A stretch of DNA of 34,945 nt from Patellaria atrata CBS 101060. Taxonomy: Eukaryota. Below, piece after piece: positions 1 through 34,945 of the stretch (the first letter of the stretch is position 1; every line of letters begins with the position of its first letter). Under the pieces are notes generated by a model. It worked only from the letters and a program-made list of their open reading frames with translations, did not search any database and was not told where the DNA came from. Position numbers and translations under genes: made by a program. The stretch is from NCBI GenBank assembly GCA_010093705.1, contig MU006089.1, forward strand, positions 3,025,561 to 3,060,505. The letters run 5' to 3'.

Positions 1-1146
1 GTGATTCAAATTTTGTTCTTCTTGATAGGCAGCCGTTGCTAATTTTGATATAGGAATCGTGGACTTCCCTCATTAGCTCATGATAGTGAAACCGGGATAA
101 TCGGTAAGGACAGCGCACCGCAGTGAGGTGGAGCTGACCGCAATGGAGGCTGTTAGATTGTGAATCTTACCAGGTACATTTCAGATTACCTTATTAGTAC
201 TCAAAATTTCCGTTAGTGAGGTGTGGCACAGTTAATCGGAACCTGAACCTGGAAGATAGTTCTAAAGCCATTCTCTAGCCGCACCCCAACCCCTGTTCAA
301 AGGTTAAAGGGATGTCTTTTTTGTACGTGATGTCCTTTCATTCACCGCCCCGCTTGCGACCGTAAGGTAGGTACCGATCACGAACCTCAAGAGAATATTA
401 CAACTACGGCCGTATTAGTACCGAACATTAAATTTGTCGTGATATCTCGGGATTCCATGCTACGGATGATTGCCGTGGCCATTTTGTCGCATGAAACTCT
501 CTGTCACATCTCGTAGTTCCACGTGCCAAGTACCAAACGATGGATTAAACCTACAATTAGAACATGGGATAGAGAATCAAACGGTACTGTACTGTACATC
601 GATATTTCTGTTCTAGAGTCAACACAAGAGTAGTAGTTCTACAACAGACCATCGTGATCCGTCGCTAGACCGCAGCTCCTCCGCTACATCATAGTTGAAA
701 GATAGACGACGACGAGAGGGTATTGTACGGCCCTGCGACTTGATGACATTGGTTAAGGCAACAGTTTCGCGCTAGGGTACGCGTAAGATAAATCCTCAGG
801 CTCACCGGTCGTGAGCTGAAGGAATAAGGTAGGAGCGACGGTATTTCCCAGTTGACGAACAAAGAAAGGGCTACCTAGGTGTAACATATCAGCAACTGAA
901 AAATTGGGATGAAGTTGAAGAGTGGTTACACCCACCAGACCGGTTTGAGGTTGTGACGAAATCGTCTGCGATACCCCTGAAACAGTTTGCGGGCATGGCG
1001 GGGTAGCTTCAACACATATATTTCAGGGGTAGGACGGACCTGCCGTAACTGGATTTTCAGACTTTCTAACACCGAAAATCACAACTTGAACTTCTACATA
1101 TCTAAGATACATCTAACAACTTGGGTTCTTAAAAGGACTAGTAACT

Positions 1147-2807
1147 ATGAAAGTTCCTACAGCTACATCTCTCGGGCACATATACCCCGAAGATGCCTTG
1201 CAAACGCAACAGAAGCGTTTGGATGATTTACTTGCCTCATTCAAATCTATCTATGGCCGACCTGCCAACTTCGTATCGCGAAGCCCAGGAAGGGTGAATA
1301 TTATCGGCGAAGTCTGTCTCAAATCGTGTATTCTAAATGCTTAGTCTTTGGGGCTGGCTAACGCCGGAATGTGGGTACAGCACATCGATTATTCACTTTA
1401 CGAAGTTCTACCTATGGCGGTCACGCAAGATATTCTTATTGCCGTCGCTGAAAACCCCGAAAGTCGGAACCTTCGAGTGGCGAACGTTTATAGTGAGAAG
1501 TTCTCCTCACGAGAGTTCGAAGTCCCCACCGAAGGTGAAATCGAAATTGATGCTTCGTCCTTAGAATGGACGAATTACTTCAAAGCGGGCTTTCGTGGTG
1601 CATCAAAGCTCCTGCAAAGAAAACGAAACTCCTTCGTCTCAGTAGGAATGGACATCTTGGTTCATGGAAATGTCCCCAGTGGAGGTGGGATGTCAAGCAG
1701 CGCGGCCTTTGTTTGTGCTAGCACACTTGCCGTTTTAAGAGCAAACGGAGAGGATGCAATCAATAAGAAAGAGCTTGTAGAGCTAGCAATCGTATCCGAA
1801 AGGTCTGTAGGAGTAAATTCAGGAGGGTATGTATATGATTCTATGTAACTCTGCATACTTCGCTCACGGACCGCAGGATGGATCAATCAGCATCGGTGTT
1901 TCCACTTAGAGGAAGTGCTATATACGTCTCTTTCAAACCAGAACTATCTGTTAAGTCTGTTCAATTTCCAGAGACTAAACCTGAATTGACTTTTGTAGTC
2001 GCGCAGAGCTTCGTTGCTGCAGACAAACATACCACCGCTCCGGTCTGCTATAATTTACGTGTTGTGGAATGTACTCTAGCAGCAGTGGTCCTTGCCAAAA
2101 TCTCCGGTCTCAAGCGTGCTTTACCCAAAGATTCCAGTCCGCTGGAGGTCAGCCTTCGCGGATTTCAGGACATTTATTTTGAGGAGAAAGACGGCATTGC
2201 GGACAACACAACTGTGTCTGTCGACGAGTTCCAAGTTCAGCTGGAGAAGCTCGTTCAGTATACGCAAGACTATCTACCCCAAGAAGAGGGCTACACCCGT
2301 GAACAGATCTCGGATATCACGGGCATATCAATTGATGACTTGAAAAGTCGTTTCGAGTCCACTTTCAAAGTACATGCAGACCGTTTTAAGCTTCGACAAC
2401 GGGCTCTACATGTTTTCACGGAAGCTCTTCGAGTTAACGAATTCTATTCTCTCCTGACATCCTCTTCACCGTCGGAAAATCTACTCGAACATTTGGGCGA
2501 ACTGATGAATGAAACCCAAAACTCCTGTCGCGATGTCTACGACTGCAGTTGCCCTGAGCTTGACGAACTATGTACACTTGCTAGGAGAGCTGGCTCATAT
2601 GGTAGTCGGCTAACGGGTGCTGGATGGGGTGGGTGCAGTGTGCACCTTGTCCCGAAAGATAAAGTCGATGCTGTGAAGAATGCTTGGATTACAAAATATT
2701 ACCGGAAGAAATGGCCTGACATCAGTGATGAAAGGCTCGAGGAAGCGATAGTTGTGAGTAAGCCTGGAAGTGGAAGTTCAATCATCAAGGTCGAAGGCGG
2801 CGTATAG
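1147..2807 (+). CDS. GAL1: Galactokinase (GHMP kinase); exons 1147-1311, 1381-1826, 1877-2807
   Basis: Spliced reading gives the signature SPGRVNIIGE|HIDY, the ATP-binding motif VPSGGGMSSSAA, ERSVGVNSGG|MDQSAS and the C-terminal GSRLTGAGWGGC. Introns 1312-1380 (GTCTGT..GCTAAC..CAG) and 1827-1876 (GTATGT..GCTCAC..CAG) restore the frame. Confidence 0.96.
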
Positions 2808-3513
2808 GTTTAGTCGAAAATAACAGTATCTATCCTTCATCCTCAACATTCTTATGGTCTTATTGTATAAGTTCACATTTCACACGTAAGCTAAATTGAA
2901 TATGAGCATTTCCGGCCACTGAGGTCGGGCAACACTCGTATCTGAACGATATTTCTTAGTCTTTCTTTCTATACCTAACAATCCACGAATCAAAAATCGT
3001 GCAACCACAGCAAACAAAGAGAAGTAAGATTTTACTAGCACTCTTGGACCTTGAAAGAGCAAATTCATACAGATAATCGAATACTTATGCGTTGTCATGA
3101 CGGCTTCTTACTTCCACATGGTATCGGTCATTGCTCTCTATTCAGTGTTTCTTGAAACTACTGCATTATTCCATACAAACCATGGTTATGCTCCTCATGG
3201 CATTATACTCCCAAACACCAAACAACGTGAATCTCACGATATTTCTGTGTTCGATTTCAGCGCCGGAGTTGAATTTCTTTATTCTTCTGCAACTAACTTA
3301 GTCCTTGTGCCACCACCAGTCAAAACTAGAATTAGGAGAACAAGACCATAAATCATCCATTTCACAAAGCACCCGCTCAAGATCCTTAGTATATATCTTT
3401 TCTACAATTTCAACATGCTTGCAAGCACAAAGTCTTCATCAGCAGAACATCGATCTCACGTCTTATGCCCTCACATGCTACCTGACCGGAACGAGCACAC
3501 ACCAACAACAACA

Positions 3514-3618
3514 ATGTGGTTATGTTGTATGTGCGGCACAGAAAACGGATGCGACGTTATTTGGTGCTGCGCATGTAGTCACTACACCATCAACTGTGCG
3601 GACTGCTTCTCATATTAA
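3514..3618 (+). CDS. Putative 34-aa cysteine-rich microprotein MWLCCMCGTENGCDVIWCCACSHYTINCADCFSY
   Basis: ATG in a good fungal context (ACAACAATG) with TATATA about 120 nt upstream. Nine Cys in 34 aa, patterned W-x-CC-x-C-x3-N-x6-(C)-C-x-C-x-H-x4-C-x2-C. Confidence 0.6.
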   Translation: MWLCCMCGTENGCDVIWCCACSHYTINCADCFSY

Positions 3619-3797
3619 GCCTTCCGGACAACGTGAGCGCCTAATTCTACACATTTTTCTCTTTCAACCACGCTCAATCTTCGGTTGGAATGGATTATCT
3701 GTATCAAGTGGAATCCAGAGATACGTAAGGTTGGTCAATCTCTAAACCTGATTCCCATTGCAGTACTTTTGACGAATCGTGCTAGACTTTTCAGGGT

Positions 3798-6077
3798 TCA
3801 TATGGCCAGATCTTCAACCCTGACCAATCCACTTCCCATGGCAGCCGCAGCCCATCCGCCGCAGATTGGATTCGGATTCCAACACACTTGGGTGACCGCA
3901 CTCTCAAGCTCGTGGATGGTGGTATAGATTTCACCTTCCTTGCTCCTTGCAGCAGTATTTCCCGACGAGAAGTGTTTCGTCTCTAACTTGAAACCCTCAG
4001 TGATCCGACACATCGGTTGACCGAGCAGCAATTCTCGAGAAAATGAAGGCTGTTGCTGGCCGTTTACCAGAGGATTAGGCAAAGTATCCATCGTTGACCC
4101 GTTCTGTGGTGACCTCCCATTCTCCTGGGCGGAAGGCTCTACGCCGTCATTTTTGACTGTCCAAGCCCCTTTTCCTGGCCTGTATTCATGGGCAAACCAG
4201 ACCAATTGCCAGACGTCCGACTTCAAATCTATCGGCTTCCTCAGTGAGTTGAGAGCGATGACGGTCCCGTCGAGACAAGCTGTGAGGACACCCGGATGTA
4301 GTAAGCTGGTCGCTACGGATGTGGCATTGGAATCCAGTCTACCAGCTCCAAGGGTCGAGAAGAATCTCCGAAGTGGATACATGCGCAACATATAAGTGTC
4401 GTCAGCAGAGATGAACGATTGCGTGATATCTTGCCATGAAAGACATATATTTGCCAACCTATTTCTACCACCGAAGAGGGAGTCAGCAGTAGGCGACCGT
4501 ATGTCCGTAAGGCGAAGGAAGCCGTCCATGCTGCTAGTACAGATGAGGTGGGGTCGAGAAGGATATCCCGATTCGATCTTTAGGATAAAGGTGTCATGCA
4601 AATTCTGGTAAAACCACGGTTTTGGATTGGATGGCCATGAGCGAGAATAGCCGGAGAAGGTCGCTGTTAAGTCCCATACTGCGACACTTCCATTTGCGCA
4701 ACCGGCAGCAATGTGATTATATGAGAGCCAGGTGAGACAGGTAAAGATACTCTCAGGCGCTTGCGATTCAAATGCTGCGCTGGTAATGTGAATATTTTGA
4801 GGAGCGGTATCTGGAGCTTGGTTTCTAGTTGGGAGATCGATATTGAGGATCCGAAGCTTTCCATCACCCCAAACACCCGCAAGGATGCCCAAATGGATGC
4901 TTTCTTCATTTCCGTGGACATTTCTGAGAGTCGGACACCACTGGAATTCCTTAATCGGACCCCAATCTGTGCAAATAACGGCTTCCAGCCTAGGTGAAAC
5001 ACTATCGTCGAAAGACCGCGGTTCACCTTCGATTTCAAGGAGATTGAACGACCAAATTTGAATTGAGGCCGGTGACGGGACTGTTGGTATGAAAGCGCGC
5101 GCTACTTGAGGATCCAATGGTGCGGCATCAGTGAAAATTGCTACTGCTAAATATTGTTTTGAAACATTGTGATTCGGCAACCAATTTATACATTGGGGTT
5201 TCCCGCCGACATTAAATAGCCACCCCGGCTTAGATTTTGGTTTGGATATAGGCGTGGTCTTGTCGGCTTTTTCTGTTTGCGGCCATCCGGATGCTAATGG
5301 AATACTGTGATATATAGCAAGGTTCTGAAATACTGGCTTTCTGGTGGAACCGAAGAGAAAATTTATATGTGGAAAGCGAGGATGTGGGAGATATTGTAGT
5401 GCTTCTGATGGGGATAGTGATCCTTGCTTTTGATTGCTGTATAGAGCACTTCGAAGTCCGGATGTATCTAAACTTAACTCTTTTTCTCTCATTTTCTCCG
5501 TAAAGTAGAAGCTGTATGCTAAACCCCCAGTACCATACTTATCGTGTTTTCGAGCGGGGAGTATAACCTGATTAAACCATTTATCCCTTGCCATGAGAAA
5601 GGGAATAACATCTTCATCCACGCCACCATAGGTGTACAGAATCCTATTGTCCTTACCTTGATGGCGTTTTAACTCACTGATACCACGAACATGATAGTAG
5701 TCGCCTTTTTGAGCCCTATTGATTCTGCGTTTTCCAGCTTTGTGGGTGGACTTTCGACCTTTTTCCGTTAAATATGTGTCTGGTCCTATTATTGAATCAT
5801 TGTCATCGTATTTATCTCCACCTTCATCGTACTCTCCATGCTCTTCCGCGGAAGCATTGTCTCCGGAACCTTCATCGAGCGAGAGTTCGTTCTCCTCTTC
5901 ATTCCCGATATCTTCATTTCCGTTCAAGCTATATTCATCTTCCGATTCTTCCCCTTCTTGCGTTGGAGCATCTTCATCAGAGTCCGAAGATCCGAGCACG
6001 TCTTTCAGTCCTTCGAAAGCATCGATAGAATATCTTTTAGCTGCATGGCGCTGCCTTCCTGATCGCCTAGCAGACAT
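3798..6077 (-). CDS. TFC6: Transcription factor TFIIIC WD40 subunit (Tfc6/Sfc6/tau91-like), 759 aa
   Basis: Uninterrupted ORF with a basic start, an acidic low-complexity N-terminus and WD-like repeats (GILAGVWGDGKLRI, IAAGCANGSVAVWDL, SSMDGFLRLTDIR). The C-terminus VCWNPN..GGWAAAAMGSGLVRVEDL is as I recall for fungal Tfc6. Confidence 0.8.
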   Translation of the reverse strand: MSARRSGRQRHAAKRYSIDAFEGLKDVLGSSDSDEDAPTQEGEESEDEYSLNGNEDIGNEEENELSLDEGSGDNASAEEHGEYDEGGDKYDDNDSIIGPDTYLTEKGRKSTHKAGKRRINRAQKGDYYHVRGISELKRHQGKDNRILYTYGGVDEDVIPFLMARDKWFNQVILPARKHDKYGTGGLAYSFYFTEKMREKELSLDTSGLRSALYSNQKQGSLSPSEALQYLPHPRFPHINFLFGSTRKPVFQNLAIYHSIPLASGWPQTEKADKTTPISKPKSKPGWLFNVGGKPQCINWLPNHNVSKQYLAVAIFTDAAPLDPQVARAFIPTVPSPASIQIWSFNLLEIEGEPRSFDDSVSPRLEAVICTDWGPIKEFQWCPTLRNVHGNEESIHLGILAGVWGDGKLRILNIDLPTRNQAPDTAPQNIHITSAAFESQAPESIFTCLTWLSYNHIAAGCANGSVAVWDLTATFSGYSRSWPSNPKPWFYQNLHDTFILKIESGYPSRPHLICTSSMDGFLRLTDIRSPTADSLFGGRNRLANICLSWQDITQSFISADDTYMLRMYPLRRFFSTLGAGRLDSNATSVATSLLHPGVLTACLDGTVIALNSLRKPIDLKSDVWQLVWFAHEYRPGKGAWTVKNDGVEPSAQENGRSPQNGSTMDTLPNPLVNGQQQPSFSRELLLGQPMCRITEGFKLETKHFSSGNTAARSKEGEIYTTIHELESAVTQVCWNPNPICGGWAAAAMGSGLVRVEDLAI

Positions 6078-6492
6078 GGGTTTCAGTAATATGCGACCTT
6101 ATTGTGTTAGACCCAGATAGTCATGAAGCAAACTTGTACCAATGTTCTATGTATTGACAGTATGAAGTTGTATCTTTATCTTCGAAAGTTTATAATAGCT
6201 TGTTACCTTATTACATGGTAGCATGCACACAAAGTACTCCGTATAGTTCTAATTGGGTGTGATGTGTGATGTCAAAAGGCAAATGGTGTCATAGCGTCTT
6301 TGAACCGGGGGGCCGCGGTTTAGGTTCCATTTGCGCCGTCACGGCTGTCACCTGTAGTTCTACCTGACCTTAAAACTTCTACATATTACCAACATAAAAC
6401 AAACGAGCTGATATAGATACTCAGCCCTCGATATCTACTCCTGATACCCTCTGGATTCTTTATACGTACAGCTCGATACTAATCAAACCATC

Positions 6493-8115
6493 ATGGCGTC
6501 TATACCTCCCAGACCGGCGTCTCAAAGACGATCTTCTCCTCCACAAGACACATCGCAATCACAAGCTTCGTCATTACCGCGAACGGACAGCGTCGCCCTA
6601 TCTACTATCTCAGAAGATTCACAGACGCTCTTACTAAATCCCCACTCTCCTTCTACTCCAGAGTGGTCGTTCCAGGACACAAGCAGCGAGCCAGCAGTTC
6701 CTGCTCCAGTTTCCCCTACAGAAGACTCAGAGCCCCGCAAGTGTTGGATATGCTTCTCTGACGAAACGGAAGACACTCCTACATCCTCCGAATGGCGCAA
6801 TCCATGCCCATGCGCTCTTACAGCACACGAATCTTGTCTCCTGGACTGGGTGGCGGACCTCGAACTCTCCAACACCCGTCGCCGCACAGGCCCTAGAGGC
6901 GAGATACAGTGTCCCCAATGCAAGTCCGAAATCAAGGTCGAACGTCCAAGGAGCGTAGCCGTGCACGTCATTCGCCTAATAGAACACACCGCGAAGCTTC
7001 TAGTTGTACCTACGCTTGCAGTAGGTGCAGGAACTATGCTCATACAGGGGTCTTTCATGCACGGCGTGGGTACCATCTACGCAGTTTTTGGTTTCAAAGA
7101 CGGATATCAGATTCTTAGGCCGCTCTATGATGTTCAACATATCCGTACAGGTGCAATCGGAAGCTATCTGCGAAGTGGAGCCTTCTTTAACAACGTACGA
7201 CTACACATGAACTTGGTTACGATACCTCCGATTTTAATTGCGTCGCGGACCAAATTAGCGGATAGTATCCTTCCCGTTCTTCCCCTGCTCTTCTTTGCTA
7301 CGTCATCAAGGACAGAGGATCACATCAATTTAGACCGTTGGCCCCCAAGCGCGGCGCTTGCATTTTCAGTGCTACCTTATGTTCGCACAGCATACAATGC
7401 ATACTATGACAAAGTGTGGGCGCCGCATGAACGTCGCTGGCTCAAAGAAATCCAGCCGCGTGCCGGTCAAAACGATGAAGGTGAACCGGTTGATCCTAAT
7501 GCGGTCAATGATATCCAAGAGATCGGTGAAGACGAGGCTGTGTTTGAGATCAACGTGGACTTAAATGTCGGTTGGGATGATGGCGACGAAGCAGAGGAGG
7601 AGCAAAATGAGATGGATCGGGTCCAGGACAATCCGGAAGAAGTTCCTGAACTTGAGCCAGAGGTGGCGCATCCTTTCAACGCTCCACCGGAAGATGATGC
7701 AGCACCAGCTCCCCATATTCCGAGAAGACCAGCACCGCAAGCTCGACCTGCAGTTGAACGGCAAGAAGGGAATACCATCCTCTCACTGACTAAGATGGCA
7801 GATACGACGGTTGGGGCATTGATATTTCCGTACCTCGCTGCTGCTGTCGGTGATGTCCTTCGTTTGTCTTTACCCTCAGCACTAGTAAAACCCCCTTTGC
7901 AAAGACTAGGTTGGGGTAAGACAGGAGAAGGCAAACCGACCGGACTTCTACAGACTAGATGGGGAAGAACATTAGTTGGAGGATGTCTTTTTGTGGTTGT
8001 TAAAGATGCTCTGATGTTATATGTGCGATGGAGAATGGCAAGGAATCAGCGTCTGAGGCAGATTGTAGATTGGCAAGGAGAGCGCAGAAAAGGCGTGGGT
8101 CAAGTAGCACGGTAA
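6493..8115 (+). CDS. RING-CH (C4HC3, RINGv) membrane E3 ubiquitin ligase, MARCH5/MITOL-like, 540 aa
   Basis: Contains CWICF...WRNPCPCALTAHESCLLDWV...CPQCK, followed by hydrophobic segments, an acidic loop and a C-terminal RTLVGGCLFVVVKDALMLY segment. Divergent from TFC6 across 415 bp. Confidence 0.88.
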   Translation: MASIPPRPASQRRSSPPQDTSQSQASSLPRTDSVALSTISEDSQTLLLNPHSPSTPEWSFQDTSSEPAVPAPVSPTEDSEPRKCWICFSDETEDTPTSSEWRNPCPCALTAHESCLLDWVADLELSNTRRRTGPRGEIQCPQCKSEIKVERPRSVAVHVIRLIEHTAKLLVVPTLAVGAGTMLIQGSFMHGVGTIYAVFGFKDGYQILRPLYDVQHIRTGAIGSYLRSGAFFNNVRLHMNLVTIPPILIASRTKLADSILPVLPLLFFATSSRTEDHINLDRWPPSAALAFSVLPYVRTAYNAYYDKVWAPHERRWLKEIQPRAGQNDEGEPVDPNAVNDIQEIGEDEAVFEINVDLNVGWDDGDEAEEEQNEMDRVQDNPEEVPELEPEVAHPFNAPPEDDAAPAPHIPRRPAPQARPAVERQEGNTILSLTKMADTTVGALIFPYLAAAVGDVLRLSLPSALVKPPLQRLGWGKTGEGKPTGLLQTRWGRTLVGGCLFVVVKDALMLYVRWRMARNQRLRQIVDWQGERRKGVGQVAR

Positions 8116-11100
8116 TAGGGAGACTTGGAATAATCTGGGAAATTGTCCACGGAGCAGAAACACAATTCCTTCCTCTTCTCCACCCACGTTTGGTAATCCT
8201 CGGTTGCTGTACACTTACTATATCTACTTTGCTCTGTGGACACTTAGACTAAGATCTCGACAGCTGTCCTAAGTTATGCGTAGAGTACGCCTTGTACAGC
8301 TTAGAGTCCGTTGTGCGATCTCATTCAGTACGTAAAGCAGAGTTGGAGACCTTTTTTTTTTTTGTGGAGCAAGCGTACTGTACAGTAACCTTGGAGTGAC
8401 ATTAGAAATGGAAGGGATAGCAGAGCGGGTGGGCATCATTTGCATTTCTCGGCGTCTTCACTCCAATCCATAATTTATTATCCGAGATTCTCTGGAGGGC
8501 TCTTATACATTAGCATCATTGTGGAACATAGGGTCTTTCGGTATTTGTAGAACTTCCACAATCCCCGTAGGGCTGAGTTAGCTTGGCTAACTTAATCGGC
8601 TGCCTAACATCTATCAGTGTGTTTGACCACTTCTCACGTCGGTCAGAATGTTCGTTGTTTGATCGGTTTTCGTACTTCTTAATTAAACTTAAAGTAACAA
8701 TATAGAGCACACCACTGGTGCGCTGGTTTCGGCATCTTGTCAGCACTATTCACTTACGTATCATATTAGCCATCTTTTTCTTTAAGTCGTATTTCACATT
8801 GATCCTACTATACAAGGAGTTCCATTCTTGGAAAAACAAAACTCTCCAGCTCTACGGAAGCTACCACAAGAGTCGGGTTCGGAAAATAGACAATTTCAGA
8901 AAATAGAAAAGAGAAGTCAAGTAGAGATCTTCCTAAGCTCCAGGTACTCCACATTGTGAATGAAGCGATCAGTGATACCATCAAATAGTGTACACCGAAC
9001 CGGTTTAGGGAATTCAGGCGGTTGGAGAGAGTTCTTAAGCACTGGTGTCGAACTACGTCTGGCTTGCACACCTGTGAGTTACTTGCCCAGATGTCATATT
9101 TCGAACGGATATTTAGGGAATTGCTACCATCTATGTCACGATGGTGCGGAGGTTCTACAACTGACGGATGAGAGGAGGGAAGAGGTTGAGGAGAGGGTAC
9201 TATCATTAAGAAGGGCTGGTATCGAATCCATAACAGATCCGGTTGAAGCGTATCTTCTCCCTCTTCTAGTCAGGCGTTTCGTAAGGTATATTGACGACTA
9301 AAAAAGGCAGATTGTTTATGGTACCACGTAACTTGTACCAAAACATAAGGTAGGATGAGGATGAATGGGTTCTAAGAGATGAGTGAGGTTACAAACATAA
9401 GGGATGTAACCTGACTGGAAGTCACGCACTTTCACTATGTCCGGCCGCGAAGTCGGATATATAGAGAATGATGATGTATGAAAACTGCTTGAAAAAAATG
9501 GTTCTGAACTAATCGACCTCTTCCTTTTATGAATATGAGATTCAGATTCAATAGTGGTCGTCCAAATACTTGTTTACCGCCAGATGATCTTCGAGGAACT
9601 ATTGGTGGAATAAAGGTACCATTGAGAACGATTCAAACACGTAACTGAAAAGAACTCAAAGATAAGGCTGAATCAAACTAAAGGACGAAAGAGATATAGA
9701 GGAATGTCGAGAAGTATATGTTAATGATGCTAATAAATCTCTGCCAAGGGTTTGCAGATCTGAGTTTCGAACTCGTTCCTCGGGCTTGATTCCAACCGAA
9801 CCCTCTTCCCTCTCTCCTGAAGACTGGGAGTACGGTACTACGAGGAAAGTGCCAGGTCAGTTTAGCATCAAAGTACTCCAATAAACTCTTCATTCATCCT
9901 TATCTCTTACTGAGGCTTAATCTTTAGTCCTTCTGTCGCTTTTGTGTTCTGCTCTCAAGGTTTTCTTTTTGGTGAATTTCCGAGTCGCTATATGCTCAAT
10001 TCCTGCCACGTAGAACATCAGTCCTCATATCTCATCTCAAGCAGCTTCCACTGCACGCTTTTATTTTATACCTGCTTCAAAAAAAGCTCTTATTAGTTGT
10101 CATCTCTTTCACATGCACCAGAAAATTGCTTGCGGATATCTCAAGGTTCACCCGGACGAAGGGTTGATGCCTGGGTCGACTTTTGACGACGTATATTCCA
10201 CGTGTTGGGCTCTGAGTCTCTCCCTCGACGGAATGAGCCATTGACTCCGTCATATAAGTGGTACGTAACGTGTAAGGATACGGGTACGTCTCAAAGCCGT
10301 TCTGCAAAGGCGACTTTCAAGGTATCGATTTCTGGGGTTGTTTGTACACAGTGTATGGCATTCATCCAAACGCCCTGCCCATCATATCTGCACTCTGTCG
10401 ATTTTGCTATCGATTTCGGGATTTGATGAGTCCTGCCGGTGCACTCAATTTTAGCCTTGATTATCCTCCGGGGTCAAAGACACGCTTTTCATGGGTACAG
10501 AATACCCCACCTTATTTAATATCTTTCATCCTCCTTCCCCCTGCAGGAGCCGCATGGATAAGGTATGTTCAACAGGAGAGAAAACTACAAACTTCATCGT
10601 CTGCGTTTTCCCGTCGACCTCCGGTCAGACGTCGATTGTCCGTGGCATTGTACTCAATTGACACACCAATGTGCAGCGGAGTATTCTCAGCTCTTAGTAT
10701 TCGTATTTTCCTTACTGACACTACTGTACTGCCAGATAATTGAGCCTAACAGCATACAATAGTATAGATCTGTCCCGGCTGTTTCTAAAGGACATTTTTG
10801 GTGGTTTTCCTGATGATCATATCTGATTGTGTCAACATCGTTCACCCGCCGTCAGGGGGCGACGATCAGAGAATTGACGGATAAGTCCTTTGCAACAACA
10901 TCAAGGACGGGGAAATATCTGCTCAAAGTTCTCATTGGATACCAAGTAATATATTTTAAGAGCTGTCTTTTTCTGAAGATAGGGGAATATCCTCTCTAAA
11001 TGCACGCCTATATCCGATATCACGTCTCCACAAAGCTTGATGCGTCCTACAACGAGGATTACGTCGCAGATCATATCCAGTTGGGTTTTGTTCCTGATCG

Positions 11101-11403
11101 TTGCTTATCTAAACGGCTTTTCTATCTCAATTCATTCTCTGTACCATGTTTCTTCCACCTTCTCTTGCAGAAATCCAATTATTCTTGCATGTGGCAACAG
11201 ATGGAAGCAGAACCAACAATCTACAGGTGGCTAGACCCAGTGATACTACCCAGGAGGAATGAGGTTTGTAGCGCTCCTTTTTCTACTCCCTTGATGCACT
11301 CGGAATATTGTACAGGTATCAGTAGCGGCTAAGTCGGTTTCTGTCCTGGAAACCTTCGAGCAATTAGATTTGATAAGAAATGGGAGCCATGGAGACCGAT
11401 CTT

Positions 11404-11471
11404 TCGATTTCCCCTCGATTTCCCCTCGATTTCCCGGTCCAATTCCCGGTCCATTAGGGATTTGTTATAAA
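11404..11471 (+). promoter_or_regulatory. Short tandem motifs (TCGATTTCCC[C] x3, TTCCCGGTCCA x2) and a TATAAA box upstream of the secreted repeat gene
   Basis: Repeats are visible at 11404-11453, TATAAA is at 11466-11471 and the ATG is at 11578. Confidence 0.5.
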
Positions 11472-11577
11472 GTCGAGGTACTGCCTGTACTGTACTCACC
11501 TCCCCCTTCGTGCTCTTCATTCGTTCTCTAAACAGTCGGAAAATCCATTCATTGCAAGATACTCTCATACTGTCATC

Positions 11578-12178
11578 ATGCTCGGTTCCGCCAAGACAGC
11601 GCTCATTGCGCTTGCTGCCCTGAGGTAGGAGGGTCACTATTCTCCATATGCTCTTCAAGCTCAAACTAACCCCTAACAGCGCTTTCACCTCAGCACGCCC
11701 AGTTGAAGTAGAGGATGCCGTCACCTTACCTCCTATCATTCCAACTATCATTATTCCAACACTTTTGCCGCCAAAGCCTACTGTCACTAAGAGCTCTACC
11801 AAGATGACAATGAGCACAAAGTCGACCAAGATGACATCCAAAATGACAACCAAGACGATGAGCACCAAGACTCCTAAGCCAACATTCACTTTGATCACGA
11901 AGACCAAGACCACCAAGACCCCCAAGCCGACTATGACGATGCCGACTATGACCAAACCGACTATGACCAAGCCGACTATGACCAAGCCGACTATGACCAA
12001 GCCGACTATGACCAAGCCGACCATGACCAAGCCGACTACCACGAAGACTAAGCCTACTCTCTCCTTCCCGACTATCTCTCTCCCCACCATGCCTTTCCCG
12101 ACTGGGTTTCCTCCGAAGCCGACTGTCACCAAGCCGACCTGGAAGCCAACTGTCAAGCCGACCCCTTATAGGATCTAA
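11578..12178 (+). CDS. Secreted Thr/Pro/Lys/Met-rich repeat protein, 181 aa; exons 11578-11624, 11680-12178
   Basis: Removing intron 11625-11679 (GTAGGA..CTAAC..CAG) creates the signal peptide MLGSAKTALIALAALSAFTSA in frame with the 11648-12178 ORF. KPTMT repeats follow. Confidence 0.85.
11924..12043 (+). repeat. Coding minisatellite, 8 x 15 bp (consensus AAGCCGACTATGACC = KPTMT)
   Basis: Read directly from the sequence; the central units are identical or differ at synonymous sites. Confidence 0.95.
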
Positions 12179-12802
12179 GGGATGACATGAACTAGAATTC
12201 CTAGGACAAAGGGTGACGGGAACGTGGGGTTAACATTCTTACTTCGATAGAGGTGCTATTAGAGATCTTGACTGTTCATTAGTCGTTTATGAGTTCAATG
12301 GAAGCTTGGAGGAGCTTGAGGCTCAACTGTGGCGGTCAGGGAGATATTATAGATTGAGCGCTCTGAGACTGTGTATGCTACAGTGTGGGATGTATCTTGC
12401 ACTGTGGTTCTAGTCCTGTTGCCTATCGGATAGCTGTCATTTAGAGAATCGAACGTATTTTTAAACAAGTCAACTTTTCCACTCGTGCTGCGTTCAAAAC
12501 AACCGGCCGTCCGATTGAAACATTCTTAATCGCCTAGATACCGGTCAGGCCTATTATGGACAAGGTATAACGTTTTGTTAGCAAGGTCCAGGATCACATT
12601 GTGGATATTGACTGCTATCGACATGGGACACATATAACGCATTGTGATATTCTAACCACAAATAACATAAAACAACTCAAACTAAACAGAACCTCAAATA
12701 TGCAGTTTACCAGTCCAGCTGATACCTCCCTCGAAGCCTCACCACTCACGCCCCCCATACCCACCTCCAGCACCCCAAACAACCCCTAAATCCAACCCAT
12801 CC

Positions 12803-13948
12803 TCATTCCCTAATCTCAAACCTACGCTCATCATAGGGAACCAAATTCCAAACCCACGACGGTAGATGCAATATATCTATGCTCGCCCATATTAGCAGGT
12901 TGTTTAAAACTTCTCACCGGTTAAGAACAAAGTGTCACTTACGCGGGAAATGAGTCGGGAACGCAAAGGCGGGAGAGGTGTGGCAGTCCCCGGTTCCCGT
13001 TGCTGTGGGATGGAGGACCGTAGAATGGGGAGTATATTCAGTCGGATGGGGATATTCGGTTACAGTGGAGAAGTATCTACTTGGACGGACGTATCCGGTT
13101 CCGGTAGGGAGGTATCCGCTTGGATGGGAGGAGGAGCCCGTGTGATAGCAGCTTGTTAAGAAGGTTGCGGTGTGGAAGTATCCGCTTGTGAAGTTGGCTG
13201 TGGTGAAGGACCCGCTTGGACGGAGGTCTGTTGGGAAGGGTGCCGTGGAATGATAGAAGGTCGGGGTTACGTAGGTTACAGAGGGAGGTTCTGTGTCCGG
13301 GGACGAGGATACTGGGGTATTGTCTCCAGGAAGAGAAAAGGGGACGGAAGTAGGTGATGGTTCAGAACTTGTAGGGGGCACGTAGGGCCATTCTGTGTAC
13401 GGGGAGGAAGTTACGGTGATATCTGTCGGAAAAGGATATTCTCCCACCGCCGTACTGACTCCTGGAATTGAACTCGGGATGACAGTGTTGATTGGAGCAT
13501 CGATCGTTGTAAACGCTGTCGGGATAACAGGGATGGGCGCTGCAATGGTGTCTATCGGAGACGGCCACGAGGAGTAATCCACAACCGCGGAAGTGAACGT
13601 CGGGAGGGACTCGGGCAGGTAGGTAGAAATCACTGCTGTTGGGATGGTACTGGTTGGATATTCCTCCGGGATAGAGGAATCTATGGGAGAGGTGATCAGG
13701 CTTCCAGCCGGAAGTACCCAGTAGTGAGGCGCCCGTTTAGCGACCTTTCCGTTGGCGACAGTGGGATTCTCAATCTGTCGAGGTATTTTACTTCCTACAT
13801 GGGGAGGTGATAGCTTAAATCGAGGCGCTGCCTCTACTAATGTCCTGGAAAAGTTTTAGCAAAATCTTTACGAAGGTCAAACTAGGATGTACACGAACCT
13901 GCAAAGAATAAGACTGTAAAAAGAAGCAAAAGAAAGTGAGTTGATCAT
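12803..13948 (-). CDS. Secreted Ser/Thr/Pro-rich mucin-like or cell-wall protein; exons 13948-13899, 13844-12943, 12876-12803 (ends at 12935 if the last intron is not spliced)
   Basis: TATAAAA at 14050-14044. ATG 13948 plus intron 13898-13845 (GTTCGT..CAG) gives MINSLSFASFYSLILCRTLVEA|APRF in frame with the S/T/P-rich ORF. A Kex2-like site (VAKR|AP) is present. Probable second intron 12942-12877 (GTAAGT..GCTAAT..TAG). Confidence 0.7.
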
Positions 13949-15623
13949 ATTGGAATTAAGACTTGAAGTCTGAACGAATCAAATGGGAACGAACGAAAGG
14001 ATGACTTGATTAGATTGAATTTACGAGTGCAGACTTGAGCAGATTTTATAAGGAATCAATTACATTTCGAGGAACACATAGCTTACAGTTGACAATTGGA
14101 ATCGTTTAATGATACTCCGCCTGGCTACATGAATTTTATGCCTCTAATTGCCATTTATCGGAAGCAAGTACTCCAGAAGCACAGCAGATTCCACAGCAGC
14201 AATATCTATAGAACCGATTCGTCAGATAGAACCATTCTAAATGTTCAAATCATAACTTATAGTAGAGCTACACTAGAATTAGCAAGTGATACGAATGTAG
14301 GACTAACGGTGGAGGTTAAAGGGTTATAAAACGTCCTTGGTTAGGAGAGGAAAAGCTAGTGCATTTTTTGATAGGGGTTAATCTTTCATCGCGAGTGAGC
14401 ACAACCATTAGGTGAGACACAACAATCTTCCAATGTCAGTGGAAAGTCTAGTGTTAATTAGAATGCTTCGAAGTATTATAAAGTAGGTAGTTGGTTGTTA
14501 CAAGATGGAGCTTTCCACTTGTACTTTTGGACGTTGGTTACAACAAACGCATATTTACACATTCGAACTTGATTTAAGAAAAGACGGATGATACAATTAC
14601 CATGAAAAGGCGACAAATAACCAGAGTACCGGGTTGACAAATAAAATGCCTCTTGGAGGTGTTGTCCTCCTAAAGTCCAAGAACTTATGTAACTTGAGCA
14701 CATGCGACCATTTAAAAGACGGCATCATGAAAAGGTCTGGAATGTCAAACTCAAGCAAGTATCCCCTGCCCTACCGCGATTCATATTCCTCCCCTCTGTA
14801 AACCTACTCAACCTTTGCTATACAAACAGCCTCTTCAGTCGAAAGTATTCTTGGATCTCCATGGCTCGTACAGTACGGTAGGGTTGATTGTACGACTTGA
14901 AAACCCTCGTATATTTCAAGCTTCTCATACAGAAAGTCGGGGACGACGTGAAGGGGTAGCGTACAATATGAGAGGAATCCGACGAAGAGAGAAGGGGAGA
15001 GTTCACACCAATTGTACTGGTTTTCGTGCCAGTACCGTATCTCAACATCCGGAACGCAGTTTGGATTGGTATAGTACAGAGTTGGCAGCAATCATCTATT
15101 GACGAGAGAGAATATAATTTCGGTTTATGCACAAGAATATGCCGACAACTTGCGCATAAGTAGAGATCAGTTGGACATAACATCCTCATTCTAGTGGAAG
15201 TGTTTTGATAGTGTTGCACATACGTTAGAAGTTGACAACGCGGCCTACATCGGATCTTGCAAAGCTGGAGAGCAGATCTAAAAGGATATCAAGAAATTTC
15301 CTCGCGTGAAAGCTTCATTATTCGACATACAACTTGTGTATGTGTTGTTGGTGTACAATCCTTCCCCTGAGATTCAGGTTTGAAGGTGAGGGTTCTGAAT
15401 GTGGCAAAAGTCGGCGAGTATATTCTCCGTGTGGCGCAAAATGTGTGGCGAGTGATCTGGTTTCCGTCCCATCGCGCGACCACTCACACTCTATGACTCC
15501 CGCACTCTCACACCTCTTGATGACGAGGCATCTTGCCTAACGATGAGTACGACACACCATCATCAGTTCCCCATCTTGCGTGGCCTTTGGAAGCCTTTCC
15601 CCGCTTCTACGTCGTTCCTGTAG

Positions 15624-15638
15624 GTTCTTGAACCTCGA
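15624..15638. promoter_or_regulatory. Heat-shock-element-like motif (gTTCttGAAccTCGa) upstream of HSP20
   Basis: Two perfect alternating nGAAn units plus a degenerate third, about 220 nt upstream of the HSP20 ATG. A second TTCcaGAA lies near 15749. Confidence 0.35.
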
Positions 15639-15853
15639 AATGTGAACAATCACCGGCTTAAGAATCCCCTTTGATGCGCGTTGAGGGATACGTACACTGG
15701 TAAGTGCCTATTGTACTAGGAAGCATAAAAGGTCCTGCTTTTGCTGCTTTCCAGAACATCACCTACCATATAATATAATTCTTCTTCAATCATCAATTGA
15801 ACAATTATACATTCCACGACACAACTACAATCACATACAATTTTACCTTCAGT

Positions 15854-16729
15854 ATGCCTTCAGTCAGATACTGCAACCAGACAGCCCCATTCTGGGACTT
15901 CGTCGCGAGCCTGGAGGATCTCAACCCTCGGGAGACTAGGGGCTCTCCAGAGAACTCTCAGTTTCCCTTCGGTTGGGCAGGTCCCTTCGGCAGCATGAAC
16001 GGCTGGAATGGCGCTTGGGATCGACTTCATCGTCATCATCCTCACCACCCTCACCATGCTGGATTCCCAAGAGCGCCTCAACATCAACCACAGGAGGAAG
16101 TAACTTTCACTACGAACCCAGACCAGACCACCAACCAAGTAGAGCAGGATACGGCACAAACTGCACCTCCCTCTGATGAGAACACTCAAACACATCAACA
16201 ACAGAGACCCCACTGCCATCGTGGATGTGGTGGACGTCGTGGAGGATTTGGCAGACGCAGTCGCGGAGGGATGCCCATGGGTGGACCTTTCGGTGGGCTC
16301 GGTGCTCTAGGGGAATTTTTCCAATCAGAATTCCTTGGGCAGGAAGAGGATAGCAACCGTGATGCGAAATCGCAAGACTACAAGCCCGACGTAGATATCT
16401 TCGATACGGAATCCTCCTTTATCGTTCATGTATCACTTCCGGGCGCAAAGAAGGAGGACGTTGGAGTCAACTGGGATGCTGAGAAGAGCGAATTGAGCAT
16501 TGCTGGCGTAACTTACCGTCCAGGTGATGAGGACTTCCTCAAGACTCTTGCTCTGGATGAGAGGAAGGTAGGAGCTTTTGAGCGCAAGGTCCGCCTCGGA
16601 AGCCGTGCGAATCCCGCACAGGTGGAGGCGGATGGGATCACCGCGAAGCTTGAAGACGGAGTTTTGAGAGTTGAGATCCCTAAGCAGGACAAGGACTATG
16701 TTGAGATCAGGAAGGTCGATATCGAGTAA
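15854..16729 (+). CDS. Small heat shock protein (HSP20/alpha-crystallin domain) with a long low-complexity N-terminus
   Basis: C-terminal KPDVDIFDT...VHVSLPGAKKEDV...ERKVGAFERKVRL...ITAKLEDGVLRVEIPK and a terminal V-D-I-E (IXI-type) motif. The first ATG is at 15854; the ORF track start at 15797 is a TTG. Confidence 0.92.
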   Translation: MPSVRYCNQTAPFWDFVASLEDLNPRETRGSPENSQFPFGWAGPFGSMNGWNGAWDRLHRHHPHHPHHAGFPRAPQHQPQEEVTFTTNPDQTTNQVEQDTAQTAPPSDENTQTHQQQRPHCHRGCGGRRGGFGRRSRGGMPMGGPFGGLGALGEFFQSEFLGQEEDSNRDAKSQDYKPDVDIFDTESSFIVHVSLPGAKKEDVGVNWDAEKSELSIAGVTYRPGDEDFLKTLALDERKVGAFERKVRLGSRANPAQVEADGITAKLEDGVLRVEIPKQDKDYVEIRKVDIE

Positions 16730-17148
16730 ATCTAGTTACCCCAGTGTGATATCGGGGATGAATTCAGATTTTAGTGTAGGGTATCTTAGGTAATACTTTG
16801 TGTAGTAACAATGAATAGATGATCTCAAATATATTGTATTTGCTTTCCGTCTCTTCTCCATCACCGAATGGAATACCGTGTGACATACAACGCATGCTGC
16901 CACGCATGCATCAACTTTGAACAAAGAAATTCCGAAGCAGTGTGTTGGCCCAAAGGGGCAATGACCTCAGGGTTGAACAGCTGTCGATCCCTTACCTCAC
17001 CTCGCCCCAAGCTTGCTTTGCATATCCACCCACATCATACTCACATAAAAGAAATCACCTCAATCTTACACCCAAAAAAAAATTAAATTTCAACATAAAC
17101 CCATAATAACACTCATACCAAACATAACATCAACTACGGAAATCAATC

Positions 17149-17770
17149 ATGTCTGACACCAGAATCCCAACCTCAACCTTCGTCTCCGAATCGACCGTGA
17201 TCGAAGCCCCCTTCGCCGAAGTCTGGCACAAGATCAAGCTGGCCAACTTCGCCGACTTCTGGAGCAAGCTCGAGAAGAGCGACGCCTCGCACGGCGCGAA
17301 CCACGAAGCCGACGTCGTCAAGTGGAAGTTCATCGACGGCACGGAGCTGGAGGTGAAGCAGGAGGCTCACTCGGTGTGTCCAACCCCCGTTTACAATTTG
17401 CGTAGAAAAGACAGCCTTGCTAACGGGGATCGTGTTGTTCTTTGACGCTATAGAGCATCGATCACTACATCACCTACAGCGTCATCTCGTCCAAACCCGC
17501 GCTCACGTACAGCTCCGTCGTCTCGACCATTCGCGTCTATCCTGTCACGACGGGGAAGCACGAGGGCCATGCTTACGTCGTGTGGACGGGCAACTTCAGC
17601 AGTGATGCTGATGCTTGTGAGTTTGAATTTGACATTACATTTACGTATAGAGTTAGAGGTATCACCGGAATCAGACTGACAAACCCCCCTCCCTCGCAGC
17701 CGTGATCGAAGACGCCAAATTCAAGCGCCGCGAAGCGCTCGCAGACCTGGCCAAGTCGGTCGGACAGTAG
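17149..17770 (+). CDS. SRPBCC/Bet v1-like (polyketide cyclase/dehydrase-type) protein, 152 aa; exons 17149-17373, 17454-17616, 17700-17770
   Basis: The pattern ESTVIEAPFAEVWHKIK..F..FW, HYITYSVISS and VVWTGNF, with a C-terminal helix (EALADLAK), fits the SRPBCC fold. Two GT-AG introns preserve the frame, and codon bias is strong. Confidence 0.85.
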
Positions 17771-18429
17771 ATGTATTGTCTCTCTGTCACCACCGGTGTC
17801 CGATTTGTCTGCATTATCACAAAAATTGTCAAACTGGTATGGAGTCCATAGGCGTTAATGAACTGTGAAACACATGAAAGATTTGTTACTCATACAAGAT
17901 TTCTGGGGCTTGCATTCACTAAGCAGGAAAGCTCCTTCACACAATGGTTATCATATCACTAGAGATAGAAAGGAAGTGAAAAAACAACATCACGGTAGAA
18001 GCTATATAAATCTCTATGAATGCCCATTTATCAATTCATTCAATTGCAAACTTCTAGACGGGAACTGTAAGCCGCCCAAAATTTACACTGCCCACCATGG
18101 TTTCCCAAATGACGTGTTGCCACGATCGGTGCGGGACAACCCCATCTAACCGTATCGAACCAGCTGCATAAATCGCCCTTTCCATCGTCGTACGTAGCAA
18201 GAATTGCGCCCTTTCTTGGCCGTCAATAACCCCCTCACGCCCTTCGAAGTGATTTGTTCCCATGATTACACATACCCGTTACACCCGTCAAGTATTGGTC
18301 CCAGTATCTGAAAGACACCAGTTATATTCTGTATTTAATACATACATTCGCTCTACTACATTCAAGCAAAGAACCAATAAAGGGTACTAGTCCTGAATTT
18401 GCACCTTTACACTCCCGTCCCCTCTGCTC

Positions 18430-21400
18430 TCAGAATATATCCTCGAGCCCCTCCCATCTTTCCTCGCCCGCCGCAACCTCATCTCTAATCTTCCAGTACT
18501 CGTGATTGAAGACCCAGTACTCCTCGCCCGTAACCTCACACGTACCCTTCGTAAACCACCTCGGGACGAACTCCTCGCCCTTCGCCTCCCGCAGCCGCCT
18601 CGTCGCGCGCTGTTTCTCCTCGACGCGGTTCTTCTCCGTAGCAGCGAGATCGTACTCTCCGTCCTCCATGGCGCGTTGATCAGGCCGCAGCCTTGTGTCC
18701 GTAGGCGCTATGACGGGGCGCAAGTTGTCAGGGAGAGCGTTGAGGGTGAGGACGAAGGGGGTGAGGTTGAAGGGGATGCCGGTTGGGCGTTTATGGCATT
18801 CCCATACCAGAAACGCTTGCGAAGAGCCGGCCTCGATGGATTTCGAGCCTCCAGCCGGAGGCGTTACGCTCCCTTCGTAACCGGGCGTGTGGCGCGCGTA
18901 GATCTTGTCGTTCCAGCGTCCGCCGATACTCCAGCGCGTCTTACCGTCCGAGTCTAGGACTTTGCCGCTTACCTGGTACGCGGAGGATGCCTTCCATCCG
19001 CGGGCTTTGAAGTCGAGCATGCATACCTCGCCGGTGGTCCAGTTCTTGATTTCCATGGGACCGTAGTTGTCGACGGTGGGGTTGCCGGTGATGATACCGA
19101 CGACGGACGAGGTTACTTTCTTCCAGGTGTAGAGCTCTTCTCCACCTGATGCGGGACGCAGACGGAGAAACCATGTTCCTAAGGGGTTGATATCGAAGGA
19201 CTTGCCATAAAACTTTGATTTTACGGCAGATTCTCCCTGGCAGGAAAGTCAGAATGATTCCATTTGTTCGTATATGTATTTCATACCCAGTAGTCCCATT
19301 TTGTTGACTCTGCATATGCAGCTCCAATAGGCGGATGGTGGCTAACTTGTTCAATAAAGAACCGATACCCCTTGTCCGGTCTCGCATACTCGTAAGTTTC
19401 TCCTAAAAGAGGATTAAAAGGTTTTGCTACGCGACCAATTGTAGAAGCATATTCACTAGCTGCAAATGCCGCTACATAAACCATCCGTTCGGTTGAGTCC
19501 ATCCGATCCGCAGCAGTATCTAGAAGGTCAGTGTATTCCATATCTTCAGCAACTCGCTGTAGAAGCGAGGTTGGCTCATTAAAGGATACGGGAAGAGTCA
19601 TTTTCGTCATATCTTTTCCTATCATAGATTTTAGAATACCCTAGAATAGCGTTAGCGAATGTCTTCGAGACAAGTATTGATACCTACCCAGAGAGAGATC
19701 TTTGGTCTATCATCTGCGTCCATCTTCAAGCGTGTTCGTACGGGATCTTCATAACCTCGGAAAGATGTAGCAATCTCTTTAGTCTTATTGTCCATCATAC
19801 CGTCCAATGGAGGAACTAGTTCGGCTGATTCCAGTGGCGGACTCATTGTCGCTAAGGCAACAACTTCAACCTCACCAGCACCAACTGCATCAAAGAACTC
19901 TTCGTCTTCATCGTCAGAATCAGAGTCAAGGTCAGAAAGATTAGCAAGTTCCGCAATCGTGGACCGTCTCGGAACTGTTAAGGAGACACTGCCTTTAGAT
20001 AGTTGCTCATCCTCACCAACCTCAAGGTTTTTAACCGCTACTTGTAGGTCACGTAGTTGGTCTCCTTCAGCATCACTACCTGGACTGCTCTGTACAGTTG
20101 TAAGACCTTCAAGAGCATCTTTGAGGGCACGTTTCGTCCGTCTGCGCTTCTCCTCCGCTTCGCCCATACGACTTTCTAGTTCTTCTTGCTCTTTCGCAAC
20201 TTTCGCCATACTTTCTTCCCAGAGACGGCGAACATTTGCCTCTCTGTCCAGTCTGTACTGCCAATATGCGTCTCGATCACGTGAAATTCGGAGTAGATCA
20301 CCAACTAGTCCCTTCAAGTTTCCTACAGCAGACTCATATGAAGACAAAGCTTTGAAAGCCACGGGATCGGAAAGTGTCATTCTGGGGTTCGCCGACCTTT
20401 CTGCGTGTAAACCTGCAGAGATCTGGCCTAATATATCCAGTTGGAATTTTGCAGATTGTGCTGTAATGTTGAAAGCGTCTTTGTTAACGGGTTGAGCTTC
20501 GTGGCTACTGCCGTCATCTCCGTACTCTTCATCATCGTCCATATCTCCTTCGATAAGTGCCGTATTAGCATGGCTTACAATCTTACTGATATCTGCACCG
20601 GCCATACTAGATTCTGCGTAAGTACTGTACGCTAGATCATCATCACCAACCGTACTCCCAGGAGCTCGAGAGCCACTTGTTCCTGGTACGCCCAATGCCG
20701 TACTTAGAATCGAAGTTTTGCCGGGAACTTTAGAGCTAGCAATACTCTCACCATCCGTACCCCCTCGCTTATCTAATTGATCGATCTTTGCTTGCCGGAG
20801 AGCTTCAGTCTCCCTATTTTGCCTCTTTTCCTCTTCTTTGGCCTCATCCTTGGTCCATTGGATTGAGTTATTCAGAGCCCAATACCACCGTTTCGCCTCG
20901 ACTTGGTGATTCGCTTTTAGATGGTATTTTACCGATGATTTTCCCTGTATTTCGAAGCGTAACTTATCTTGGGGATCCATATGGAGCTTTGCTATTCTCA
21001 TGTTTATCGCACCTCGACATGCAGAGCCCGCATCATCTTGATGCTTGTAGTAGCTAAGCACGCCATCTTCGAGAACAAACCATCTTAATTTGTAGCCGCT
21101 CGTATAGTTGGTCCACTTCTTCAGGTAGCCTTTCATTTCACGCCCTTCTTTACTCCCAGCAGGTGATTCACTTGGACCTGCTGCCGCCTGTGGTGCATTG
21201 CCTCCAAGAATTGTCTTCTCTTGAATTACACGTTGCGCAGCGGCTGCAGCAGGGGACCGCTTCAAGATGGCCCGGGTTCTATCATCCTTCGTTACGTCTT
21301 GAGGCAGCTTACCCTTTCGATCACGGCGGAAGGGATCCGCGCCGTTAAGCAATAATATTTGAATCAATTTGATGTCCCTTTTTCTAGCCGCTTCATGAAG

Positions 21401-22459
21401 GAGCGTGCCACCATTTTCAGTCGTCGCTGGATCAGTCGCCAGTTCACCACTATTTACATCGACCGTGCTCTGAATATGGGGATCCTTTAAAAGTCTTTCG
21501 ATTCCAGGGTAATCCCCGGCTTGCACTAGAGCTTGGATATTCTTGACATTAGTCTCGATATACAAAGATCTGGCCAGTTGCAGTTGCTGGAAGATCTCCG
21601 GCGTCCGAGCTAGGTCAAGGGCGGTTTGACCTTGGTAGTTGGTCATGGAGTCATTAACATCTTTATGATCAAGTAACATTCGCACGACAGCCGTACGTCC
21701 GAGTTGTGCAGCGATATGTAACGGAGTATTACCATCTTTATCACGTCCATTAATATCTATGCCATGATCGGTGGAGCTCGCGTTCGACAACACATACTCA
21801 ATCACCGGAAGCTCTGCGCACTGTATTGCGAGGTGTAGTATTGACGTGCCTTCAAGTCGACTGCTTCCAGAGATAGATGTGGGTGAAGATGGAATCCCCT
21901 TATCTCCACCATTTATACCATACTCTTCCCTGAGCGCTTTGGATATAGCTGTGGTATCGCCGTTTCTGAGTGCCTCGAATATGCGGAATAACTTGACTGA
22001 CTGCTCGATGGACGCAGGCTTGACTGTAGGCGAGAGAGGAACATGCTGAGAACGGCTAGGTGAAGGGGGTATTAGACTGTCTTGGGTCGGATTGTTCGAC
22101 ATCGTAGTTGAGAGGTGAGGCCTATGCCTAGTGGCGGGTCTTTGATGTAAGGATGGTGGTTGAGTAGAGATTGAGGTCGGTTGGGAAGTACTGGACGTCA
22201 GGGACGTATTTGATACGGAATCAGGTATATCCGTGACATCTTGCCTACTGGATACTCTGTTCAGAAGAGACTTGACTTGTGAGGATTTAGATCTTTTGTG
22301 CCTATTTAGAGACTCGAAGTTAGTCCCAATGGAGGAGAGAATGTCGCCGACTATCTTAGTAAGAGTAACGTGGCGGAGACTACGACAGAAAAACTATCGG
22401 AAAGTCTAAGAGGAATATAGATATGAGAAGACCCAGCATTGTAGATGTACATACTCCAT
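18430..22459 (-). CDS. OSH1: Oxysterol-binding protein, Osh1/Osh2 type (ankyrin-PH-FFAT-ORD); exons 22459-22455, 22301-19688, 19640-19287, 19236-18430
   Basis: Ankyrin repeats ([17 protein letters not shown]), PH domain ([22 protein letters not shown]), FFAT motif EEFFDA, and ORD signatures [12 protein letters not shown] and EQVSHHPP. Internal introns are 19687-19641 and 19286-19237. The 5-nt first coding exon is inferred. Confidence 0.95.
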
Positions 22460-23099
22460 GCTTCAAATACAGGATACCTCTGAATTCAGGGTCGTCTAAA
22501 GTACGGTCCGTATGGGAGATGTGGCTTAAAGGAGGTTAGTTCTACACAAGCAGTGCGATCAACTCATGATTAGGAGGAAAAGGCCATCAAACAGAAAATA
22601 TGAAAGTTTCGAGATCTAGCGGTGTTTAGTTGAAAGGGTAAGAAACTCCAATTCGAGATACTGCTTTTGGTGCTTAAAGAAACCGAGCACGCGGCGGGGT
22701 GAAGATGACGAGTGTGGGCGCTTCTTGAATCTAGTCTACTGTACCGGAGCTACTCCATATTATTCCTCTCACTCGGAGTCAATAATCAACCATCCCCGTA
22801 CTAGGTACACTACAATAATTCTACTTTTACTACTCCAAAGCACCTTAGGGGTACCTTAAGCCTAGGTACATGCATGTGCCGTCCCTCCTATCTTTGCTCC
22901 GCCTGGGACAGGCAGGGAAATCCAAAAACTTTTCGCGGCTGACAGCACTCAATTCTACTAGTATCCTCAATGCTTGGTTAGAAGAACAACAGAATTAGAA
23001 GGGACTCTGAATACTCTATCTGTCATCATATATCTCCTCAATAAGATCTCCTTGATACCACCGTGGTGGATAACTCTCCGTTCGGGCTCTACCCTACAA

Positions 23100-24260
23100 A
23101 CAGAGAGGTACATTGCATGAAGCAATAATGCAGTTCGCTCTCTCCCGTGTGTGAAGCCTCTATTGCCCCTGAAAGGTGGATATTAGAGTAGTGCACAAGC
23201 TAAAGCTGAGGATCTAAAGCCCGTGGTTACCTTAAGAGTAGCTTTGCAGTTTTCCAAACAGAACATGATCCCTTGATTGGAGAGGTGTTCGCAGAAATGG
23301 AAAGATCAAAACTGTGTGATGCGTAGACTAATAACGTTGTAGGAATCGATACATGCTGACGCTCTTCACCAAGAGACCTTCTTGATAGCCATGCTTAGGG
23401 AGAATATTCAGATATAACTACACTTCACGATCTGATAATGCTGCAGAAGGGGGAGCGCAACATTCTGGACCAGCGATTCGATGGTAGAACTACTGCAGAA
23501 CATCGCTCTACTTTCTAGACGGAACGAGCTTTAAACATTTCCTTAGGTCTATGTTGAACAGTTCCACCAAGTCCTTGCAGCCGATGGAGAAAGATCTATC
23601 TTCTAGCTTCCCCTCGGTTAGTTTGTCCACTTCTCAGGTTTGTATAGTGAAGGGTGGATGATTGGCTCTCCTTCACCACAAGCGGCCCATATATTCAGGA
23701 GCAACTTTTTGGTCCGAAATTGACGACACCGATCTAGGGGGAAGGTATGTGAGTTGATTGACTGATTTACGAACGGGATAGAGAAGACGGGATGCGCTGG
23801 CATCATAATAGCCATAAATCAGGCCAACAGAAGCAAAGTCAAGTTGCTTCCTCCTACTGTTCAGGTCGCCATTGAGGTTCAAGCCGCTTGTTAAGCGGAC
23901 GATTGTCCAGTCGAGCCAGTGATGTTCGGTATCGCAGTTCCAGCATCTTTAAGATGGCGTTCAGGAGTTGCATGACGAACCAAGACTGGCATGCTAGCGC
24001 CATCAGATTGTCATTTGTTAGCATCGAAGCATCTTGCTTGCGTGCTGTTCAGGAACGATCATCCCGCAAATTGGAAGCCTAATTATATCCAGGCCTGAAA
24101 GAAGAAGTTGAGCCTGATGAGGGCTGATCTTTTTCTTGCCATTTTCCGTTGCGCCAGAATGCCAGATGCCAACACAAGGAGATAATACTAATGCTGGGTT
24201 CCTGGCGTAAATCGGCAAGGGGAAGCGGAGCACAATAATAATGTGAAAAAGGTTCGGTTC
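23100..24260 (-). pseudogene. Possible decayed gene of unknown family
   Basis: Protein-like fragments in shifting frames, interrupted by stops (for example MLTNDNLMALACQSWFVMQLLNAILKMLELRYRTSLARLDNPLNKRLEPQW and KLLLNIWAACGEGEPIIHP). No family recognised. Confidence 0.25.
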
Positions 24261-25099
24261 ATGTCATCAAATTCCAAGCGAGTCCAGTGGATTTGACTGG
24301 ATTCGGTCCTCCCTTTCCAGCCCAAAGCCCTTTTTATTCAACTGTGCCATTTACATTATTTTGCAAGCATATTTCATATTCATACGCTCCTCAGGTACAT
24401 ATGCTAAGCATAGCATAATACCCACCGGCGCTCCCCGTAACTGGCTAAGTCCGCCGACGCCAGCTTACGGCTCTGTACTTTTGATACTAGCCTTCCTTGC
24501 AATTACCATCTCAATGAACTTGCCCATTCTGCCCGTCCTCGCCAATATGTGTCTTCAACCCACAGTGCAGCGCAAGTGATTGCTGACTGCCTCTACGGCT
24601 GCGATAATTCTTAATTGCTGAATCAGACCAGGCATCAGAGTGGGTGTTACTCCCTTCGGCATATTGTCTAGGCTGAAGTTCGCAACTTTGAGCTGTAAGG
24701 AATCCTCTGTGCTATCTCATAAGTAGAACCTCACTCCAACCCCAAAGCTTTCTCTATTCAAGAAATTGTCGTCTTAATCCTAAAGATATATTCTGATATA
24801 ATGTTCTAATCTCTGTGCAATCCATCTAGATCTTGACTACTATCACCAGTATCATCGTACCTAATTTCGAGACCTCCACGAACCCTCTAAGAAGCTTTGA
24901 TAGGATCTCCCCTATCCCCAAAGCTCTGGGCAATTGACATGTACAATCTGGTTATATCCGAGTTAGAAGTCAGCACCTGTCAAGAGGGCTATTGACTCAT
25001 ATACCACGGGGTTCTTCTGTTCTTCGAACTTCATTCCAGGGAGAGTCTCAAGTCCCGAACATTGAGAATAATTGAGAGGGGTGTGGCTTCACAGTTGCT

Positions 25100-27691
25100 A
25101 TGAATTTGGATCAGTCTATGTATGGGTATGATACTTTTCATAAGAAATCTCGTCGATGCGTGGAACATCAATTCATTTCGCACCTTTCTATATCTCTGGG
25201 TCGACTCTTCAAAACTGGACATCTTTAAGGCACTATCACAAACACTGCAATCTCCGTTGCAACCGTGGTTTTATACATGACTAGAACTTGACCTAGTACA
25301 TTTACCTCCAATGTCTTTCGCATATTTTCCTGCTAATTTAGTTATGTTCATAGCTACTCAGACTGGCATATTCCAAGTCCATCCTCAACTCCAACATCTG
25401 CAACATTCAGTCAAACATCCACTCGAACTCCAAAGTGCGAACCTGCTCCTACATACTTTTTGGACGCCTTCGGAACTCCACGAGCACAGGTACACCCCAC
25501 TCTTACGCAAGCATCAGCATTCAACCAGGCCTCCCCGTTTACTCCAAAAAGAATTACTAAAAGACCGAGTACGTCCCGTCTGAATGACCCGGAGTTTCAT
25601 GTGAACTATCTCTCCCCACACAACGGTGAGCCCTTACCGCCAGTTGAACCGGCTCATCGGCTGTCGTCGTCTGAGACAGCAGCAGGACTTCAGGAGTCCA
25701 GCACGCTTCCTGGTCCAGCGAAAACACCCCGCAAATTACTACCAAATACAATGGAGGGCACTCAAATGCAGACTCCACCCCCAACTAGGCATTCTTCTGA
25801 GAGAGGGAAGGATCAATCTCAAAGTCGGTCTCTGGCAACTCCCACGACGACTATCCCTGGCAGAATCACTACTCCTACTAGTGCCGGCTTCTTCACAGAA
25901 AATAATGTGTTCAATCAGACCCCACTGCAAATTTCGTCTCTGCAATTCTCTCCCGATGTCTCTCGGTTAATGGATAATGGACCTGCTACTGCACCAGCGT
26001 ATTCTCAGTCCCGGTTTTCTTGGGATACAAATACGACTACTCCGTTCTTGGATGTTGAAATGTCAAACACAACCCATGATGACCCATTTGTTGCAACAAA
26101 TCAAAACTCACAAACATCATCCGAATGGCTTAATGATACCACAACAGGAAGCTTTTCATCTAGTCGACATCAAGCTGGCGATGGTTTGGATAATGAAGAC
26201 ACCTATTGGTTGTCTAGCCCTACTACATCACAAGGAGTTTCGGCCCCATCACGCCCTACGTCTTTCATGTCCACTAGCTCAGGGGTAGATCCGAGTATGC
26301 TTTTCAGTTTCTCGGACAACGTAGACACAAGCATAATATCTCCAGGCAAGATTCAAAGGCCGGAAAGTAAAGAGGTACACATGAACCGCCAACCTTACGA
26401 GCACCAAACTCGTGAGTCCCTTCGGGAGAAAGAGATGGCGCGAAAAGCACGACAGCATCATTCACGCTCCAGTACTAATTCTTCCTCTTCATCAATGGTG
26501 AACATAAGACCTGGCCCGCAACGAAGTAACACGGATGCCGGAATTTCGAAACGACATAGCATGACGGATTCACTGTCTATATCACAAAGCCTTGGCTTTG
26601 GGCATATTCCACGGAGATCTTCTCCGTTGAAACGAGCGAGCCGGGCCTCACTAACTTCGATTCCCGAAACAAGTAGTTTCAGATCTAGAACACGACTTGT
26701 GGTTGACGAGTCTGGACATGCGAGAACTGAGACAATACCACCTCCTATTGATAATCCAAGAGCACATTCTAGACAGTCAGGGCTCTGGGATGAGGATGGA
26801 AATGATACGGACTCTGATACAAGTATACATATCGCGAACCAACACAGCTCGTTCACCATTCCCAACAAGGATTCCCATCGCTTAAACCATTTTAGATTGG
26901 ACAATGGCCCTAATCGCTCAAATTCTTCCCGGTTATCAAGACCCTCATCTTCCACATCTTTGAGAAGCATCCATAATAGTGCTCGAAAAGGATTAGGAAA
27001 CCTTTTGGAACAACCCTCTACAACACGTACCGAGAATGCCAATGCGTTTAGAAGGCATAGTATGATTAATTTTAACAGCTTCACTAGTGAAGGTGATGGG
27101 ATCCCGTCTCAGGACTTTTCTTTTACCTCGAATTCCGGAGATAATGCACAGTTCGCACTTAAAAAATTAAAAGAGGATCGAGCGAAAGTACAACGTGAGT
27201 CCCGATTATGTTGTTATCTATACTGTCACTAATGCCGTGTAGAGCAGAAAGAGCAGCATGAGGCACAGGGTACGTTATTTGCTCACAACCAAAGATGGGC
27301 TCGAGCTTCTGCGGATTTGGCTCAGCTGGGTCCCAGACAACAGCTTCCGTTCGAACCTTTTTCACATTCAAATACTATATCACCAATGTCAATGATCGAA
27401 CATGATATTAGCACACCGACTACAGATCGCAGCAGTCTGTCTACGGAAAGTACTCGCTGCGTGTGCAACTCTGTAGATGGGGGAGGAATGATGATTCAGT
27501 GCGAATCATGCGTGAAGTGGTTACACGGTAAATGTGTTGGAATCACTGAGCAAAATATACCACCCGTTTATGTGTGTATATTTTGCACTGGTCAGACTCC
27601 AGCTGTCAGAGGAGGTCGTATTCGCAAACCAATTCGGGCAGTACCCAATTACACATCTCCCTTAAACCATAAATCGGGTTTTCGGCGGTAG
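25100..27691 (+). CDS. PHD-finger protein with a long Ser/Thr/Pro-rich disordered region; exons 25100-25125 (tentative), 25354-27194, 27243-27691
   Basis: C-terminal C4HC3 PHD: CVC...MIQCESCVKWLHGKCVGI...YVCIFC. Intron 27195-27242 (GTGAGT..CTAAT..TAG) joins the two ORFs in frame. The acceptor at 25353 has a GCTAAT branch point; the first exon is less certain. Confidence 0.85.
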
Positions 27692-28555
27692 TGTGACCTT
27701 CAAACCTGGTTTTTCTAACTCATTCTTATGTCGCCTGAATACTTTCGACTTTAGCCCTTTCAATGGTTCCTCTTTGCCAAAGTTACCTTCGAGATACCCA
27801 TCCTTGTATCATCAGCATATATACTTGGTAGCTTATCCAGCTAGGTTAAGCACGCTCCGATTCCAAGTCATTTTCTTCCGGCGTTATTCACTTGCATACC
27901 CATCAATGCCTGTTAGCATCAAAAATTGGGTGATGGATCTATATAATTTCCGATGATGGTCTCAGTAACAAAAGGGCTATGCAATCTGTTCCCGACTGTC
28001 GTTCGCCTCACGCTCCTCATATCTCCCTTTTAGAGACTACTGGCAACCGAATTCTGTCTGGTACCGTTTCGTTTGCCTATCGGTTCTTTCGGTCTTTCTT
28101 TTGGAGACGAATCTTAGTACTATAATTACATTGGTCTAATGGTGGTAATGTGAGGTTGAAGGATAATGAATCTGTATATAGGTTGAATGAGATAATGAAT
28201 GTACATGAGGTTTCCGATGTTTCAACCATCCGTTGATTCATCTTGGTTCATAGAAATGTTTAACCTGCAAGATTATACAAGTACCTGTAGAGCCTTATAC
28301 CGCAGCAACTAGGTACAAACTACTACCCACCATGATTTCAACACTTATATCTGAGAATTAGATAGGTTCCACAAAGTGAATCGTAAGTTTTCTGCTAAAT
28401 ACAATATCAAAGGAGAGCCCCAAATCCAATCCAACAGAAACTTGGGGGCCAAAATGGTGGGGCGAACGCTCTGTTCCGCTCCCAACTCTTTCCAAAACTC
28501 CGTACTACAAAAAAAAAACATTTCAAAAGAATGAAACCTTCAGAAGCAAAAGAGA

Positions 28556-28645
28556 CGACCGAGAAGGGGCTCGAACCCTCAACCTTCAGTGAACAACAAT
28601 TTTGGAAAACCGAAAACTGACGCGCTACCATTGCGCCACCCGGCC
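28556..28645 (-). tRNA. tRNA-Arg(UCG) with an 18-nt intron
   Basis: Minus strand folds as GGCCGGG TG GCGC AATGGTA GCGC G TCAGT TT TCG G [ttttccaaaattgttgtt] C ACTGA AGGTT GAGGG TTCGAGC CCCTT CTCGGTC G. All four stems pair, the intron follows position 37, and T-runs lie downstream. Confidence 0.92.
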
Positions 28646-29459
28646 AGTCATTGTCGGACTAGAAAGTGGAGTAAATCTCTATTGATAATTTTTTTGAGCC
28701 ATAAGCGGATTATCATTACCGTGGATAGACCGAAGAACAAATGACATCTGATACTGTACAAACACCGTCAAGTTTGTCAAGGGTTCCTAGCAATGCCTGG
28801 ATAACAGTTTTTCAAGCGTATGCATGACCCCTTGGTGTTATCTCATTAGCCTACTATCTTATACTAGCTACTACACCTCACCGGAGTTCTCAGCAGTGCC
28901 AGTAGTCGTATATTAGGGCAGCAAGTAGAGCTAACGGCCTCTTATAAATATCTTGATACAGATAATATGACACCATAAAGTCCAGAGGTAAAAGTAGTAC
29001 TATAGGGCGTAATATCAATTGTTTTTGCATGGAACTAGTTCTATCCGAGTCACTGCCGAACTTATCCCGCTCGCTAATATAGAGATTCGCCAAGGCTTAA
29101 ATATAACGACGTCCGTTATCACTCAACACACCCGACTCTTCGATCAGGTTGTACAACATCTTACGCGTGCTCTCGTGATTATCAACTGGCTATCACAGTC
29201 TCCGAGATTAAGCAACCGGTCCGTTCTCAACGGTCCTATACTTCTACAAGACTACATTACTTCCACAGGACTACCCAACAAGCATACAGCTGAGTGAAAT
29301 CAATTCGACGCCAACATATGATGTACAATAAACTGCCTTACCTATACCGGCAACAAAAGCTTAAAAGGCTATATAGGACAAAATGACTACAGGGTGCAAC
29401 CGTTCACGAGCAGAAAAAAGAACACTAATTCCAACCTACTAATCTTCCTCTCATTGTTT

Positions 29460-31049
29460 TTAAACAAATCCATTTGCAATGAAATTTTTCAAAGATTGAA
29501 TAACTTTCTCGACTTCTTCCAAACTCTCGTTATTTTCTTTAGCATCATTTCTTAGTTTCTTAAACATTATTTCGTGTTCCCAGCGATCATTGCGTGGGGT
29601 ACGGGTGGGTTTTATGTGCGTCTTGTAATGTTGGTTCTTGTTATCATTTCGACCGAAGCAATTCTCACAAATAGGACAACGAAAGCTTTTGGTGCCACTG
29701 TGGGTCTTGTAATGACGCTTCAAATGTTCTGCCCGTTTAAACATTTTTCCGCATGGGCCATTAGGACCCACAAACCTACACCCCTGCTTGGCTGTTGGGC
29801 CATCTTGAGGTCCCCATGAACCATCTGGAAGTATCCACAAATTGGGATCGATATCAACGGCCACTTCAGATTCACCGATAAAGCTCTTTAATATCTTTGT
29901 GGGTCTACCTTTGGATTTCTTCCCCACTCGGCCCTTCCGCCTTTCCTTCTTCACGATCGTCTTCCCTCCTGTCCTACTAGTGGACATGGACCGATTTAAA
30001 CCCAGGTAGTCAGGGTCCGGGTCTTCTTTGATTTCTGGTTCTTCGGGTGTCTTGCATGCGTTATCCATCAAAGGTGATTCGGATACTTCGCTGTAATAGT
30101 CCTCCCGATACATGTGACTATCCTGAAGACTTTCTGGCGCTATCTCGACGTAAGCCTCATCATCAACCAGTGTATATGAGGTTTCCGACGGCGCAACTGT
30201 AGGCGATTGCTCCTCGACACTAGGGATTGTCGCATTGTCGAACGGTACCATAGTCCACTGGTAAGTTGAATCCATGGAGGGAGCCATCGTTCTCGCCACA
30301 TTGGTCGATGGGAGTTGGTGCGCACTGTTCAAGGGACCATAGGACACGACATCCCAAGAACTTGGGATTGAGTTTGCAAGGTGTTCGTGGAATATACTTT
30401 CGTCATTCTGGGTTGGTAATTGAGCTTCTAAAGCAGCGGAGAAGTCCCCAGATGCGGGCATCACCCGATCCTGAGAGAATCTCGTAAATCCGTTTATTTC
30501 AACACTGACAGGCCAACCCGGTGCTACTTGAGGTTGATACGGGTTGTCTTTCTGTCGAGTATGAATGGGTAACGATGGACCTTGAAGATAATCATCAATA
30601 GTCGTTTCGCCCACCACCTCAGGAGACGATCCATCGGCCAATAATCGGGGATCAGTGATTTTAACAAAAGAAACATCATTGGAAAGATCTTCGTATCTCG
30701 TAACTGGGGTGGGGGGAGCTGGCTCCAAGAAGTAAGAAGATGTTGATGAAAAGGACAGTTGCGTCGAGGCGATCGAATCTCGTCGTTCTTGACACGCGGC
30801 AGTTGATTGAGCAAGAAACTCAATGTTCCCATATTGGTCTTGACACATTCGTAATGTCTCCTTATCCATGGTTGGATAAGCAATGTTGAGATATTCGTCC
30901 TGCATAAGTTGAGGTGAGGGAGGAGACCTATTACCTGCATTAGTTGCTAACGTTACTTTGCATTAACAGTAAAGTGCTTACAAAACAAGCAATGAAGCGG
31001 TGACGAAAATCCTACGTTTCTAACAGGTTATTGACTGGAAGGCTGACAT
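29460..31049 (-). CDS. C2H2 zinc-finger transcription factor with two C-terminal fingers of the BrlA/Ste12/Msn2 type; main exon 30934-29460, tentative first exon 31049-31025 (minimal start is ATG 30905)
   Basis: Fingers CRFVGPNGPCGKMFKRAEHLKRHYKTH and SFRCPICENCFGRNDNKNQHYKTH, a basic NLS-like KKERRKGRVGKKSK and an acidic S/P-rich N-terminus. Acceptor CTAAT-GCAG at 30935. Confidence 0.88.
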
Positions 31050-33590
31050 TAAAAGTAGAGAATTGCTACCTCGTTCCTTTTGTAGATAAGATTGCTACAA
31101 AGACAATATCAGGATTGGATGATGCTTAATCTAATAAAGGGTTTGAACGTACAACAGTGCAACTAGTTTCCCTTAACGACGCGGTCAATGAACGCGGTCA
31201 AATAAGGTACTGGAATGGCCGTTGAAATCGCGACTGAGTGGATATCTACCCGAAGTACCCGAATCAAGACACTAGACTCGGGCTTTACTTGTGGCAAGAC
31301 CTAACGGCCAATTTACACGAACTATGATATCTGCAAGGGATCAGAAAGATTGCGAGATCCAGAAGAAGTGGGACCTTGCAGGCAACAAGAGCACGCCAGC
31401 GAGCTTTTGAATGAAGACGAGACCATTTGCAGTTTGGTGGCCAAACACCCATCTGTTTGGTAGAAGAGGCCATTGCAACGTCAGCCTCTGTTGGGTGGCT
31501 CATTTGGAATGATACCCCAGTGTATCATTCAATCCAGAGTCAGCCACTGGCTGGACAATCTGCAGGTTGTTTGATGATCCACCATATTCAAGAACTCTCC
31601 AAGATTGTGAGGTGGAATTTACCAACTCATTCCCTCTATAAACAAGCTATTCCTGCACAGCGGACGTGAATACAGCAGAAGTTCCCACTATAGTCTACTA
31701 ACCTTTACGGATGGGATTTCCAAGAGCCGGCAAGACCTGCGCGTTTATTTCCAACCCCGGCGACCATACATATAGTAAAAAGAGAAAGTCTTACCGAGAA
31801 AGACCATTCGGGGCTAAAGATGCTGTGCTCTCGTACAGTACGATTTCCTTGGAGAAGACGAGATCGATTCCTAAACCTATTTTTGACTGGGCCAATGCAC
31901 CTTGAGCTTTCAAGTCCAAATCCGGACCATTATGACTCGGTTAAATATCGGTATGGCCTAACCTTCTTGACGGATTTCATCAATTCTACGATTGGATACC
32001 GAATTCACGGTTAATCAATCTATCGCATCTTCGATCCAGAAATTGTGTAGCGGACATTTTCGTCACTTGTAGAAAAGTGTCATGAGACTACGCGGGGGTA
32101 AATTCGATCTCTTCCGCTGCGAATGCTCGACTTTGACATTTATATCAGTCATTAGCTTCAACACCACTTGTTCCACAGCTTCTTACTTGCATTTGGGGCA
32201 GGCCCCTGGCGCAACCCTCACAGTGGTTGAGGGAAAGATGTACCGGCCTTCTAGCATGTTTCAGAACGTGTGGAATGCAGGATATGCGATATCAGCTCCA
32301 TACAGGGCAACGTTGCTTCGGTGATCTCGTATGTAGCTCGGCGACCTTTGATTCTTGAAGGCTGAAGCTACAATGATCATCAGATATGATTTCTAGATCA
32401 CGGATCCACCCACCCTGAGTCAGAACTCGTGATACACAGAAGTGGAACTGTTGTCCTGATTGACTTTTAGAGCGACCCTGGTCCCTTCGCCTATAACCAT
32501 GCTTCGCAACGGTTATCCGCATACTTACCTTTCTGTTCACTTACACTACTTGCTAACATCGGTGGAATGGTAGAATTCTTGGTTATATATTGGATTTACG
32601 CAACGAGCAAAGACTATATCTCCTTCATAACTCTGGATCTTAATCCCTATTGTTAGGCATGTGTAACCTCTGGTAGCCATTAAACGCGTTCCTGATATCC
32701 AGGCGCTAATCACGGCAGGGGCCGAGAGTCCTGCTTTACCAGTTATATGGACGATCTGATCTAACTTTGATCGCCGTTCAATCGTCCGTGCCGCTGGAGT
32801 TTTGAACGGTACACAGTCTCACTCCGGCGAATTCTCAACGGGGATGAGAAATCTTCCTCAAGTGTTACCTGAATGTGGAAAAATTGACTATCTGGACAGT
32901 GGGTGTTAGGACTAATTGTTGCGAGAATAACGGCCTCCTCATTACTCGCGGATTCATCACGTCTAGTGAAATCCAACTCCTTCTTGGAGAACTTTTGAGA
33001 CTCAACTGCTGATCTATTTCACGAAATTAGTCAGACGATCATATGAGTTTTAGGTACGAATATCCCAGAAGCATCGCGGTATGTTTTCCCGGGATGGGTG
33101 GGCCTGGCCATGAAATATCACTATCCTCAGTATGGAATTCCTCACTCATTGTACGCTCCCTATTCAGGTTGCACTCTACTGTATAGGAAGTTGAAAACGA
33201 ACGAACGTCCCCGCCCGTATGCAGGACCCGGCCGTGTGGAATATGAAAGTCGGTTGCCCGTTCAAGACGGATAGTTCGCCACTAGTTTTGCGGCAAGCGT
33301 ACAGAGACCGAGGAATGCCGATTCGCGATAAGGAATGTGATAAACGTATATGATTTCGAAAGTTGCAGCGTCTATGTGAAAGAAGCTACGGTAATACGCT
33401 AAACGCTTATCAATGTAAAACCGCTAGAAATGCTAGAAGAGTTGAAAATAAACACCAGGCGCCTTCTATATGCTTCGCTTTCAAAACGGAATGCTGGTTT
33501 ATGTGCATAAAAGTGCTGATTCATATGCGTTCGTCATATGACCTCCCCGAGGGGTATCGATCGTAAGGTCATGACATTGGTTTAGATCTC

Positions 33591-34209
33591 TTATGAAGGT
33601 ACGTCTAAATGTGACCGCTTCATTGCTAATGTCAAATCTTCGGCTGTGAATGGTGAACCGTTGGGAGATGGTTGCGCATTTGTGACTCGCGAGACAGGAT
33701 CGATGCTATCGCCAGCTCTATTTCTACGCTTAGCATCTCCATCGGCAGTATGCTGACGAGAGAGGCCAACTATCACAGAAATTAATGTTGGATCCAAGAT
33801 GAAGATGACGAAGATAAGGTATCCAAACAGCGTACTACTAACCATTCATTACGTCTGAATCGTCGACCTCAGGCACTTTACCCACGCTTGATCCCGCCCT
33901 AACAGTACTCTGAAAACTCTTCCTACCAAACGTCTTGGAACTGTTTCGCCGACTGGGCATACGGCTCCCCATGGGACTATACATGGACTGTTCGCTTTTC
34001 CTTCGCCATGCTTTCGCAAAGGTGAATGCTTCGAGTTTCTCCTTGTGCTCCTTGGCGACGGGGCGACGATACTTCATCGGCGGCATCTTCTCGCCGGGTT
34101 GGTAAACATTGCTGTTGCGACGGGAGGAGCGCTTCGATAAGGAAGATGTCTCGGATGTGCCGGTCGAAGAGCGGCCGAAGGCTTTCTTGATGCGCTCGCG
34201 GATAGGCAT
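33591..34209 (-). CDS. Hypothetical basic, Ser/Arg-rich fungal protein; exons 34209-33843, 33769-33591
   Basis: Intron 33842-33770 (GTTAGT..TTAAT..TAG) joins the two ORFs in frame (DVMN|VGLSRQHT). The core YQPGEKMPPMKYRRPVAKEHKEKLEAFTF..AWRRKS looks like a conserved-type block, and there are several RRxS motifs. Confidence 0.8.
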
Positions 34210-34845
34210 TACTCTCAGCTATGCAAGTATCTGTTGAAACGGGAGAGCGAAAGAGAGCATTTAGTTGAACTTGGGGTTTTTTCTGGGGGATTTTAAGAAT
34301 AAGGTAGTGGAGCGGGCTGTCTGTCAGAAATTCTGTTATTCTGGGGCTGACAGATTGGTTTGCAGCAGACGTGGTGGTTTAACAAGGGCCTTTTTGGTGT
34401 CGGCGTCATAACGGGTGTGCCGGCTTGGGGTGATGGTTATCGGGAAGGGGGTTAGAGGGGTGGACGGGAGGTGGGTGCTTGGGTTGCTGTGCGGTTTTCG
34501 CGCGGCCCACTATGCTCATTCTCGGTTTAGGTCTCCTCGTTGCGCTTGGGCGATTTGGGGAGGTCATCGTGAATTTTTCGTGGTCTGGAGCGATCGGCAG
34601 TTCGTGGGGGAAAAGGGGATCGAAGTCACGGGGTTGGCGGCGAAAAAGATGGAGATAGGGGGAGAAGGAAAATATCGGACGACGATGGTTGGATTGGCGG
34701 TAAGAAAGACGGGTTTGTAAAGGTGACTTTGGGATGGAGAAATTCGGAGGTAGAGGAGCAAGTCCACGATACATAAAAGAATTTGGATACTTGTATGGAT
34801 TCTTCCGATTTCGCATTTCAGCCTGGAGAGTCTCATTATTTCATT

Positions 34846-34945
34846 TCATCCTTCACCACTTCATCTCATCCTTCACCACTTCATCTCATCCTTCACCACT
34901 TCATCTCATCCTTCACCACTTCATCTCATCCTTCACCACTTCATC
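34846..34945 (+). repeat. Perfect tandem repeat of the 20-bp unit TCATCCTTCACCACTTCATC, 5 copies, truncated by the window end
   Basis: Read directly from the sequence; the units are identical and have no spacers. Confidence 0.97.

Follow-up and report, generated by a model that had tools for sequence, protein, structure and literature searches.

The locus and its genomic setting

The window analysed in this study, that is, the whole stretch of 34,945 bases, carries on its + strand a short open reading frame at 3514–3618, which begins with ATG 3514, runs through 34 codons and ends with TAA at 3616–3618. Direct translation yields the 34-residue product MWLCCMCGTENGCDVIWCCACSHYTINCADCFSY followed by the stop, reproducing exactly the MWLCCMCGTENGCDVIWCCACSHYTINCADCFSY* of an earlier note on this DNA. 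The frame lies in a 990-bp gap flanked by two 3' ends, that of a + strand neighbour ending at 2807 and that of a convergent 759-aa gene on the - strand (3798–6077, with its 3' end at 3798), and a gap of this kind leaves space for a short gene driven by a promoter of its own. The two neighbours had previously been named GAL1 and TFC6. Their 3' ends lie as described, and the first is a galactokinase by its Pfam matches (GHMP_kinases_N, GHMP_kinases_C and GalKase_gal_bdg), but the name TFC6 could not be confirmed, the sole Pfam match of the 759-aa protein being a sub-threshold WD40 (E 2.2e-4, 22.1 bits against a cut-off of 27 bits).

Upstream of the frame, TATATAT at 3390–3396 (+) is a candidate TATA element, located 25 nt 5' of an in-frame ATG at 3415 and 124 nt 5' of ATG 3514. 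Both this element and the C/A-rich leader (...caacaacaacaATG) had been remarked upon before and can be read in the sequence. The region was located in only two sequencing runs, with no RNA run among them; both contain it as DNA contigs that follow the window collinearly through the gene models and are free of joints. It was also observed that a 147-codon stop-free frame lacking any ATG (3302–3745, +) overlaps the Cys-rich ORF in another + frame; it is probably a chance occurrence, because the codon evidence given below backs the Cys frame.

Elsewhere in the window, a tRNA-Glu (anticodon TTC) was called at 28556–28645 (-) with a length of 90 nt. Most tRNAs are shorter, and an intron is possible. 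Tandem repeats are found at 11922–12038 (15 bp x 7.8 copies, 92% matches) and at 34840–34945 (20 bp x 5.3 copies, 98% matches), the latter reaching the window end, and the segment 13001–14000 is unlike the remainder of the window in its local GC skew (+0.343, at a GC of 0.508).

A sparse family with a conserved core

A phmmer search with the 34-aa peptide against 1,835,955,588 protein representatives returned ten proteins at E<=0.001, eight of which (P0003, P0004, P0005 and P0007–P0011) were kept as true relatives. These align with the query over residues 2–34 at 55–64% identity (E 9.6e-7 to 1.6e-4) and fall into eight clusters of one member each, indicating a sparse family. They derive from JGI, ENA and Logan, with none from NCBI or UniRef, and only two carry a name given by their source, in both cases 'hypothetical protein'. 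P0012, a repeat protein, was dropped, as was P0006, a 403-aa bacterial protein in which an N-terminal TIR / ThsB-like domain is followed by five generic zinc-ribbon repeats; the match of P0006 is limited to the first 22 query residues and reflects a generic zinc ribbon in common, not family membership. A scan of metagenome contigs with the domain alignment added seven loci representing four distinct sequences (L001–3, L004, L005–6 and L007; tblastn E 1e-13 to 3e-6), so that the family set used below comprises 13 sequences, namely the window peptide, the eight protein relatives and the four metagenome sequences.

Further searches left this set unchanged. A profile search (A3) among proteins of 18–174 aa gave six matches, all of them prior members, and a word-indexed protein search with the 67-aa form of the ORF gave no match at either 36–118 aa or 119–2000 aa. 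The best score in a protein atlas was 0.82, with no family attached; the nearest named cluster was DUF1610/HVO_2753_ZBP, at a score of 0.77 that does not amount to evidence of kinship. The motif and its fragments retrieved no paper on the family in the open-access literature, and broader searches there on microproteins and zinc fingers brought up analogies only. A collection of prokaryote genomes covering 185,579 species yielded one pattern match and no relative. Among the ORFs neighbouring the related members, domains of eukaryotic type were recognised (UQ_con, Pkinase, PIG-Y and CVNH), and on the basis of these neighbours and of the absence from the prokaryote collection the family is taken to be eukaryotic and probably fungal. 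In the L001–3 / L005–6 lineage the family member adjoins the PIG-Y-domain ORF and lies about 2.3 kb from a gene fragment of the Cation_efflux type (a CDF-type metal transporter), an arrangement noted at L003:1–654 (-) and L003:1441–2382 (+) and likewise in L005; the fragment is a possible link with zinc that is confined to one lineage. Synteny was not detected when the galactokinase, 759-aa and 540-aa proteins of the window were compared by tblastn with the seven related loci and their 3-kb flanks, and in a blastn comparison of the intergenic region with the same loci the core alone matched (69% over 100 nt).

Thirteen columns are invariant across the 13 sequences (W2, C4, C5, C7, N11, C18, C21, H23, T25, C28, C31, F32 and Y34), and Y24 is nearly so. 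The window peptide carries all 13 of these residues at fixed spacing, and the signature of the family can be written as W-x-C-C-x-C-x3-N-x6-C-x2-C-x-H-[YF]-T-x2-C-x2-C-F-x-Y. Conservation is confined to this core, the flanks being unalignable in a full-length alignment of nine proteins. In the window the core of 33 residues, from W to Y, occupies 3517–3615 (+), as delimited by the 13-sequence alignment, the codon table and the comparison of dN with dS. The earlier note had stressed nine cysteines and an internal echo (WLCCMC/WCCAC). Neither point was borne out, as C13 and C19 vary across the 13 members; the conserved set is seven Cys and one His, and the echo is coincidental.

Among five DNA sequences, both synonymous codons are in use for every invariant residue except Trp (12 of 13), which shows that selection acts on the protein. 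Although rough, given the 33 codons available, the substitution figures show pS of 0.71–1.5, saturated or nearly so, against pN of 0.19–0.40 in nine of the ten DNA pairs, pS of 0.12 and pN of 0.04 in the near-identical tenth pair (L001/L005), and finite dN/dS values in two pairs only (0.21 and 0.30). These comparisons of sequence show that purifying selection maintains the protein sequence of the core, and 3514–3618 very probably belongs to a real conserved coding gene. The suggestion that an overlooked family is represented here therefore stands, since the coding sequence is conserved and 12 other distinct members were found.

The contrary proposition, that the frame arose by chance or is a decaying remnant without present expression, could draw on its location between two 3' ends and on the lack of any recorded protein of 36–2000 aa from the locus. 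It is nevertheless very improbable. When modelled on the six-frame residue frequencies of the window itself, RanBP2-pattern matches are expected at 8.7e-5 per window and the full Cys/His pattern at 9e-11, and chance would give such a frame about 1e-10 times or less per window. The RanBP2 core pattern occurs a single time across the 34,945 bases, and pattern matches numbered zero in 100 shuffles; stop-free 34-aa stretches with at least nine Cys averaged 0.02 in the shuffles against one in the real window. In addition, the frame is open and has kept every one of the 13 residues invariant in the family, and its stop directly follows Y34, as in four other members. A chance ORF was rejected on the strength of the expectation for the full pattern and of the shuffles.

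Start codon and length of the product

The reading frame is open from 3352, upstream of 3514, a feature missed in the earlier note, and includes an in-frame extension at 3415–3513 (+), either a leader or a disordered N-terminal extension, in which ATG 3415 and ATG 3475 would give products of 67 and 47 aa, respectively. A mini-ORF of six codons (ATG...TGA), out of frame with the core, lies in the putative leader at 3465–3485 (+) and has a weak context with C at -3. The base at -3 is A for ATG 3514 and ATG 3415, and C for ATG 3475. Translation from ATG 3514, giving the minimal coding sequence of 34 aa, is favoured by its A at -3, by the C/A-rich leader and by the weak contexts of the ATGs at 3465 and 3475, and we regard it as having close to, though not quite, an even chance of being the true start.

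The architecture of the other members bears on this question. Seven of the 13 have an M one or two residues ahead of W, and five have a stop directly after Y34; the window ORF alone combines the two. C-terminal tails of 27–89 residues are present in each of the other six members that have M next to W, and the four others that stop after Y34 (P0005, P0008, L004 and L007) are all N-terminally extended and lack a Met in the 15 residues around W. A bare 34-aa product would thus have no counterpart among the members, a point in favour of the 67-aa reading. At the family level the N-terminal parts either start one or two residues before W or consist of extensions without conservation.

An N-terminally extended product (67 aa if begun at ATG 3415, 47 aa if begun at ATG 3475) would consist of a disordered leader with the zinc module at its C-terminus, and deserves serious consideration even if we would lean somewhat against it. 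It is consistent with the frame being open from 3352 with both in-frame ATGs, with the A at -3 of ATG 3415 and with the extensions of all four other members that stop after Y34. P0005 (66 aa) and L004 are laid out like the 67-aa form, and their extension looks translated because it opens with a conserved MDPT in both and preserves the frame. Against such a product, TATATAT lies merely 25 nt ahead of ATG 3415, and if it is a promoter element transcripts would begin at or after that ATG; the C at -3 of ATG 3475 compares poorly with the A at -3 and the C/A-rich leader of ATG 3514; and the upstream 33 residues are without conservation in any member. A Met adjacent to W also agrees with L005 and L006, in which an in-frame stop lies 13 codons 5' of M-T-W with no other ATG, so that translation must start two codons ahead of W, and the protein calls P0004 and P0010 begin at an M two residues ahead of W. 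L001 and L005 are 94% identical. The upstream ATG of L001 is GTG in L005, and the frame ahead of the core is displaced between them by a 1-bp indel, so that in this lineage the upstream stretch is leader and not coding. Just 5' of the ATG of L005, at 2985–3000, there is a ctaac...tatag resembling a fungal branch point and 3' splice site, which is probably fortuitous as the 94%-identical L001 lacks the AG.

The core might otherwise be the final exon of a longer gene with introns, its upstream exons lying in 2808–3513. About 700 bp of unassigned sequence lie upstream, CTGAC...GAG at about 3481–3494 can be read as branch point and acceptor, and several family members have long N-terminal extensions. 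GAG is, however, a poor splice acceptor, the sole sizeable upstream ORF (3097–3351, 84 aa) has no Pfam match, related genes need no upstream exon, as L005 and L006 must begin translation beside W, and family conservation is nil upstream of the core. A spliced gene of this kind appears improbable.

Putative zinc sites and relation to known zinc proteins

The seven Cys and one His within the core (3517–3615) are putative zinc ligands. With eight such residues invariant among 33 positions, there are enough for two tetrahedral Zn sites, and we consider two structural Zn sites to be somewhat more probable than not on the pattern of conservation. The residues that had been put forward for a second metal site (C5, H23, C28 and C31) proved invariant in all 13 members. 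The claimed RanBP2-type pattern was likewise upheld: the core consensus W-X-C-X(2,4)-C-X(3)-N-X(6)-C-X(2)-C, as stated in a passage of PMC7154859, was matched as a regular expression by 13 of the 13. Positions 1–22 of the family profile align without gaps to the NZF fingers of TAB2 and RNF31 in the PDB (E 0.015–0.036), a match below significance which is suggestive of an affinity with these fingers.

The product would then be a module whose fold encloses two tetrahedral Zn(II) ions. In the likeliest arrangement, C4, C7, C18 and C21 would form a zinc ribbon of the RanBP2/NZF kind, buttressed by a site composed of C5, H23, C28 and C31, and the adjacent ligands C4/C5 and C21-x-H23 would couple the two sites. 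W2, N11, T25, F32 and Y34, together with the near-invariant Y24, may provide a surface for a protein or nucleic-acid partner, and the variable N- or C-terminal extensions would be disordered tails. The 34-aa product has no signal peptide, suggesting action inside the cell, and this, taken with the invariant aromatic and polar non-ligand residues and the unconserved tails, would fit an intracellular structural zinc module with a binding surface. A role as a binding adaptor is a tentative proposal, to which we give somewhat less than even odds. The AlphaFold2 models, computed without metal, are of low confidence (mean pLDDT 53.0 with nine sequences and 58.9 with 13 sequences) and hint at a tentative pattern of three strands at 15–18, 23–26 and 30–32. 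Foldseek with the low-confidence model gave no match in the PDB at E<=10, and a wide VIA-align search with the AlphaFold2 model gave two chains at Z 2.0–2.3, which were taken as noise.

The earlier note had offered a metallothionein-like gene as an alternative, in which case the product would buffer or store metal (Zn, Cu or Cd). Metallothioneins are Cys-rich, have few or no aromatic residues, carry their cysteines in C-x-C / C-C clusters and show no fixed non-ligand positions. The Cys content of the window peptide (9 of 34 residues) accords with such a role, as do the very small size without a signal peptide and the Cation_efflux gene fragment about 2.3 kb off in one related lineage. On the other side, six of the 34 residues are aromatic, with W2, F32 and Y34 invariant; two of the nine Cys are unconserved, N11 and T25 are invariant non-ligands, and the cation-efflux neighbour is restricted to the one lineage. 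Fixed spacings and fixed non-ligand residues are typical of a folded finger and count against a metallothionein, which was rejected as highly improbable, and the product is better viewed as a putative structural zinc module than as a metal store.

A different two-zinc arrangement, the cross-brace of ZZ and B-box domains, would have the first and third CxxC pairs share one Zn while the second pair, H23 and either C4 or C5 hold the other. ZZ_ADA2 is the most frequent sub-threshold Pfam match in the family (7 of 13, best E 0.0031), positions 1–31 of the 48 in its profile being matched in homologues; the ANCHR-like B-box was matched by 5 of 13 (best E 7.4e-4), compared with 3 of 13 for Zn_ribbon_RanBP; and in its spacing, CxxC-x10-CxxC-x6-CxxC-F, the family resembles ZZ domains. 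None of these matches attains the gathering score of 27–27.5 bits, however, the ZZ_ADA2 bit scores that were listed being 11.4–15.8 against a cut-off of 27.5, and the profile search of the PDB at E<=10 recovered NZF, RanBP2-type, Rpb12 and eL40 ribbons and zero ZZ. The fourth ligand pair of ZZ domains consists of two His C-terminal to the third CxxC. This terminal His pair is missing here, as five of the 13 proteins end at Y34, three residues past C31, and the tails of the others are unconserved. We therefore consider the cross-brace unlikely, though it is the principal structural alternative to the ribbon with a second site.

No named family accommodates the product. The 34-aa and 67-aa peptides of the window matched zero Pfam families at E<=10, NCBIfam gave nothing beyond stray sub-threshold matches, and the curated threshold of no Pfam family was reached by any of the 13 members. 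From its sequence relationships, the locus is an unannotated gene of an unnamed small family of predicted zinc fingers that gene callers have missed. The reading as a whole, a missed gene with its conserved core at 3514–3618 and a family built on an unnamed, putatively two-zinc module, is in our judgement likely. It is more speculative, and we would put it forward only as one possibility, that the product may be the minimal 34-residue form of an unrecognised eukaryotic domain in which a RanBP2-like ribbon and a Cys3His site are fused via adjacent ligands.

The locus adds a missed gene to the Patellaria atrata CBS 101060 genome and a compact predicted zinc-binding module that lies outside every Pfam and NCBIfam model. 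If the product is made, it would be a concrete case of a 'hidden' fungal microproteome, and the 34-residue form, if true, would rank with the smallest autonomous proteins known to hold two zinc ions. That form would further point to a class of fungal micro-genes systematically overlooked by annotation pipelines, whose products may act as free-standing binding modules or as competitors of larger zinc-finger proteins. The 13-residue signature can be used to find further members in eukaryotic genomes, and the structural claim is cheaply testable, because a unit of 33 residues with two predicted metal sites can be synthesised as a peptide, titrated with metal and studied by NMR.

Several known systems resemble the product in part. 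Two papers concern archaeal zinc-finger micro-proteins of <70 aa, which are routinely missed or uncharacterised (PMC11241148, PMC10716476). The C(P)XCG proteins of Haloferax volcanii (HVO_2753 and HVO_0758; PF07754) are, like the ORF product, stand-alone proteins of <70 aa built mostly of CxxC knuckles, but they belong to another domain of life and show no detectable sequence relation, and the ligand set of seven Cys and one His is that of the present family, which has no C(P)XCG. Rpb12 (RPABC4) and eL40 are likewise very small eukaryotic zinc-ribbon proteins, which the family profile matched over positions 3–25 at or near the head of the PDB results (E 0.014 and 0.22, respectively; not significant, with insertions needed). 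They are, however, single-zinc C4 ribbons, and their conserved tails are absent from the window protein. ZZ and B-box domains (PF25299 ZZ_ADA2 and PF22586 ANCHR-like_BBOX) hold two zinc in about 35–45 residues, as is predicted for the family, and share with it three CxxC knuckles of similar spacing and an aromatic residue after the last Cys; in contrast to ZZ, the fourth ligand pair is missing and C5 and H23 would substitute for it.

The closest likeness is to the RanBP2/NZF fingers (PF00641; TAB2, RNF31/HOIP, Nup153 and ZRANB2), which have in common with the family the core W-X-C-X2-C-X3-N-X6-C-X2-C and a size of about 30 residues. Even so, none of the 13 members reaches the PF00641 gathering threshold (27 bits), and matches at E<=10 are confined to three members, the best having an E of 0.0095. 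The ubiquitin-binding subclass of NZF fingers has a T-F dipeptide directly after the second Cys. This dipeptide is absent from all 13 members, in which C7 is followed by GTE, DRQ, GAD, STQ and similar residues, and an NZF-type ubiquitin binder was rejected on this account. The flanks differ as well. In the 30-residue RanBP2 consensus, R/K-X-G-D stands ahead of W and X(3)-R/K past the last Cys, whereas in the family W is preceded by M, K, G, P, H or T, and the position four residues past the last Cys of the ribbon is taken by the invariant T25 in place of R/K. The family possesses in addition the invariant putative ligands C5, H23, C28 and C31 and a fixed C-terminal tail, H-[YF]-T-x2-C-x2-C-F-x-Y. 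Finally, RanBP2 fingers occur as repeats inside large proteins, whereas the module described here is the sole conserved part of a very small one.
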